64,000 nucleotides of DNA from positions 11,083 to 75,082 of the forward strand of contig JAGAOW010000059.1 in the NCBI GenBank assembly GCA_017889945.1, given 5' to 3'. The notes below the pieces were generated by a model. The model had not been told where the DNA came from and did no database searches. It was given only the letters and a program-made list of their open reading frames with translations. Below are positions 1-64,000 of the stretch, piece by piece (position 1 is the stretch's first letter; each line of letters starts with the position of its first letter). Source of the DNA: Muribaculaceae bacterium. GTDB lineage: Bacteria; Bacteroidota; Bacteroidia; Bacteroidales; Muribaculaceae. The translations under genes and the position numbers were made by a program.

Positions 1-681
1 CGATTTGCGCGACAGACCGACGAGAACGGGTCGGCCGAGCATGCTGAATGCCTCAAGGTCGCGGAGCAAGCGGTAGTTCTGGCTGACGGTTTTGCTGAAA
101 CCGAATCCTGGGTCGACGATTACGTCGTTGACTCCGAGCAGCGATAGCCGGCGGACTTTCGGCGCAAGTTCGCCTATGACTCCGGCTGTGACGCCGCGGG
201 GATAGTCAGTGAGCGACTGCATCGTTGCCGGCGTTCCGCGCATGTGCATCAGAATGTAGGGCACATTGAGTTCGGCTACGGTTTCGAACATGTTGCCGTC
301 GAGGTCGCCGCCCGATATGTCGTTGATTATGTCAGCGCCGAAGTCGCAGATGCATCTGCGGGCAACGTCGGCACGGAAAGTGTCGACCGACAGCGGAATA
401 TCGGGAGTAACACGCCTCACTGCAGCGATACCCAGCTCGAGACGGCGGCATTCTTCGTCGGGCGAGACGTCGTCGGCTCCGGGGCGCGACGAATAACCTC
501 CGATGTCGATCATGTCGGCGCCCTCACTCAACGCGCGGCTGACGGCAGCCTCGACCGCTTCAGCGCCGGAGGTGCGACTCCGGGCATAGAAAGAGTCGGG
601 TGTGACGTTGACAATCGCCATTACGGCAGGGCGGTCAAACGTCAGCAGGCGTCCGCGTATGTCGAGTGAGAAGGGGGTCAT
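1..681 (-). CDS. folP: Dihydropteroate synthase (3' end runs off the window)
   Basis: Manual minus-strand translation from ATG 681: MTPFSLDIRGRLLTFDRPAVMAIVNVTPDSFY..., then DIGGYSSRPG, ISVDTFRA, IINDISGG, LMHMRG and DPGFGFSK. Start overlaps the typA stop (TGATG). Absent from the ORF track. Confidence 0.93.
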   Translation of the reverse strand, partial: MTPFSLDIRGRLLTFDRPAVMAIVNVTPDSFYARSRTSGAEAVEAAVSRALSEGADMIDIGGYSSRPGADDVSPDEECRRLELGIAAVRRVTPDIPLSVDTFRADVARRCICDFGADIINDISGGDLDGNMFETVAELNVPYILMHMRGTPATMQSLTDYPRGVTAGVIGELAPKVRRLSLLGVNDVIVDPGFGFSKTVSQNYRLLRDLEAFSMLGRPVLVGLSRKS

Positions 682-2476
682 CAGCGGTTGGCGCGTTTGC
701 GTTCGATTTCGTCGAGTATGATTTTGCGCAGGCGGATATGGTGGGGTGTTACTTCAACATATTCGTCTTCCTTGATATATTCGAGGGCTTCTTCGAGACT
801 GAATACGACCGGCGGCACGATACGCGCCTTGTCGTCAGCTCCCGAAGCTCGCATGTTGGTCAGTTTCTTGGATTTTGTAACGTTGACTACGATGTCGTTG
901 TCCTTTGCGTTCTCGCCGACGACCTGTCCGGCATAGACTTCTTCCTGCGGGAAGATGAAGAAGCGGCCACGGTCCTGAAGTTTGTCAATGGCGTAGGCAT
1001 AGGCTGTGCCGGCTTCGAGGGCGATGAGCGAACCGTTGGTGCGGCGCTCGATATCGCCTTTCCACGGCTGATATTCGAGGAAGCGGTGGGCCATAATGGC
1101 TTCTCCAGCCGAAGCGGTCAGAACGTTGTTGCGGAGTCCGATAATGCCGCGCGAAGGAATCTGGAATTCCATGTGCACGCGGTCGTTCTGAGCGGCCATT
1201 GAGACCATTTCGCCTTTGCGGCGGGTAACCATGTCGATGATTTCGACGAATATTCTTCTGTGACGTTGATGGTCAGTAACTCGACAGGCTCGCATTTCTG
1301 TCCGTCGATTTCCTTGATGATGACCTGAGGCTGGCCTACCTGAAGCTCATAGCCTTCGCGGCGCATGGTCTCGATGAGGACCGACAGATGGAGCACACCG
1401 CGGCCATAGACCGTCCATACGTCTTCGTGGTCGGCTTTGGTCACGCGCAGGGCCAGGTTGCGGTCGAGCTCGCGGGTCAGGCGGTCGCCGATGTGGCGCG
1501 AAGTGACATATTTGCCGTCGCGGCCGAAGAAGGGGCTGTCGTTGATTGTGAAGGTCATCGACATTGTGGGTTCGTCGATGGCGATGCGTGGCAGTGGCTC
1601 GGGATTGTTGATGTCGGCCACGGTGTCGCCGATTTCAAAGCCTTCGATGCCGACGAGGGCGCAGATGTCGCCGCTGTTGACTTCCTTGACGCGCTTGCGG
1701 CCCATGCCTTCGAAGGTGTGAAGCTCTTTGATGCGCTGGCGCGATATCGAGCCGTCGCGACGGCAGAGCGCTATGTCCATGCCTTCGCGGAGTGTGCCGC
1801 GGTGGACACGTCCGACGGCGATGCGGCCCACATAGTTAGAGAAGTCAAGCGATGTGATGAGCATCTGCGCGTCGCCTTCGAGAGTCTTGGGCTCGGGAAT
1901 GTATTCGATGATGGCGTCGAGCAGGGGGGTGATGTTGTCGGTCGGTTTACGCCAGTCTGTGCTCATCCAGCCTTCTTTGGCCGAACCGAAGATGGTCGGG
2001 AAGTCGAGCTGGTCTTCGGTTGCGTCGAGACTGAACATCAGGTCGAAGACCATTTCCTGGACTTCGTCGGGGCGGCAGTTGGGCTTGTCGACCTTGTTGA
2101 TGACGACTATAGGTTTCAGACCGATCTGTATGGCTTTCTGAAGCACGAAACGTGTCTGCGGCATCGGGCCTTCGAAAGCGTCGACAAGGAGAAGGCAGCC
2201 GTCGGCCATGTTGAGCACACGCTCTACTTCTCCGCCGAAGTCGGCGTGTCCCGGAGTGTCTATGATGTTGATTTTTGTGTCTTTGTAGTTGATGGAGACA
2301 TTCTTGGAGAGGATTGTTATGCCTCTTTCGCGTTCGAGGTCGTTGTTGTCGAGTATGAGCTCGCCTGCGTTCTGATTGTCTCTGAATAGATGCCCTGCAA
2401 GTAACATTTTGTCGACGACCGTAGTTTTGCCGTGGTCGACGTGGGCGATGATGGCGATATTTCTAATATTCTGCAT
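681..2476 (-). pseudogene. typA: Translational GTPase TypA/BipA, split by a 1-nt deletion near 1241-1243 (probably a sequencing error)
   Basis: N-terminal half ([25 protein letters not shown]) is in ORF 1118..2476. C-terminal half (IIDMVTRRKGEM...SLEEALEYIKEDEYVEVTP) is in ORF 681..1295. One extra A at TEEYSSK|IIDM restores the frame. Confidence 0.9.
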
Positions 2477-2568
2477 ACACTGCTGTATTTTCTTTCAATC
2501 GACAAAATTACGAAATTTCCATGACATGACAAAACGCCTTTCAGCCGCCGTCGGCGCGAGATGAAACG

Positions 2569-2608
2569 AAGTCAGGGCGACGCCGCTGCCGCGACATCGC
2601 CCTGACTT
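2569..2608 (-). terminator. Hairpin downstream of the MFS gene (probable terminator)
   Basis: Inverted repeat aagtcagggcga...tcgccctgactt, extendable by G-U pairs on the minus strand. U tail is weak. Confidence 0.6.
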
Positions 2609-2629
2609 AAAGCGTTGGTTGGTAATTGA

Positions 2630-4045
2630 TTATTCTTCTGAAGCTTCGGCTTCGGCAGCAAGCACAGTTGCCTGCTGTTTTTTTACGTTGGGCTGTTCGA
2701 GGCCGTAATTGTGTTTGTGGTTAAGCACCTTGAGCCATACGCCAAAGAGGATTGCGAGTACGCCGAATGATGCGAATATCATCATCGGTACGCGGTAACC
2801 GCCTGTTGCATCGAGTGTCTCGCCGATGAGCAGAGGCACAAGACACAGTCCGATGTTCTGTATCCAGAAAATAAGGCAATAGGCTGAGCCGAGGATATTC
2901 GAATCGATGATTTTAGGCACTGATGGCCATAGGGCGGCAGGCACCAGCGAGAATGATACACCGAGTATTAGGATTAGAGTGACTGCGAGCCATACCTGAG
3001 GCACAGCCGGTAACAGGAACGCAAAACCGAGGTGGCAGCAGGTCATAATTACCGCGCCAATGATGAGCATTGTCGCGCCTTTGCCTTTGTAGTCAAGGAA
3101 TGCGCCGAGGAAGGGAGTCAGAACCATAGCAAGAATCGGGAACACGCTGAAAAGACGCGAAGCGGTTTCGGCACTAACGTCAAGGGTTTCCTGAACGTAG
3201 TTGGGCGCATAACGCTGGAATGGGAATATACCGCTGTAGTACAGAACGCAGAGCAATGCCACGAGCCAAAACATTTTGCTTGAGAGTATCTTGCCAAGGT
3301 CTGAAATATGGAATTCTTCGTCGGCGGCACCGTCAACCGATTTTTTGCCTTCGGCTACGAGCTGTCGGTCGAGTTTGGTGTCCATCAGCGAGAACACGGC
3401 ATAGCTTATGAGTCCAATCAGCAGCAGGGCGGTGCAGAAAGCCACCGGAGCGATGACCGACTGGTCGAACCGGTTGCTGATGAGCGGAGAAATCCACATC
3501 ACGGCAAACACGCACAAACGTGCGATTGACATTTCTACCCCCATGGCCAATGCCATCTCTTTGCCTTCGAACCATTTGGCGATGGCTTTTGAAACAGTAG
3601 TGCCGGCCATTTCGCAGCCGCAGCCGAAAATCATGAAGCCGAGCGATGCCATTTTCGCACTGCCGGGGAACGAAGTCCACCAACTGTCGAGCCAAACACA
3701 AAGCTCTGTGCCTTCAAACCATTCGCTGATGCCGACAAGTTTGATGCAAGCGCCAATTACCATCAGCGAGGCCGAAAGCAGGCCGGTAAAGCGTATGCCC
3801 ATTTTGTCGAGTATGATACCTGCGAATATCAAAAAGAATACGAATACGTTGAGGAAGTACTCAGAAGCGGCATAGGTGCCGAACGAGGCGCTGTCCCAAT
3901 GCAGTTTCTGCTCGAGCAGCGATTTAAGGGGTGACATGACGTCGACAAACATGTAGGCGAAGAACATCATCGAGGCGATGAGTATCAGCGCAGTCCAGCG
4001 CGCCCATGTCTTGTCGGCAAGCGTTTGTTTGATGGTTTCTTTCAT
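2630..4045 (-). CDS. MFS transporter
   Basis: About 12 hydrophobic segments, with motif A-like GIILDKMGIR and GAFLDYKGK. Confidence 0.9.
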   Translation of the reverse strand: MKETIKQTLADKTWARWTALILIASMMFFAYMFVDVMSPLKSLLEQKLHWDSASFGTYAASEYFLNVFVFFLIFAGIILDKMGIRFTGLLSASLMVIGACIKLVGISEWFEGTELCVWLDSWWTSFPGSAKMASLGFMIFGCGCEMAGTTVSKAIAKWFEGKEMALAMGVEMSIARLCVFAVMWISPLISNRFDQSVIAPVAFCTALLLIGLISYAVFSLMDTKLDRQLVAEGKKSVDGAADEEFHISDLGKILSSKMFWLVALLCVLYYSGIFPFQRYAPNYVQETLDVSAETASRLFSVFPILAMVLTPFLGAFLDYKGKGATMLIIGAVIMTCCHLGFAFLLPAVPQVWLAVTLILILGVSFSLVPAALWPSVPKIIDSNILGSAYCLIFWIQNIGLCLVPLLIGETLDATGGYRVPMMIFASFGVLAILFGVWLKVLNHKHNYGLEQPNVKKQQATVLAAEAEASEE

Positions 4046-4194
4046 TTGCTGTATGTGTAATGATTGATTAAAATATATTCAGTCTGCTGTGTCGGATAGT
4101 GTCCGGACAGAATTTCACAAAAGTAGTGTAAAAATGTAAAATTTGGAAATAAAATCGTAACTTTGTCGATATACGATTATATACCAATAGACAC

Positions 4195-6906
4195 ATGAGC
4201 GACGAAACTATCAACGGCAATAACGAGGAAATGGATGATTTTGAGGGCGGCAAAGGTCGGCGCGCTGACGAAAAGAGCGCCATGAAGCCTTATACCGCGC
4301 CCGAAGATGTCGTGAAGCATCAGCTGCGCGGCATGTATCAGAACTGGTTTCTCGAGTATGCATCATATGTGATACTCGAGCGTGCGGTGCCCCACATCGA
4401 CGACGGCCTGAAACCTGTGCAGCGACGCATCCTTCACTCGATGAAGACTCTCGATGACGGCCGTTTCAACAAGGTCGCCAATATTGTCGGCAACACCATG
4501 CAGTATCATCCTCACGGCGATGCGTCGATTAATGACGCACTCGTGCAGCTGGGTCAGAAAGATTTGCTTGTCGAGACTCAGGGAAACTGGGGCAATATCC
4601 TGACCGGCGCTTCGGCTGCTGCAGGCCGATATATCGAGGCGCGTCTGTCGCCTTTCGCTCTCGAAACGCTATATAATCCCAAAGTGACCGAGTGGACTCT
4701 CAGCTACGACGGCCGTAAGAAAGAACCTGTCACTCTGCCGTCGAAATTTCCACTCCTTCTGGCTCAGGGTGCTGAGGGCATAGCCGTCGGCCTTTCGTCG
4801 AAGATATTGCCTCATAATTTCAATGAGATTATCGACTGCGCCATAAGCTATCTGCGCGGAGAGGAATTTGAATTGTATCCCGACTTCGTTACGGGCGGCA
4901 TGATTGATGTGTCGAAATATAACGATGGACGGCGCGGGGGAGTCATCAAGGTCCGTGCCAAAATCGAAAAAATCGACAACCGCACCCTTGCGGTCACTGA
5001 AATTCCTTACGGCAAGACCACAGGTGTTATCATCGACTCCATACTCAAAGCCTTTGAAAAAGGCAAAATCAAAATACGCAAGGTCGACGACAACACGGCC
5101 GAAAATGCCAATATTACCGTCTATCTTCAGCCGGGCACTTCGAGCGACAAGGCCATCGACGCTCTCTATGCCTTTACCGACTGCGAGGTCAGCATTTCGC
5201 CAAACTGCTGCGTCATTTCCGACCGAAAGCCCCATTTCTTAGGCGTCAGCGATGTTTTGCGTCACAGCGTTGACCTTACGCGTCATATCCTCGAGACCGA
5301 ACTGAAACTGCGCCTTGAGGAACTTGGCGAGCAGATGTTGTTTGCTTCGCTCGAAAAACTGTTTATCGAACAGCGCATCTACAAGGATAAAGCCTACGAA
5401 CAGGCGCCCGACATCGACGCGGCAGTGGTTCATATCGCCGGTCGCCTGGCGCCGTTTGCAGCCGATTTCTCCCGTGAGATTACCCGCGACGACATCCTCA
5501 AGCTTGTCGAAATAAAGATGAAACGCATCTTCCGTTTCAGCGCCGACGAGGCCGATGCTCTGATTGCCCGACTTGCCGCCGAGATAGAGGAAACGCAGAA
5601 AAACCTTGATGCCATAATCGAGTACACTATCGACTGGTATCAGCGGCTTAAGGATAAATATGGCGCCAACTATCCGCGCCGCACCGTTATCCGCGGGTTT
5701 GACAACATTCAGGCTGCTACGGTTGCAGAAGCTAACGAGAAACTCTACATCAACCGCGAGGAAGGTTTCATCGGGACGGCTCTCAAGAAGGACGACAATG
5801 TGGAGTTTGTCTGCAATTGTTCGTCAATCGACGATATTATAGTGTTCTACAAGGATGGCCGCTACAAGGTGGTCAAGGTGCAGGATAAACTTTTTGTGGA
5901 TAAGAATGTACTGTATGTCAACGTGTTCAAACGCAATGACGACCGCACTATTTACAATGTCATCTACCGCCACGGCGGCACGGACGGCATATATTATATG
6001 AAGCGTTTTGCAGTGACAGGCATTACCCGCGACAAGGAGTACAATGTCACTCAGGGTGCACCGGGTTCGCGCATTATGTGGTTCTCCGCCAATCCCAACG
6101 GAGAGGCCGAGGTTGTGAAAGTCACGCTCAAGCCCAAGCTACGTCTGAAAACTTTGCAGTTTGATGTCGATTTCGCCAAACTTGCCATCAAGGGCAAGCA
6201 GTCGCAGGGCAACCTTGTGACCAAGAACGAAGTGCATCGCTTCACGCTCAAAGAACGCGGTGTCTCGACGCTCGGAGGCCGCGAAGTGTGGTTCGACCGC
6301 GATGTGCTCAGACTCAACTATGAGGGTAGGGGCGAGTTCCTCGGCGAATTCCAGGGCGACGACCTTATACTCGTCGTGCTCGACAACGGCGAGTATTACA
6401 CCACCAACTACGACGCAACAAACCACTATCCCGACAATATGCTCAGGATTGAGAAATTCAGGCCCAAACATATCTGGACTGCCATCCTCAACGATGCCGA
6501 TCAGGGCTATCCCTATCTTAAACGCTTCACATTCGAAGCCTCGCAGCGTCGTCAGCGCTTCTTGGGCGAAAACGAGGCGTCGACTCTGATTGTGTTGTCG
6601 GATGAGCCGGGCGCAATGTTTGAACTGCGTTTCGGCGCTCCAGATGACTTCCGCGAGCCACTGACTGTCGACGCTGCCGAGTTTGTGGCCGTCAAGTCGT
6701 TTAAAGCCAAAGGTAAACGTCTGACAACCTACGCGCTTGACTCTGTTGTCGAACTCGAACCTAAAAACGTCGCCGAACAGGATGCCGACGAAGGTGTTGA
6801 TATTCTTGGCGACGGTTCTGATAATATCGATGATGAGCTTGTCGAAGAAGACCGCTCTGATGATGAAGTTCGCGATGAAATCAATGGGCAGCAAAGGATT
6901 TTTTAA
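4195..6906 (+). CDS. parC: DNA topoisomerase IV subunit A (Bacteroidetes type)
   Basis: RAVPHIDDGLKPVQRRIL, YHPHGDASI and the RY catalytic motif. Bacteroidetes-type C-terminal region. Confidence 0.92.
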   Translation: MSDETINGNNEEMDDFEGGKGRRADEKSAMKPYTAPEDVVKHQLRGMYQNWFLEYASYVILERAVPHIDDGLKPVQRRILHSMKTLDDGRFNKVANIVGNTMQYHPHGDASINDALVQLGQKDLLVETQGNWGNILTGASAAAGRYIEARLSPFALETLYNPKVTEWTLSYDGRKKEPVTLPSKFPLLLAQGAEGIAVGLSSKILPHNFNEIIDCAISYLRGEEFELYPDFVTGGMIDVSKYNDGRRGGVIKVRAKIEKIDNRTLAVTEIPYGKTTGVIIDSILKAFEKGKIKIRKVDDNTAENANITVYLQPGTSSDKAIDALYAFTDCEVSISPNCCVISDRKPHFLGVSDVLRHSVDLTRHILETELKLRLEELGEQMLFASLEKLFIEQRIYKDKAYEQAPDIDAAVVHIAGRLAPFAADFSREITRDDILKLVEIKMKRIFRFSADEADALIARLAAEIEETQKNLDAIIEYTIDWYQRLKDKYGANYPRRTVIRGFDNIQAATVAEANEKLYINREEGFIGTALKKDDNVEFVCNCSSIDDIIVFYKDGRYKVVKVQDKLFVDKNVLYVNVFKRNDDRTIYNVIYRHGGTDGIYYMKRFAVTGITRDKEYNVTQGAPGSRIMWFSANPNGEAEVVKVTLKPKLRLKTLQFDVDFAKLAIKGKQSQGNLVTKNEVHRFTLKERGVSTLGGREVWFDRDVLRLNYEGRGEFLGEFQGDDLILVVLDNGEYYTTNYDATNHYPDNMLRIEKFRPKHIWTAILNDADQGYPYLKRFTFEASQRRQRFLGENEASTLIVLSDEPGAMFELRFGAPDDFREPLTVDAAEFVAVKSFKAKGKRLTTYALDSVVELEPKNVAEQDADEGVDILGDGSDNIDDELVEEDRSDDEVRDEINGQQRIF

Positions 6907-7759
6907 GCTATTCGCAGTGTGCGCTCTTTCCGCTGCAGCTGCTGTCGCGCCTGTTTCAGCGCAGGACGATGCAGAGGCCATTGTCCGTCCTGTCGCTGCG
7001 GCATATACCGTCGAAATCGGTTCGTCGCATCTGGTCGACACCTATCTTACCCCTCTTAAATATCAGGGTATCAGCACTGCGTTGTCCTATGAACGACTGC
7101 AGGCCATGAAATTCTCTCCGCGCACTTGGATTATGCAGTCGCGTGGGCGTCTTGGTCTGAACCGTGGCGAAAATCCGGCTAAAAACGCTGCCATGTGGGA
7201 TCTCGACCTCGAACTTTCATGGGGCCTGATGCGTCGCTTCTCGGTCGAATCCATTCCCGGGCTGAGGCTGATGGCCGGTGGTGCGACAGGCATTGATGTC
7301 GGTGCGCTCTATCTCGCGCGTAACGGCAACAATCCGGTCTCAGCTAAAGCCGCCTGGACTGTCGGCCTGACAGGTGCTGCCGTATACAATTTCAAAATCA
7401 GGCGTCTGCCCGTCTGTCTGCGCTATCAGCCGACTCTGCCCCTGACGGGCGTCTTTTTCTCGCCCGACTATGGCGAACTCTACTATGAGATATACCTTGG
7501 CAACCACTCGGGCCTCGCTCATGCCGCATGGTGGGGCAACTATTTCAGACTCGACAACCTGCTCACGGCCGATCTGCGTTTCGGTGGTACTAATCTGCGC
7601 GTAGCTTATCACGGCGATATACTGTCGACTAAGGTCAACAACATTGTCAGCCGGCGCTTCATCCATGCCCTGTGCATCGGTGTCAGCGGCGAATGGATTT
7701 CAATCGGTCGCTCTGACCGCAGTTTGCAAAAAGCGGAAATAATTTCGGCTCTCTATTGA
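6884..7759 (+). CDS. DUF3316-like exported protein (probable outer-membrane beta-barrel)
   Basis: Signal peptide ending VSA-Q, DTYLTPLKY and FFSPDYGELYYEI motifs, alternating beta-strand pattern. Start may be 6875 or 6884. Confidence 0.7.
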   Translation: MGSKGFFKLFAVCALSAAAAVAPVSAQDDAEAIVRPVAAAYTVEIGSSHLVDTYLTPLKYQGISTALSYERLQAMKFSPRTWIMQSRGRLGLNRGENPAKNAAMWDLDLELSWGLMRRFSVESIPGLRLMAGGATGIDVGALYLARNGNNPVSAKAAWTVGLTGAAVYNFKIRRLPVCLRYQPTLPLTGVFFSPDYGELYYEIYLGNHSGLAHAAWWGNYFRLDNLLTADLRFGGTNLRVAYHGDILSTKVNNIVSRRFIHALCIGVSGEWISIGRSDRSLQKAEIISALY

Positions 7760-7761
7760 CT

Positions 7762-8790
7762 ATGATGATGAAGAGATTTATATATGTGATGGCTCTTGTC
7801 CTTTCATTCACTTCTTGCCATCATGTCGAGGAGTGGGATCAGGACTATGAGGGCAATTTCGATGCTATCTGGACTGTGGTCGACGAACATTATTGCTTTT
7901 TCAAAGAAAAAGGAGTCGACTGGAATGAAGTGTACGGCAGATATCATCAGCGTCTAAGCCCTGATATGGGCGGCCTCGGATTTTTTAATCTCTGCGCGGC
8001 TATGCTCGACGAGCTCCGCGACGGACACGTCAACCTGTCATCGTCATTCAAGGTTTCGTACTATCGCAAATGGTGGAGCGATTACCCACAGAACTACGAC
8101 GCACGTCTCGTCGAACAATATTATCTCAGGTTCGACTATTCGACTGTCGGCGGCATGGACTACGGAGTACTCCGCGACAATGTCGGTTACATTCGCTACG
8201 GGTCATTCTCCTATCCCGTGAGCGAAGGGTCGCTCGACGGTATCCTTTCACAGTTTGCCTTGTGTAAAGCGCTGATTATTGATGTGCGCGACAACGGCGG
8301 AGGCGATATGACCAATGTCGAGACCATTGTGGCGCGTTTCATTGACCAACGCATACTTGCCGGATATATATGTCATAAAACAGGACCGGGCCATGACGAC
8401 TTCTCCGAGCCATATGCCTACTATTTCGACCCTGCCGAGCCGGGACGAAAACGGTGGAGCAAACCCGTTGTAGTGCTGACTAACCGCAGCACATTCAGCG
8501 CCGCCAACAACTTCGTGTCTGTAATGCAATATCTGCCCAATGTCAAAATCGTCGGAGACCGTACGGGCGGCGGCAGCGGTATGCCTTACTCCTCTGAAAT
8601 TCCCTGTGGGTGGGGTGTGCGTATGTCAGCATGCCCCGTCTATGATGCAAAAGGCGTACCCACGGAAGACGGCGTTCCCCCGAGCGACGGTTGCCATATC
8701 GACCTCGACCCCCAACTCGCACTCCAAGGCACAGACACCATGCTCGACTTTGCCATTAGCCTTCTCCTCTCCGACAAATTCTACAACTGA
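7762..8790 (+). CDS. S41 family peptidase, lipoprotein
   Basis: Lipobox SFTSC, tricorn-C1-like region (LRDGHVNL), IIDVRDNGGG, TFSAAN and GDRTGGGSG. Confidence 0.9.
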   Translation: MMMKRFIYVMALVLSFTSCHHVEEWDQDYEGNFDAIWTVVDEHYCFFKEKGVDWNEVYGRYHQRLSPDMGGLGFFNLCAAMLDELRDGHVNLSSSFKVSYYRKWWSDYPQNYDARLVEQYYLRFDYSTVGGMDYGVLRDNVGYIRYGSFSYPVSEGSLDGILSQFALCKALIIDVRDNGGGDMTNVETIVARFIDQRILAGYICHKTGPGHDDFSEPYAYYFDPAEPGRKRWSKPVVVLTNRSTFSAANNFVSVMQYLPNVKIVGDRTGGGSGMPYSSEIPCGWGVRMSACPVYDAKGVPTEDGVPPSDGCHIDLDPQLALQGTDTMLDFAISLLLSDKFYN

Positions 8791-8996
8791 ATTCCGTAGC
8801 CTTCAACTACGACTCTAATACTTTTTGTTGACTTAAATCCCCATAAATCAATAATGCGAAGCGTAGATGGGTCTTTGCTCCGCATTATAAATGATGCTTC
8901 ATGATGTTTCATCAATCCACTCACGGCAGGATATTTTTTCTTTTACAGAAAATGTGTTACTCGTTTTTCTGTCGAAAATAGTTCCGGGTCGGGTTT

Positions 8997-9731
8997 TCAG
9001 ATCTTGTCGTTGAGCAGATGGCCTTCGAGAGCGGCGAAATCAGCGGCGGCGTGCTTGGAGCTGAGGTAGGCGTCGATGATTTCTGCATGGCGGCTGTTGT
9101 GGAGGTCCGTGCCGAGAAAGTCGACAAGTCCGTTTGAAATCAGATAGCCGGCCATGGCACGTTGCTCCTTGCCATACGCTTCCGCGAGGCTGAGCACATT
9201 GACTTGAAATTTCGCACCTGCGTCGTGAAGAGCCTTAAAGCGGTCGCGGCGTTTGAAATAATAGCTGTAACGCTCGGGGTGGGCAAGCACCGGAGTGAAA
9301 CCCTTGACCTGAAGATCGAAAATGACCTGATCGATAAACCATGGCTCATCGACAAACGGGTTTTCAATCATGATATAGTTTCCGGGCAGAGACATGAATG
9401 TTCCGGCTTCGAACTGGGCCAGCGAAAAGTCATCAAGACGATATTCGGCATGATGATTGACTTCGATGTCGTTGCCGCGTGATGCAAGTTCGGCTCTGAG
9501 CTGACGCAAGGGTTCTGCGAGAGTGGCGGGCGTGTTTTCGAATGTTGACTTTGTTACATGGGGGCTTGCGAATATCCTACTGATACCCCACTTCTGCATA
9601 TGTACGATTAGGTCGGCCGACGTTTGCACATCGGGCGAACCGTCGTCGACACCCGGTATCACATGGCAGTGGATGTCGGTCGAGTATGGTAGCGAAATCG
9701 GCTTTTGAGGCTTGCTGAAAAAGTTAAACAT
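8997..9731 (-). CDS. CpsB/CapC-type PHP tyrosine-protein phosphatase
   Basis: DIHCHVIPGVDDG, SPH, LAHPERY and GTDLH motifs. Confidence 0.9.
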   Translation of the reverse strand: MFNFFSKPQKPISLPYSTDIHCHVIPGVDDGSPDVQTSADLIVHMQKWGISRIFASPHVTKSTFENTPATLAEPLRQLRAELASRGNDIEVNHHAEYRLDDFSLAQFEAGTFMSLPGNYIMIENPFVDEPWFIDQVIFDLQVKGFTPVLAHPERYSYYFKRRDRFKALHDAGAKFQVNVLSLAEAYGKEQRAMAGYLISNGLVDFLGTDLHNSRHAEIIDAYLSSKHAAADFAALEGHLLNDKI

Positions 9732-9877
9732 GCGCTTTCCTTTTATTTTACAAAGTTAATACTTTGGAGCTAAACCCCGGCGCGAACAATTTTTAAATTA
9801 TACTAACGGGGCATAATAATGCGGAAATTTTTCCGTATTTTTTGCCTAAAAGTTCTTAACTTTGCATCGTTTTAATA

Positions 9878-11752
9878 ATGATTATTATGGAAAAGAAGAA
9901 ATTGAAGATTCGCGATTTGACGCTTCGCGACGGTCAGCAGTCACTTTTTGCCACGCGCCTGAGCCAGGGAGAAATTGACAAATTGCTGCCTTACTACGAA
10001 AATGCAGGCTTCTATATCATGGAAGTGTGGGGCGGCGCAGTGCCAGACTCGGTTATGCGTTATCTCGACGAATCTCCCTGGGATCGTCTCAGGGCTTGTT
10101 CGCAGGCTATGAAGGGCAAGTCGTTGCTGTCGGCGCTTTCGCGCGGACGTAATCTCTTCGGCTATGTACCTTATCCCGATTATGTTCTCGAAGGTTTTTA
10201 TAAAGAGGCTATTGCCAACGGACTCAATGTGATGCGCATATTCGATGCGCTTAACGATATCGACAACGTCCGCGAATCAATCCGCCTGATCAACGAGCTG
10301 GGCGGCATTGCCGACGGTGCGGTATGCTATACAGTCGATCCCAAAGTTGCCGAAGAACCTAAGAAAGGTTTCTTTGGACGTCTGTTCGGGAAGAAAGCCG
10401 TTGAACCCGAAAAAATATTTACTGACGAATATTTCGTTGAGAAAGCCCGCCAGATGGAGGCCCTGGGTGCAAAGATTATCACACTCAAGGACATGGCCGG
10501 ATTGGTCAACCCCTTGCGTGCCGCATCTATCATCTCTAAACTCAAGGCCAATGTCAAAGTGCCGGTTGACTTCCACACCCACTGCACACCCGGCTACGGT
10601 CTGGCATCGAGCGTGATGGCCATCATCAACGGCGTTGACATTCTCGACACCAACATTTGGTGGTTCGGAGGCGGTTCGGCCGCTCCGGCAATCGAGTTGA
10701 TTTATTTGTTCACTCAAAAACTCGGCATTGAAATCGATGTCGATATGAAGGCTGTCGGCGAAATCCGCAAGCACCTGCTTGAAGCTCGCCATTCGCTCAA
10801 AAACTTCGACCTCGGTCAGCTCCCCAACGAATTCGATCCGCTCAACGACAAACTGCCCGCAGAGATTGAAGCTCAGCTCGACCGCGCAGTCGCAGCAGCA
10901 AAGGCCGGCGACGAACAAATTCTTCTCGACGCTTGCCACGCTATCGAACAGTATTTCGGCTTCCCGAAACCCAACGAACTCGTCAAAGAGGCAGAAGTGC
11001 CCGGTGGCATGTACTCCAACATGGTCGCTCAGTTGAAAGCGCTCCACGCCGAAGACCTGCTCGACGACGCTATGCGTTTGATCCCGATGGTGCGCCGCGA
11101 CGCCGGCTTGGTGCCTCTGGTAACTCCGACAAGCCAGATTGTAGGCAGTCAGGCAGTTTCGGTCGCACTCGACCGACGCAAAGGCAACCCCGACTATACT
11201 ACTAAATCAAATCAGTTCATCTCGCTTGTCAAGGGCGAATATGGTCACACACCCGTTGCCGTTGACCCGGCTTTCCGCGAAAAGATTACCGGCAGCGCGG
11301 TCTAAAAACCATATGACGTATCGTCGTATAAGCAGCCTGAAAATCCGGTTCTTGACGACCTCGGCGGAGTGAAACTCGCCTCCAACCGCGAAGAAGAACT
11401 CCTCCTCGAACTTCTGCCCAGTGTCGCCAATGGCTTCCTCCGTCGTCGCCGCACAGAGGAATTCGAGGCAAAGCAGGCTGAAGCCGCTCAAAAAGCTCAA
11501 GCCGAAGTGAAACCCGAAGAACCTCAAGAACCGATTACCGGCGAAACCCTTGTCGCTCCTATGGGTGGCCGAATCATCGAAATCAATGTCAAGCCCGGAG
11601 ATAAAGTCAAAAAAGGACAAGTCCTCCTGGTCTACGAGGCAATGAAGATGGAGAATGACGTTACTGCCGAAAAAGACGAGGTAGTCAAACGCGTCTTCGT
11701 CAAGGTCGATCAGGTTGTCGGCACAGATGCCGTCCTGATTGAGTTCGAATAA
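9878..11752 (+). pseudogene. Oxaloacetate decarboxylase alpha / pyruvate carboxylase subunit B with biotinyl domain, interrupted by an in-frame TAA at 11303-11305
   Basis: RDLTLRDGQQS, EVWGGA, LKDMAG, HTH, PGGMYSN and VTPTSQIVG. The same frame continues after the TAA (KPYDVSSYKQPENP...) to the biotinyl domain EAMKMEN. Confidence 0.88.
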
Positions 11753-11764
11753 TGACATACAGAA

Positions 11765-11805
11765 ATCGTCCGGCTTCAGGGTATTAATTCCTTTGGCCGG
11801 ACGAT
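11765..11805. terminator. Hairpin between convergent genes
   Basis: Inverted repeat atcgtccggc...gccggacgat. Confidence 0.65.
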
Positions 11806-11825
11806 GCTTTATAGTCTGATTGTTT

Positions 11826-13133
11826 TTATTCCATCTTGAAGCTTATCGGAATAGCATAAGTGACACTGACTTCCGATCCATCTTTGCTCTTGGCGGGAAT
11901 CCATTTTGTTTTGATTTTTTTGATAGCTTCGATTGCGGCCTTGTCATTTTCGGGCGACAGACCTTTGATAATAGTCTGGTCGGTCATGTTTCCATCGGCA
12001 TCGATAGTGAATTGAACGACGACTCGACCCTCTTTCATGCTTTCATCCCATCGCAGCAGCGATGCGACTTCATTGTAGAATGAGGTAAGTCCGCCAGGAT
12101 ATTCAGGCATCGATTCAATCTTTTCAAGGTCTTGGGCATCAGCGCTTTCTTCATTGGCTGCCGTTGCAGCAGGCTCATCTGAAATTACCGCCGCCTCCGC
12201 AGGCACGGGTGCGGGAATTTCTGTCGACTGAGCAACATCCTCACTTACAGCATCCTGAGCGTCTTTGACGCAGGAACTGTTGATTAAACACAAGGCGACC
12301 GTCATAGCCGGAAGCATCGCCAGAGCGCGCAAGCGTGCGCGACTTTTTGTTTGACTTTTCATCATCATAGTTATACGATTATTTAGTGAACTGTGATTCA
12401 GACTGTCGGCCATAGCGTGGAATCTGTTGCCGGCAGTCTTTTCTATTAATAATAACTGATATTCTATGGGGTCAGTGTTCTGTCTGAGAACATTGCGGTC
12501 GGCCTCGTATTCGTGGACCGAGATGATTTCGTTGTGTAGAAACCATGCTGCCGGATTATACCATTGTAGCGCGACGAAAGCGTTCGACACCAACAAGTCG
12601 AGCCAGTGACGGTTGCGGAGATGCGCAAGCTCATGGTCGATGATCATGCGCAGCTTGTCGCGGTCCTCGTCAGCGTTGGTCGAGGGAATAAATATGCGGC
12701 CGCCCCAGCTGAAAGGCGCCATGTGCTTGTTGCTGTGGACAAGTACGTTCAGTCCGAAGAGATCTACTTCCTTGGCTGTGAACCGCAGATAGCCCAGGTA
12801 GACGGTGTCGGCGATAAAACGCAGACAGATAAGAGCTGCCACTGCTGCATAAATCCGGACGATGTAGCGCACCAAAGAAGTTGCCGCCTCGCTGCTTAGG
12901 GCCGCAGCCACGACTGTCATTTGCTCCGCTTCTATGTCGGTCGGGCTGCTCGCTGCTCGGGTCAGGCTGAATGTGGTAAAAGGTGCGACTGCCGACAGTG
13001 CGTAAATCGAAATTATACACGCGCGGTTGAAGCTGAACAGAGTGGTGTGCCGCAGACACAGTCTGTAGACAAGGTATAGGCAAGCGAGTACTATGCTGCT
13101 TGTGAGTGAGTAAGATAAAATTTGACCGGTCAT
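11826..13133 (-). CDS. BlaR1-type M56 metallopeptidase fused to a TonB C-terminal domain
   Basis: TM segments, HELAH zinc motif, QWYNP and HEYEAD. C-terminal PEYPGG...GRVVVQFTID...PISF TonB_C signature. Confidence 0.9.
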   Translation of the reverse strand: MTGQILSYSLTSSIVLACLYLVYRLCLRHTTLFSFNRACIISIYALSAVAPFTTFSLTRAASSPTDIEAEQMTVVAAALSSEAATSLVRYIVRIYAAVAALICLRFIADTVYLGYLRFTAKEVDLFGLNVLVHSNKHMAPFSWGGRIFIPSTNADEDRDKLRMIIDHELAHLRNRHWLDLLVSNAFVALQWYNPAAWFLHNEIISVHEYEADRNVLRQNTDPIEYQLLLIEKTAGNRFHAMADSLNHSSLNNRITMMMKSQTKSRARLRALAMLPAMTVALCLINSSCVKDAQDAVSEDVAQSTEIPAPVPAEAAVISDEPAATAANEESADAQDLEKIESMPEYPGGLTSFYNEVASLLRWDESMKEGRVVVQFTIDADGNMTDQTIIKGLSPENDKAAIEAIKKIKTKWIPAKSKDGSEVSVTYAIPISFKME

Positions 13134-13137
13134 AGGT

Positions 13138-13506
13138 TTAGTTTTTATTGCGTTGCTTGATTACAGTCTCGACAATCTGGCGCAATTCGTCGTCGCTGAG
13201 TTGTTCGTCTTTTACCAATGCCGAAACCGACGCCTTAATCGAAGAGCCGAAGTAACGGTTTACGACGTCGCGGAGAGTCGTGCGGCTGAATTCATCGCGA
13301 CTGATGGCGGCTTCATAGCGATAGCTGCTGCCGAATTTCGAGTGCGTCACATAACCTTTGCTTTCGAGCAGTCGTACGAAAGTCGAGATGGTATTGAAAT
13401 GTGGCTTAGGATCATCGAACTGTTCGATAATCTCTCTGACGAACATCGGTCCGTTGTCCCAAAGTATTGTCATGATTTCTTCTTCGCGGTCAGTTAGCTT
13501 TTTCAT
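13138..13506 (-). CDS. BlaI/MecI/CopY family repressor
   Basis: MKKLTDREEEIMTILW...HFNTISTFVRLLESKGY...YFGSS; adjacent to the M56 gene. Confidence 0.92.
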   Translation of the reverse strand: MKKLTDREEEIMTILWDNGPMFVREIIEQFDDPKPHFNTISTFVRLLESKGYVTHSKFGSSYRYEAAISRDEFSRTTLRDVVNRYFGSSIKASVSALVKDEQLSDDELRQIVETVIKQRNKN

Positions 13507-13532
13507 ATGTTGAGAACTTGTATGCCGCAAAG

Positions 13533-13576
13533 TAAAACTAAAATATTTAGTTGGGCAACTAAATATTTTAGTTTTA
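13533..13576. promoter_or_regulatory. Putative BlaI operator (perfect palindrome)
   Basis: taaaactaaaatatttagttg-gg-caactaaatattttagtttta: 21-bp perfect arms directly upstream of blaI. Confidence 0.8.
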
Positions 13577-13591
13577 ACATATATTAATACG

Positions 13592-13626
13592 AAAAAGGCG
13601 AAGCTCCGATTTCGGAATTTCGCCTT
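13592..13626 (-). terminator. Intrinsic terminator downstream of rpmE2
   Basis: Minus strand reads AAGGCGAAATTCCG-AAAT-CGGAGCTTCGCC-TTTTT. Confidence 0.7.
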
Positions 13627-13759
13627 AAAGTCTTTTATAAGATTATCTTACGCGCGGATTGAAATCTTTCGGAAGTCTCCTCGGCTATATGCCTCGGATT
13701 TATTTTGAATACTTCTTACTGAAAGAATGCCGCTGTAAGTAACTCTAACCGAGTTCTTC

Positions 13760-14014
13760 TTATTTCTTGTTGCGGTTGCCGTAGCGGCTCATGAACTTAT
13801 CGACGCGACCTGCGGTGTCGACGAGTTTCTGGTTACCGGTAAAGAAGGGGTGAGAAGAACTTGTGATTTCCAGCTTTACGAGGGGATAAGTCTTGCCATC
13901 GATGTCGATAGTCTCTTTAGTGGCAATAGTAGAACGAGTGATAAACACCTCTTCGTTTGACATATCTTTGAATGCTACTTCGCGATAGGTTGAAGGATGA
14001 ATGTCTTTTTTCAT
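13760..14014 (-). CDS. rpmE2: 50S ribosomal protein L31, type B
   Basis: MKKDIHP...SSSHPFFTG...DTAGRVDKF; no zinc-binding cysteines. Confidence 0.95.
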
Positions 14015-14164
14015 TTTATTATACTGTTTTTGTTATTTCATTAATGACAATATTTTCCGCTGGTAAGGCGAGAAATTGGTAATGGCTTGCAAATTTAGCT
14101 ATTATTATTTTTATGGCAAAACTTTCGGCAGAAAAACTTCAAAACTTCAATTAAAAATGGCGGT

Positions 14165-14195
14165 AAAAAATGGCGCGTCGGGGTGGTGCGCCGTT
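14165..14195 (-). terminator. Intrinsic terminator of the LRR gene
   Basis: Minus strand reads AACGGCGCACC-ACCC-CGACGCGCCA-TTTTTT. Confidence 0.6.
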
Positions 14196-14271
14196 GATAG
14201 TCGGGGATGATTGTTGTATAGGTTTGTGGTTGATTGTGATATTGTTTGCAGATTTGTTGTGGTGTGTGTTG

Positions 14272-16464
14272 CTACAGTGAGATTTTGGCTGTAGTTGCGG
14301 CTGCTTTGACTATATAGAGGCCTTTGGGTATGGCCGGGATGTTGTCGCTGTTGCCGTTGTAGAGCATAGTGCCTGAGAGGTTGAATATCATTACAGGAAC
14401 AGAGCCTGAGACCACAATCCGTCCACCTTCGACTGTAACGGTCGGAGCGGTAATTGAAATATCGTCGACAGCCGAATTTTCGCCGTATTCGATAATTTCC
14501 TTGAACTGATGCCATCCCGGAGCATTTCTATAAGCTTCTGCCGTGCCTCTGGGTACAAATAGCGGAATTTTATCAGCGTTATATATGATATAAGGTTTAC
14601 TATAAGAAGATGCATTTTCAATTTCTTCAAGGGTATATTTATCGCCGTTTTCTTTGTAGAAAACCGGTGGCGTTTTTGACTTGAGGGTTAATTTTTGTAA
14701 TGCGAGTGCCGTTATACAACGTTCTTGAACTGAGTGTAAAGAATCCGGCAGCACAATTTCTGTCATTTAGTATACTCCCAAGGCCCATTTTTGTATTACT
14801 CTTAGTGAATCAGGTATGCTTATTGTGCCGGCTTTTGTTATTGCTGACCTATTTAATTGTCTTACAGACATGGGCATTGTAACGTGTTTTACAAAGCATG
14901 ATGGAGTTGCGCGAGACGGAACAATTTCATTATATGGAATATGGTAAGTATCAAATTTCAGTTTGTTACACCACATGAATCCGCCACCTTCTTCGAGTGT
15001 AAATTCACAATCGAAATGCTCAAGATTTTCGCAGTCGTCGAAAGAACCGTTTCGGATGATGCTTTTAGCATTAGACCGCGACGCACGACTGGTAACGTTG
15101 CTTTGAGAAGGTTTGCGAGTCGTTACGGCACCAAGCATTGGACATCTTTGAAAACACTTATCATCTATGTAGTTTTGATTTGGAGCTTTCGAGGCTTTGT
15201 TTAATGTTTCGCATTCACAAAACGAGTAATAAAGTTCAATTGTTTTATCAGCTACATTTGCCGGCAAATCAATTTTAGTCAATAACGGACAGTTGTTAAA
15301 GCACCCATATAATATTTCCTTATATCCATTCTTATGAATATCATAATCTCCAATCTGCTCGATTGTATTTGGCAGTTCGAAGTCTTTTAGTAAAGGACAA
15401 TCTGAGAAGTTATTTGCACCTATTTTAACTATGCCTTCTGAGAACAGAATGGTTTCGAGTTGTCTTAGACCCGAAAAAGCTTCTTTTTCAATAATGATAT
15501 TTTTGCTATTAAGTGATGAAATATGCTTTAGTGCCCAACATTCATAGAATGCGTTAGCGTGTATTGTTAAGTTATTACATCCTTCAGGGAAATTCAGGCT
15601 GGTAATTGCAGTTCCTGAAAACGCATATTCTCCGATATCAGTTAGTCCATTAGAGAGAGTGAATGATAAAAGAGATGTACAGCTTGAAAAAGCATAATCC
15701 CCGATAGAAGTACAGCTGCGAGGGATAGTACCGATACTATTTAATGATTTACAACCACAGAACGCATACGCGCCGATACCATTTGTATTACCAAGCGAAA
15801 TCGAGGCTAAATTTTCACACCCACTAAATGCTCTGTCAGGTATTGCAATTGGTGCATTCCATGCAACTTCTTTTGCTCCACACCCCGAAAATGCGTGAGC
15901 GCCTACAGACGTTACACTTTGGGGAATTTTTAGTGTTGAATTTGCATATAGTAATTTACAATCTTTAAACGCGGCATCTCCAATAGAAATTAATCCGGGA
16001 TTGGGGAGATTTATAGATTTTAGTGCAGTGCAGCCACTAAACGCCCTATCTTTGATTTTCTTTAAAGTATTACCGGCTTTAACTTGTACCAATGAAGTGC
16101 AGCCTTCAAATGCTGAGGATTCGATACTGTCAATATAATTTGCAGTAACAGATTGTATATTTACGTTTTTGGAAAAACTACGAGAGCCAATTACACAAAC
16201 TGGTACAGTCGCATAAACATCATCGTAGATTCCTTTGTCTTTGTTCCATTCTTTTTTATGGAATTCGACTTCATTCGGGAGTGTTATATTTCCACTTGCA
16301 TTTTTCCCGCTAATAACTTTGGCATGTGCTTTGATATTATTCTTACCACTTATATATGTATAAGTGATGTTGTTAATCGTTTTGTCTTCGAAGTTTTCAG
16401 CGAAGACTTGAATGCCAATAAGAATAGAAAGCAGGAGGATGGAAATTCTGAGAAATGAATGCAT
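14272..16464 (-). pseudogene. BspA-like leucine-rich-repeat surface protein with T9SS C-terminal domain, interrupted by an in-frame TAA at 14767-14769
   Basis: Signal peptide and many IGxxAFxxCxxL repeats. After TAA-ATG the same frame gives LFVPRGTAEAYRNAPGW and the CTD IFNLSG...GLYIVK...KISL. Confidence 0.85.
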
Positions 16465-16680
16465 GGTATTGAAATTTAATTTTGGCAAAGGTAGCTAAAG
16501 AAAATAAATTACCCCCCCAATTTGTTAAAAATAGTCAAAAGCAAGTTGAGCCGGTCGTACGAGTCGGATAAGATGTAAGAGGAGGACGATAAAAGTAAGT
16601 TTTTGGGGCGGTTTTTTGTGCGGAAGAGTTAATCTGTTAATTTTGCATTTGTAAATCTGTTGATAGAATCGAGTTTAGAT

Positions 16681-17463
16681 ATGAAGAATGTTTCTATAAT
16701 AGGATCGGGCAATATGGGCACGGCGCTTGCCATCGGTTTTGCATCGGCCGGCTATGATGTGCGGATTTCGAATCATACGCCCGACAAGCTTGAGCGCCTA
16801 AAGGGCGTGGAGCGTGTCGCTGTGTTCGACGACAACGCTTTGGCTATCGAGAACGCCGACATGGTTATATTGGCTGTCAAGGCTGATGCGTTCGAGAAAA
16901 TTTTCAGCGAGATAGGCAGTTTGCTCAATTATAACAGAACTATAGTGGTGTCGCTCACCCCTAAATTTCAATTAGTGCAGCTCGAACAGATGCTCCGTCC
17001 ATATAACAAAGCCCCGATGGTGGCGCGCGTGATGCCTAACACTGCGGTTTCGGTCGGCGAGAGCATGACTTTTGTCAGTCTCAATGAATATGCCGCGGCT
17101 TATTCGTCGGAGGTCAGAGATGTGTTTAACTCTGTAGGCAAGGTCGAAATTGCCGACGAGACTCTTTTCGAGGCCGCCACTCTGCTGTGTTCCTGCGGAC
17201 TGGCATATGCGTTCCGCTACATCAGGGCCGCGTCGGAGGGCGGAGTGGCTCTCGGCTTTGAGGCGAAAGATGCCCGACGCTATGTGTGCCAGACGCTCAG
17301 AGGCGCTGCGGAGATGCTCGATCGCTTTGATTTGCACCCTGAGATGGCTGTCGACACAGTCACTACACCGGGAGGTCTGACTATCGCGGGACTTAACGCC
17401 ATGGAGCGTGCCGGATTTACGGCGGCTGTCCTTGCGGGTCTGGAGGATAAGTTAAAAGGATAA
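16681..17463 (+). CDS. proC: Pyrroline-5-carboxylate reductase
   Basis: IIGSGNMG, LAVK, RVMPN and VTTPGGLTIAGL motifs. Confidence 0.93.
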   Translation: MKNVSIIGSGNMGTALAIGFASAGYDVRISNHTPDKLERLKGVERVAVFDDNALAIENADMVILAVKADAFEKIFSEIGSLLNYNRTIVVSLTPKFQLVQLEQMLRPYNKAPMVARVMPNTAVSVGESMTFVSLNEYAAAYSSEVRDVFNSVGKVEIADETLFEAATLLCSCGLAYAFRYIRAASEGGVALGFEAKDARRYVCQTLRGAAEMLDRFDLHPEMAVDTVTTPGGLTIAGLNAMERAGFTAAVLAGLEDKLKG

Positions 17464-17466
17464 ACA

Positions 17467-17790
17467 ATGAACAAAGTCATACTACTCGGCAATGTTGGCG
17501 CCGACCCACAGTTGCGTTATATAGAGCGGCGTCCGGTGGCATCGTTCTCGCTTGCCACCAACGAGCCTGCGCGGCGGACTGAAAGCGGAGCTGAAATACC
17601 CGAACGCACCGAATGGCACAATATAGTGATGACCGACGCCGCGGCCGAATTTGCGGAGAAATATATACGCAAGGGCACACGGATGTTGATCGAAGGCACG
17701 CTCAGAACGCGCTATTGGGAAGACCGCAACACTATCAAACGAACGATTACCGAGATTTACGTCATCTCGTTTGAACTGCTCGGACGTTAA
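17467..17790 (+). CDS. ssb: Single-stranded DNA-binding protein (OB fold only, no acidic tail)
   Basis: MNKVILLGNVGADP...FSLATNE...TEWHNIV...IEGTLRTRYW. Confidence 0.88.
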   Translation: MNKVILLGNVGADPQLRYIERRPVASFSLATNEPARRTESGAEIPERTEWHNIVMTDAAAEFAEKYIRKGTRMLIEGTLRTRYWEDRNTIKRTITEIYVISFELLGR

Positions 17791-17864
17791 CTGACTTTTT
17801 GTCGCGTTTAAGGGCGGAGTGATGCGCTATTTGACGGCAAAAATTGATATTTTCATTGCTTTTA

Positions 17865-17896
17865 TTTGGCAGTTTGCGATTTTGTTTATAACTTTG
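17865..17896 (+). promoter_or_regulatory. Bacteroidetes sigma-A promoter of the pheA operon
   Basis: TTTG (17865-68), 20-nt spacer, then TAACTTTG (17889-96). Confidence 0.7.
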
Positions 17897-17916
17897 TCGC
17901 ATAAAAGTCAGACTAT

Positions 17917-17988
17917 ATGACACGATTTTACGCATATTCCTTTTTCTATTATTTCTATTATCGCAATGGAGACGGGGTTGTCGCGTGA
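17917..17988 (+). CDS. Phe/Tyr-rich attenuator leader peptide (23 aa, MTRFYAYSFFYYFYYRNGDGVVA)
   Basis: 10 of codons 4-15 are Phe or Tyr. Lies between the promoter and a terminator upstream of the Phe/Tyr biosynthesis genes. Confidence 0.85.
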   Translation: MTRFYAYSFFYYFYYRNGDGVVA

Positions 17989-18025
17989 GTCGTACAATAT
18001 GATTAGATGATTAAAAACATGATAC

Positions 18026-18066
18026 AATCCCGCTCATCAGAACAAAGATGGCGGGATTTGTTATTT
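18026..18066 (+). terminator. Attenuator terminator of the pheA leader
   Basis: aatcccgc-tcatc-agaacaaa-gatg-gcgggatt followed by tgttattt. The 5' arm can alternatively pair with cggggttgt (17973-81). Confidence 0.75.
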
Positions 18067-18101
18067 AAACAACAGGATAGACATCCCCTAAGTAAACTAA
18101 A

Positions 18102-18947
18102 ATGACAGAGCAAAAACTAAAGGTAACAATTCAGGGCGTCGAGGGCTGCTTCCATGATGCAGCCGCGAGGGAGTATTTTGGTAGTACAAATGTCGAAACG
18201 CTGCCGTTTGACACGTTTCACGATATGTTTGATGCTCTCGAAGGCGACGCTTCGCTTGTTGGTATTATGGCTATCGAGAATACGATTGCCGGCAGTCTGC
18301 TGCAGAACCACGAAATGCTCCGTCAGAGCAATCTGCGCATAATCGGCGAACACACAATGCGTATATCCCATGTGCTTGCCGCGCTGCCGGGTCAGGATAT
18401 AAACAGCCTCAGCGAGGTCAACTCGCATCCGATGGCGCTGATGCAGTGCGAGCAGTATCTCCGCCGTCATCCCAATCTGAAGATGATCGAACACTATGAC
18501 ACCGCCGGCAGCGCCAAAGAAATAGCGGAGAATCGCCTGACGGGTCACGCGGCTGTGTGCGGCGAGTATGCGGCCCGTCTATATGGTCTCGATATACTCG
18601 AAAGCGGCATAGAGACAAACCGCCGCAACTTTACCCGCTTTCTGATTATAGCCAATCCGCTGCTCGTCACAGAAATCGGTCCGGCCGAAAGCGAAATCAA
18701 CAAGGCTTCGATTGTTTTCACTCTCCCGCACACAAACGGCGCTCTGTCGAAAGTGCTGACTATCCTTTCGTTCTACGATATGAATCTGTCGAAAATCCAG
18801 TCAATGCCAATCATAGGCCGCGAGTGGGAATACCGCTTCTATGTCGACCTGACATTCAGGAGCATAGTCCGTTATCATCAGGCCATCGACGCCGTAAGGC
18901 CGCTGACCAACGAACTGATGATTCTCGGCGAATATAAAGAGTACTGA
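18102..18947 (+). CDS. pheA: Prephenate dehydratase
   Basis: IENTIAGS, SHPMALMQC, NFTRF and ACT-domain NLSKIQSMP. Confidence 0.93.
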   Translation: MTEQKLKVTIQGVEGCFHDAAAREYFGSTNVETLPFDTFHDMFDALEGDASLVGIMAIENTIAGSLLQNHEMLRQSNLRIIGEHTMRISHVLAALPGQDINSLSEVNSHPMALMQCEQYLRRHPNLKMIEHYDTAGSAKEIAENRLTGHAAVCGEYAARLYGLDILESGIETNRRNFTRFLIIANPLLVTEIGPAESEINKASIVFTLPHTNGALSKVLTILSFYDMNLSKIQSMPIIGREWEYRFYVDLTFRSIVRYHQAIDAVRPLTNELMILGEYKEY

Positions 18948-18990
18948 CAAAAACAATGACGCGCTAAAGAAATCAACCTCAACAATCATA

Positions 18991-20181
18991 ATGATTATGT
19001 CAAAGAAAATTGTGCCGGCCGCTCGTGTCGATGAAATCAAGGAATATTACTTCTCGCGCAAACTCCGCGAGCTTGCAAAACTCAACGCTCAGGGCGAAGA
19101 TATCATATCGCTCGGCATCGGCGGTCCTGACCGCGCCCCGTCGGACGAGGTCATCGCAACCGTGCAGCGCGAGGTGGCAAATCCGGCTAACCACAGTTAT
19201 CAGCCTCATAACGGTCTGCCAGAGCTGCGCCGTGGGTTTGCCGACTGGTATGCCGAAAAATATGGCGTCACGCTAGACCCTGACTGTGAAATTCAGCCTC
19301 TTATCGGCTCGAAAGAGGGCATACTGCATCTGACACTTACCTTTGTCAACCCCGGCGACGGCGTCCTCGTGCCCGACCCGGGCTATCCGACCTATACGTC
19401 GGTAAGCCGGCTTGCCGGAGCAGAAATATTCACTTACGACCTGACCGAGGAAGGCGGATGGCTGCCCGATTTCGATGCTCTCGAACGTCTTCCGCTCGAT
19501 AGAATCAAGCTGATGTGGGTCAATTATCCCCATATGCCTACCGGCCGTCAGGCAACGCGGGAGACATTCGAACGACTGATCGACTTCGGTCGCCGTCACG
19601 GCATAGTCATCGCCCACGACAACCCTTACAGCTTCATCCTCAACCGCAATCCGCAGAGCATACTTCAGGTGCCCGGCGCAAAGGATGTGGCTGTCGAGCT
19701 CAATTCGCTGAGCAAGAGCCACAACATGGCCGGCTGGCGTGTGGCTATGGCCGCGTCCAACCCCACCTTCATATCGTGGCTGCTTAAGGTCAAGAGCAAC
19801 ATCGACTCCGGCCAGTTCAAGCCCTTGATGCTCGCCGCCGCGCAGGCGCTGAAAGCTCCCGAGCAGTGGTATGATGATCTCTACGAGGTATATGCCGGCC
19901 GACGTGTCATCGCCGAATATATCATGCGTGAACTCGGCTGCACTTTCGACCCGCAGCAGCGCGGCATGTTTCTCTGGGGTCGCATCCCCGACTCGGTGCC
20001 CTCGGGCGAATGGCTTGCCGACGAACTGTTCTACAAGGCCAAGGTCTTCATAACGCCGGGCTTCATCTTCGGACGCAACGGCGAACGATATATACGCATC
20101 TCGCTCTGTGCCAAACCTGAAAAACTTCAGAAATCTCTAAACCGCATCCGCAACTATACAAAATCTCAGAAAAATGGATAA
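18991..20181 (+). CDS. PLP-dependent aminotransferase class I/II
   Basis: GSKEG, DPGYPTY, NYPHMPTG, DNPY and SLSKSHNMAGWR; lies in the aromatic amino acid operon. Confidence 0.9.
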   Translation: MIMSKKIVPAARVDEIKEYYFSRKLRELAKLNAQGEDIISLGIGGPDRAPSDEVIATVQREVANPANHSYQPHNGLPELRRGFADWYAEKYGVTLDPDCEIQPLIGSKEGILHLTLTFVNPGDGVLVPDPGYPTYTSVSRLAGAEIFTYDLTEEGGWLPDFDALERLPLDRIKLMWVNYPHMPTGRQATRETFERLIDFGRRHGIVIAHDNPYSFILNRNPQSILQVPGAKDVAVELNSLSKSHNMAGWRVAMAASNPTFISWLLKVKSNIDSGQFKPLMLAAAQALKAPEQWYDDLYEVYAGRRVIAEYIMRELGCTFDPQQRGMFLWGRIPDSVPSGEWLADELFYKAKVFITPGFIFGRNGERYIRISLCAKPEKLQKSLNRIRNYTKSQKNG

Positions 20182-21256
20182 TCTTCAACCGCTGTTCCCT
20201 ACGGTCGATTCGACCAAACCGATAATCATAGCCGGCCCTTGCAGCGCCGAAACCGAACAACAGGTGCTCGAGACCGCCCGCGGTCTGGCTGCCAACGGCA
20301 TAAAAATATTCCGCGCCGGAATTTGGAAACCCCGCACCCATCCCGGCGGCTTCGAAGGGGTAGGCGAGGCCGGCCTCGCGTGGCTCGCGAAAGTCAAGGA
20401 GGAGACCGGTATGCTCACGGCCACAGAGGTTGCCAACAGTCAGCATGTCGCGCTTGCGCTCGAAGCCAGAGTCGATGCGTTGTGGATAGGCGCACGCACC
20501 TCGGCCAATCCGTTTGCCATGCAGGAAATCGCCGATGCGCTCGCGGCCGCGGGTCGCGATGTTCCCGTCCTGGTCAAGAATCCAGTCAATCCCGATCTTG
20601 AACTGTGGATAGGCGCTATGCAGCGCATCTACAACGCCGGCATCAGGCGCATCGGGGCGATTCACCGCGGTTTCAGCGCCTATGGCCGTCATCTCTATCG
20701 CAATCTGCCCCAATGGCGCATCCCTATCGAGCTGCGCCGCCGCTTCCCAGAGTTGCCGGTGTTCTGCGACCCGAGCCATATCGGCGGCAAACGTGAGCTG
20801 ATAGCTCCGATTTCGCAGCAGGCGCTCGACATGAGCTTCAGCGGACTTATCATCGAGAGCCACTGCGACCCCGACTGCGCATGGAGCGACAAAACCCAGC
20901 AGATAACGCCCGAAGTGCTCAATTTCATCCTTCACACCCTTGTCTTGCGCGACAAGTCGACGTCGACCGAAAGTCTCGCCCTGCTGCGTCAGCAGATCGA
21001 CCGAATCGACGACGAACTGCTCGAACTGCTTGACAAACGTATGCGTGTGGCCCGTGAGATAGGCCATTATAAGCAGGAACACTCGATGCCCGTCATTCAG
21101 GCCGGGCGCTACAACGACCTGATGCAGCGCCGTGTGGCCACGGCCGAGGAGATGGGCATGTCGCCCGACTTCATGCGCTCGGTGCTTGCGGCTATTCATG
21201 AAGAGTCTGTGCGTCAACAGATTGAAATTGTCAACGGTCATCCACTCGAAAAATGA
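20174..21256 (+). CDS. Bifunctional DAHP synthase / chorismate mutase
   Basis: IAGPCSAE, WKPRT, WIGART, DPSH; C-terminal LRQQIDRIDDELLELL AroQ domain. Confidence 0.92.
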   Translation: MDNLQPLFPTVDSTKPIIIAGPCSAETEQQVLETARGLAANGIKIFRAGIWKPRTHPGGFEGVGEAGLAWLAKVKEETGMLTATEVANSQHVALALEARVDALWIGARTSANPFAMQEIADALAAAGRDVPVLVKNPVNPDLELWIGAMQRIYNAGIRRIGAIHRGFSAYGRHLYRNLPQWRIPIELRRRFPELPVFCDPSHIGGKRELIAPISQQALDMSFSGLIIESHCDPDCAWSDKTQQITPEVLNFILHTLVLRDKSTSTESLALLRQQIDRIDDELLELLDKRMRVAREIGHYKQEHSMPVIQAGRYNDLMQRRVATAEEMGMSPDFMRSVLAAIHEESVRQQIEIVNGHPLEK

Positions 21257-22026
21257 AAATACTTATATTGGGAGCCGGCAAGATGGGCTCATTCTTCTGC
21301 GATTTGCTTTCGTTCGACCACGAAGTCGCCATCTACGACCCCGACCCTCAGCGTCTGCGCTTCGTGTTCAACTGTCAGCGCTTCTCGTCGCTCGACGAGG
21401 TCGACGGCTTCGCGCCGCAATTGGTCATCAATGCTTCAACCGTCAAATTTACCCTTGACGCTTTCCGCGATGTGATGCCGCATCTGCCTGCCGGAGCGAT
21501 ACTTAGCGATATTGCTTCGGTCAAGACGGGTTTGCCTGAATTTTATGCTTCGTGTGGCCATCCGTTTGTGTCGACTCACCCCATGTTCGGCCCGACTTTT
21601 GCCTCGCTGAGCAATCTTTCTAACGAAAACGCCATCATCATCCGCGAGGGCGACCATCTGGGCAAGGTCTTTTTCCGCGACCTCTACAACAGCCTGCATC
21701 TCCATATCGAGGAATACAGCTTTGCCGAGCACGACGAGACGATAGCATATTCGCTTTCGATACCCTTTGCCTCCACGCTTGTGTTTGCTTCGACCATGAA
21801 GCATCAGGATGCGCCCGGAACGACTTTCAAACGCCATATGGCAATCGCTCAGGGCCTTATGAGCGAGGACGACTATCTGCTCAGCGAAATCCTCTTCAAT
21901 CCCAACACTCCCGCCCAGCTCGAACAGATACGCGAGCGACTCGAAGAGCTGCAGGATATAGTGGTCGCACGCGACTCTGCCCGCATCAAATCCTATCTCG
22001 ACCGCGTCCGCGACAATCTCCGATAA
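21253..22026 (+). CDS. tyrA: Prephenate dehydrogenase
   Basis: ILGAGKMG, SDIASVK, THPMFGP and EHD motifs. Confidence 0.9.
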   Translation: MKILILGAGKMGSFFCDLLSFDHEVAIYDPDPQRLRFVFNCQRFSSLDEVDGFAPQLVINASTVKFTLDAFRDVMPHLPAGAILSDIASVKTGLPEFYASCGHPFVSTHPMFGPTFASLSNLSNENAIIIREGDHLGKVFFRDLYNSLHLHIEEYSFAEHDETIAYSLSIPFASTLVFASTMKHQDAPGTTFKRHMAIAQGLMSEDDYLLSEILFNPNTPAQLEQIRERLEELQDIVVARDSARIKSYLDRVRDNLR

Positions 22027-22109
22027 TATTCCGCTCCAAATCATCCGATTTTCAGCTTTTATGATTAACTTTGCTGAAAGTCTTTGAATGAGTTTAAACC
22101 GTCGGCGAC

Positions 22110-25088
22110 ATGAACGAGGAAGCACTAAGTCAGCTATATCTTAAAGATACTGCATTTCAGAAACTTATGCAGCGGCGTATATTCAACGTCCTGCTGATAG
22201 CTTCGCCTTACGATGCGTTCATGATGGAGGAAGACGGACGAGTCGAGGAGCAGCTTTATTTCGAGTATGTCTCGCTCAACCTCAGCTCGCCTCCGCGCGT
22301 TACCAAGGTGTCTTCGTCGGCCGAGGCTGTCGAGGCTCTGAAATCGGGCCACTTCGACCTGGTCATTACCATGCCGAGCATGGACATATCTGAGACTTTC
22401 TCCGGCGCTGCTGCCATCAAGGCCGTCGAACCAAACATACCCGTGGTCGTGCTGACGCCCTTCTCGAAAGAGGTGTCGCGGCGTCTCGAAAACGAAGACT
22501 TCACTCATGTCGACTACGTTTTCAGTTGGCTCGGCAACATGGATCTGCTGCTGGCCATCATCAAGCTCATCGAGGACAAGATGAACGCCGACGACATTAC
22601 AGATGTCGGTGTGCAGATGCTCCTGCTGGTCGAGGACTCGGTGCGTTTCTATTCGTCGATATTGCCGACCGTATATAAATTCCTGCTCAAACAGTCGATG
22701 GTCTTTTCGACCGAGGCGCTCAACGAACACGAGCAGCGTCTGCGCATGCGCGGCCGCCCCAAAGTGATGCTTGCGCGCGACTATGAGGAGGCGGTGTCGC
22801 TTTTCGAGCGTTACCGCGACAATCTTCTTGGCGTCATCAGCGACGTTTCGTTCAAGCGCGATGGCGAGAAGGACACGCAGGCCGGCATCCGCCTTGCGTC
22901 CTATATCCGTTCGCGTTCGCCCTATCTGCCGATAATCATAGAGTCGAGCGATGTCGACAACGCCGAGCGTGTCAAGTCGTTTGGCGGTGTATTCCTTGAT
23001 AAAAATTCCAAAAAACTTCCTGTCGACCTTGGCGAAGCCATAATGTCGAATTTCGGCTTTGGCGATTTCATAGTCCGCGATCCGGCCACCGGCCGTGAGA
23101 TTATGCGTCTGAAAGAGCTGAAAGACATGCAGAAAAACATTTTCGCCATTCCCGACGAAGCTCTTTTCCATCATGCCTCGACCAACGACATCTCGCGCTG
23201 GTTCTATTCGCGTGCGCTCTTCCCTATTGCCGAAGTCATAAAGCAGCACCGCTTCCGCTCGCTCGACGAAGCCCCTGCTGTCAAGCAACTTTTTTTCGAC
23301 CTGATCGTCAAATACCGCAAGATGAAAAATCGCGGTGTTGTCGCCGTTTTCCGCAAAGACCGTTTCGACTATTATTCCAACTTCGCCCGCATAGGCGAGG
23401 GGAGTCTCGGCGGCAAGGGGCGCGGCCTGGCGTTTGTCGATTCGATTATAAAGAAAAATCCTGTTTGTGATAATTTTTCGGGCGTGACGATTTCTATCCC
23501 GCGCACCGTGGTGCTCTGTACTGACATCTTCGATGAATTCATGGCCTCCAACGGCCTCTACCCGATGGCTCTCAGCGATGCGCCCGACGAAGAAATTCTC
23601 AAAGCTTTTTTAGCGGCGAAGTTGCCCGACCGTCTGATCGACGATTTCTTTGCACTATTTGAAGTCATAGAGCGTCCGCTCGCCATCCGCAGCTCAGGCC
23701 TGCTGGAAGATTCGCATTATCAGCCGTTTGCCGGCATTTATTCGACCTATATGATACCCTATGTGCAAGACCCTCTCGAGCGTCTGCGCATGTTGGTCGA
23801 GTCGATTAAAGGTGTCTATGCCTCGGTTTTCTTCAAGGCGAGCAAGGCATATATGTCGGCCACGAGCAATGTCATCGATCAGGAGAAGATGGCTGTCATC
23901 ATTCAGGAAGTCGTTGGCGAGGACCACGGCAACTGCTATTTCCCCTCTTTCTCCGGCGTAGGGCGTTCGCTCAACTATTATCCCATTGGCGAAGAGACTA
24001 CTGCCGACGGCGTTGCCGAAGTGGCTGTCGGTCTGGGAAAATATATTGTCGACGGCGGTCTGAGCCTGCGTTTTTCGCCGCGTCATCCCGATAAAGTGCT
24101 TCAGACCTCGACTCTCGAACTGGCTCTGCGTGATACCCAGACCGAACTTTATGCTCTCGGCCCTAACAATTCGTCGCTCGAGATGTCGGCCGACGACGGT
24201 TTCAACATCGTGCGCCGACCTGTGCGCGACTTTGCCGGAACGGGTGCGTTGCGCTATCTCGTCTCGACTTATGATCCGCAGAACGGCATTCTGATGGACT
24301 ACGACACTCCGGGTCGCGGACGCAAAGTGGTCACATTTGCCAACATCTTGCGCGACAAGGTTTTCCCGCTCGCGCCGGCTGTCGATTTCATGCTGCGTCA
24401 GGGTCAGATTGAAATGCAGCGGCCTGTCGAAATCGAATTTGCCGGCATCATTTCTCAGACTCCCTCGCCCGAAGGCATCAAGGGTCATATCTACTGGCTA
24501 CAGATTCGTCCGATAATCGACAAGAAGGAAAATGTCGACGAAGCTGCGCTCAAGGCGGCCGACGAAGAGCTGATTCTCCGCAGCAACACCGCTCTCGGCC
24601 ACGGCAATATAGAAGGCTTGCGCACTGTGGTCTATGTCAAACCTGAAACATTCGATTCGCTGCGCAATTCAGATGTCGCTCTCGAGCTTAACCGCCTCAA
24701 CAGCGAACTCGTGGCGCGTGGCGAAGCATTCATACTCATCGGTCCCGGACGCTGGGGTTCAAGCGACCCCGCTCTCGGCATCCCGGTCAAATGGCCCGAC
24801 ATCTCCGGCGCTCGCCTGATTGTTGAGTCCTCCTTGACAAATTATCGCATTGAGCCCAGTCAGGGCACTCATTTCTTCCACAACCTTACCTCGTTCGGCG
24901 TTGGATATTTCACTATCAATCCATTCAGCGACGACGGCCTGTATGATGTCGACTACCTCAACGCCATGCCTGCCGTGTATGAATCCGAGCGGCTGAGGGT
25001 TGTGCGCTTCGATAGTCCGCTTTCTGTCGCAATCGACGGTCGAAAGGGGGCTGGTGTAGTTTTCAAACCTGATAAACCAAAAATTTAG
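22110..25088 (+). CDS. PEP/pyruvate-binding (PPDK_N) domain protein with N-terminal receiver-like domains
   Basis: GGKGRGL, AIRSSGLLED, FAGIYST, GLG and EIEFA dikinase ATP-binding motifs. REC-like segments FDLVIT and LLLVED...GVISD. Confidence 0.8.
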   Translation: MNEEALSQLYLKDTAFQKLMQRRIFNVLLIASPYDAFMMEEDGRVEEQLYFEYVSLNLSSPPRVTKVSSSAEAVEALKSGHFDLVITMPSMDISETFSGAAAIKAVEPNIPVVVLTPFSKEVSRRLENEDFTHVDYVFSWLGNMDLLLAIIKLIEDKMNADDITDVGVQMLLLVEDSVRFYSSILPTVYKFLLKQSMVFSTEALNEHEQRLRMRGRPKVMLARDYEEAVSLFERYRDNLLGVISDVSFKRDGEKDTQAGIRLASYIRSRSPYLPIIIESSDVDNAERVKSFGGVFLDKNSKKLPVDLGEAIMSNFGFGDFIVRDPATGREIMRLKELKDMQKNIFAIPDEALFHHASTNDISRWFYSRALFPIAEVIKQHRFRSLDEAPAVKQLFFDLIVKYRKMKNRGVVAVFRKDRFDYYSNFARIGEGSLGGKGRGLAFVDSIIKKNPVCDNFSGVTISIPRTVVLCTDIFDEFMASNGLYPMALSDAPDEEILKAFLAAKLPDRLIDDFFALFEVIERPLAIRSSGLLEDSHYQPFAGIYSTYMIPYVQDPLERLRMLVESIKGVYASVFFKASKAYMSATSNVIDQEKMAVIIQEVVGEDHGNCYFPSFSGVGRSLNYYPIGEETTADGVAEVAVGLGKYIVDGGLSLRFSPRHPDKVLQTSTLELALRDTQTELYALGPNNSSLEMSADDGFNIVRRPVRDFAGTGALRYLVSTYDPQNGILMDYDTPGRGRKVVTFANILRDKVFPLAPAVDFMLRQGQIEMQRPVEIEFAGIISQTPSPEGIKGHIYWLQIRPIIDKKENVDEAALKAADEELILRSNTALGHGNIEGLRTVVYVKPETFDSLRNSDVALELNRLNSELVARGEAFILIGPGRWGSSDPALGIPVKWPDISGARLIVESSLTNYRIEPSQGTHFFHNLTSFGVGYFTINPFSDDGLYDVDYLNAMPAVYESERLRVVRFDSPLSVAIDGRKGAGVVFKPDKPKI

Positions 25089-25089
25089 G

Positions 25090-26457
25090 ATGTCCTTTTT
25101 TAGCTTATTCAAAAAATCATTAGGTCTCGGCGAAGACACCGACGACGGTTTGCTCGAAGACAGCGACGAAGCTCAGGCTGTATCCGATAATGCTCCGGTC
25201 GAGAAACCCAATATGCCCCGTGTTTCGGCCGAAAATGTCGATGTCTCAGTCGACAGCGTCAAGGCTGACCTCATATTCGACCGCGTGGTCAGAGTTTTCA
25301 ACGAGTCTCTGCCTTCTTTCCTTCGTGATGCTGTCGACCCGGCGGCGCAGCGTAAGATGCTCTATGACGGGCTCGATGCCTCGCTCAAAGAATACATCGA
25401 GTCGCTGGGCGCTCTTACCCGTCAGAAATGCGAGGCGCAGTGGGCTGCGGAGCAGAGCGCAATGCGCAATGAAATGGACAATCTCCGCAACAAAACCAAA
25501 GAAATCGAACAGCAGCGCTTCGACATCAAGCAGCAGCAACTTAGCGCCGACCGTCAGCGCCGTGCGCTTAACGACCGTGTCCACGACCTTGAAACTCAGA
25601 TTGCTAATCTTGAGGCCGAGCGTGAGCAGTTCGACCTTGAGAACAAGAGTCTGGTCAACAAACTTAAAGTGGCCGGAGTGCATGAGACCGAGGCCGACGA
25701 TTTGCGCGCCGAACTTAATGAAGCGCGGGCCGAAATTGCACGGCTGCGTGCCGGTGTCGCCGACGATGTTCCGGCTGAGACGGCTGAGCGCATAGCCGCT
25801 CTCGAAGCCGAACTCGCCGCCGCTCATGAATCGCTCGAAGCCGCTGCCGAAAAAGACCGCATTGCCACTGAGATGTTCAACGGTCTGCAGTCAAAAGCCG
25901 CATCATCGCGCGAGGAGCTTGAGGCTAAGACTGCCGAGGCCGAGCAACTCAAAACCCGTCTGGCCGAAGCCGAGGCTGCCGCTAATGAGGTCGACCGGCT
26001 GAGCGAGCAGATGGCTAAAGTCGAAGAGCTTATAGCCAAGCGCGACCGCAAGATTGCGCAGCTTAAAGAGTCGTGCGAGTCTCTTCGTTCGGAGAATGAC
26101 TCGCTCCGCCAGACTATTTCCACCAATATTCAGCTTCATGCCGATGCTCAGGCCAAGCTTGAGGAGCGCATTGCCGAACTCGAGGCCAATTTGGCCGGCC
26201 CGGTCGCCGTATCTGACCTCGTAGCCGAACCTGAGGCCGAAGCGGTCGCTGAACAAATCGAAGTAGCGACGCCCAAAATCTCTGATATCGACCTTGCTGC
26301 CATAGAAGAAACTTTCGACAGCGCCGACTGGATGCGTTCCGACCCGCCCGAAACCCCGTCGATGCGTACGGGTGTCAGCGAGGCCGAGTTTGGCTATCAG
26401 GCCCCCTTGCGCAAGCCGAACCGTCCTGACAATGACGCCCAACTTTCGCTTTTTTAA
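25090..26457 (+). CDS. Hypothetical long coiled-coil protein with C-terminal QLSLF
   Basis: Extended E/A/L/K/R heptad region, acidic tail, ends DAQLSLF. Tightly coupled to both neighbours. Confidence 0.8.
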   Translation: MSFFSLFKKSLGLGEDTDDGLLEDSDEAQAVSDNAPVEKPNMPRVSAENVDVSVDSVKADLIFDRVVRVFNESLPSFLRDAVDPAAQRKMLYDGLDASLKEYIESLGALTRQKCEAQWAAEQSAMRNEMDNLRNKTKEIEQQRFDIKQQQLSADRQRRALNDRVHDLETQIANLEAEREQFDLENKSLVNKLKVAGVHETEADDLRAELNEARAEIARLRAGVADDVPAETAERIAALEAELAAAHESLEAAAEKDRIATEMFNGLQSKAASSREELEAKTAEAEQLKTRLAEAEAAANEVDRLSEQMAKVEELIAKRDRKIAQLKESCESLRSENDSLRQTISTNIQLHADAQAKLEERIAELEANLAGPVAVSDLVAEPEAEAVAEQIEVATPKISDIDLAAIEETFDSADWMRSDPPETPSMRTGVSEAEFGYQAPLRKPNRPDNDAQLSLF

Positions 26458-26475
26458 TTGAATTTATTTCGAATC

Positions 26476-28686
26476 ATGAATAATCACATTATCAAACATA
26501 CATTCTGTTCACTTGTGCTCGCTGCGTCGGCTCTGAGTCTGTCGGCCGCAGGCGCGCGTTCGCCGTATGTCAGCGAAATATCCGATTTCGTTTATCCTCA
26601 GAATGCGCCGCGTTCGGTGTCCGGCTATGTCTACATGCCCGACGGACAAAGCTATCTGGCCCTTTCTGACGACCACACGGCCATTGTCCGCTATGACCTC
26701 AAAAGCGGCAAGGAACTTGGCAAATATGTCGACTTTACCAATACTCGCGAGAATACCATTGCCGGAGCTGAGGGCTTTTCGATTAGCAAGGATGCCTCTA
26801 AAGTCCTTGTTTACACCTCAAGCCGCCACATCTACCGGCGCTCGTTCGAAGCCGAATATTATGTTTTCGACACTCATTCGCGTGAACTTCGACCGCTTTC
26901 TGCAGCGCATAAGACTCAGCGTTCGCCCGTATTCTCCGACAATTCGCGCATGGTCGCATTCGTCGCCGCCGATAATAATATCTATGTCAAGAAACTCGAT
27001 TACAACACCGAAGTCGCTGTTACCGAAGATGGCAAGGTCGGCGAGATAATCAACGGCGTAAGCGACTGGACATATGAGGAGGAATTCAAGACGACTTGCT
27101 CTATGGCCTGGGCGCCCGACAACTCGACGCTCTGTTTCGTTAAATACAACGAAACTGATGTGCCGACCTACACTTTGCCGCAGTATTACAACTATTGTGA
27201 GCCTGACGATAATTTTGAATATTACCCCGGCGTCTATTCTTATAAATACCCCGTGGCCGGCGAGAGCAATTCGCGTGTATCTCTCCACAGCTACGATGTC
27301 GAGACACGCAAGGTTAAGGATATCGTTCTCTCTGACGCTAAAATCGAATATATTCCGAATATCAGCTATGCTCCCGCTTCTTCGGTGCTGATTGTGCCTA
27401 CGCTCAATCGCGAGCAGAACCGTCTCGAAATCTACAGTGTCAATCCTAAATCGACTGTCGTTAAGTCGATTTATGTCGAGGAATCGCAGTCATGGATTGC
27501 TCCCGAGACTTACGAAGATCTCTATCTCGGAGAGCGTGACATGATCGTTCTCTCGTGCCGCAGCGGTTATGCTCAGCTTTATCAGTATTCCTACACTGGT
27601 CAGGAGCTGCGCCGTATCACTTCCGGCGACTTCGACGTTACTGCATATTATGGCGCTGACGCCCTCGGCAATCATTATTATCAGTCTGCGCAGCCGACTC
27701 CGCTCGACCGCACTGTTAACTGCGTCGACCGTAAGAATGTCGTTCGCCGTATCAGTCCTGAGAACGGATGGGCTTCAGCCAATTTCACTCCGTCGATGGA
27801 CATTCTGATGCTTAATCACAGCGATGCAAAAACGCCGCCCGTAACGACTTTGTTTTCGGCTGCCGGCAAGAGCATCCGCACTGTCGAAGACAATGCGGCC
27901 TATCGTTCACGCTACGAAGGCAAAATTCCGGCCAAAGAGTTTTTCACTTTCAACAGCGACGGCTATGAGCTCAACGGCTATATCATAAAGCCTGCCGATT
28001 TCTCCGCTTCGCGTAAATATCCCGTCGTCATGGTTCAGTACAGCGGTCCGGGCTCGCAGAGCGTTGTCAACCGTTGGCAGATGGATTTCGACTATTTTTA
28101 TGCCATGAAAGGCTATGTCATCGTTTGTGTCGACGGTCGTGGCACCGGCGGTCGCGGACGCGCTTTCTCTGATGTCGTCTACAAGCAGCTTGGCCATTAC
28201 GAGACCATCGATCAGGTCAATGCGGCCAATCATATAGCTTCGTTGCCCTATGTCGACTCATCGCGTATCGGCATCTACGGCTGGAGCTATGGCGGCTATG
28301 AGGCGCTGATGTGTGCCACAGAGCCTTCCTCGCCCTTTGCCGCTACAGTCGCCGTTGCACCCGTGACCGACTGGCGTTTCTACGATACCGTTTATGCCGA
28401 ACGCTATATGTTGACGCCCCAGCAGAATTTCGACGGCTACAGAAACTCTGCGCCTATAAACCGAACATCGAGACTTTCTTGTCCGTTATTGCTCATGTAC
28501 GGTACTTCCGACGACAACGTGCATCCGGCCAATACGCTTCAGTTCGTTTCGCGTCTCCAGACTCAGGGGCTTTTATGCGACATGTTTGTTTTTCCGGGCA
28601 TGAACCATTCGATCAATGGCTGTAATTCCCGCGCCGTCGTTTACGCCAAAATGCTTGATTTCTTTGACCGTAATCTGAAAAAATGA
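26476..28686 (+). CDS. S9B dipeptidyl-peptidase IV-like peptidase
   Basis: Signal peptide, DWTYEEE, YSGPGS, GWSYGG, DDNVH and catalytic His in NHSI. Confidence 0.93.
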   Translation: MNNHIIKHTFCSLVLAASALSLSAAGARSPYVSEISDFVYPQNAPRSVSGYVYMPDGQSYLALSDDHTAIVRYDLKSGKELGKYVDFTNTRENTIAGAEGFSISKDASKVLVYTSSRHIYRRSFEAEYYVFDTHSRELRPLSAAHKTQRSPVFSDNSRMVAFVAADNNIYVKKLDYNTEVAVTEDGKVGEIINGVSDWTYEEEFKTTCSMAWAPDNSTLCFVKYNETDVPTYTLPQYYNYCEPDDNFEYYPGVYSYKYPVAGESNSRVSLHSYDVETRKVKDIVLSDAKIEYIPNISYAPASSVLIVPTLNREQNRLEIYSVNPKSTVVKSIYVEESQSWIAPETYEDLYLGERDMIVLSCRSGYAQLYQYSYTGQELRRITSGDFDVTAYYGADALGNHYYQSAQPTPLDRTVNCVDRKNVVRRISPENGWASANFTPSMDILMLNHSDAKTPPVTTLFSAAGKSIRTVEDNAAYRSRYEGKIPAKEFFTFNSDGYELNGYIIKPADFSASRKYPVVMVQYSGPGSQSVVNRWQMDFDYFYAMKGYVIVCVDGRGTGGRGRAFSDVVYKQLGHYETIDQVNAANHIASLPYVDSSRIGIYGWSYGGYEALMCATEPSSPFAATVAVAPVTDWRFYDTVYAERYMLTPQQNFDGYRNSAPINRTSRLSCPLLLMYGTSDDNVHPANTLQFVSRLQTQGLLCDMFVFPGMNHSINGCNSRAVVYAKMLDFFDRNLKK

Positions 28687-29981
28687 CAACACCATCATCC
28701 AATCATATTATTTCATCAGCCACAATCCGCGCTCTCTGGGATAATTGGGCTATCGCTTTCGGGGCTATCTCGCTTGTGATGCTATGTTCGTTGTTTGTGT
28801 CGAAACTTTGGTTGCCTTTCATCCTTCTGGGCATCGCTATAGTCGGCATGTCGAAACTTAAAGCGGAGAGCGGACACAAACATATCACTGCATGTCGTCT
28901 GATTCTGTGGGCAATGGTGCTGATTGTGTTTTGGTCGGCCATTGTGATGATTTTGATTAATGTATTGACTGCCAAATGGTTCTTTGGCGGCCTTGCGGTC
29001 GTCGAACCATTCAACCCGCAGCATCCTTATATCTCCAGCCTTATCGTTTTCCCTGTCGCGCTTTTTGTGAGCCTTTACATGCTCATCCGCGGCCACGACA
29101 TGGAGTATTGCCGCTCATGCCGCATGCGCTTTGGCTACTATCCTGGCAAAGGCATAGTGTCGACCTTCTTTTACAACGAGACGCGCTATCAGCTGCGCAT
29201 GCTTCTTTGGCTGTCTTTGCTCTTGAGCGCTATAGACTGGGCCTATTATTACTTCTTCTATATCAACGTCAACTATAACAAACCCGATAAGTTTTATTTT
29301 ATCGTCATGCCCGTCGCCGTATATGTTCTTTCGTTGGTTTTTATGACGATAAGATACATAACCATGTCCGACAGTCTGACGGCCGGCTCTTCCTCAGGGC
29401 AGCTCCGCACGATGATGACCCTTATCCGTTATCTTGTTTTCGCCGACGATGTCGTTTGTCTTGGCATTGACGATGACAATCTGATTGACACTCCCGCGCA
29501 AATGGTAATTCCGCGCAGCGACGACATGACCGACAAGGATGGTGCTGCATATTTTGCCAGAATATCGGGTATCGAGAATTTCGATATTAAGTTCGTATTC
29601 AGCGACGCAGGCTTTTCTAATGGCGCAAATGTCTACCATTATGCGGTTTTTCTGCCCGAACGGCAGGATATGGGAGCGCTGAAGGGCAAATGGTGTACTC
29701 TCGACGATGTCGACCGTATGCTGAAGACCGGACGGCTTTCGCCCATGCTTATCAACGAAATCTATCGCATCTATAATGTCACTATGGCGTGGAAAACCTA
29801 CGACCGCGATGGCCGCAGGCTTTATCCCATAAAGAATTACAGGCCTACTTTCCGCTTCCGTGACTTCAAGACCTGGGATGTCGATTACAATGATTTGCAT
29901 TGGCTCGACGTTGCTACCAACAACGAGGACAAACCTATCTATAGGTTGAGACGTTTTTGGAGCAGAAATTTCAGACACTGA
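28683..29981 (+). CDS. Hypothetical membrane protein (about 6 TM segments plus a soluble C-terminal domain)
   Basis: Hydrophobic N-terminal half containing a CxxC motif. Overlaps the upstream stop (ATGA). Confidence 0.75.
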   Translation: MTTPSSNHIISSATIRALWDNWAIAFGAISLVMLCSLFVSKLWLPFILLGIAIVGMSKLKAESGHKHITACRLILWAMVLIVFWSAIVMILINVLTAKWFFGGLAVVEPFNPQHPYISSLIVFPVALFVSLYMLIRGHDMEYCRSCRMRFGYYPGKGIVSTFFYNETRYQLRMLLWLSLLLSAIDWAYYYFFYINVNYNKPDKFYFIVMPVAVYVLSLVFMTIRYITMSDSLTAGSSSGQLRTMMTLIRYLVFADDVVCLGIDDDNLIDTPAQMVIPRSDDMTDKDGAAYFARISGIENFDIKFVFSDAGFSNGANVYHYAVFLPERQDMGALKGKWCTLDDVDRMLKTGRLSPMLINEIYRIYNVTMAWKTYDRDGRRLYPIKNYRPTFRFRDFKTWDVDYNDLHWLDVATNNEDKPIYRLRRFWSRNFRH

Positions 29982-29988
29982 GAGGCCT

Positions 29989-30900
29989 ATGGCGAAAATC
30001 CTCTTTATTACCGGTCCGACTGCTGTTGGCAAGACGGCGAGGGCTGTCGATATGGCAAAAGCCCTCGGCGGCGAAATTATAAGTGCCGACTCGCGTCAGA
30101 TTTACCGTGGTATGGATCTCGGCACAGGCAAGGACTTGGATGAATATGGCGATGTACCGTATCATCTGATTGACATTGCCCCGGCCGGTTATAAATATAA
30201 TCTATATGAATATCTGCGCGACTTTGACCGTGCGAGGGCTTCAATCGAGAGCCGAGGGCGCATGGCTGTAGTCTGCGGTGGAACAGGTCTTTATGTGGAG
30301 TCGGCACTCAAAGGGCTGCATCTGCCGGAAGTGCCTCAGAATCCGCTGTTGCGCGCCTCGCTTGAGACTCGTTCGCTCGAGGAGCTGACCACTATGCTTG
30401 CCGAGATGAAGGCTCTCCACAACACGACTGATGTCGATACAGTCAAACGTGCTGTCCGGGCCATCGAGATTGAAACTTATTATCGTCAGCATCCCGAAGT
30501 GGCGGTCAATGTCAAACCGCAGCCTCTGACCGATGCCGTTGTCGTCGGCATAGATATTCCGCGCGACGAACGCCGTCGTCGCATAACTTCGCGACTGCGC
30601 GCGAGACTCGACAGCGGCATGGTTGACGAGGTCCGTCGGCTGATTGACTCCGGCGTCAGCCCCGACGACTTGATGTACTATGGCCTTGAATATAAATATC
30701 TGACGCTTTATGTCACTGGCGCCATGTCCTACGACGATATGTTCTCATCGCTTGAGATAGCCATACATCAGTTCGCAAAGCGGCAGATGACATGGTTCAG
30801 AGGCATGGAGCGCCGTGGTTTTGCCATTCACTGGTTGCCCTTCGACATGGACAGGGATATTTTTGTCGAAACTGTCAAGCGACTTATTGCTGATGAATAA
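29989..30900 (+). CDS. miaA: tRNA dimethylallyltransferase
   Basis: GPTAVGKT, ISADSRQIYRGMDLGTGK, GGTGLY and FAKRQMTWFR. Confidence 0.93.
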   Translation: MAKILFITGPTAVGKTARAVDMAKALGGEIISADSRQIYRGMDLGTGKDLDEYGDVPYHLIDIAPAGYKYNLYEYLRDFDRARASIESRGRMAVVCGGTGLYVESALKGLHLPEVPQNPLLRASLETRSLEELTTMLAEMKALHNTTDVDTVKRAVRAIEIETYYRQHPEVAVNVKPQPLTDAVVVGIDIPRDERRRRITSRLRARLDSGMVDEVRRLIDSGVSPDDLMYYGLEYKYLTLYVTGAMSYDDMFSSLEIAIHQFAKRQMTWFRGMERRGFAIHWLPFDMDRDIFVETVKRLIADE

Positions 30901-31876
30901 GTTTGCTCGTGATATAATTCTTTTGGTATCGGTGCTGTTGTCTTTCCTTCCGTCAGCGGCCCGTGAGTTGTATTGTGAGCCTGCCGTTCCGATAAGCGGA
31001 ACTTTCCGCGACTCTATCCCCTCCAATCTTGTCTCTTTCGACTATCATTATCGCGTAGAGTTGCCCGGACGTTCATCTTCGGCAGAGTGGGGCGTGAAGC
31101 TTATTTATGGAGACGGACGCACTTGCGACATTGCGCTGTGTTGTGACAACCACAGTGTCGGCGATGCCGATTATGCGCCGCCGGTCGACATAGCGCTGAC
31201 TTGCTCTGATGGCGCGGTCGACCGTGTCGACAGACGCCGTATCAGCGACGGCATCGACGCCGCAATGACATCGTGGTCCTTATGCCTCCTTAAGCGGGTC
31301 GAGGATGATTCGCTCTTCTGTTTGATCGGGCAGCGCGGCGCATTGACTTCCTTTTCTCTGCCTTATGAAGGACTAAGTGAAATCGAGTCCTATGCCGGCC
31401 CGCAGATCAGACTCCGTCGGCTCTCGCTTTTTGTAGAAGCTGACAGCGCGGAGCGTTCATGTGCCTTTGAAACTGTTGAGGACTTAAATAAGTATCTCGC
31501 CGAGAGCGAAGATGATCGGGAATGCTGCTGGCGCTATCTTGACCGGGACACAGACCCGCGCCGCCTTAATACCGGAGGCGATTACCGTCTTGCCACTGTT
31601 CGTCGCAATGACGGCGGCTACGACATAATATACCTTGGTGGAGCTACAGCCAATGCCGCCAACTGGCGTCCGCTAATGCTTAAAGGCCGTCTGAAGCCGA
31701 CAGCCTTTATCTCTCACTATGATTTGGTTTGGTTCGACGCCTTCGGACGGGCAATAGACACCGAGACGAGTGCCGACCTGACCGATGGCGCGATTCTGCG
31801 CCTGAATTTCCCGCTTCAGGGCGGTTCGATACGCTATCAGCGCGACCTCACGCACGACTCGAGTCAGACCCGGTAA
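30893..31876 (+). CDS. Hypothetical exported protein
   Basis: Signal-peptide-like N-terminus (MNKFARDIILLVSVLLSFLPSAA). Overlaps the miaA stop. Confidence 0.7.
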   Translation: MNKFARDIILLVSVLLSFLPSAARELYCEPAVPISGTFRDSIPSNLVSFDYHYRVELPGRSSSAEWGVKLIYGDGRTCDIALCCDNHSVGDADYAPPVDIALTCSDGAVDRVDRRRISDGIDAAMTSWSLCLLKRVEDDSLFCLIGQRGALTSFSLPYEGLSEIESYAGPQIRLRRLSLFVEADSAERSCAFETVEDLNKYLAESEDDRECCWRYLDRDTDPRRLNTGGDYRLATVRRNDGGYDIIYLGGATANAANWRPLMLKGRLKPTAFISHYDLVWFDAFGRAIDTETSADLTDGAILRLNFPLQGGSIRYQRDLTHDSSQTR

Positions 31877-32300
31877 TCGCTTGCGTGTCGATGTCGTAGT
31901 GGAGCGTCGAATCGAGCAATACTATAGTGTAGCTCTTCGAATTGCGCTCGATGCTGAACACCTCGTTCAATTCTTCTGTTTCTTCGATATATTGATACAG
32001 AGCCGGCGGTAGCTGGTCGAAAAGCAATACCTGAGGCAGAGGCATCCCGTAACCGTTGATGGCTTCCCAGTGATAGTTCTTGTCAAACGTCATTCCCGGG
32101 CCGTTGTTTAACCTCACATGATATGTGGTTGATGAGTCTGTAAAACTGTCTATGCCGGAATTCGGATAGTATTGACTGATAAATTCCGATATCTCAGTGG
32201 GCAGTTCATCCCATAGATCTGCATTCTTACACGACGACACGACTGCCATCAGGGGAGTGACTGCCATAACCAGAATATTCAAGAGAGGGTTAGTTTTCAT
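31848..32300 (-). CDS. PepSY-like/BLIP-like lipoprotein
   Basis: Lipobox VSSC and two LPxxIxxFI/LPPALYQYI repeats. Confidence 0.7.
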   Translation of the reverse strand: MKTNPLLNILVMAVTPLMAVVSSCKNADLWDELPTEISEFISQYYPNSGIDSFTDSSTTYHVRLNNGPGMTFDKNYHWEAINGYGMPLPQVLLFDQLPPALYQYIEETEELNEVFSIERNSKSYTIVLLDSTLHYDIDTQAITGSDSSRA

Positions 32301-32481
32301 GTCGGAGGCGTTAATGTTAATTATCTTTATGATTCACTAACGTTTATTCCCATCATATTGTTCGCTCTTCTCCGCCTCTGATACGCATGAATCATTAACA
32401 AATATTTGAGTGAAATATCGGGAATATAGAAACTTTATCCTTGTCTGCTGCGTTTAAGCATCAGAACTAAATAATATAATT

Positions 32482-32808
32482 ATGAAAACTCAGGAAGAAA
32501 TCAAAACACCGCTGCGTCTGACAGCCGAACTTAAATACACCGACAGCCAAATCGTCGCTAAAGATGTATTTTCAACCGACAATGGCTCTGTGACTCTTTT
32601 GGCTTTTGCCAACGGAGCTATGCTGGCTCGACACTCGGTTCAGTATGATGTGTTTGTATATGTGATTGAGGGCGCTGTCGAATTTGAAGTCGACAATCAG
32701 CGTCAGCACCTGAATAAAGGCGATGGCATTCTGTTGCCGGCCTCAACGCCTCACACCGTCCTCGCACTCGACAACTCCAAAGTTGTACTGACTAAGATAA
32801 AACCATAG
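32482..32808 (+). CDS. Cupin domain protein
   Basis: VTLLAFANG...H...VIEGAVEF...LPASTPHTV. Confidence 0.85.
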   Translation: MKTQEEIKTPLRLTAELKYTDSQIVAKDVFSTDNGSVTLLAFANGAMLARHSVQYDVFVYVIEGAVEFEVDNQRQHLNKGDGILLPASTPHTVLALDNSKVVLTKIKP

Positions 32809-32830
32809 ACCGCAAATATACAGTGACCGC

Positions 32831-32863
32831 AAGAAAGCCCGCCCCGCCGGGCTTTCTTTTTTT
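32831..32863 (+). terminator. Intrinsic terminator, probably bidirectional
   Basis: aagaaagcccg-ccccgc-cgggctttctt-ttttt. Confidence 0.8.
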
Positions 32864-32890
32864 GCCATATCCCAAAAGGCTGATATGGCG

Positions 32891-34690
32891 TTAATTGGCG
32901 AAGTAGTTGGAGCGGATGAGGGTGTCGCTTAATTCGAACATGCGGCGCAGGCGCAGTTCTGTCTGTTTGTCGGGAGAGCCGGCGAGGCGGCCGGTGCGGC
33001 TGATGGCTGCGTCGACAGAGCCGGAAAGCACACTTTCGCCAAGTCCGCGCCAGTAATACTGTTCGCGTCCCACACCCATAACATCGAGCAATGTCGGGAA
33101 TACGTCGACTTGCCCCATAGGCCGGTCAAGGTGCTTTGTGACTCCCGCGCCGAGGACGATAAACGCAATCGGACTGTCGACCGGGGAGGTTTCGGATGCT
33201 GTGCGCTGTGCCGCGATTTCGTCGTGGTCGGATGCGATGACTACAATTGTATTGTCGGCCAAGTCCGAGGCTTTGAGACGCGCGAGGAAACGACCTATGG
33301 CCGCATCGGTGTAATGCACAGTCTGAAGATAGTGATTTAAATAATAGTCGTCGGGAGCGATAGAGTCTATCCATTCGACCGGCTCGAAGCCTTCGATTTC
33401 AAACGGATAGTGCATCGACAGCGTCGTTATCTCGGCGAAGAAGGGTTGCGGCATGGCCGAGATGCGGTCAAAGGCATAGTCGAGGACGGCGTCATCAGCG
33501 CCTTTCAGAGTCTTGTCCCAGCCGACGGCATGAAGAGAATCAAGATCATGGATTGCCTCATAACCGAAGGCCTGCGATGTCATGCGATGGTTGTAGACAT
33601 TGGCGCTTTCGACAATAAACTCAGCCGATGACGCCGGACGAATGGCTTCGGCAAGCGAGGGGAAGCGGTTTTGGGCGAATGTCTGCGCCACAACGCCGTT
33701 TAAGAGCGGGAGCAGCCCGGTGTTGTAGATGAGCTGTCCGTCAGACGAACCGCCGTCGTTGATTTGTGCCAACATCGACAGGCATGATATTACAGAATCG
33801 GCTTCGACCAAAGAACTTAGAACCGGTGCCAGCAGACGGTCGCCGTATGTTTTGCCTATCGTCCATGAGTTGAGCTATTCTACGATAATGAATACAAGGT
33901 TCTTGCCGCGATTATGAACAAGGCAGGTCGAATCAGCCGCCGCGAGGCGTCGCTCGTCTATAAACTTTTGGGTTGAGGCCTTCTGCCGCTCGTCAAGTTC
34001 GATTACGGTGTCGTCAGGATAATTTATTATCTGAGTGATGATGAAACCGCATAACCCGTTGTTTTTCCACATGCCGAACTGGGTCGAGTCGTGTCCGTAA
34101 CGGTTGGCGATAATATCTTTTACGGGCATTTCGGGATAACCGACAATCTGATGCCAATGGCGCACGCTGTTGACACTAAGATAAAAGCCGAGAGCATAAA
34201 GCGCCACGGTAAACGCCACCATCAGCAGTTTGCTCTTTAACTTCAGCGACGGGTCTTTAGAAGGTCTGATGACAAAATAAAGTATGGTCGCCAATATGGG
34301 AACGGCCGGATATAGTGAGTCTTCAGGCCGGAACAGAGGCCAGATGCTTCGGAAAACAAAACTGTTGTAATTATTGGCCACGAAAATCGACTGAAGCGGA
34401 ATGAGGTCGTTCCAATATCTGAAATACAGGACATTGGCAAGCACAAAAAGCGAGACAAGCCAGACCATGGGAAGCGAGAGCCAGCGCAGGCGAGGCGCGC
34501 AGAACCAATAGAACAGCATAAGCACCGCTCCGTCGGACAGGTAGATCACAGTCCGCAGCCTGAACGTAGAGTTGTCGCCAATCAGATATGACAGTGACAT
34601 CAGTTCGGCTGCAATGCCGATGACTACAAGGATGTAGAACAGCGCAACTCGCGATGACAGAGCTTTTAATATTTTGTCAAAATATTTCAT
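32891..34690 (-). pseudogene. LTA synthase family (sulfatase-fold) membrane protein, interrupted by an in-frame TAG at 33875-33877
   Basis: TM N-terminal domain, then NLVFIIVE*LNSW where the family motif is IIVES. Same frame continues to TLSMHYPF, YTDAAIG, SDH and QVDVFPTLL. Confidence 0.85.
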
Positions 34691-35574
34691 TCCAGATATT
34701 TATGGAGCAAGTTTGTGAACTGATAATTCTTTAATCCCCAGCGCGGCGCGATAAGGAGACGGTCGGGCGACTGAGAGACAAAGCGCTCTATCGCAATGTC
34801 CTTGCGCAGACGCCTGACAATCCGGGCACAGAGCGCGACATATTCATCAATGTCGAATATCCTGAGGTCGGCGCGTCCGGCCAGGTAATCGGCAGCGAGG
34901 CGGGTGCCTCTGACTATCTGCAGCTGATGGAACTTGACGGTGTCAATCGGCAGAGCCGACACCCGGTCGACAGTCTCGAGCATCATGTCAACGTTTTCGC
35001 CCGGCAGGCCGAGAATGAGATGCAGGCCGACGGGAATCCCGGCGTCAGCCGTTCGTCGGACCGCGTCGACCGTCGTCGCCCAGTCGTGACAGCGGTTTAT
35101 GGCGCGCAGGGTAGAGTCGTGGCTCGTTTCCGCGCCGTATTCGATGAAGACCTTGTAGTGGCGGTTGATTTCGGCAAGAGCCTCAAGCAGAGGCTGAGGC
35201 ATGCAGTCAGGCCGTGTGCCTATGACTATGCCGACGACATCGTCCACCGCAAGCGCCTCGCGATAGAAGCCGAGCAGACGGTCTATGTCGCCATAGGTGC
35301 TTGTATAAGATTGAAAATATGCGAGATAACGCATATTGGGATATTTTGCGGCAAAAAAACGTTTGCCGTCGGCGAGTTGCTCGCTCACGCTGCGTCCTTC
35401 GCTTCCCGTCGTCGGCGAGAACGAACTGTTGTTGCAATAAATACAACCACCCCTGCCGAGCGAACCGTCGCGGTTGGGGCAGGTAAAGCCGGCATCAACC
35501 GTCAGTTTCTGGACTTTGAAGTCAAAATGCCCGGCAAGAAAGTCGCCATAGTCGCGATAGAAAGGATTCATCAT
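34687..35574 (-). CDS. TIGR01212 (YhcC-like) radical SAM protein
   Basis: FTCPNRDG...GGCIYC, YFQSYTSTY, GTRPDC and KFHQL. Confidence 0.9.
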   Translation of the reverse strand: MMNPFYRDYGDFLAGHFDFKVQKLTVDAGFTCPNRDGSLGRGGCIYCNNSSFSPTTGSEGRSVSEQLADGKRFFAAKYPNMRYLAYFQSYTSTYGDIDRLLGFYREALAVDDVVGIVIGTRPDCMPQPLLEALAEINRHYKVFIEYGAETSHDSTLRAINRCHDWATTVDAVRRTADAGIPVGLHLILGLPGENVDMMLETVDRVSALPIDTVKFHQLQIVRGTRLAADYLAGRADLRIFDIDEYVALCARIVRRLRKDIAIERFVSQSPDRLLIAPRWGLKNYQFTNLLHKYLE

Positions 35575-35594
35575 GCGCAGATTTCAGGAAGAGC

Positions 35595-36668
35595 TTAAAA
35601 CCTCGCACAACGATTGAGCAACACAGCGTCGAAAAGAACCATTGCCGCCATGGCTTCGACTATCGGAACGGCGCGCGGCACGACACAGGGGTCGTGGCGG
35701 CCTTTGACTTTTAACTTAGCGGGGCAACCCGAGTCGTCGACAGTCTGCAATTCCTGAAGCAGAGTTGCTACGGGTTTGAACGCCACTCTGAAATATATGT
35801 CTCCGCCATTGGAGATGCCACCCTGAATGCCGCCCGAATGATTTGTCTCAGTAGCGATGTGACCGTTTTCAGAAACAAAGATGTCGACGGCCTGCGAGCC
35901 ACGCATCGCCGCACCCGCGAAGCCCATGCCATAGTCAAAACCCTTGGCCGCGTTAATGCTCAGCATGGCGTCGGCCAGCCGGGCCTGTAACTTGCCGAAG
36001 ACAGGTTCGCCCAAACCGACGGGAACACCCTTGATGACGCAAGAGACTACACCTCCGACGGTGTCGCCCTGCGATTTGATTTCGCGAATCAAGCGCTCCA
36101 TATCGGCAGCTGCCGCCGTGTCGGGACAGCGGACGACATTGCTTTCGGTCTGCGAGAGGTCGAGCGAATTATAGTCCTTGTCTACAATAATTTCGCCGAC
36201 CTGCGATGTATAGGCGCAGATGCTCATGCCCATAGCTTCAAGTGCCTGACGGGCAATAGCTCCGGCCACGACGCGCGTCGCTGTCTCTCTCGCCGACGAG
36301 CGACCGCCTCCGCGATGGTCGCGCAGACCGTATTTCGTCTGATAAGTGAAGTCGGCATGCGACGGACGGAACATATGACGCAAGGGCTCATAGTCGTTGC
36401 TGTGCTGATTGGAATTTTCGATGACAAAACCTATCGGCGCACCTGTGGTAAGACCTTCAAATACACCTGAAAGCAATCTGACGCGGTCGGCCTCGTTGCG
36501 CGAAGTGACAATCGCCGACTGACCGGGACGACGCCGGTCGAGCTGACTCTGCACCTCGTCCATATCTATGCGGATGCCGGCAGGAACGCCGTCAATGACT
36601 CCGCCGATAGCTGCGCCGTGGCTCTCTCCAAACGACGTCAGTCGATAAACCTGTCCGAATGTATTCAT
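35595..36668 (-). CDS. aroC: Chorismate synthase
   Basis: [28 protein letters not shown] and GRHDPC. Confidence 0.96.
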
Positions 36669-37159
36669 ATCTCTTCAGTATCTTTAGTCAGGTCGAGTGT
36701 CTTTGCACCGACAAATGCAATCAAAGTCTCCGGGGCGATTTTAATCTGCAAGCCACGCTGTCCGCCGCTCACATAAATGAAGTCAAACTGCAGGGCCGTC
36801 TCATCGAAGAAAGTAGGGAAGGGCTTTTTCATGCCAACCGGCGAGCAGCCACCGCGTATGTAGCCGGTAGTCGGGAGCAGATCTTTCATCGGAATCATTT
36901 CAGCTTTCTTTGCACCGGCAGCGCGTGCGGCTTTTTTCAAGTCGACCTCACGGTCGCCGGGGATGACGCAAACAAAATAGCCGCACTTGTCGCCATGAAG
37001 GACCAAAGTCTTGAACACCCGACGGATATCCTCGCCGAGTTCGTCGGCGATATGAGTGGCCGCCAGATTGTTTTCGTCGACAGTATAAGGAATTACCTCG
37101 AAGGCGAGTTTTGCCCGCTCGAGCAGCCTGATTGCATTGGTCTTTGTCTGATTAGCCAT
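36665..37159 (-). CDS. ybaK: Cys-tRNA(Pro) deacylase
   Basis: [28 protein letters not shown] and SGGQRGLQ. Confidence 0.92.
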
Positions 37160-37185
37160 AATAGTCAATTGTTTAAAAAAATCTG

Positions 37186-39636
37186 TCAAGCAGGGTCGAC
37201 GTCGTAATAGATGTTAAAACCTTTGGTCGCCGGCGACGACTGCATCTCGACATAGAGGTCGCGCAGAATCTGCTTGACTCTGGCGGTCGACGCCGCATTT
37301 TCGATTTTAAGCATAATCGACCGGATGTAGAGCGACTGCACTCGGCTGACCTGGGGTTCTTTCGGGCCGTTGACGCGGTTGCCGAAGAGAGTCCGCAGCC
37401 GCGTGGCATAGTTTTCGGCAAAAGCCGAGAGTCGGGCAGCGTCGCGATGCTTGATATAGATATTGATTACGCGCGCAAAGGGAGGGTAGTTGAAAGCCTT
37501 GCGCTCTTCGAGTTCGTGATTGTAATATGAAAGATAGTCGTGAGTGCGGACAAAATTAATGACCGGGTGGTCGGGCTCGTAGGTCTGAATCATGACCTTA
37601 CCCTTTGTGTCGCGACGACCTGCACGTCCGGCGACCTGTTCAAGCATGTTGAACGCGCGTTCGGTCGAACGGAAATCAGGATAATGGATGAGAGTGTCGG
37701 CATTGATGACGCCGACGACATCGACATCGGCGAAGTCGAGACCCTTGGTCACCATCTGAGTGCCAACGAGAATATCGGCTTTGTGAGACGAGAAGTCAGA
37801 AATAATCTTCGAATAGCTCTCCTTGTTGCGCGTCGTGTCCAGGTCCATGCGCATAATGCGGCTGTCGGGGAACATAGAGGCGACTTCATCCTCGACACGC
37901 TCAGTGCCGTAACCGACGATTTCAATAGCCGGCTCGCCACATTGCGGGCAGACACGCATCACGGGGTAAACCGCTCCGCAGTAATGGCAGACGAGCGATT
38001 CGGGATTGCGATGATAAGTGAGCGAGACGTCGCAGTGGTCGCACTTGGGCACGAACGCACACGCCTTGCAGCGCGCCATGGGGGCGTAGCCACGCCGGTT
38101 GTGGAAAAATATCGCCTGTTTGCCATCGGCAAGCGATCGGGCGGCAGTCTCGACCGTGGTCTGAGCAAACGAGCCAATGACGCGCCCCTTACGCCGCTCA
38201 GCCGACATGTCGACAATCTCAATATCGGGCAGGGGAACATCGTCGAAGCGTGTGGTCAGACTGACGAGTCCATATTTGCCGGTCGTCGCCTTATAGTAAG
38301 TCTCGACCGAGGGGGTAGCGCTGCCGAGCACAACTTTCGCACCGTGCATTGCCGCAAGCATTATGGCTGCGTCGCGGCCGTTGTAGCGAGGGGCAGGATC
38401 GAATTGTTTGTAGCTTGACTCATGTTCCTCGTCGACGATAACAATGCCCAGGCGGGCAAAGGGGAGGAACACCGACGAGCGCGCACCGATAACCACACAA
38501 GGGCGGTTGGAGTGCAAGAGCCGCTGCCAAATCTCGACACGCTCACGGTCGGAAAACTTCGAATGGTAGATGACTACATTGTCGCCGAACACCCGCTGCA
38601 GACGCCGAGTGAGCTGAGTAGTGAGAGCGATTTCGGGTACAAGGAAGAGAGCCTGATTGCCCTGACGAAGCACATAGTCGATGAGATGGATATAAATTTC
38701 GGTTTTGCCGCTCGAAGTCACGCCATGGAGCAGAACAGTCTGATGATCGACAAGCGAATGATGGATTTGCCCGAGGGCGGCAGACTGAGCTTCGGACAGA
38801 GCGGGCAGTTTGCCCGGCAAGGTCTCGTCGCATGAAAAGCGGGAAATCTCACGGGCAGTGATTTTTATGATGCCCTTCTTCTCCATAGCCGAGATGATGG
38901 CGCGAGTAACACCGCTGCGTTCGATCAGAGCATCAAGCGGCACTTCCGCGTTGTGGTTGCGGTTCATCGACAAGATTGCGAGCAAGGCGGTCTCCTGTTT
39001 CTTAGCGCCTTTGACCATGGCGAACAAATCTTCGGTCGACCGGGCAGGGTCGGCGATGCTGACATAGCTGATGCGCTTGCGACGGAAACGCTCGACAACT
39101 TTTTCAGAGACCACCAATACGCCCGACGCTATCAGACGGTCGACAACGGCCTCGGCTCTGTCGACGGAAGCGCAGGTCGCAATGTCCTTTGCTGAAACAC
39201 GTTTGAGTGAGCATAGGACAGAAACGACCTTGTCTTCATCGGGACTCAGGCCCGTAAGGCTTTCGGCTTCGATGTCGGGATTGAGTTCGATAACGGTCTC
39301 ACTTTCCACTTTCAGGCCCGAAGGCAGGGCGGCCTTGAAGACATCGCCTACCGGGCTAAGATAATATTTAGCCATCCAGTGCCAAAACTTGAGCTGCGGA
39401 TGACGGACAATCGGCGTGCGGTCGATAGCACAGGCTATGTCCTTGATGTTGAAAGAGCCTTCAGGCGCATGAGGACACACGGACTCGACAATGGCCGTGT
39501 AGTAGCGCGACGGACCGAAAGGCACAAGCACTCGTGAACCCACGACAACTTCATCGGCCATAGCCTCCGGGATACGGTAGGTAAACGTGCGGTCGAAAGG
39601 CAGGGGCAATATGACTTGTGCGTAGCTGTGGTCCAT
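37186..39636 (-). CDS. priA: Primosomal protein N'
   Basis: GVTSSGKTE, DEEHE, SATPS, four CxxC motifs and GTQMVTKGLDF. Confidence 0.95.
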   Translation of the reverse strand: MDHSYAQVILPLPFDRTFTYRIPEAMADEVVVGSRVLVPFGPSRYYTAIVESVCPHAPEGSFNIKDIACAIDRTPIVRHPQLKFWHWMAKYYLSPVGDVFKAALPSGLKVESETVIELNPDIEAESLTGLSPDEDKVVSVLCSLKRVSAKDIATCASVDRAEAVVDRLIASGVLVVSEKVVERFRRKRISYVSIADPARSTEDLFAMVKGAKKQETALLAILSMNRNHNAEVPLDALIERSGVTRAIISAMEKKGIIKITAREISRFSCDETLPGKLPALSEAQSAALGQIHHSLVDHQTVLLHGVTSSGKTEIYIHLIDYVLRQGNQALFLVPEIALTTQLTRRLQRVFGDNVVIYHSKFSDRERVEIWQRLLHSNRPCVVIGARSSVFLPFARLGIVIVDEEHESSYKQFDPAPRYNGRDAAIMLAAMHGAKVVLGSATPSVETYYKATTGKYGLVSLTTRFDDVPLPDIEIVDMSAERRKGRVIGSFAQTTVETAARSLADGKQAIFFHNRRGYAPMARCKACAFVPKCDHCDVSLTYHRNPESLVCHYCGAVYPVMRVCPQCGEPAIEIVGYGTERVEDEVASMFPDSRIMRMDLDTTRNKESYSKIISDFSSHKADILVGTQMVTKGLDFADVDVVGVINADTLIHYPDFRSTERAFNMLEQVAGRAGRRDTKGKVMIQTYEPDHPVINFVRTHDYLSYYNHELEERKAFNYPPFARVINIYIKHRDAARLSAFAENYATRLRTLFGNRVNGPKEPQVSRVQSLYIRSIMLKIENAASTARVKQILRDLYVEMQSSPATKGFNIYYDVDPA

Positions 39637-39750
39637 ATTCTGCAAAGATACGAATAAGTCAAATAAAGAGTGAGCAGTTTATAAACTTTTAGACGTGAAA
39701 ATGCGTTTTGGCATAAAACTGATTAATTAACCATCTTAAGAAAAAACACT

Positions 39751-40035
39751 ATGGACTTGAATAAACAGAACGCAGCAGCAGCGGCAACAGTAGCGAAAGC
39801 AGCCGCTGAAGTTTCGGCAACAGCCGCAAAAGATGCAGTTACCGCCGAAAGTAAGGATTTGAAAGACAAAGCAGCAGACGCAATAGCTAACGCCAAAGAC
39901 ACAATAGTCGATAAAGCACAGGCTGTAACAGATAAAGTAAAGGAAGTCACAGCCAATGCGCTCGATAAAGGCGCAGACATGATTGACTCACTCGCTGACA
40001 AAGCGCACAACGCTGCAGCAGGTCTCAAGAGTTAA
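39751..40035 (+). CDS. Small Ala/Lys/Asp-rich hydrophilic protein with 11-mer repeats (LEA-like)
   Basis: KDKAADAIANA/KDTIVDKAQAV/TDKVKEVTANA/LDKGADMIDSL/ADKAHNAAAGL; A-rich translation initiation region. Confidence 0.7.
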   Translation: MDLNKQNAAAAATVAKAAAEVSATAAKDAVTAESKDLKDKAADAIANAKDTIVDKAQAVTDKVKEVTANALDKGADMIDSLADKAHNAAAGLKS

Positions 40036-41173
40036 CGGGCGGAGTCGCAGTTTCTAAGATGAAACTGAACTGACCGCCGGGCGGCGTGAGTATCATCCTG
40101 CCGTCGACAATCCGCCGGTTTTCGACAACAACAGAGTCAGAGACCGGCTTTTTTTGTGCGGGACTTACGGAGTAGGTCGCTGCAATGCCGGGCGCTAAAA
40201 AGCGTTGGCTCAGGCTATGGGCCACGAAGCCCATAGTCATGCGCAGATTAAGTTCGACCGTTGCGTCGAGCAAAGCCTGTCCGTCGGGCATGCGTGCCAC
40301 AAGCATATCGACGCCGAGCGGGCCTGTGTAGCAGGGTGCAATCATTGACCCGACGGCGCATTGCAAGGCGGAGACTACGGCCGTGAGCTTATCTTTCGGA
40401 AAATAACGATCTATTTCATCGAGCAGAACATCATCTCCGGCAAGAAGGTTGCCACAATAGTTGCCGCCGTCGTCGGTCTTGAAAAACGAGTAGCCGACGA
40501 AATCGCATTTGCCATTTTCGCAAGTGAACAGACATGCGAAATCTGCGATGCGGTCATAAGCAGGTTCGACCATAACAGAGCCTTGACGACGGATGACTCC
40601 CACGCAGCGTCGCAACACTTCATCGGCTTTCATGCGGCGAGTGTCGGTCAATCCGCGTCCTGAACTCGACCAGGGGGATTTTATGATGCAGCAGGGGTGC
40701 TGATGTAGATATGCAGTCAGCATAGTGATGTCGGAAAATTCGACAGCTGCCTGTGCTATCTCAAAATCGAGCCGAGGGGCGATTGCCTTCCTTAGTTCGG
40801 CTGCTGTGCGCCGATGAGACAGCTGCCGATAGCGTTCGAGTTGCCTGTCGTCGGGCAGCAGAGACGGCTGAAAGCCTTCGGCGGCGAAATCGCGTCGCGC
40901 AGCCGCAGACCAACCCCAAGGTGTAGGGGCATAGTCAGCCGCAGACTGATGGTCGAAAATATCGACATCTATGCCAAAGCGTTCGCGGACCATGTCGAGC
41001 CAGCGCGCGTTGATGCCGTAAGCGAGCAGACGGTCGCCGTTGTCGGCATACCACAGTGGTAGTGCAGCTCCGGCGTTGCGCAGAGCAAGTGCGGCTTTCG
41101 GCGGCGTGAACTGCTGAAGCCCTGAAGCTAAAACGATGTCGTTTTCCGGGTTGAACAGATGAAGTTTTTGCAT
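40025..41173 (-). CDS. Hypothetical ATP-grasp-fold protein
   Basis: PWGW, IIKSPWSSSGRG, VMVEP, GPLGVDML and VELNLRMTMG resemble ATP-grasp ligase motifs. Confidence 0.65.
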   Translation of the reverse strand: MQKLHLFNPENDIVLASGLQQFTPPKAALALRNAGAALPLWYADNGDRLLAYGINARWLDMVRERFGIDVDIFDHQSAADYAPTPWGWSAAARRDFAAEGFQPSLLPDDRQLERYRQLSHRRTAAELRKAIAPRLDFEIAQAAVEFSDITMLTAYLHQHPCCIIKSPWSSSGRGLTDTRRMKADEVLRRCVGVIRRQGSVMVEPAYDRIADFACLFTCENGKCDFVGYSFFKTDDGGNYCGNLLAGDDVLLDEIDRYFPKDKLTAVVSALQCAVGSMIAPCYTGPLGVDMLVARMPDGQALLDATVELNLRMTMGFVAHSLSQRFLAPGIAATYSVSPAQKKPVSDSVVVENRRIVDGRMILTPPGGQFSFILETATPPVNS

Positions 41174-41187
41174 AGTGCAAAATTACG

Positions 41188-41249
41188 AAAAAAGGCCGAA
41201 GGTTCGGCATCTAAAGTAGCGCGGCTAAAAGTCGGCCGAAGGTTCGGCT
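41188..41249. repeat. Two copies of the hairpin ggccgaaggttcggc
   Basis: 15-bp direct repeats at 41194 and 41234, each self-complementary. On the minus strand each is followed by a U-run. Confidence 0.75.
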
Positions 41250-41549
41250 GCAAACGCAACCATTGTTGATAGAAACTACAAAAGGACAAAATTTCAAGGT
41301 TCTAATTTGTTGGTGTGAAGGTCGCACGGGCAATGGCAGTGATGATTGCTGTTGCATTTTTTTCGATTGATAGTGATTGACTGACTATTTTTTTATTCGA
41401 AAAAGTTCATTCAAACTTTTTCATTTGCAATCAAACCTATTATTCATTTATTAAACATATAATAGTCAGATTATCAATACAATCGAAATCAATTGCGTAA
41501 GCAATCGCCGACCGCGCCCAAGGGGATTGCATTGCGCTGTGTGATTTTC
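41190..41549 (-). ncRNA. Candidate structured ncRNA (long bulged rod)
   Basis: Consensus promoter at 41556-41587, co-linear inverted segments spanning 41328-41519, no ORF, hairpin/U-run ends near 41225 or 41190. Confidence 0.5.
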
Positions 41550-41555
41550 ACGATG

Positions 41556-41587
41556 CAAAGATAATACGCATTTTGATTGTGTACAAA
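41556..41587 (-). promoter_or_regulatory. Consensus Bacteroidetes sigma-A promoter
   Basis: Minus strand reads TTTG-N20-TATCTTTG. Confidence 0.75.
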
Positions 41588-41651
41588 TGTTTTCGCAATT
41601 ATTTTTGAAAATAATCGCAAAAAGAAGAATAATAGCCAATTAATAGGGAAT

Positions 41652-41685
41652 AAAAAACAGGACACCTTCTCACGAGGGCGTCCTG
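41652..41685 (-). terminator. Strong intrinsic terminator
   Basis: Minus strand reads CAGGACGCCCTC-GTGA-GAAGGTGTCCTG-TTTTTT. Confidence 0.85.
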
Positions 41686-41895
41686 CGGTGTTTTAAAGAC
41701 TTAAAACAATTACATAACTAACATAAAACACATTATCTATATCTTTTATAAATACCCGTTTTTAATCAAAGAGAGGGTTTCGATTCAGGTAACGAGATAC
41801 CTGCTGACTTTAAAATCAGATTTTGATGTTTTCAGATGTTAATGGTGTCATACAATCAAAATAAGTGTAAGTCGATAAGAGAATCATAAATTTTA
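41652..41895 (-). ncRNA. Candidate ~240-nt sRNA (possibly carrying a 23-codon small ORF)
   Basis: TAATTTTG box at 41901-41908, U/G-rich unstructured tract at 41701-41736, terminator at 41652-41685. Confidence 0.55.
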
Positions 41896-42037
41896 CGATG
41901 CAAAATTAATATGCCCTGACGAGCTTTGCAACGCTATATGACCGAGGTATAAGACGATATAAGATTATGGTTGAAGCAAGTGGTTGATTAATAGCGGTAT
42001 GGGCAAATTGAAAGTGTTCATTAATATAACAGTTCTA

Positions 42038-43594
42038 TTACGCCATAGGTGCGATTTTCATGACGTCGGCCTCGAAATTATCCTTGTCGACAGCGCGAGA
42101 ACGCAGTCGATTTCTATAAGAATAGATAGTATTGAGCGAGTAGTTGAGGATTTGGGCTATAGTAGCCGAGTCGTCGATTCCCATCCTCATGATGGCGAGA
42201 ATGCGGAGGTCGGTGTTGAGGGATTCTCCCTCCTTGAGAGTGATTGCACAGTCGGGGCGCAGCAGATTGTTGACTTTCTCGGCAAAATCAGGGTAGATGT
42301 GGAGGAAGGCATCGTCGAAGACGACATAGAAATCGGCGTTCTGCTCCTCGATAAATTTCCCGGATTTGAGCATGCGTGACAGTTCGTCGGCTTTGCCGGC
42401 AGATATTTTTCGGTCGGCTAGTTTGACAAATTTGTTGAGCTTGTCCATATAAATCGAACAGAGTTTGAGGAACTGGCCGATATACATATTTTTTCCGTTG
42501 TTGGCGATGCGCAACCTCGCTTCGAGCCTGCGCATGCGCTTCATCTCACGGTAGAGGACAAATAATGTAGCCACAAGGACGGTCAGGAGCAGGAACATTA
42601 TCGCCATAATCACATATATGGAATTGCGCCAAGAGTCGGCCTGACCATTGTAAGTACTGGCGATAATGGGCATGGCTTTGGAGGATTCGACCATGCGCAG
42701 AGTCGCGGCACAGCGCACGGCATTGTCGAGGGCAGTCGACAGATAGCGATATGAGCGATTGATGTCGCCGTCGTCGTAGAGAGTAGTGCCAAGTTCCTGA
42801 AGTGATGCCACTTCGAGTGTGGCCGACTCCATGTCGGCAATCGACGAACAGGCGAGATAGAATTTGTAGGCGTCGCGGTCGCCCTGACGCCGAGCGATAG
42901 ACGACAGATGATGATTGGCGCGCGCAAGCAGGCCCTTGTCGGCGGTGCGGTCGATGAGTTCGCCCAGAAGGGCCTTTGCTTTGGACAGACTGCCTGTCAA
43001 GAGGCAGTATTCGCCGAGATTGAACAGATACTCGTCGCTGCTGCGGTCGAGAACCGCGAGCAGACACTGTTGACGGTCGAGCGCCTTGGCCTGATACAGC
43101 TCCTTGTATGGTTTGAAATCAGAATATGCCGAGGCAATGTAGCTATAGAGCTTGCGACCGCTTTCATAGTAGAGTCCGGGGTCGGCACGGTGTGCTTCGA
43201 GGCTGTCGATAGACTCATATTCGATGACCGCTGCCTCGAACAGCCCGGCAAGAGGCATGAGCGCTGTCCGTTTGAGTTGCGCCGCAATGCGGTCGCCATC
43301 GTCAACGGCAGCGTTAAACGCAAGGTCGAAATATGCCAGAGCGGAGTCATTGGAAAACGATGTGTAGGTGTCGCCGATTTCCATCAGAGTGGCAAAGTTC
43401 TCTGACTCGCTGTAGACCTGCTTCAGCGAATCGATTTTGCTCTGCCGCTGCGAGATAATCGCCGCTCGTCGGTCGAGAGTGCGGTCAAGCCGGCTGATGG
43501 CCTTGTCGAGTTGGTCACGGCTTATCTCTCCGGCTGCAAAAGCGGGAAAGACAGCGAGCAAGACAAAAAGCAATGACGCAAGACAAGACCTCAT
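42038..43594 (-). CDS. DUF6377 / SusR-like membrane-spanning transcriptional regulator
   Basis: Signal peptide, TPR-like periplasmic region, single TM, YIGQFLKLCSIY, FDDAFLHIYPDF and HTH LNTDLRI...IAQILNYSLNTIYSYRNR. Confidence 0.88.
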   Translation of the reverse strand: MRSCLASLLFVLLAVFPAFAAGEISRDQLDKAISRLDRTLDRRAAIISQRQSKIDSLKQVYSESENFATLMEIGDTYTSFSNDSALAYFDLAFNAAVDDGDRIAAQLKRTALMPLAGLFEAAVIEYESIDSLEAHRADPGLYYESGRKLYSYIASAYSDFKPYKELYQAKALDRQQCLLAVLDRSSDEYLFNLGEYCLLTGSLSKAKALLGELIDRTADKGLLARANHHLSSIARRQGDRDAYKFYLACSSIADMESATLEVASLQELGTTLYDDGDINRSYRYLSTALDNAVRCAATLRMVESSKAMPIIASTYNGQADSWRNSIYVIMAIMFLLLTVLVATLFVLYREMKRMRRLEARLRIANNGKNMYIGQFLKLCSIYMDKLNKFVKLADRKISAGKADELSRMLKSGKFIEEQNADFYVVFDDAFLHIYPDFAEKVNNLLRPDCAITLKEGESLNTDLRILAIMRMGIDDSATIAQILNYSLNTIYSYRNRLRSRAVDKDNFEADVMKIAPMA

Positions 43595-43605
43595 AAGCGG
43601 GAGTA

Positions 43606-45519
43606 TCAATTGAAAAGGCGCGAAAGCTCGTCCATTGCGACAGTGACGATAATGGTCAGTCCGTCGGGTGTGAAATTGGGCGCTGAGGTCTTGAACAAGT
43701 CAGCCACAAGCATGTCAGTCTCAGCCTCCGACATGCGGTTGCTGACATTGACAGCCGCAGTTTTGGCCATCGACGATGCGATTGTGCGGAACAATTCAGT
43801 GTCGGGGAGTTCGCCGGTCTGCGATACCTTCTCGATGATGTCGACGATGGTTTCGCGAGGCGAGGCGGCGCTCAGAGCCGAGGGCATGCCGTTGACGGCC
43901 CAGGTGTTGTCGCCCAAGGGCGACAGGTCGAAGCCCAGACGCGCCATAGAGTCGCATATCGAGGCCAGTACAAGATCCTGCGAGACGCTCAGAACGACAG
44001 ACTCGGGGAAAATCATGCGCTGAGTCGCAATGCGACCGTCGGCGATTCCGGCCATGATGCGTTCGTAAAGCACGCGCACATGGGCGCGATGCCGGTCAAT
44101 GACCATCAGGCCGTCGCGCACTGGAGTGGCGATGTATTTGTAGCCGACGGTAATATATGACGGAGTCGGACTATGGCCAGCAACAGCCGACGACTGATTA
44201 GAATCGGCATCGGGCAACTCGTCGAGCCCCATCTGACGGACAGCGGGACGCGACTGCTCCAAAATGTTGAGGGCGCTGCGCACTTCGGCAAGCGAAGCCG
44301 TGCGCTCACGGCCCAAAGCAGAAGGGCGTTCGTTCCATCCGGCAGAAGATGTGCGGTTTGGAGATGTGGCGACATCGGGGAATTGATCCTGACTGACAGC
44401 TATGTCCGCCGTAAAGGGGTTGTATGAAGCGTCGACATCCACTTTGGCCGAACCGCCGACTGCGGGGTCAAAAGCCGGAATATCGGGGGCATCCTCGACG
44501 TTGAAATCGATAGCTCCCGAAGCATTGGTCTTGCCGAGAGCCTCGCGGACAGCGGCGACAACAATCTGCCATATGGCCTGTTCGTCCTCGAACTTAATCT
44601 CATGTTTCTGAGGATGGATGTTGACATCAATCCTGTCAGGGTCGACCTCGAAATTGATGAAATAAGAGGGCTGGACGTCAGAAGCCACAAGATGCTCGAA
44701 ACAGCTCATAACCGCGCGATGGAAGTAAGGATGACGCATGTTGCGGCCATTGACAAAGAGATATTGGTGTGCGCCGCGACGGCGAGCATACTGCGGCAGT
44801 CCGACAAAGCCCGACAATTTCACGAGCGATGTTTCGGTCGCAAGCGGAATAATCTGCCGTTCGATCGCCTTGCCGAAGAGTTCGCCGATGCGCATACGCA
44901 GCGAACCGTGGAGCAGACGATGGAGTGTGACGTCGTTGTGGATGAGTGTGAAATCGACGTCGGTATTGACAAGTGCGAGGCGTTCGAACTCATGGATTAT
45001 GTGACCGAGTTCGACCGAGTCTTTCTTGAGGAATTTTCGTCGGGCGGGGAGGTAGGCAAAGAGATTCTTTACCATGATATTCGAGCCGGGCACACATGCG
45101 CAAGGCTCTTGCGACTCCATTTTCGAGGCGGCGATAACCAAACGGCTGCCGACTTTGTCGTCGCGGCGCATGGTGCGCAACTCAATCTGAGCCACCGCAG
45201 CAATCGAGGCGAGCGCCTCGCCACGGAAGCCCATGGTGTGGAGCGAATATAAATCCTCGGCGGCTGCAATCTTGCTTGTTGCATGGCGCTCGAAAGCCAT
45301 ACGGGCATCGGTCGGCGACATGCCTGAACCGTTGTCGACGACCTGAATAAGGGTGCGTCCGGCATCCTTGATGATAATGCTGATGTCGGTCGCGCCTGCG
45401 TCGATGGCATTCTCAACCAGTTCCTTAACAACAGAAGCGGGTCGCTGAATGACTTCGCCGGCAGCAATCTGATTGGCCACCGAATCGGGCAGAAGTTTTA
45501 TGATGTCGCTATCGGGCAT
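43606..45519 (-). CDS. mutL: DNA mismatch repair endonuclease MutL
   Basis: NQIAAGEVIQRP, KELVENAIDAG, GFRGEAL and DVNIHP. Confidence 0.96.
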   Translation of the reverse strand: MPDSDIIKLLPDSVANQIAAGEVIQRPASVVKELVENAIDAGATDISIIIKDAGRTLIQVVDNGSGMSPTDARMAFERHATSKIAAAEDLYSLHTMGFRGEALASIAAVAQIELRTMRRDDKVGSRLVIAASKMESQEPCACVPGSNIMVKNLFAYLPARRKFLKKDSVELGHIIHEFERLALVNTDVDFTLIHNDVTLHRLLHGSLRMRIGELFGKAIERQIIPLATETSLVKLSGFVGLPQYARRRGAHQYLFVNGRNMRHPYFHRAVMSCFEHLVASDVQPSYFINFEVDPDRIDVNIHPQKHEIKFEDEQAIWQIVVAAVREALGKTNASGAIDFNVEDAPDIPAFDPAVGGSAKVDVDASYNPFTADIAVSQDQFPDVATSPNRTSSAGWNERPSALGRERTASLAEVRSALNILEQSRPAVRQMGLDELPDADSNQSSAVAGHSPTPSYITVGYKYIATPVRDGLMVIDRHRAHVRVLYERIMAGIADGRIATQRMIFPESVVLSVSQDLVLASICDSMARLGFDLSPLGDNTWAVNGMPSALSAASPRETIVDIIEKVSQTGELPDTELFRTIASSMAKTAAVNVSNRMSEAETDMLVADLFKTSAPNFTPDGLTIIVTVAMDELSRLFN

Positions 45520-46100
45520 TATTGATTGATGTCGTAGGAAACAGCTTCGAGATAATAGAACGAAAGATAGTCCTTACCTTCTTTAGCAAGACGGTCGCTG
45601 ATGCGAGCGCGGAAATCGGCCATGCGGGCATCGAATTCGCAGATAGAGTCCTGTCCGTTGGCTTTAGCTTCGGTCGAGCAGTTGTGGTCGGCCGCGCCTT
45701 CAGTCTTGGCGTGCTGAGCCTCCATTTCTTTGACCTCGGCTTCGCCGATACGATTTTCGCAAACTACGCCTTTGACAGACAAAGTCTTGCCTACACAGTC
45801 GGGAGAAAAGGCTCCGCCCATGGCTGCAGTGGCCTCACAGCGAAGCATGGCAAGGCTGTCAGCCCCGACGAGGAATGCTTTTTTGCCGCCGTGTTTGCAC
45901 AAATGGCTGCAATCGCCGACAACAATGACGGTGTCGCCTAAAAGGTCATCGGCATCAGCCAGGAGCGAGTCGACAGAGAGAGACGGGCAAAGGTTCTCGG
46001 CCTCGGCTGTATTATCGGTCTTTTTAGAATTGCACGATGCGGCACAAGCGATAATCAGGAGCGCTGCGGCAAAGGCGAAGAAATTTTTGAAGAGTTTCAT
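45519..46100 (-). CDS. Hypothetical lipoprotein (OB-fold-like, Cys/His motif)
   Basis: Lipobox AASC and CSHLCKHGGKK. Confidence 0.7.
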   Translation of the reverse strand: MKLFKNFFAFAAALLIIACAASCNSKKTDNTAEAENLCPSLSVDSLLADADDLLGDTVIVVGDCSHLCKHGGKKAFLVGADSLAMLRCEATAAMGGAFSPDCVGKTLSVKGVVCENRIGEAEVKEMEAQHAKTEGAADHNCSTEAKANGQDSICEFDARMADFRARISDRLAKEGKDYLSFYYLEAVSYDINQ

Positions 46101-46104
46101 ATTA

Positions 46105-46959
46105 TTAAAGATTTGGAATTTGACGTCTGCGGAACGCATCTATATAGCTGCCGGAGGTGGCGTTGAAGATATCAATGCCCCGGCGGCGGGCGTAGCGTTC
46201 GATTTTGTGATAGCTAAGGAAAGCCGTGTAGTAGCTCAGGAGAATCTGGTGGAGTCGATAGCCGCGGTATTCGTTTTTAGAGCGCTTGACTTCGGATTGT
46301 GATTCCTTGTAGAAATGATTCATGCCCGAAACGACCTCGTTGTCGTCGGTCACATGCAAGTCCTGCATCCACGAGTGGTCGGCACCACATATATATATAG
46401 TCTTATAGCCAAGCATCATGCCGGCCATAATCGAGGGTATGAGCACATTGCGCGGGCGCGGCATGGCGTGTCCGCTGCCGTAGGCGAGATTTTCAAACAA
46501 GCCGAAGCCTTCGACACCGTTGCCGATGAAAGTTTCGACCCTGACATTTTGGGGCAGCGTCACGGCCTTGTCGAGCAATCGGCGATAGCGCCGGTCGACA
46601 ATCAGGCGCATAGGCCAACTGACGGCAGAGAGATTGGCAAGCAGACGGCTGACATTCTCATCGGCAGTGGCGCGGAAGAAATGCGGGTCGGCAAGCACAT
46701 AATAATCGGGCTTAAGAGTGAAGAATTCCGGAGCGCATGCGGCGAAATTGACGGCGAGTGTGCGCGAGCGGCTCAGAGAGTCGGCATGTTCGTCGATTAC
46801 TTTGCGCAAAGACGGACCGTTGGCAAGGATGATAAGCGGCTCTGACTCCGCGTTTTTGACCTTTGAGATGGTCGGTGGCGCAGGGTTGAGGGCGATTTTG
46901 ACCATGCCTTTGAGCGTCTGGCCGAGTCGGGCTGCGAAATCAGAGACTGTGTTGGTCAT
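46105..46959 (-). CDS. DUF115/Maf-like or CstII-like glycosyltransferase-fold protein
   Basis: ILANGPSL, AVN, PDYYVLADP, LGYKTIYICGADH and NHFY. Confidence 0.6.
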   Translation of the reverse strand: MTNTVSDFAARLGQTLKGMVKIALNPAPPTISKVKNAESEPLIILANGPSLRKVIDEHADSLSRSRTLAVNFAACAPEFFTLKPDYYVLADPHFFRATADENVSRLLANLSAVSWPMRLIVDRRYRRLLDKAVTLPQNVRVETFIGNGVEGFGLFENLAYGSGHAMPRPRNVLIPSIMAGMMLGYKTIYICGADHSWMQDLHVTDDNEVVSGMNHFYKESQSEVKRSKNEYRGYRLHQILLSYYTAFLSYHKIERYARRRGIDIFNATSGSYIDAFRRRQIPNL

Positions 46960-47647
46960 ATACATGATTTTTAAGATAATCGACAACGACAGTCGGCTGA
47001 TAGTCAGCAACGGAACGCAGTTTGCCGTCGGAGAAACAGAGCGAGCGTGAGGCTTCAGCCATTTTCCGTTTGCCGAAAAGCAGTTTGTACCACTTTGGCT
47101 TCAACATCATCAAACGCTTCTGCGACATGCGCCAGGCTAAAGCATCGGCAAGCTCGTTGACCGGGGTCTCGCGGCCATCGGTCACATTATATATATCATT
47201 GTTGCCGATGGTCAGGCGTGCGACCAAAGGCAAATCGACGGCATGGACAACGCTGCGGACGGCTTCGTTGCCGCTTAGGCCGATGTATGTTCCGCGATAT
47301 ATGCGCTCGGCGAGCCGGCGGACATAGCCCTGCATGCCTGTGCAAACCACAGGCGCACAGCGCAAAAGCACATAGCGAAGTCCGTGCTCACGGCAATCAT
47401 TCAAAAACCGAAGTTCACAGTCAAGCTCGGGGCTGTCAGAGCGCAACGGAGCCAATTCGTTGACGTTCAGCCCCTCGTCGACATCATAGACATCAACCGT
47501 CGACAGCATGACGGCCGCATCAGCATCAGCAATGCTGTCGGTCAGCTCGTATTCGGGCATCATACGCTCAAAATATGGTCTGACATATTCTCTTGACGGG
47601 GCGTAGAGAAACAGACGCGGCAACTTATCGGGTACGGATTCGCTCAT
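46940..47647 (-). CDS. Degenerate NAD-dependent epimerase/SDR-like protein
   Basis: LSTVDVY, LLRCAPV, RSVVHAVDL and YNVTDG; lacks the N-terminal GxxGxxG. Confidence 0.6.
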   Translation of the reverse strand: MSESVPDKLPRLFLYAPSREYVRPYFERMMPEYELTDSIADADAAVMLSTVDVYDVDEGLNVNELAPLRSDSPELDCELRFLNDCREHGLRYVLLRCAPVVCTGMQGYVRRLAERIYRGTYIGLSGNEAVRSVVHAVDLPLVARLTIGNNDIYNVTDGRETPVNELADALAWRMSQKRLMMLKPKWYKLLFGKRKMAEASRSLCFSDGKLRSVADYQPTVVVDYLKNHVYDQHSL

Positions 47648-47768
47648 TTGACGATTGGCTTTCAAGGTTGACTGATGAAACTTTCACGCAAAAATACAAA
47701 AAAATGGGGCATCGGGCGTTCCATATAGACCGAATTTTAATAATTTTGCAATTTCAAACAGCAGAATA

Positions 47769-48632
47769 ATGAGTAAAGCGGACACAAACATAAAAGCGCC
47801 AATCAAAATCGACATCCGTGCCGTCGTCAGCGAACGTCTCGGCAGGGCGTCGCGCTTTGTGCCCTCATTTATTATCCGTAAACTTGAGAAACTTATTTGC
47901 CAAAACAGGCTCAACGATTTGCTCGAAAGGAATTTTCCCGACGAAGGCGCAGACTTCTGCCGCGGTGTGCTTTCAGACCTTGACATCAAGGTCGAGATGG
48001 TTAATGCCAAGCGTCTGCCTGAGCCGGAGCACCGGCGCGTGATTATCGTCTGCAACCACCCTTTGGGCGGTCTCGACGGGATGGCGCTTATCGACTACTT
48101 CACGGGATATTTCGGCTGCCGGGTTATGTTTGTTGTCAATGACCTGCTGATGGCTGTCAAGCCTCTAGCACCGGTCTTTTTGCCGATTAACAAGCACGGA
48201 CGCCAAAGTCGCGAGGCTATCTGCGCCATCGATGAGGTGCTGAAAGGCGACGAGCCGGTCATCATTTTTCCCGCCGGCCTTGTTTCGCGTCAGAAAAGCG
48301 GCAATGGACCGATTGCCGACCTCGAATGGAAAAAAATGTTTGTCAACAAAGCTGTCGAATTCGAGCGTGACATAGTGCCGCTATATTTCGACGGCGAGAA
48401 TTCAGGCCGTTTCTATTCATTTGCCCGTCGCCGCGAGAGCATGGGAATAAAATTCAATTTCGAAATGGTGCTTCTTCCGTCAGAGGTATTTAAGGCCGAA
48501 GGCAAGACATTCAGGGTCAACTGCGGGCATATCATTCCGTGGCAAAGTCTTAGCGGCGGCCGTCAGGCTCAGGACGAGGCTAATGCCATCAGAAGAACGG
48601 TCTATGACCTTAAAAATGAATTACAAGATTAA
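47769..48632 (+). CDS. PlsC-family O-acyltransferase (glycine-lipid GlsA-like)
   Basis: NHPLGGLDG, FPAGLVSR and WKKMF; paired with the downstream GNAT gene. Confidence 0.8.
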   Translation: MSKADTNIKAPIKIDIRAVVSERLGRASRFVPSFIIRKLEKLICQNRLNDLLERNFPDEGADFCRGVLSDLDIKVEMVNAKRLPEPEHRRVIIVCNHPLGGLDGMALIDYFTGYFGCRVMFVVNDLLMAVKPLAPVFLPINKHGRQSREAICAIDEVLKGDEPVIIFPAGLVSRQKSGNGPIADLEWKKMFVNKAVEFERDIVPLYFDGENSGRFYSFARRRESMGIKFNFEMVLLPSEVFKAEGKTFRVNCGHIIPWQSLSGGRQAQDEANAIRRTVYDLKNELQD

Positions 48633-48638
48633 CAGCAT

Positions 48639-49574
48639 ATGAATCAACGAATAATTGATGCCGTTCCGTCAGAACTAATTGAAGCTGAACTTACAAAAGA
48701 ACGCTTTCTGCGAGATACGAACAAGGGCGGCAACGAAATATATATAGTAGACGCCCACAACAGTCCGAATACTATGCGCGAAATCGGACGTCTGCGTGAA
48801 ATCGCGTTCCGACTCGCAGGTGGAGGCACCGGTAAGGAATGTGACATCGATGAATTTGACACAATGGAGCCGCCCTGCCGTCAGCTGATAGTATGGGAAC
48901 CTGAAAGCAAGCTCATACTCGGCGGTTATCGCTATATCTGCGGTCGCGACATCAAGGTCGACGAAGCCGGCCGTCCGAGGATTGCCACAAGCCATATGTT
49001 CAATTTCTCGGAAAAGTTTCTGCACGACTATCTGCCATATACAATCGAACTCGGACGCTCGTTTGTCCGACCCGAATATCAGTCGTCGCGCGCGGGCGCA
49101 AAGGCCATCTATGTGCTCGACAATCTTTGGGACGGTCTGGGCTCGCTGACGGTCATCAACCCTGACATAAAATATCTGTTCGGCAAAGTGACGATGTATC
49201 CGAGCTATTTTCCGACCTGCCGCGACATGATACTTTATTTCATGAACAAGCATTTCCCCGACCGCGATAAACTCGTGACGCCTATTACTCCTTTGAAAAC
49301 TGACACAGACATAGCCAGGATGGAAGAACTTTTTACGGGCGAAGACTTCAAGTCGGATTTTCGTATTCTTAACTCGGAAGTCCATAAATACGGTCTGAGC
49401 ATTCCGCCGCTGGTTAATGCATATATGAGCCTTTCGCCGACAATGCGCATGTTTGGCACGGCCATCAACGATGAGTTTGGCAATGTTGAGGAGTCGGGTA
49501 TTTTTCTTGCGATATCCGAAATACTCGAAGAGAAAAAGCGTCGCCATATCGAGAGCTTTATCGGGCGTCAATAG
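48639..49574 (+). CDS. GNAT N-acyltransferase (glycine-lipid GlsB/OlsB-like)
   Basis: REIGRLREIAF, DIDEFD, GGYR, IELGRSFV, LWDGL and IPPLVNAY. Confidence 0.82.
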   Translation: MNQRIIDAVPSELIEAELTKERFLRDTNKGGNEIYIVDAHNSPNTMREIGRLREIAFRLAGGGTGKECDIDEFDTMEPPCRQLIVWEPESKLILGGYRYICGRDIKVDEAGRPRIATSHMFNFSEKFLHDYLPYTIELGRSFVRPEYQSSRAGAKAIYVLDNLWDGLGSLTVINPDIKYLFGKVTMYPSYFPTCRDMILYFMNKHFPDRDKLVTPITPLKTDTDIARMEELFTGEDFKSDFRILNSEVHKYGLSIPPLVNAYMSLSPTMRMFGTAINDEFGNVEESGIFLAISEILEEKKRRHIESFIGRQ

Positions 49575-49591
49575 GCGGATATTGTAAATAA

Positions 49592-49700
49592 ATTTGCTTT
49601 TGCACTCGACTTATTCGTATCTTTGACCTCGGTCTTAGATACTCTCGCTCGGCAAAATCAAATTTTATTTGCTTTTGCACTCGACTTATTCGTATCTTTG
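49592..49700 (+). repeat. 34-bp perfect direct repeat (75-bp period), each copy a sigma-A promoter
   Basis: atttgcttttgcactcgacttattcgtatctttg at 49592-49625 and 49667-49700; each copy reads TTTG-N21-TATCTTTG. Confidence 0.85.
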
Positions 49701-49722
49701 TATGTTTACAACCGTGACAGCG

Positions 49723-49902
49723 ATGAAAACATCCGTAATATTACGATTTGTCATCCTCGGGCTATTATGGCTCGGGTTAGTCGTATACATAGTAGCAAAT
49801 ACGCCAAAATTCACTTTATACACGGCTTTTGTCATCGTTGCGTCGGCTATTATCATTTTTGTACCTGTGTATAAGAAATATGTCAAAAATGCCAATAAAT
49901 GA
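49723..49902 (+). CDS. Small 2-TM membrane protein (59 aa)
   Basis: Two hydrophobic helices and a basic tail. Overlaps the dxs start. Confidence 0.65.
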
Positions 49903-51838
49903 GTCCGACATAAAAACACCGCTTCTTAATACGATTGACTCGCCGGCTGATCTCAGGCGTCTCGAACAGCAGCAGTTGCCCGAACTATGCGCCGAAATCA
50001 GACAGTTTCTTATCAACGCATTGTCGGTCAATCCCGGTCATTTCGCCTCAAGCATGGGGGCTGTGGAGCTTACGGTAGCGCTTCACTATGTGTTCAACAC
50101 ACCATATGACCGCATTGTGTGGGATGTCGGCCATCAGGCTTATGCCCACAAGATACTGACAGGCCGTCGCGAAGCTTTTGCCAATAATCGCAAGCTCGGC
50201 GGGCTCAGCGGTTTCCCAAACCCTGACGAAAGTCCTTATGATACTTTCGCTGCGGGTCATGCTTCGAATTCGATTTCGGCAGCCCTCGGCATGGCAGTGG
50301 CGAGCAAACTCAACGGCGATTCGCCGCGGCGGAACGTGGTGGCTGTTATCGGCGACGCATCAATAAGCGGCGGACTTGCATTCGAAGGCATCAACAATGC
50401 AGCTAATACGCCGAACAACCTGCTTATTATCCTCAACGACAATGATATGTCGATTGACCGTAATGTCGGTTCGCTTAATTCATACTTGGCGCACATCACG
50501 ACGTCTAAGACTTATAATGATTTGCGTTACAAGGCGTTCCGCGCGCTTGCGAAGTTCGGCATGATTTCCGACAAAAGCCGCGGGTCAATCATGCGTTTCA
50601 ACAACAGCATAAAATCGCTTGTCGCTCATCAGCAAAATATTTTCGAAGGCCTGAATATACGTTATTTCGGTCCGTTTGACGGTCACGACATATCGGCTAT
50701 CATTCGCGTGCTCAATGATATACGCGATATGGAAGGCCCGCGGATACTGCATCTGCGCACAGTCAAAGGTAAGGGCTATGCACCCGCCGAGAAAGATCCG
50801 GCACATTGGCATGCACCGGGCAAATTCGACCCGGCGACCGGGCAGCGAAGTGAAACACAGACAGCAGAAGGCAAACCGATTAAATTTCAGGACGTGTTCG
50901 GCAACACTCTGCTTGAACTTGCGCGCGAAAATAAAGATATTGTGGCAATTACAGCCGCCATGTTGTCGGGAACATCCACCTCGACGATGCAGAAGGAAAT
51001 ACCTGAACGTGTCTTCGATGTCGGCATATCGGAAGGACATGCCGTCACGTTTGCCGGCGGTCTCGCCAAGGAGGGCAAACAGCCCTTCGTGGCAATATAT
51101 TCGAGTTTCCTGCAGCGCGGTTATGACCATATGATACATGATGTGGCCCTTAACCGTCGCCGTGTCACTTTCTGCATCGACCGTGCGGGCCTTGTCGGCG
51201 AAGACGGTCCGACCCATCACGGAGCATTCGATCTCGCATATCTGCGCTCTATTCCCGGCATGACCATCGCCGCTCCCCGCGACGAACATATGCTGCGTCA
51301 CTTGATGTACACCGCTCAGTCGGTCGACTGCGGACCTATGGCAATCCGATATCCGCGTGGCCGCGGTTTCATTCCAAACTGGCAGTGCGCCATGTGTCAG
51401 CTCCCCATAGGAAAAGGCGAGCGACTGACCGAAGGACGAGATGTAGCCGTAGTTACTATCGGCACTACTGCCCATGCAGCTGCCGAGGCTGTGGCGAGAG
51501 CTGCTGCAGAAGGAATTTCCGCGGCTCATTACGATATAATCTTCCTCAAACCTCTCGACACGGAAATGCTAAGTGAAATAGCATCACGGGGAATGGATAT
51601 CATTACCGTCGAAGACGGAACTGTCAACGGCGGTCTCGGCAGTGCAGTCGCCGAGTGGCTCGAGGACAGTCGTCATTCTGATATACGCCTGACGCGCCTT
51701 GGCCTTCCCGATAAATTCATTTCACAGGGTACGCCTGCTCAACTCGCGGCTATATGCGGCATCGACGCTGATTCAATATATCGGACAATCAAGGAATCAA
51801 TAGAGATGAAAGCCCGGACTAAAACCGACATGTTATGA
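49880..51838 (+). CDS. dxs: 1-deoxy-D-xylulose-5-phosphate synthase
   Basis: [24 protein letters not shown] and DGPTHHG. Start may be 49880 or 49889. Confidence 0.96.
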
Positions 51839-53169
51839 AAATAGTAATCGCCGGAGCCGGCGAAGTCGGTTCCCATCTTGCCAAATTACTCTCAAATGAG
51901 AATCAGGATATTATTCTGATAGACGAAAACGCCGACAAACTTGCGGCGCTCGATGCGGCCTACAATATCATGACTATCGTAGGCTGTCCGACAACGTTCG
52001 GCACTCTGCGCGAGACCAATGTCGGGTCGGCCGACCTTTTCATCGCCGTGACGCCTTATGAGACTGACAATGTAGTCGCTTGCTCCATGGCCAAAAGTCT
52101 CGGAGTGAAAACTACCGTTGCCCGCATCGCCAACTACGATTATATGAATCCGGCCAACCGAGAGATGGTTAGGCGCATGGGCGTAGACCGACTGATTTAT
52201 CCGGAGTATCTTGCCGCTCTCGAAATTATTACAGCCTTGGAACACTCCTGGGTGCGTCATTGGTTTGAACTTCATGAGGGGCAGATTATACTCGTAGGTG
52301 TGCGCATTCATGATTCTGCCCCTATAGCAGGTATGCAGCTAAAGGACTTTGCGAACACCAACCATCACTTCCACGTTTCGGCAATCAAACGCAACGATGA
52401 ATCTATCATCCCGCGTGGCGACGATTATATTCGCAACGGCGACATTCTTTATATAACTACAACCCGTGATCACGTCCATGATCTGCTTGACCTTACCGGT
52501 AAAGTCAACCACCGCATAAAGCGTGTTCTGATAATGGGCGGCAGCAAGATTGCCGTGCGCCTTGCCAACATGGTCGGCAATGATTTCAAATTCCGCATAA
52601 TCGACAACGATATAAAGCGTTGTCATGCTCTTCCGGCAAAATGTGAAGATTGTGACATCATATACGGCGATGCGCGCGATCCCGAACTTCTTTCCGAACT
52701 CGGCATAGATGAGACAGATGCGTTTATCGCTCTTACAGGCAGTTCGGAGACCAATATTCTCTCCTGTCTCACGGCCAAGGAGCATGGTGTGAAAAAAACT
52801 ATTGCCGAAGTCGAAAACATCCAGTTCATTTCGCAGGCCGAAGGTCTCAATATCGGAACTGTCATCAACAAGAAATTGCTTGCGTCGAGTTCAATATTTC
52901 AAATGCTTCTCGACAGCGACTCGTCGACTTCGAAGTGTCTCGCACTGACAGATGCCGAGGTCGCAGAACTTGAGGCCCGACCGGGCTCAAAGATAACGAA
53001 AGCGCCGGTCCGTCAACTAAATCTGTCGCGCAACATGACCCTCGCAGGTCTGATTCGCAACGGACAAGGGATGCTTATTTCCGGCAACACACAAATACAA
53101 CCCGGCGATCATGTCCTGGTTTTCTGTCTGTTAGGGTCTATCCACAAAGTGGAACGTTTATTTAATTAA
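51835..53169 (+). CDS. trkA: Trk potassium uptake regulatory subunit
   Basis: Two RCK_N/RCK_C pairs; IAGAGEVG. Confidence 0.93.
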
Positions 53170-53177
53170 ACTGCAGC

Positions 53178-54653
53178 ATGATACGCGCCGAGAAGCCATT
53201 GATTAATATTGCCCAGCTTTTACGCATCATTGGTCTGCTGATGATTTTTGAGGCTTTCTTTCTCATTATTCCTACGCTGACCTGTGTTTACTATGGAGAA
53301 AAAGACTGGATACCTTTCGGCGGAACAACAATTCTAACGGCAGTCATAGGCATTCTGATGCTTTCCAGAATCAGACCCCGCACAGGCCACATGAGTAAGC
53401 GCGACGGCTTTCTTCTCACGGCGCTCGTATGGATTGTATTCTCTATTTTCGGCATGCTGCCGTTCCTGACCTGCTCGACGCCGCTATCTATCAGTGATGC
53501 TTTTTTTGAATCAATGTCAGGTTTCACGACCACAGGTGCGTCGGTTCTCGACAATGTTTCGGGAATGAGCCATGGTATATTGCTATGGCGTGCGATGATG
53601 CAATGGATTGGTGGTATGGGTATTATCCTCTTCACTCTCGCGGTAGTCCCGATGCTTAACCATTCGGGTGGCATGCAGATGTTCAACGCCGAAGTAACCG
53701 GTATCACTCACGACAAGATACGTCCGCGCATCAGTCAGACCGCAAAGAGTCTGTGGACCGTATATTTAACTCTGACGGTTATTCTGGTCTTGCTGTTATG
53801 GGCCGGGCCGATGGATTTTTTTGACAGCATATGTCACGCTTTCGGCGCGATTTCAACCGGCGGCTTCTCAACCGAATCGTTCGGCATCGTAGCTTATCAT
53901 TCCGATTATGTCAAAATAGTGTTGACAATCTTCATGTTTATCGGCGGTGTCAACTTTGCCCTTATATACAAGACCGTATCGGGCAACACACGCGCCATAA
54001 GGCACAATGATGTGTTGCGGGCATATGTCATGACTATTGCGATATACTATGTGCTCTTCGCCATAACAATCATCTCACGCGGACAATGCAATTCATGGCA
54101 GGACATCACTATAAACCCGATTTTCCAGATTGTATCTACTATAACATCTACGGGCTACTCATCGGTTAACTATGAAGCATGGGGCCCGTTTGTGCTTGCT
54201 CTGATGTTTGTGTTGATGTTCACGGGAGCTTGTGCCGGTTCGACAAGCGGCGGTGCGAAAATCGACCGTATGCTTTATCTGATCAAGAATTGCCGAAACG
54301 AAATATATCGCTGCATACACCCCAACGCAATTCTCTCGGTGCGCATCAACGGCAATGTTATCAATCCTGACATTGTCAGCAAGGTTATTGCGTTTCTCTG
54401 CATCTATATGCTCCTTATTGTCGCCGGCGGACTGACTCTTTCTGCTCTTGACGTACCCCTGATAGATTCGTTTTTCTCCGCTTTTTCTTGCATCTCCAAT
54501 ACAGGTCTCGGAGCAGGTGTGACCGGTTACGGTAGTTCTTATGAAATTTTACCCGATGCGGCCAAGTGGGTTCTGTCATTGCTGATGCTGATTGGCCGTC
54601 TCGAAATCTTTACGGTTCTTCTTCTGTTCACTCGCGTTTTTTGGCGCAAGTAA
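53178..54653 (+). CDS. trkH: Trk potassium uptake membrane subunit
   Basis: SGFTTTGA, WIGGMG, STGGF, AGSTSGG and GRLE. Confidence 0.93.
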   Translation: MIRAEKPLINIAQLLRIIGLLMIFEAFFLIIPTLTCVYYGEKDWIPFGGTTILTAVIGILMLSRIRPRTGHMSKRDGFLLTALVWIVFSIFGMLPFLTCSTPLSISDAFFESMSGFTTTGASVLDNVSGMSHGILLWRAMMQWIGGMGIILFTLAVVPMLNHSGGMQMFNAEVTGITHDKIRPRISQTAKSLWTVYLTLTVILVLLLWAGPMDFFDSICHAFGAISTGGFSTESFGIVAYHSDYVKIVLTIFMFIGGVNFALIYKTVSGNTRAIRHNDVLRAYVMTIAIYYVLFAITIISRGQCNSWQDITINPIFQIVSTITSTGYSSVNYEAWGPFVLALMFVLMFTGACAGSTSGGAKIDRMLYLIKNCRNEIYRCIHPNAILSVRINGNVINPDIVSKVIAFLCIYMLLIVAGGLTLSALDVPLIDSFFSAFSCISNTGLGAGVTGYGSSYEILPDAAKWVLSLLMLIGRLEIFTVLLLFTRVFWRK

Positions 54654-54661
54654 AGACAAAT

Positions 54662-55270
54662 TTAATTAGCTAAAACATTTCGCGGGAAAAAACGCCATGC
54701 GCGATAATCTTCGCCCATACGGCGAACGAATTTGTGCCAGTAAGCATCGGCATCGCCACTTAATAATATTGATAAATCGGTCGGTGCATCTGTTACCGCC
54801 CATGTGTCATTGTCAAGTTCTGCTTCGAGCTGACCGCTGTCCCAGCCGCTATAGCCGATGAAAAAACGCAGCACTCCCTCGGTCGGATAACCCGAGTTGA
54901 CATAATCGATAGCTTCGTCGAAATCGCCGCCGAGATACAGACCAGGAGCAAATTCTCTCGCTCCCGAAAAGACTTTGTCGCCGAGTGTATGCATGAATAC
55001 CATTCTGTCCTGGCCGATCGGACCGCCACAGTAAACAGGTACGTCTGCTTTCTCATCCACTCCGTCTACAAAAGCGTCAAGCCGATGTTGTGTCTGATTG
55101 TTCATTACCAGACCAAGCGCGCCGTCGTCAGCATAGTCGACAAGAGTGATTACTCCATGGTTGAAATATGATTCGCTGAGAAAAGGTTCGGCTACAAGCA
55201 TAGAGCCCGGAGCTATGGCTGTCGGCGTTACAGTCCGTATTTTCAATATCGATGTCGACAAGTCCTTCAT
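54662..55270 (-). CDS. YqgE/AlgH family protein
   Basis: LVAEPFL, GLVMN, GGP and FFIGYSGW...QLEAE. Confidence 0.9.
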   Translation of the reverse strand: MKDLSTSILKIRTVTPTAIAPGSMLVAEPFLSESYFNHGVITLVDYADDGALGLVMNNQTQHRLDAFVDGVDEKADVPVYCGGPIGQDRMVFMHTLGDKVFSGAREFAPGLYLGGDFDEAIDYVNSGYPTEGVLRFFIGYSGWDSGQLEAELDNDTWAVTDAPTDLSILLSGDADAYWHKFVRRMGEDYRAWRFFPRNVLAN

Positions 55271-55374
55271 TTCACTACAGATAAAGTTGAACAAAATTAA
55301 AACATCCCTTTTATTCTTCAACAAACGATATGCGACAATTGATTATACGCCTGACAAAAAATCATATATTAAGG

Positions 55375-55956
55375 TTATAATATGCCGACCGAGCGCAACA
55401 TTGTTTCATAATAAGCGGCTTTTATCTCAAGCTTCATGGGAAATGCACGACTCGTCGACGGCATACGCCATATTTGTAATCCGTCCGGCGAAACCACCAT
55501 CTTACCCATGGCCGGCATGGGCGTGGACGTAAGATCAGCTACAACTCTGGCTGCTTTCTCGCCGGTAGTCGCCACCGCGTGACAATCGGGCATCTTGGCA
55601 AGCAAGCCTGCGAGATTGACCGGCTCGACTATTTCGAGAAATTTGTCTGACGCATTGCCTTTCAGGCGTCTTACGCACTGTGCAGTGTCGTTAAGCGCAA
55701 TGTGTTTCTCTGTCATCAGCTTGCGGATTGCGTCAAGATTGAAGCATCTCGCCGACATATCGTAGAGTGCGTTACGGTCGCCGCAGAACAGAAGTCCCAT
55801 GATGCGCCAAAAGTCATTTGTCGGGTTGGGATAATAAAAATCCATGCTCCACCGATGAGTCCCGGGCGGGAATGTTCCCATAATCAATATTTTTGCTCCT
55901 TGTGGCATAAACGGTTCCCATGGATGCCGTTCTATTTCAATTTCATTCTGTTCCAT
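55375..55956 (-). CDS. Uracil-DNA glycosylase superfamily (MUG-like) protein
   Basis: GTFPP, FYYPN...FW and MPSTSRA. Confidence 0.82.
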   Translation of the reverse strand: MEQNEIEIERHPWEPFMPQGAKILIMGTFPPGTHRWSMDFYYPNPTNDFWRIMGLLFCGDRNALYDMSARCFNLDAIRKLMTEKHIALNDTAQCVRRLKGNASDKFLEIVEPVNLAGLLAKMPDCHAVATTGEKAARVVADLTSTPMPAMGKMVVSPDGLQIWRMPSTSRAFPMKLEIKAAYYETMLRSVGIL

Positions 55957-56026
55957 ATCTATTATAACGGTATAACGAGATCCGCGTTCAAATCTATTAT
56001 AACGGTATAACGAGATCCGCGTTCAA
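55957..56026. repeat. Perfect 35-bp tandem duplication
   Basis: atctattataacggtataacgagatccgcgttcaa twice, head to tail. Confidence 0.9.
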
Positions 56027-56122
56027 AGATTGCATTAATAAATCATATCCGTGTATAAGTTTCGTATAAGATTTTTTTGACAGAGTAGGGAACTCATGAA
56101 TGCAGACGGTTGTTAGTATTTC

Positions 56123-57475
56123 ATGGTTCAACATCAGTCAGATAATAAAGATAGTGCGGACCCAAAAAAGCTATTTTTTTTACCGCATGCTTCCGACAAG
56201 GTAAGGCTTATTACGCTTTCGGTTGTGATAGGTATATCTGCCGGTCTGGCGGCAGCTTTCCTTAAATGGATTATCGGCGAAGTGAGCCTGTTGCTTCATC
56301 CGCTTGGCCTCGGCAGCGGCCCTGATTGGAATATGCTGTGGATTCCGGTTGCGGGCATAGTCCTGACGGGAATCTATCAGCGCTATGTGTTGCGTGACAA
56401 TATTTCTCACGGGGTTGACAAACTCGTCGACGACCTTGCCGATAAGCGTTACTCACTCAGCCGAAAGCTGATGTATGCGCCGATAATTGCAAGCACTTTT
56501 ACGCTCGGTTTTGGCGGCTTGGCGGGTTCTGAAGGGCCTATTGCTTACTCGGGCGCGGCTATAGGCAGTAATATAGGACGCTGTTGCGGTGTTTCGCGTC
56601 AGCAGTTGTATATTCTGATAGGCTGCGGTTCTGCGGCCGGTATTGCCGGAATATTCAAAGCTCCTGTCGGAGGCGCTCTTTTTGCGTTGGAAGTGTTAGG
56701 TATGGCATTTACGACAGTCTCCGTAATTGCCCTTTTTGCCGCTACGATAAGCGCGGCGCTGACAGCCTATGCACTTACCGGTTTCACGATGGACCTGACG
56801 TGGACGCAAAATATTGCTTTCGACTTCAGGATAATGCCATATATAATAGGATTAGGGGTGTTTACGGGATTGTATTCGGTCTACTACTCATATGTTATGG
56901 GCCGGATGCGAAAGGTTTACGAAGCTATCCCAAATCCGTGGATAAGAAATATATCATCGGGCCTTGTCTTGGCTCTGATGATTTTCATTTTTCCTACTCT
57001 CTACGGCGAGGGCTACGGCACACTCAACAGGGTGCTTGATCTGGAATACACCGTGCCATTCGCGCATTCACTTCTGTCGGGTGTAGGTGGCGGTAAGTTG
57101 TGGCTTTTGCTTGTGCTTGGCGGCATACTTGTGACTAAATGCTTTGCATGCTCGGCTTCAAATAGCGGCGGTGGTGTGGCAGGCGATTTCGCGCCGACTT
57201 TGTTTGCGGGCGGAATTGCCGGTGCATTTTTTGCGTTGGCGGTCAATGCGCTGTGGGACGCAGAACTACCGGTGCAGGTCTTTGCTTATGTCGGCATGGC
57301 CGGAGTGATGTCGGGAGTGATACGAGCACCGTTGATGGCGCTGGTCCTGACTGCCGAGATGTGTAACGGATTCGACTATTTCATGCCATTGGTTACAGTC
57401 GTGCTCATTTCCTACGGGATGGTAATGGCAGTAACGCACACCAAATTCTATCTGCCGAAAAAGTACAGACATTAA
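56123..57475 (+). CDS. ClC chloride channel family protein (no CBS domains)
   Basis: GSEGP, FKAPVGG, GDFAP and RAPL motifs. Confidence 0.9.
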   Translation: MVQHQSDNKDSADPKKLFFLPHASDKVRLITLSVVIGISAGLAAAFLKWIIGEVSLLLHPLGLGSGPDWNMLWIPVAGIVLTGIYQRYVLRDNISHGVDKLVDDLADKRYSLSRKLMYAPIIASTFTLGFGGLAGSEGPIAYSGAAIGSNIGRCCGVSRQQLYILIGCGSAAGIAGIFKAPVGGALFALEVLGMAFTTVSVIALFAATISAALTAYALTGFTMDLTWTQNIAFDFRIMPYIIGLGVFTGLYSVYYSYVMGRMRKVYEAIPNPWIRNISSGLVLALMIFIFPTLYGEGYGTLNRVLDLEYTVPFAHSLLSGVGGGKLWLLLVLGGILVTKCFACSASNSGGGVAGDFAPTLFAGGIAGAFFALAVNALWDAELPVQVFAYVGMAGVMSGVIRAPLMALVLTAEMCNGFDYFMPLVTVVLISYGMVMAVTHTKFYLPKKYRH

Positions 57476-57484
57476 GAGCCGGCT

Positions 57485-57853
57485 CTAATATGTTCGCAGA
57501 AGCGGCTGAATTGCGTCAGGTATGTGTTCGATTGTATAGTCGGACTCATTGCCGTTTATGGCGATAATGTCGAACTGTATCTCATGATGGATATCGTTGA
57601 TTTCGACATAGGCCAAAGCGGCTCTTACGAGGCGATGTATCTTGCGTTTGTCGATGGCATCGAGCGGATCTTCATCATCGTTGCTTCGGGTCTTGACTTC
57701 GACAAAGACTATGTGAGTGTCTTTGTATGCAATGATGTCGAGTTCGTAGTGGCCTGAACGCCAGTTGCATTGCGCTATGACATATCCCTGTTTGACAAGA
57801 TAGTCGGCAGCAAGCTGTTCGCCCCAACGGCCTACGTCATTGTGCTTTGCCAT
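57485..57853 (-). CDS. YraN family (UPF0102) protein
   Basis: GRWGE, ELDII, FVEVKTR and FDII. Confidence 0.9.
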   Translation of the reverse strand: MAKHNDVGRWGEQLAADYLVKQGYVIAQCNWRSGHYELDIIAYKDTHIVFVEVKTRSNDDEDPLDAIDKRKIHRLVRAALAYVEINDIHHEIQFDIIAINGNESDYTIEHIPDAIQPLLRTY

Positions 57854-57856
57854 AAG

Positions 57857-58480
57857 TCATTGTTGATCAGAGTTCCCGTATTGCTTCAGATATTCTTCGC
57901 AAGCCAGACACAGCTCGTCGTACCATTCGCGTCCAAACCGACGAACAAGCGGACCTTCAAGGAATTTGTACAATCTGATGCCCTTCGACCTGCCGAGAAT
58001 CTCAGCGCATTTGCATATTTTCCAGCGATGGTAATTTACGGCAGTGAAAGTCGGATATTCGGTCAGCCGGAGAGGGTAGAGGTGGCAGGATATGGGCTTT
58101 AGAAAATCGATTTTGCCTTCACGGCAAGCTTTTTCGATTGCGCAGTGACACATGCCGCCTTTGCCATATGTCGTAAATACGCAATTGCGGCCATCGACTA
58201 TGGATGTAACCAAATCGCCTTCCTCGTCGATATATGCGACACCGCTGCGTTTGATTTCTTCTTGTGCGGCAGGCAACAGGTCGTCCCAAATGACAGGAAG
58301 TATGCGTTCGATTTCGCGGCGCTCGTCCTCTGTTATAGGTGCTCCTGCATCGCCTTCGATACAACATTCGCCGAGACATGAATTGAGGTCGCAGCAAAAA
58401 AATCGTTCAGCTGAATCGAGGCTAACCAATGTATTGTCAATCTGTAGCATAAATTCTTCTGTTTCTTCAAATTTCGGCAT
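57857..58480 (-). CDS. DUF3109 family Cys-rich protein
   Basis: FCCDLNSCLGECCIEGDAGAP and KPISCHLYP. Confidence 0.85.
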   Translation of the reverse strand: MPKFEETEEFMLQIDNTLVSLDSAERFFCCDLNSCLGECCIEGDAGAPITEDERREIERILPVIWDDLLPAAQEEIKRSGVAYIDEEGDLVTSIVDGRNCVFTTYGKGGMCHCAIEKACREGKIDFLKPISCHLYPLRLTEYPTFTAVNYHRWKICKCAEILGRSKGIRLYKFLEGPLVRRFGREWYDELCLACEEYLKQYGNSDQQ

Positions 58481-58497
58481 AACTTAATCATCGGGTT

Positions 58498-59769
58498 TCA
58501 TCGGTCGGACACAATGCGGCTGACTCCGACAAGTCGGTCGTAGCGAGCTCCCGGACGGCGGGCATATACTTTGATAAGATATTCATTGACAGTCTGATAT
58601 CTGTCGCCTTCTATGTGCGAGGTGTATCCTCTGTTTTTGCCCGGAGGAACGGCGAGATACTGATAGTTGTAAGAGCCTTGTTTAAGCAGCATAGCCTTCT
58701 CGTAGCGACCGGTGTAGTTGTTGAAAATCATACGCGATGATTCATCGAAGCGCCTGTTGGTCAGGTCTCCGTCGATAAAAATCATCAAATCGGGCGTCTC
58801 GGGATAATCAAGCGTGAAATGCACCACGACATAGTCGGCATTGGTGTCGGCATAGTCAGAATCATATTCGCGTATTTTGAAGCGCCCGTTCTGAGTGCTG
58901 TCATAAAGGTAGGCCTCCTTTGCGCGGGACATGTCCGTCGTTATGTTGGCGTGATAATATGGGTCGAGATATTGTACCGATTCTATCCTCATGCCAGGAT
59001 AGTCGAGCGAAACAGTTTCAAATCTGCGATATTCGTTTCCAGCCTCGAAAATCAGAGGGGCGAGATGGTCATAGACAGCAGTTCGACCCGACATTCTGAG
59101 CGGATGCTGCAGGGCTATTTCATTGTCGAACCGCCCATTCTGCTGAATCATAATTTTGAGGTCGTTGAAGGGGTCGATGTCGTCGAGCCGTTCGGTGTTG
59201 ACTTCGATGCTAAGTTGTTGATGAGCGTTGTTATAGTCAATGTCAGTGCGCGATGTTAGAGCAGCGTCGATACCGACTTTTTGTTCGCTGACCATAAACC
59301 GCCATTGAGCAAGGGTCTTCGACGGATCGTTTTCATCATAGATCTGAACGAGATAATTGCCCGAAATCAGCGGATACATGTTGCCGGAAGGCACTGTGAA
59401 GCGATAGTTTACATAGTTGACGGTCGTTCCGCGCGAGAACTCGAAGTCGTCGATAACAGCTTCGTTGAAACCGTTCAGGTATTCTGATTCAACCATCGGA
59501 GACGGTTGCCAATCTGCATTGCAATGTACGAGACGATATCTCAGATATGAACGGTCGTCGGAAAGCTGGTCGAATGAAAAAGTCAGCACATCGTCAGAAC
59601 CGAGCACAATTACAGGCGGTGCAAAAATATCGCCCCTCAGATTGACCTGCATAGTGCGTATATGCTCATCAAAAGCCCCGGTCATCGTATCAGCCGGAGG
59701 CTCGGCAGACATAATCGCCGCAACTGATAATAATACGCCGCTAATAAGTAATTTAAATCTTGCGCGCAT
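58498..59769 (-). CDS. DUF5103 / T9SS-associated periplasmic protein
   Basis: True start is ATG 59769 (TAATG overlap with ung). Signal peptide, HCNADW, SGNY, AGNEYR and LKQGSYNY. Confidence 0.8.
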   Translation of the reverse strand: MRARFKLLISGVLLSVAAIMSAEPPADTMTGAFDEHIRTMQVNLRGDIFAPPVIVLGSDDVLTFSFDQLSDDRSYLRYRLVHCNADWQPSPMVESEYLNGFNEAVIDDFEFSRGTTVNYVNYRFTVPSGNMYPLISGNYLVQIYDENDPSKTLAQWRFMVSEQKVGIDAALTSRTDIDYNNAHQQLSIEVNTERLDDIDPFNDLKIMIQQNGRFDNEIALQHPLRMSGRTAVYDHLAPLIFEAGNEYRRFETVSLDYPGMRIESVQYLDPYYHANITTDMSRAKEAYLYDSTQNGRFKIREYDSDYADTNADYVVVHFTLDYPETPDLMIFIDGDLTNRRFDESSRMIFNNYTGRYEKAMLLKQGSYNYQYLAVPPGKNRGYTSHIEGDRYQTVNEYLIKVYARRPGARYDRLVGVSRIVSDR

Positions 59770-60431
59770 TACCAGTCGATTGCTTGTTGACCGTGAGAGA
59801 CGAGCCATTGGTTGGCTTGTGAAAAATGACGGCATCCGAAAAAGCCGCGATAGGCCGACAGCGGAGAGGGGTGGGGCGCTGTCAGGACAAGATGTCGCGA
59901 GCGGTCGATGAACGAGCCTTTGCGTATTGCATAGCTGCCCCAGAGCATAAACACCAGACCCTCGCGTTGCTCGGCGAGTCTGCGCACGGCTGCATCTGTA
60001 AATTCCTCCCAGCCCTTTCCCTGATGAGAGCCTGCTTGGTGGGCGTCGACAGTCAGAGTCGCGTTGAGCAGAAGTACACCTTGCTTCGCCCACCGCTCAA
60101 GATTTCCGTCGGAAGGCATAGCTTTGCCGAGGTCCGACGAAATTTCCTTGAAAATGTTGACGAGCGACGGCGGCAGTTCGACTCCTTCGTTGACCGAGAA
60201 GCAGAGACCGTTGGCCTGACCCGGCCCGTGGTAGGGGTCTTGTCCGAGAATGACCACTTTGACCTTGTCGAACGGACAGGCGTCGAAAGCGGCAAAAATC
60301 TTACCCGCAGGGGGATATACGGTAGTCTGAGCATAGCGCTGACGTACGAAGTTGGCGAGACTTTCGAAATAGGGCATTTCCCATTGCGATGCAAGCTGCT
60401 CGTTCCACGATTTGTCGATGCGTACGTTCAT
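59769..60431 (-). CDS. ung: Uracil-DNA glycosylase (family 1)
   Basis: GQDPYH, GVLLLN and HPSPLS. Confidence 0.96.
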   Translation of the reverse strand: MNVRIDKSWNEQLASQWEMPYFESLANFVRQRYAQTTVYPPAGKIFAAFDACPFDKVKVVILGQDPYHGPGQANGLCFSVNEGVELPPSLVNIFKEISSDLGKAMPSDGNLERWAKQGVLLLNATLTVDAHQAGSHQGKGWEEFTDAAVRRLAEQREGLVFMLWGSYAIRKGSFIDRSRHLVLTAPHPSPLSAYRGFFGCRHFSQANQWLVSHGQQAIDW

Positions 60432-60516
60432 ATATAAATGTAGAGACTTGAGATTCTTTTTGCAAATCTACGAAATTAATCTTAAATTTGCGTTGTTTTA
60501 GCATGAAGAACCGTAG

Positions 60517-60588
60517 GCACCCGTATTTCAATGGATAGAATAAAGGATTCCGGTTCCTTAGATTAGGGTTCGATTCCCTACGGGTGTA
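60517..60588 (+). tRNA. tRNA-Arg (CCG)
   Basis: Acceptor GCACCCG/CGGGTGT, anticodon arm AAGGA-TTCCGGT-TCCTT, T-arm TAGGG-TTCGATT-CCCTA. CCA is not encoded. Confidence 0.92.
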
Positions 60589-60644
60589 CTTTTTTCTAAG
60601 AGACAATTAATTTTATTTCCCAAAATATCAAAACTATCGAAAAC

Positions 60645-61727
60645 ATGGCCGAAATTTTAGAAATTGCCAGGCAATTTGACCTTTCATCCGAAGCCATTGA
60701 TGCAAAACCTTGTGGTTCGGGTCTAATCAATGACACATATCTGATTACTACAGCATCTGAAGAAGAGCCCAATTACATTCTTCAACGTATCAATCATTCG
60801 ATTTTTACCGATGTAGACCTTCTTCAGGAGAACATGGTAAAAATTACCGAGCATATCCGCAAGCGTCTTCAGCAGGCGGGTGCTAAGGACATCGACCGCC
60901 GCACTCTTACAGTCATACCGACCAAGGACGGCAAACTGTACTATTATGACGGCGAAAGCTACTGGCGCGTGACTATCGCAATCCGCGACAGCTTTACCCA
61001 CGAGCAGGCAACTCCCGAAATGGCCTACCGCACAGGCCGCGCATTCGGCGAATTCCACGCTTATTTCATCGGCGACGACATCCCTCAGCTGGGAGAGACT
61101 ATCCCCGATTTCCACAACATGTCGGCCCGTCTGCAGCAGCTTCGCGACGCTGTCAAGGCTGATAAAGTCGGCCGTCTTGCCAAAGCACAGCCCATAGTCG
61201 ACGAATTCCTCTCTCGTGCCGAGGAAATGACTCTGGCCGAAAGACTCTATGCAGAAGGCAAACTGCCCAAACGCATTTCCCACTGCGACACCAAAGTTAA
61301 TAACATCCTTTTTGATGCCGACGACAATCTGCTGTGTGTGATTGACCTCGACACCACTATGCCGGGCTTCGTCCTGTCTGACTTCGGCGACTTTATCCGC
61401 ACAGCCGGCAACACCGGTCTCGAAGATGACACCGATTTGTCGCGCGTAGGCCTCAACATGGATGTCTTCCGTGCATTCACAAAAGGTTATATCGAGACAG
61501 CAGCTCCCATGCTGACTGAAGTTGAGAAAAAACTTCTGCCTTTCGGCGCAAAGCTTCTGACTTACATGACCGCCGTGCGTTTCCTCACTGACTACCTCAA
61601 GGGCGACGTCTACTTCAAGACTCAATATCCCGAGCACAACTGGCAGCGCACCCTCGCGCAGCGTCAGTTGCTCAAGAGCCTCGACGAGCACACGGCCGAG
61701 ATGGACGCATATATCGCATCGCTATAA
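60645..61727 (+). CDS. APH-fold kinase, N-acetylhexosamine 1-kinase-like
   Basis: GLINDT, YILQRINH, HCDTKVNN, IDLDT and DFGD. Confidence 0.85.
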   Translation: MAEILEIARQFDLSSEAIDAKPCGSGLINDTYLITTASEEEPNYILQRINHSIFTDVDLLQENMVKITEHIRKRLQQAGAKDIDRRTLTVIPTKDGKLYYYDGESYWRVTIAIRDSFTHEQATPEMAYRTGRAFGEFHAYFIGDDIPQLGETIPDFHNMSARLQQLRDAVKADKVGRLAKAQPIVDEFLSRAEEMTLAERLYAEGKLPKRISHCDTKVNNILFDADDNLLCVIDLDTTMPGFVLSDFGDFIRTAGNTGLEDDTDLSRVGLNMDVFRAFTKGYIETAAPMLTEVEKKLLPFGAKLLTYMTAVRFLTDYLKGDVYFKTQYPEHNWQRTLAQRQLLKSLDEHTAEMDAYIASL

Positions 61728-61752
61728 ATCATTTTTACAATAAACCAATCTG

Positions 61753-63165
61753 ATGAAAAAATCCAGTATTTATTTAGTCCTCTTGTCGGCGGCTGTAGTG
61801 TTGTTGTCGGCATGTTCGTCGGGTAAAAGCGACGGAAAGTATGAAATTGCTGATGGCATTATAAAGACAGTCGTCCCCGAACGCCCCGAAGGCCAAAAGG
61901 ATGTAGTCGGGCTGCGTCTGCCGCCTATGGACTCGGTAAGGGTCGGTTTCATCGGATTGGGTATGCGTGGTCCTGATGCTGTCAGACGATACAGCAACAT
62001 CGACCGCACATCGATCAAAGCGCTGTGCGACAAGCATGCCGACCGCGTTGAGCGTGCGCAGAACATACTCACAGACAACGGCCGTCCGGCTGCTGCTGAA
62101 TATGTCGGCGATTCGGCATGGATGGAACTTTGTCAGCGTCCCGACATCGATCTTGTATATATCTGCACCGATTGGAACAACCATGTGCCTATGGCTGTCT
62201 ACGCCATGGAACAAGGCAAAAACGTGGCTGTCGAAGTGCCTGCAGCTCAAAATCTCGACGAATGCTGGCAGCTTGTCAACACCGCCGAGAAAATGCAGAA
62301 ACACTGCATGATGCTTGAGAATTGCGTTTATGACTTCTTTGAACTCACAACGCTCAACATGGCTCAGCAGGGCCTGTTCGGCGACATACTCCATGTCGAA
62401 GGCTCATATATCCACAATCTCGAGGATTTCTGGAACGAATATGAAGGCAACTGGCGTCTCGATTTCAACGAGAAACACCGTGGCGATGTTTACGCAACCC
62501 ACGGCATGGGCCCTGCTGCTCAGCTTGTCAATCTCCACCGCGGCAATAAGATGAATTATCTTGTCGCTATGGACAGCAAGGCTCTGACCGGCCCGAAGAT
62601 GGTTGAGCGTCAGGGACGCAAGTCGGAGAACTTCCAGAATGGCGACCACACCATGACTATGATCATGACCGAAAACGGCCAGACTATGCACATCCAGCAC
62701 GATGTGATGAATCCGCGTCCTTATTCGCGCATGTATCAGCTGACCGGTACAGAAGGATTTGCCAATAAATATCCTTTCGAAGGTTATGCTTTCCGAGAAC
62801 TCCGTGACAGCACCGTAGCTCCTGACCACCAGAATCTGTCGGCTCACGATTTCGTGCCCGTAGAAGTCAAGGATGCATTGCTGCAGAAGTATAAACACCC
62901 CATTCAGATCGAACTTGAAGAACGTGCAAAAGAAGTCGGCGGTCACGGCGGCATGGATTTCATCATGGATTCGCGTCTTGTCTATTGCCTGCTCAACGGT
63001 CTTCCCCTCGACGAAGATGTTTATGACGCCGCTGAATGGTCGTCGCTCGGCGAGCTGACACGCATTTCGCTTGAAAACAACTCGGCTCCGGTCGAAGTTC
63101 CCGATTTCACACGCGGCGCGTGGAACAAGCTCAAAGGCTATCATCACTACATGGTGGGCGAATAA
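61753..63165 (+). CDS. GH109-like NAD-dependent glycosidase (alpha-N-acetylgalactosaminidase), lipoprotein
   Basis: Lipobox LSAC, GLGMRG, EVPAA, MMLENCVY, YATHG and GGHGGMD. Confidence 0.9.
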   Translation: MKKSSIYLVLLSAAVVLLSACSSGKSDGKYEIADGIIKTVVPERPEGQKDVVGLRLPPMDSVRVGFIGLGMRGPDAVRRYSNIDRTSIKALCDKHADRVERAQNILTDNGRPAAAEYVGDSAWMELCQRPDIDLVYICTDWNNHVPMAVYAMEQGKNVAVEVPAAQNLDECWQLVNTAEKMQKHCMMLENCVYDFFELTTLNMAQQGLFGDILHVEGSYIHNLEDFWNEYEGNWRLDFNEKHRGDVYATHGMGPAAQLVNLHRGNKMNYLVAMDSKALTGPKMVERQGRKSENFQNGDHTMTMIMTENGQTMHIQHDVMNPRPYSRMYQLTGTEGFANKYPFEGYAFRELRDSTVAPDHQNLSAHDFVPVEVKDALLQKYKHPIQIELEERAKEVGGHGGMDFIMDSRLVYCLLNGLPLDEDVYDAAEWSSLGELTRISLENNSAPVEVPDFTRGAWNKLKGYHHYMVGE

Positions 63166-63190
63166 TTGATACCAAAGTCTGATTGATAAT

Positions 63191-63240
63191 AAAAAGGAGT
63201 GGTCCGGGCCGTTTGATTTATGGCAATGACCGCTCCTTTT
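63191..63240 (+). terminator. Hairpin/terminator between GH109 and GH97
   Basis: aaaaggagtggtc...gaccgctcctttt. Confidence 0.7.
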
Positions 63241-63273
63241 CGATGTCAAATAATAACTGATTTTTAAGATTAT

Positions 63274-64000
63274 ATGCTTTTTCGAAATATCATTTTGACG
63301 ACTGCGCTGTTGCTGTCGGCAGGCATTGCCGGTGCAGCCGAGTTGCTTTCGCCAGATGGCAATGTAAAACTGACGTTTGACCTGACAGCTCAGGGCGAGC
63401 CATCTTATACGCTATCATACAAGGACAAACCTGTAGTCAATAACAGTCTGTTGGGATTGAAGCTCAAAGATGGCAAAGATCTCGTCGACGGATTTGTCAT
63501 TGCCGGCGAAACCACAAGTTCATTTGATGAGACCTGGCGACCTGTATGGGGCGAAGAATCGGAAATCCGGAATAACTATAACGAGTTGGCTGTCACTCTC
63601 GAACAACCCGCAACCGGCCGCAGAATGCTGCTGCGTTTCAGGGCTTTTGACGATGGCGCGGGTCTGAGATATGAATTCCAGTGGGCCGACGGCGATATGC
63701 AGGCTTTTACGATAGCCGACGAACGTACCGAATTTGCCATTCCCTCCGACGCTACCGCCTATTGGATTCCCGGCGACAATGACTCGCAGGAGTACAATTA
63801 TACCCGTTCGCGCCTCTCCGAAATCAGATCCAATATGGATGCGGCTCATGTCGGCGGACCGCTTTTCCCCTCGTTGTCATCGCCGACAGGCGTTCAGACC
63901 GCCCTTATGATGAAATATGACGACGGGCTGTATGTCAACATTCACGAAGCCGCAGTTCTCGACTATCCGGCTATGAATCTATCACTCGACGAAGCCCGGC
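63274..64000 (+). CDS. Glycoside hydrolase family 97 (partial, runs off the window)
   Basis: Manual translation: signal peptide, LSPDG, DETWRPVWGEESEIRNNYNEL, RFRAFDDG and QTALMMK...NIHEAA. Absent from the ORF track. Confidence 0.88.
   Translation, partial: MLFRNIILTTALLLSAGIAGAAELLSPDGNVKLTFDLTAQGEPSYTLSYKDKPVVNNSLLGLKLKDGKDLVDGFVIAGETTSSFDETWRPVWGEESEIRNNYNELAVTLEQPATGRRMLLRFRAFDDGAGLRYEFQWADGDMQAFTIADERTEFAIPSDATAYWIPGDNDSQEYNYTRSRLSEIRSNMDAAHVGGPLFPSLSSPTGVQTALMMKYDDGLYVNIHEAAVLDYPAMNLSLDEAR

What the first reader, a model, noticed from the sequence alone, without database searches (positions are those of the whole stretch)
41190..41587. Promoter-driven, ORF-free RNA folding into a ~190-nt bulged rod
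Seen: a consensus minus-strand promoter (TTTG-N20-TATCTTTG, 41556-87) with no ORF behind it. Four co-linear complementary blocks: gggca 41328-32/cgccc 41515-19, gattgct 41344-50/agcaatc 41500-06, tttcgattg 41361-69/caatcgaaa 41480-88 and ctgactatt 41381-89/aatagtcag 41461-69. An apical hairpin (41399-41422) caps them, and hairpin plus U-run ends lie near 41225 and 41190. Inferred: regularly spaced helices with mismatched internal loops suggest a structural ncRNA (6S-like DNA mimic, protein sponge or RNase III substrate) rather than a recent inverted duplication. I cannot assign it to a known family.
Basis: partly seen in the sequence, partly recalled or inferred. Interest (0 to 1): 0.7.

Follow-up and report, generated by a model that had tools for sequence, protein, structure and literature searches.

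The report
Multi-copy promoter-bearing rod-RNA insertion element
The promoter and rod-shaped fold are real, but this is one of at least twelve scattered copies of a species-specific inserted repeat (promoter, hairpin RNA, terminators), absent from the same sites in sister species, so it is a MITE-like mobile module and not a unique 6S-like RNA gene.

Summary
Observation confirmed. A Bacteroidetes-type promoter (TTTG-N20-TATCTTTG, 41556-41587, minus strand) precedes an ORF-free stretch. That stretch folds into a bulged rod (z = -5.8) and is followed by two hairpin-plus-U-run terminators.

The rod is longer than reported. A closing stem extends it to 41310-41555 (246 nt).

It is not a unique gene:
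- The 2.26-Mb assembly holds 12 full-length and 2 truncated copies between unrelated core genes (nadC, argS, dnaA, maf and others).
- Each copy is a complete unit of promoter, 205-315-nt rod, tail and small terminators.
- No copy turned up in about 150 other genomes of the genus, or in the public genome, metagenome, phage, plasmid and viral collections searched.
- Two sister species have "empty sites". At this locus about 445 nt (41186-41630) are extra in this genome. At the dnaA/nitroreductase locus 760 nt are extra.

Evidence on constraint is mixed:
- For constraint: the promoter hexamers are kept in every copy while the spacers vary, a 26-nt 5' box is identical in 9 copies, and helices change more slowly than loops.
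- Against RNA-level selection: no compensatory changes, and the opposite strand folds equally well or better.

Best reading: a lineage-specific, MITE-like "mobile transcription unit". The 6S-like reading is not supported. Interest is moderate.

The parts
41186..41630 (-). Whole inserted repeat unit (operator-like palindrome, promoter, rod RNA, tail, two terminators).
   Evidence: This stretch is extra DNA relative to sister species G109 and G023, whose flanks align on both sides. Homology to the other copies runs from -77 to about +360 relative to the core start.
41590..41623 (.). Near-perfect palindrome just upstream of the -33 box, present in the 'class I' copies. It is operator-like and its function is unknown.
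   Evidence: Inverted repeat I3 has 16-nt arms that are 88% complementary. The same 30-mer, with up to 4 mismatches, occurs in 5 copies.
41556..41587 (-). Bacteroidetes-type promoter TTTG-N20-TATCTTTG.
   Evidence: The same motif sits at the same offset (-32) in all 12 copies that have upstream DNA, while the spacers differ. No such motif occurs on the antisense strand.
41526..41551 (-). Conserved 5' box, a 26-mer beginning GTGAAAATCACAC. It forms the 5' half of the closing stem.
   Evidence: It is identical in 9 copies, has 1 mismatch in a tenth and 3 in an eleventh.
41310..41555 (-). Rod-folding core (246 nt).
   Evidence: Folds. Covariance model R1 scores it at 198.8 bits.
41399..41422 (-). 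Apical A5G/CU5 hairpin.
   Evidence: It is present in the fold. The stem is kept in all 12 copies, with UA-to-CG changes at one pair in C53 and C139.
41313..41329 (-). Conserved 3' box (CCGTGCGnCTTTCACAC type). It forms the 3' half of the closing stem.
   Evidence: 8 copies match within 2 mismatches. It pairs with the 5' box.
41277..41309 (-). Conserved single-stranded tail (TTAGAACCTTGAAAT type).
   Evidence: Alignments.
41226..41249 (-). First intrinsic-terminator module ('Y': GCCGAACCTTCGGC hairpin followed by a U-run).
   Evidence: The Y module occurs 19 times in the genome, including sites away from rod copies.
41188..41208 (-). Second Y terminator, with a U6 run.
41171..41185 (-). Ancestral -7 box (TAATTTTG, 41178-41185) and ATG (41171-41173) of the downstream 382-aa gene, directly abutting the insertion.
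   Evidence: It aligns with TAACTTTG-ATG in G109 and G023. Those species have a TTTG -33 box 20-22 nt upstream, where G000 has the terminator instead.

Best explanation
The feature is one copy of a lineage-specific interspersed repeat. Each copy is a self-contained transcription unit of about 410-450 bp:
- an optional palindromic operator-like site;
- a Bacteroidetes TTTG/TAnnTTTG promoter;
- a 205-315-nt imperfect palindrome that folds into a bulged rod, with a conserved 5' box and 3' box forming the closing stem and a conserved A5G/CU5 apical hairpin;
- a tail of about 50 nt;
- one to four small intrinsic terminators.

The unit multiplied to at least 12 intergenic sites in this species' lineage. 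It behaves like a MITE in being small, non-coding, multi-copy, species-restricted and an insertion relative to relatives. It now appears fixed and largely quiescent.

Its likely effect is in cis. It brings a promoter, a highly structured transcript and leaky terminators into intergenic regions. At this locus it sits between the terminator of a conserved small-RNA gene and the -7 box of the 382-aa gene, where sister species carry that gene's -33 box. Transcription of that gene probably now depends partly on read-through from the element.

Shown: multi-copy status, anatomy, fold, insertion, promoter conservation. Inferred: transcription start and end, read-through, the cis effect, and any processing of the duplex (for example by RNase III).
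For: - Copy number. There are 12 full-length and 2 truncated copies in the 2.26-Mb assembly, found by BLAST, nhmmer and the covariance model.
- Flanks. The neighbouring genes are unrelated core genes: nadC, argS, dnaA, maf, apbE, a nitroreductase and the priA operon.
- Orientation. 8 of 11 copies point the same way as the next gene and 3 are convergent with it.
- Empty site 1. G109 and G023 align with the window on both sides but lack about 445 nt. The intergenic lengths are 864, 475 and 408 nt.
- Empty site 2. In G023 the stop codons of dnaA (81% identical protein) and the nitroreductase gene lie 4 nt apart. G000 has 760 nt of repeat mosaic there, including a rod copy.
- Distribution. No copy was found in 158 other genus genomes by the 26-mer with up to 3 mismatches, in 150 by the covariance model, or in the three closest species at E <= 1. 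There was no true match in genome, metagenome, viral, phage or plasmid collections; the only hit was one chance match in an actinobacterial genome.
- Promoter. The motif is kept at the same offset in all 12 copies that have upstream DNA although the spacers diverge. Between two strains, 9 substitutions fall in the promoter-containing 100-nt window (C31:8700-8799) without touching the consensus positions.
- Polarity. The terminator modules point the same way as the promoter in every copy.
- RNA-library cover. Contigs cover 41380-41530 and 41055-41362. The second bridges the terminators and the start codon of the 382-aa gene.
- Fixation. Copies are present at the same loci in contigs from 5-10 independent samples at three loci.
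Against: - Unit ends. The repeated unit is not bounded by terminal inverted repeats. The palindrome is internal, and homology extends 67-77 nt upstream and at least 90 nt downstream of it.
- Transposition marks. No target-site duplication could be defined, and no autonomous partner element or Y1 (HUH) transposase was found. The mechanism of spread is therefore unknown.
- Uneven conservation, which suggests more than a neutral repeat. The 26-nt 5' box is identical in 9 copies whose interiors are only 71-79% identical. Helix columns are invariant far more often than loop columns (74% against 31% in the interior, p = 2e-7; the same trend holds with single-sequence folds).
- Transcription evidence. 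It rests on assembled contigs from one RNA library at low depth. These carry no strand information, and DNA carry-over cannot be excluded.
Confidence: 0.6

Rival explanations
1. A family of paralogous, trans-acting structured small RNAs that is maintained by selection. In logic it would resemble the multi-copy FopS sRNAs of Bacteroides. The invariant 5' box, the apical hairpin or the long duplex would bind a protein or target RNAs, and having many copies would give dosage or differential regulation.
For: - The 26-nt 5' box is identical in 9 copies.
- The promoter consensus positions are invariant in all copies while the spacers vary.
- Stems are conserved more than loops, and 47 of 51 gapped columns lie in loops.
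- The apical hairpin is kept in the most diverged copies, with a UA-to-CG change.
- Every copy has its own terminators, and three copies are convergent with the next gene, so they cannot be leaders.
- Multi-copy sRNA families with canonical promoters are documented in Bacteroides (PMC11697453).
Against: - The family is restricted to one species among about 150 genomes of the genus and is absent from the three nearest species.
- There were 0 compensatory double changes, and the covariation score did not exceed the shuffles, among the 7 best-aligned copies.
- The antisense strand folds as well or better in 9 of 12 copies.
- Diverged copies have weak fold scores (z = -0.8 for the sense strand of C135).
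- The 5' box is sequestered in the closing stem rather than exposed as a seed.
- There is no Rfam match, including to the deposited FopS model, at E <= 10.
Confidence: 0.25
2. A DNA-level element. The long imperfect palindrome would act as a single-stranded hairpin or cruciform recognised by a recombinase or a DNA-binding protein. In logic this resembles integron attC sites or REP elements: conserved ends with a variable centre. The promoter would be incidental.
For: - Both strands fold, and the non-transcribed strand folds better in 9 of 12 copies.
- The conserved complementary end boxes enclose a centre that varies in length from 205 to 315 nt.
- The copies sit within mosaics of minisatellites and short hairpin modules whose repeat numbers differ between strains.
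- Contigs from other samples join one rod body to the upstream regions of other copies. This is either recombination or mis-assembly.
Against: - The repeated unit extends well beyond the palindrome and is polar, with a promoter on one side and terminators on the other.
- No recombinase or integrase lies next to any copy.
- No Y1/HUH transposase was found in the genome, which is 89% complete.
- The copies are dispersed singly, not in arrays.
Confidence: 0.1
3. One reading: a single dedicated structural ncRNA gene, such as a 6S-like RNA polymerase mimic or a protein sponge.
For: - The RNA would be rod-shaped with its 5' and 3' ends paired and with internal loops.
- Neither 6S model of Rfam finds a 6S gene in this assembly. 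For one of the two models the controls did not respond either.
Against: - There are 12-14 copies.
- The element is an insertion relative to sister species.
- It is not conserved in the genus.
- It gives no match to RF00013 or RF01685.
- The internal loops are the most variable parts, with no conserved central bubble.
Confidence: 0.03

Closest known systems
Correia repeat-enclosed elements (CREE/NEMIS) of Neisseria, and similar small mobile palindromic repeats such as ERIC (PMC2649163, PMC2229807)
   Same: Both are small, non-coding, multi-copy intergenic insertions. Both form a long hairpin when transcribed, can supply promoter activity to neighbouring genes and are candidate RNase III substrates. 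Both are restricted to a narrow lineage.
   Different: - Correia elements are 100-155 bp and are bounded by 26-bp terminal inverted repeats with a TA duplication; their promoters arise at the element ends.
- Here the repeated unit is about 410-450 bp and has a complete internal promoter upstream of the palindrome and its own terminators downstream.
- It has no inverted repeats at the unit ends, and no target duplication could be defined.
BrickBuilt MITE/minisatellite of Porphyromonas gingivalis (PMC4596501)
   Same: - Both occur in Bacteroidales, are species-specific, always intergenic and have about 19 versus about 14 copies.
- Both contain promoter elements and are associated with tandem short repeats. 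Here 9-mer and 10-mer arrays flank many copies, and their repeat numbers vary between strains.
   Different: - BrickBuilt is built around a 23-nt tandem array with leader and tail subunits and small inverted-repeat ends.
- Here the core is a 205-315-nt imperfect palindrome, and the minisatellites are separate flanking modules that also occur without the rod.
- Sequence relatedness to BrickBuilt was not tested.
FopS/GibS multi-copy sRNA family of Bacteroides (PMC11697453)
   Same: Both have 12-15 dispersed paralogous copies per genome in a Bacteroidales member. In both, each copy has a canonical Bacteroidetes promoter and its own terminator, and the 5' portion is conserved.
   Different: - FopS is short, with a single-stranded 5' seed and a terminator hairpin. 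It is conserved across Bacteroidaceae and is deposited in Rfam.
- This family is a 205-315-nt rod with its 5' end base-paired, is found in one species only, and gives no Rfam match.
6S RNA
   Same: Both are rod-like RNAs with paired ends and internal loops.
   Different: 6S is a single or dual-copy, widely conserved gene with a defined central bubble. This element is multi-copy, inserted, lineage-specific and variable in its loops, and it does not match the 6S models.

Membership tests
MITE (miniature inverted-repeat transposable element) | Small (below about 600 bp), non-coding and multi-copy. | tested here: met
   The units are about 410-450 bp. There are 12 full-length and 2 truncated copies. 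No ORF is conserved across copies.
MITE (miniature inverted-repeat transposable element) | Terminal inverted repeats at the ends of the mobile unit. | tested here: not met
   Homology between copies extends 67-77 nt upstream and at least 90 nt downstream of the palindrome. The unit's ends (an A/T-rich promoter flank and a terminator) are not inverted repeats.
MITE (miniature inverted-repeat transposable element) | Target-site duplication. | tested here: inconclusive
   The junctions at the window locus were compared with the empty sites of G109 and G023. T-rich, similar sequences occur at both junctions, but the left one is part of the repeated unit, so no duplication can be called.
MITE (miniature inverted-repeat transposable element) | Presence/absence polymorphism (filled versus empty sites). 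| tested here: met
   Empty sites exist in sister species at two loci. Within the species, the copies were present in all sampled contigs at three loci.
MITE (miniature inverted-repeat transposable element) | A related autonomous element with matching ends, or a cognate transposase. | tested here: not met
   Genome-wide BLAST finds only the units themselves. No Y1_Tnp was found. The assembly is 89% complete, and other transposase families were not searched.
6S RNA | Match to the 6S covariance models (RF00013, RF01685). | tested here: not met
   No match in the window at gathering score or at E <= 10, and none in the genome. The RF01685 search also gave no hits in its control genomes.
6S RNA | One or two copies per genome, conserved across related taxa. 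| tested here: not met
   12-14 copies. Absent in 150 genus genomes and at the orthologous sites of sister species.
FopS/GibS sRNA family | Match to the family's sequence/structure model (deposited in Rfam according to PMC11697453). | tested here: not met
   The Rfam 15 scan of 41100-42050 at E <= 10 returns only four chance-level matches to unrelated families.
FopS/GibS sRNA family | A single-stranded 5' seed followed by a terminator hairpin. | tested here: not met
   The 5' 30 nt are paired with the 3' box in every copy's fold.
Correia/CREE-type transcribed palindromic repeat | Hairpin RNA cleaved or bound by RNase III; promoter activity affecting the neighbouring gene. | not testable with these tools
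   Only indirect evidence is available: a duplex of 60-84 bp interrupted by loops, a conserved promoter, and an RNA-library contig running from the rod into the downstream gene.

The most novel reading that the evidence does not exclude
The unit is a self-propagating small-RNA gene: a complete promoter-RNA-terminator cassette that spreads as DNA without terminal inverted repeats. It would also be functionally coupled to the expanded family of about 260-aa RecA-like (AAA_25) ATPases, which has at least 10 copies in this genome. Those genes are driven by the same promoter module and are preceded by the same 9-mer and 10-mer minisatellite cassette. Rod RNA and ATPase would then be two arms of one lineage-specific system, for example an RNA-scaffolded or RNA-regulated mobile or defence function.
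Probability: 0.08. Interest if true: 0.75.

Novelty: new variant of a known kind. Interest (0 to 1): 0.42.

Why it matters
- Annotation. A striking "promoter plus rod RNA" in a Bacteroidales gut genome can be an interspersed insertion module rather than a dedicated regulatory RNA gene. Copy number and empty-site checks should come before any functional reading.
- Biology. The family is unusual among bacterial small repeats because each copy is a full transcription unit, with its own promoter and terminators, and lacks terminal inverted repeats. It also shows signs of constraint: an invariant 5' box, preserved promoter hexamers, and helices conserved more than loops.
- If transcribed, it places about a dozen strong, structured transcripts and outward-reading promoters next to core genes such as argS, nadC, dnaA and maf. 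This gives a concrete case for studying how paralogous sRNA families arise and disperse in Bacteroidales. That question is also open for FopS.

Tried and rejected
- Rfam. At gathering score and at E <= 10 there is no family for the rod. The 6S models find nothing in the genome.
- Covariation. Among the 7 alignable copies there are 0 double changes, and nothing exceeds the shuffles. The model-fitted alignment of 12 copies shows scattered double changes in the diverged copies, but that alignment is biased towards the structure, so I did not count them as support.
- Strand test. The sense strand is not favoured: the antisense strand folds as well or better in 9 of 12 copies.
- Small peptide. A 20-aa GTG frame (MKITQRNAI...) is present in 6 copies. 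It is frameshifted or cut short in C151, C53, C23 and C139, and its variable part is not conserved at the amino-acid level. Rejected.
- Long-range pairing. Pairing of the purine-rich 5' internal loop with the C-rich terminator modules does not exceed composition-matched shuffles (z from -1.7 to +1.0). Rejected.
- Homology of the rod tail to the 5' UTR of the AAA_25 paralogues. Local alignment scores lie within the shuffle range. Not shown.
- Leader of a paralogous gene family. The downstream genes are unrelated. Rejected.
- Strain polymorphism as a test of constraint. The rod differs by 1 substitution and 1 indel between two strain lineages, which matches the genomic background of about 1%. 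Uninformative.
- Search for an empty site within the species. All contigs found at three loci carry the copy. Four other flanking proteins had no exact record.
- Other empty-site loci. The maf and argS loci of sister species are not syntenic enough to use.
- RNA-library contigs. None were laid on 41564-41671. Because these are assembled contigs, that gap is not evidence of a transcript boundary.
- Exact or degenerate 5'-box patterns in public genome, metagenome and viral collections. There was only one chance hit, in an actinobacterium. No match in phage or plasmid records.

Full report
**Observation.**
- The region lies in an 864-nt gap between two minus-strand genes. One is a 382-aa protein without a Pfam family (40025-41173). 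The other is a SusR-like DUF6377 regulator (42038-43609).
- The minus strand of 41556-41587 reads TTTG-N20-TATCTTTG. This pattern occurs 10 times in the window against 0.62 expected.
- The four complementary blocks, the apical hairpin and the two hairpin-plus-U-run ends are all present.
- The minus-strand RNA 41320-41525 folds at -61.5 kcal/mol with z = -5.75.
- A further closing stem extends the rod to 41310-41555, 246 nt.
- The plus strand also folds well.
- Rfam has no family for it.

**It is a repeat family.** BLAST, nhmmer and a covariance model built from seven copies find 12 full-length copies and 2 truncated ones in this 2.26-Mb, 226-contig assembly.
- Seven copies are 71-92% identical.
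- Two carry large insertions in the rod.
- Three are strongly diverged but still fold as rods with the same apical A5G/CU5 hairpin.
- Flanking genes are unrelated core genes: nadC, argS, dnaA, maf, apbE, a nitroreductase and the priA operon.
- Eight of eleven copies point towards the next gene and three are convergent with it.

**Anatomy of the unit.** Homology between copies runs from about -67/-77 to about +340 relative to the RNA core. In order, the unit contains:
- one of two alternative upstream modules, one of which is a near-perfect 30-bp palindrome (here 41590-41623);
- the promoter;
- a 26-nt 5' box that is identical in 9 copies;
- the variable rod;
- a conserved 3' box that pairs with the 5' box;
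- a tail of about 50 nt;
- one to four small terminator modules, which also occur elsewhere in the genome.

The unit's ends are not inverted repeats.

**It is an insertion.**
- In the two nearest species that have the orthologous locus (G109 and G023; the 382-aa protein is 61-64% identical), the SusR-like gene end, a conserved small-RNA-like unit with its terminator, and the -7 box plus ATG of the 382-aa gene all align with the window. About 445 nt (41186-41630) are present only here. The intergenic lengths are 864, 475 and 408 nt.
- Those species have a TTTG -33 box 20-22 nt upstream of the -7 box. In this genome that position is occupied by the element's last terminator.
- At a second locus, G023 has the stop codons of dnaA (81% identical) and the nitroreductase gene 4 nt apart. 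This genome has 760 nt of repeat mosaic there, including a rod copy.

**Distribution.**
- The 5' box with up to 3 mismatches is absent from 158 other genomes of the genus.
- The covariance model finds nothing in 150 of them, or in the three closest species at E <= 1.
- Public genome, metagenome, viral, phage and plasmid collections give no true match.
- Within the species, the copies at the maf, dnaA/nitroreductase and BACON-gene loci are present in every contig recovered, from 5-10 independent samples. The family is therefore fixed rather than currently jumping.

**Constraint.**
- For: the promoter hexamers sit at the same offset in all 12 copies that have upstream DNA while the spacers diverge, and there is no antisense promoter motif.
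- For: helix columns are invariant far more often than loop columns (74% against 31% in the interior), and 47 of 51 gapped columns are unpaired. The trend holds when each copy's own fold is used.
- Against selection at the RNA level: no compensatory double change and no excess covariation among the seven alignable copies.
- Against: the antisense strand folds as well or better in 9 of 12 copies.
- Against: some diverged copies have weak fold scores.
- Uninformative: polymorphism between strains in the rod equals the genomic background of about 1%.

**Transcription.** Contigs from a bovine-gut metatranscriptome library cover 41380-41530 and 41055-41362. The second runs across both terminators into the 382-aa gene. 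This is consistent with transcription from the predicted start and with read-through. But these are low-depth assembled contigs without strand information, and DNA carry-over cannot be excluded.

**Context.** Intergenic DNA of this genome is a mosaic of short repeat modules:
- tandem 9-mers (GTCYGAC type, 16 arrays);
- tandem 10-mers (TTAATC type, 17 arrays);
- the promoter module;
- the small terminators;
- a 51-nt hairpin module.

The same "9-mers, 10-mers, promoter" cassette precedes either a rod unit or one of at least 10 paralogous genes for a roughly 260-aa RecA-like AAA_25 ATPase. That gene family is also expanded in G023 and G129, but there it lacks this cassette. Repeat numbers of these modules differ between strains, and some contigs join one rod body to other copies' upstream regions.

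**Interpretation.**
- The best-supported reading (0.6) is a lineage-specific, MITE-like "mobile transcription unit". It inserted into at least 12 intergenic sites and mainly acts in cis as a promoter, structured transcript and leaky terminator.
- A selected trans-acting sRNA family (0.25) is the main rival. It is favoured by the invariant 5' box and the conserved helices. It is weakened by the species restriction, the lack of covariation and the lack of strand asymmetry.

**Comparison with known elements.** The element works like Correia/ERIC-type transcribed palindromic repeats and resembles P. gingivalis BrickBuilt in context. It fails the MITE criterion of terminal inverted repeats, so it is best filed as a new variant of interspersed transcribed repeats. 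It is not a member of the 6S or FopS families.

**Limits.**
- The assembly is an 89%-complete MAG broken at these very repeats, so the copy number is a lower bound.
- There are no raw strand-specific reads.
- The mechanism of spread is unknown.

Noticed in passing
window 41650-41915 (minus strand): A second, separate small-RNA-like unit lies directly upstream of the rod element. Its TAATTTTG box is near 41901-41908 and a strong terminator is at about 41650-41690. It is conserved in sister species G109 and G023, with a nearly invariant 3' part of about 100 nt. Contigs from three RNA libraries of two studies cover it. Unlike the rod, it looks like a genuine conserved sRNA gene next to the SusR-like regulator.
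   Followed up: partly
L070:8421-9206 (G000 C69) and L071:1911-2687 (C175); fragments at many contig ends: A paralogous family of at least 10 copies encodes a roughly 260-aa RecA-like AAA_25 ATPase. Nucleotide identity is 84-95%, and homology ends at the stop codon. Each gene is preceded by the same minisatellite-plus-promoter cassette as many rod copies. The family is also expanded in G023 (13 matches) and G129 (10 matches) and is rare elsewhere in the genus.
   Followed up: partly
for example L025 (C83) 1700-1760 and 2267-2400; L022 (C223) 600-740; L029 (C193) 395-560: There are tandem 9-mer (GTCYGAC type) and 10-mer (TTAATC type) minisatellites at 16-17 intergenic sites. They often flank rod units on both sides. 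Repeat numbers, and the number of terminator modules, differ between strains.
   Followed up: partly
window 49585-49625 and 49668-49700 (plus strand): Two tandem copies of a roughly 51-nt hairpin module that occurs about 20 times in the genome. Each copy contains a full TTTG-N21-TATCTTTG promoter-like match.
   Followed up: no
window 41171-41210: The 382-aa gene keeps its -7 box and a leader of only 4 nt before the ATG. In place of the -33 TTTG seen in sister species it has the element's last terminator. Its expression may now depend on read-through from the element.
   Followed up: partly
L096 and L100 (contigs from other samples) compared with G000 C83, C223 and C193: The rod body next to the nitroreductase gene is joined, in different assemblies, to the upstream regions of three different copies. 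This is either recombination between copies at the identical 5' region of about 75 nt, or assembly chimeras.
   Followed up: no
L123 and L125, positions 1-1025: In some strains a tyrosine integrase and an HTH gene lie about 1.5 kb upstream of the BACON-gene rod copy. This suggests a variable integrative element nearby.
   Followed up: no
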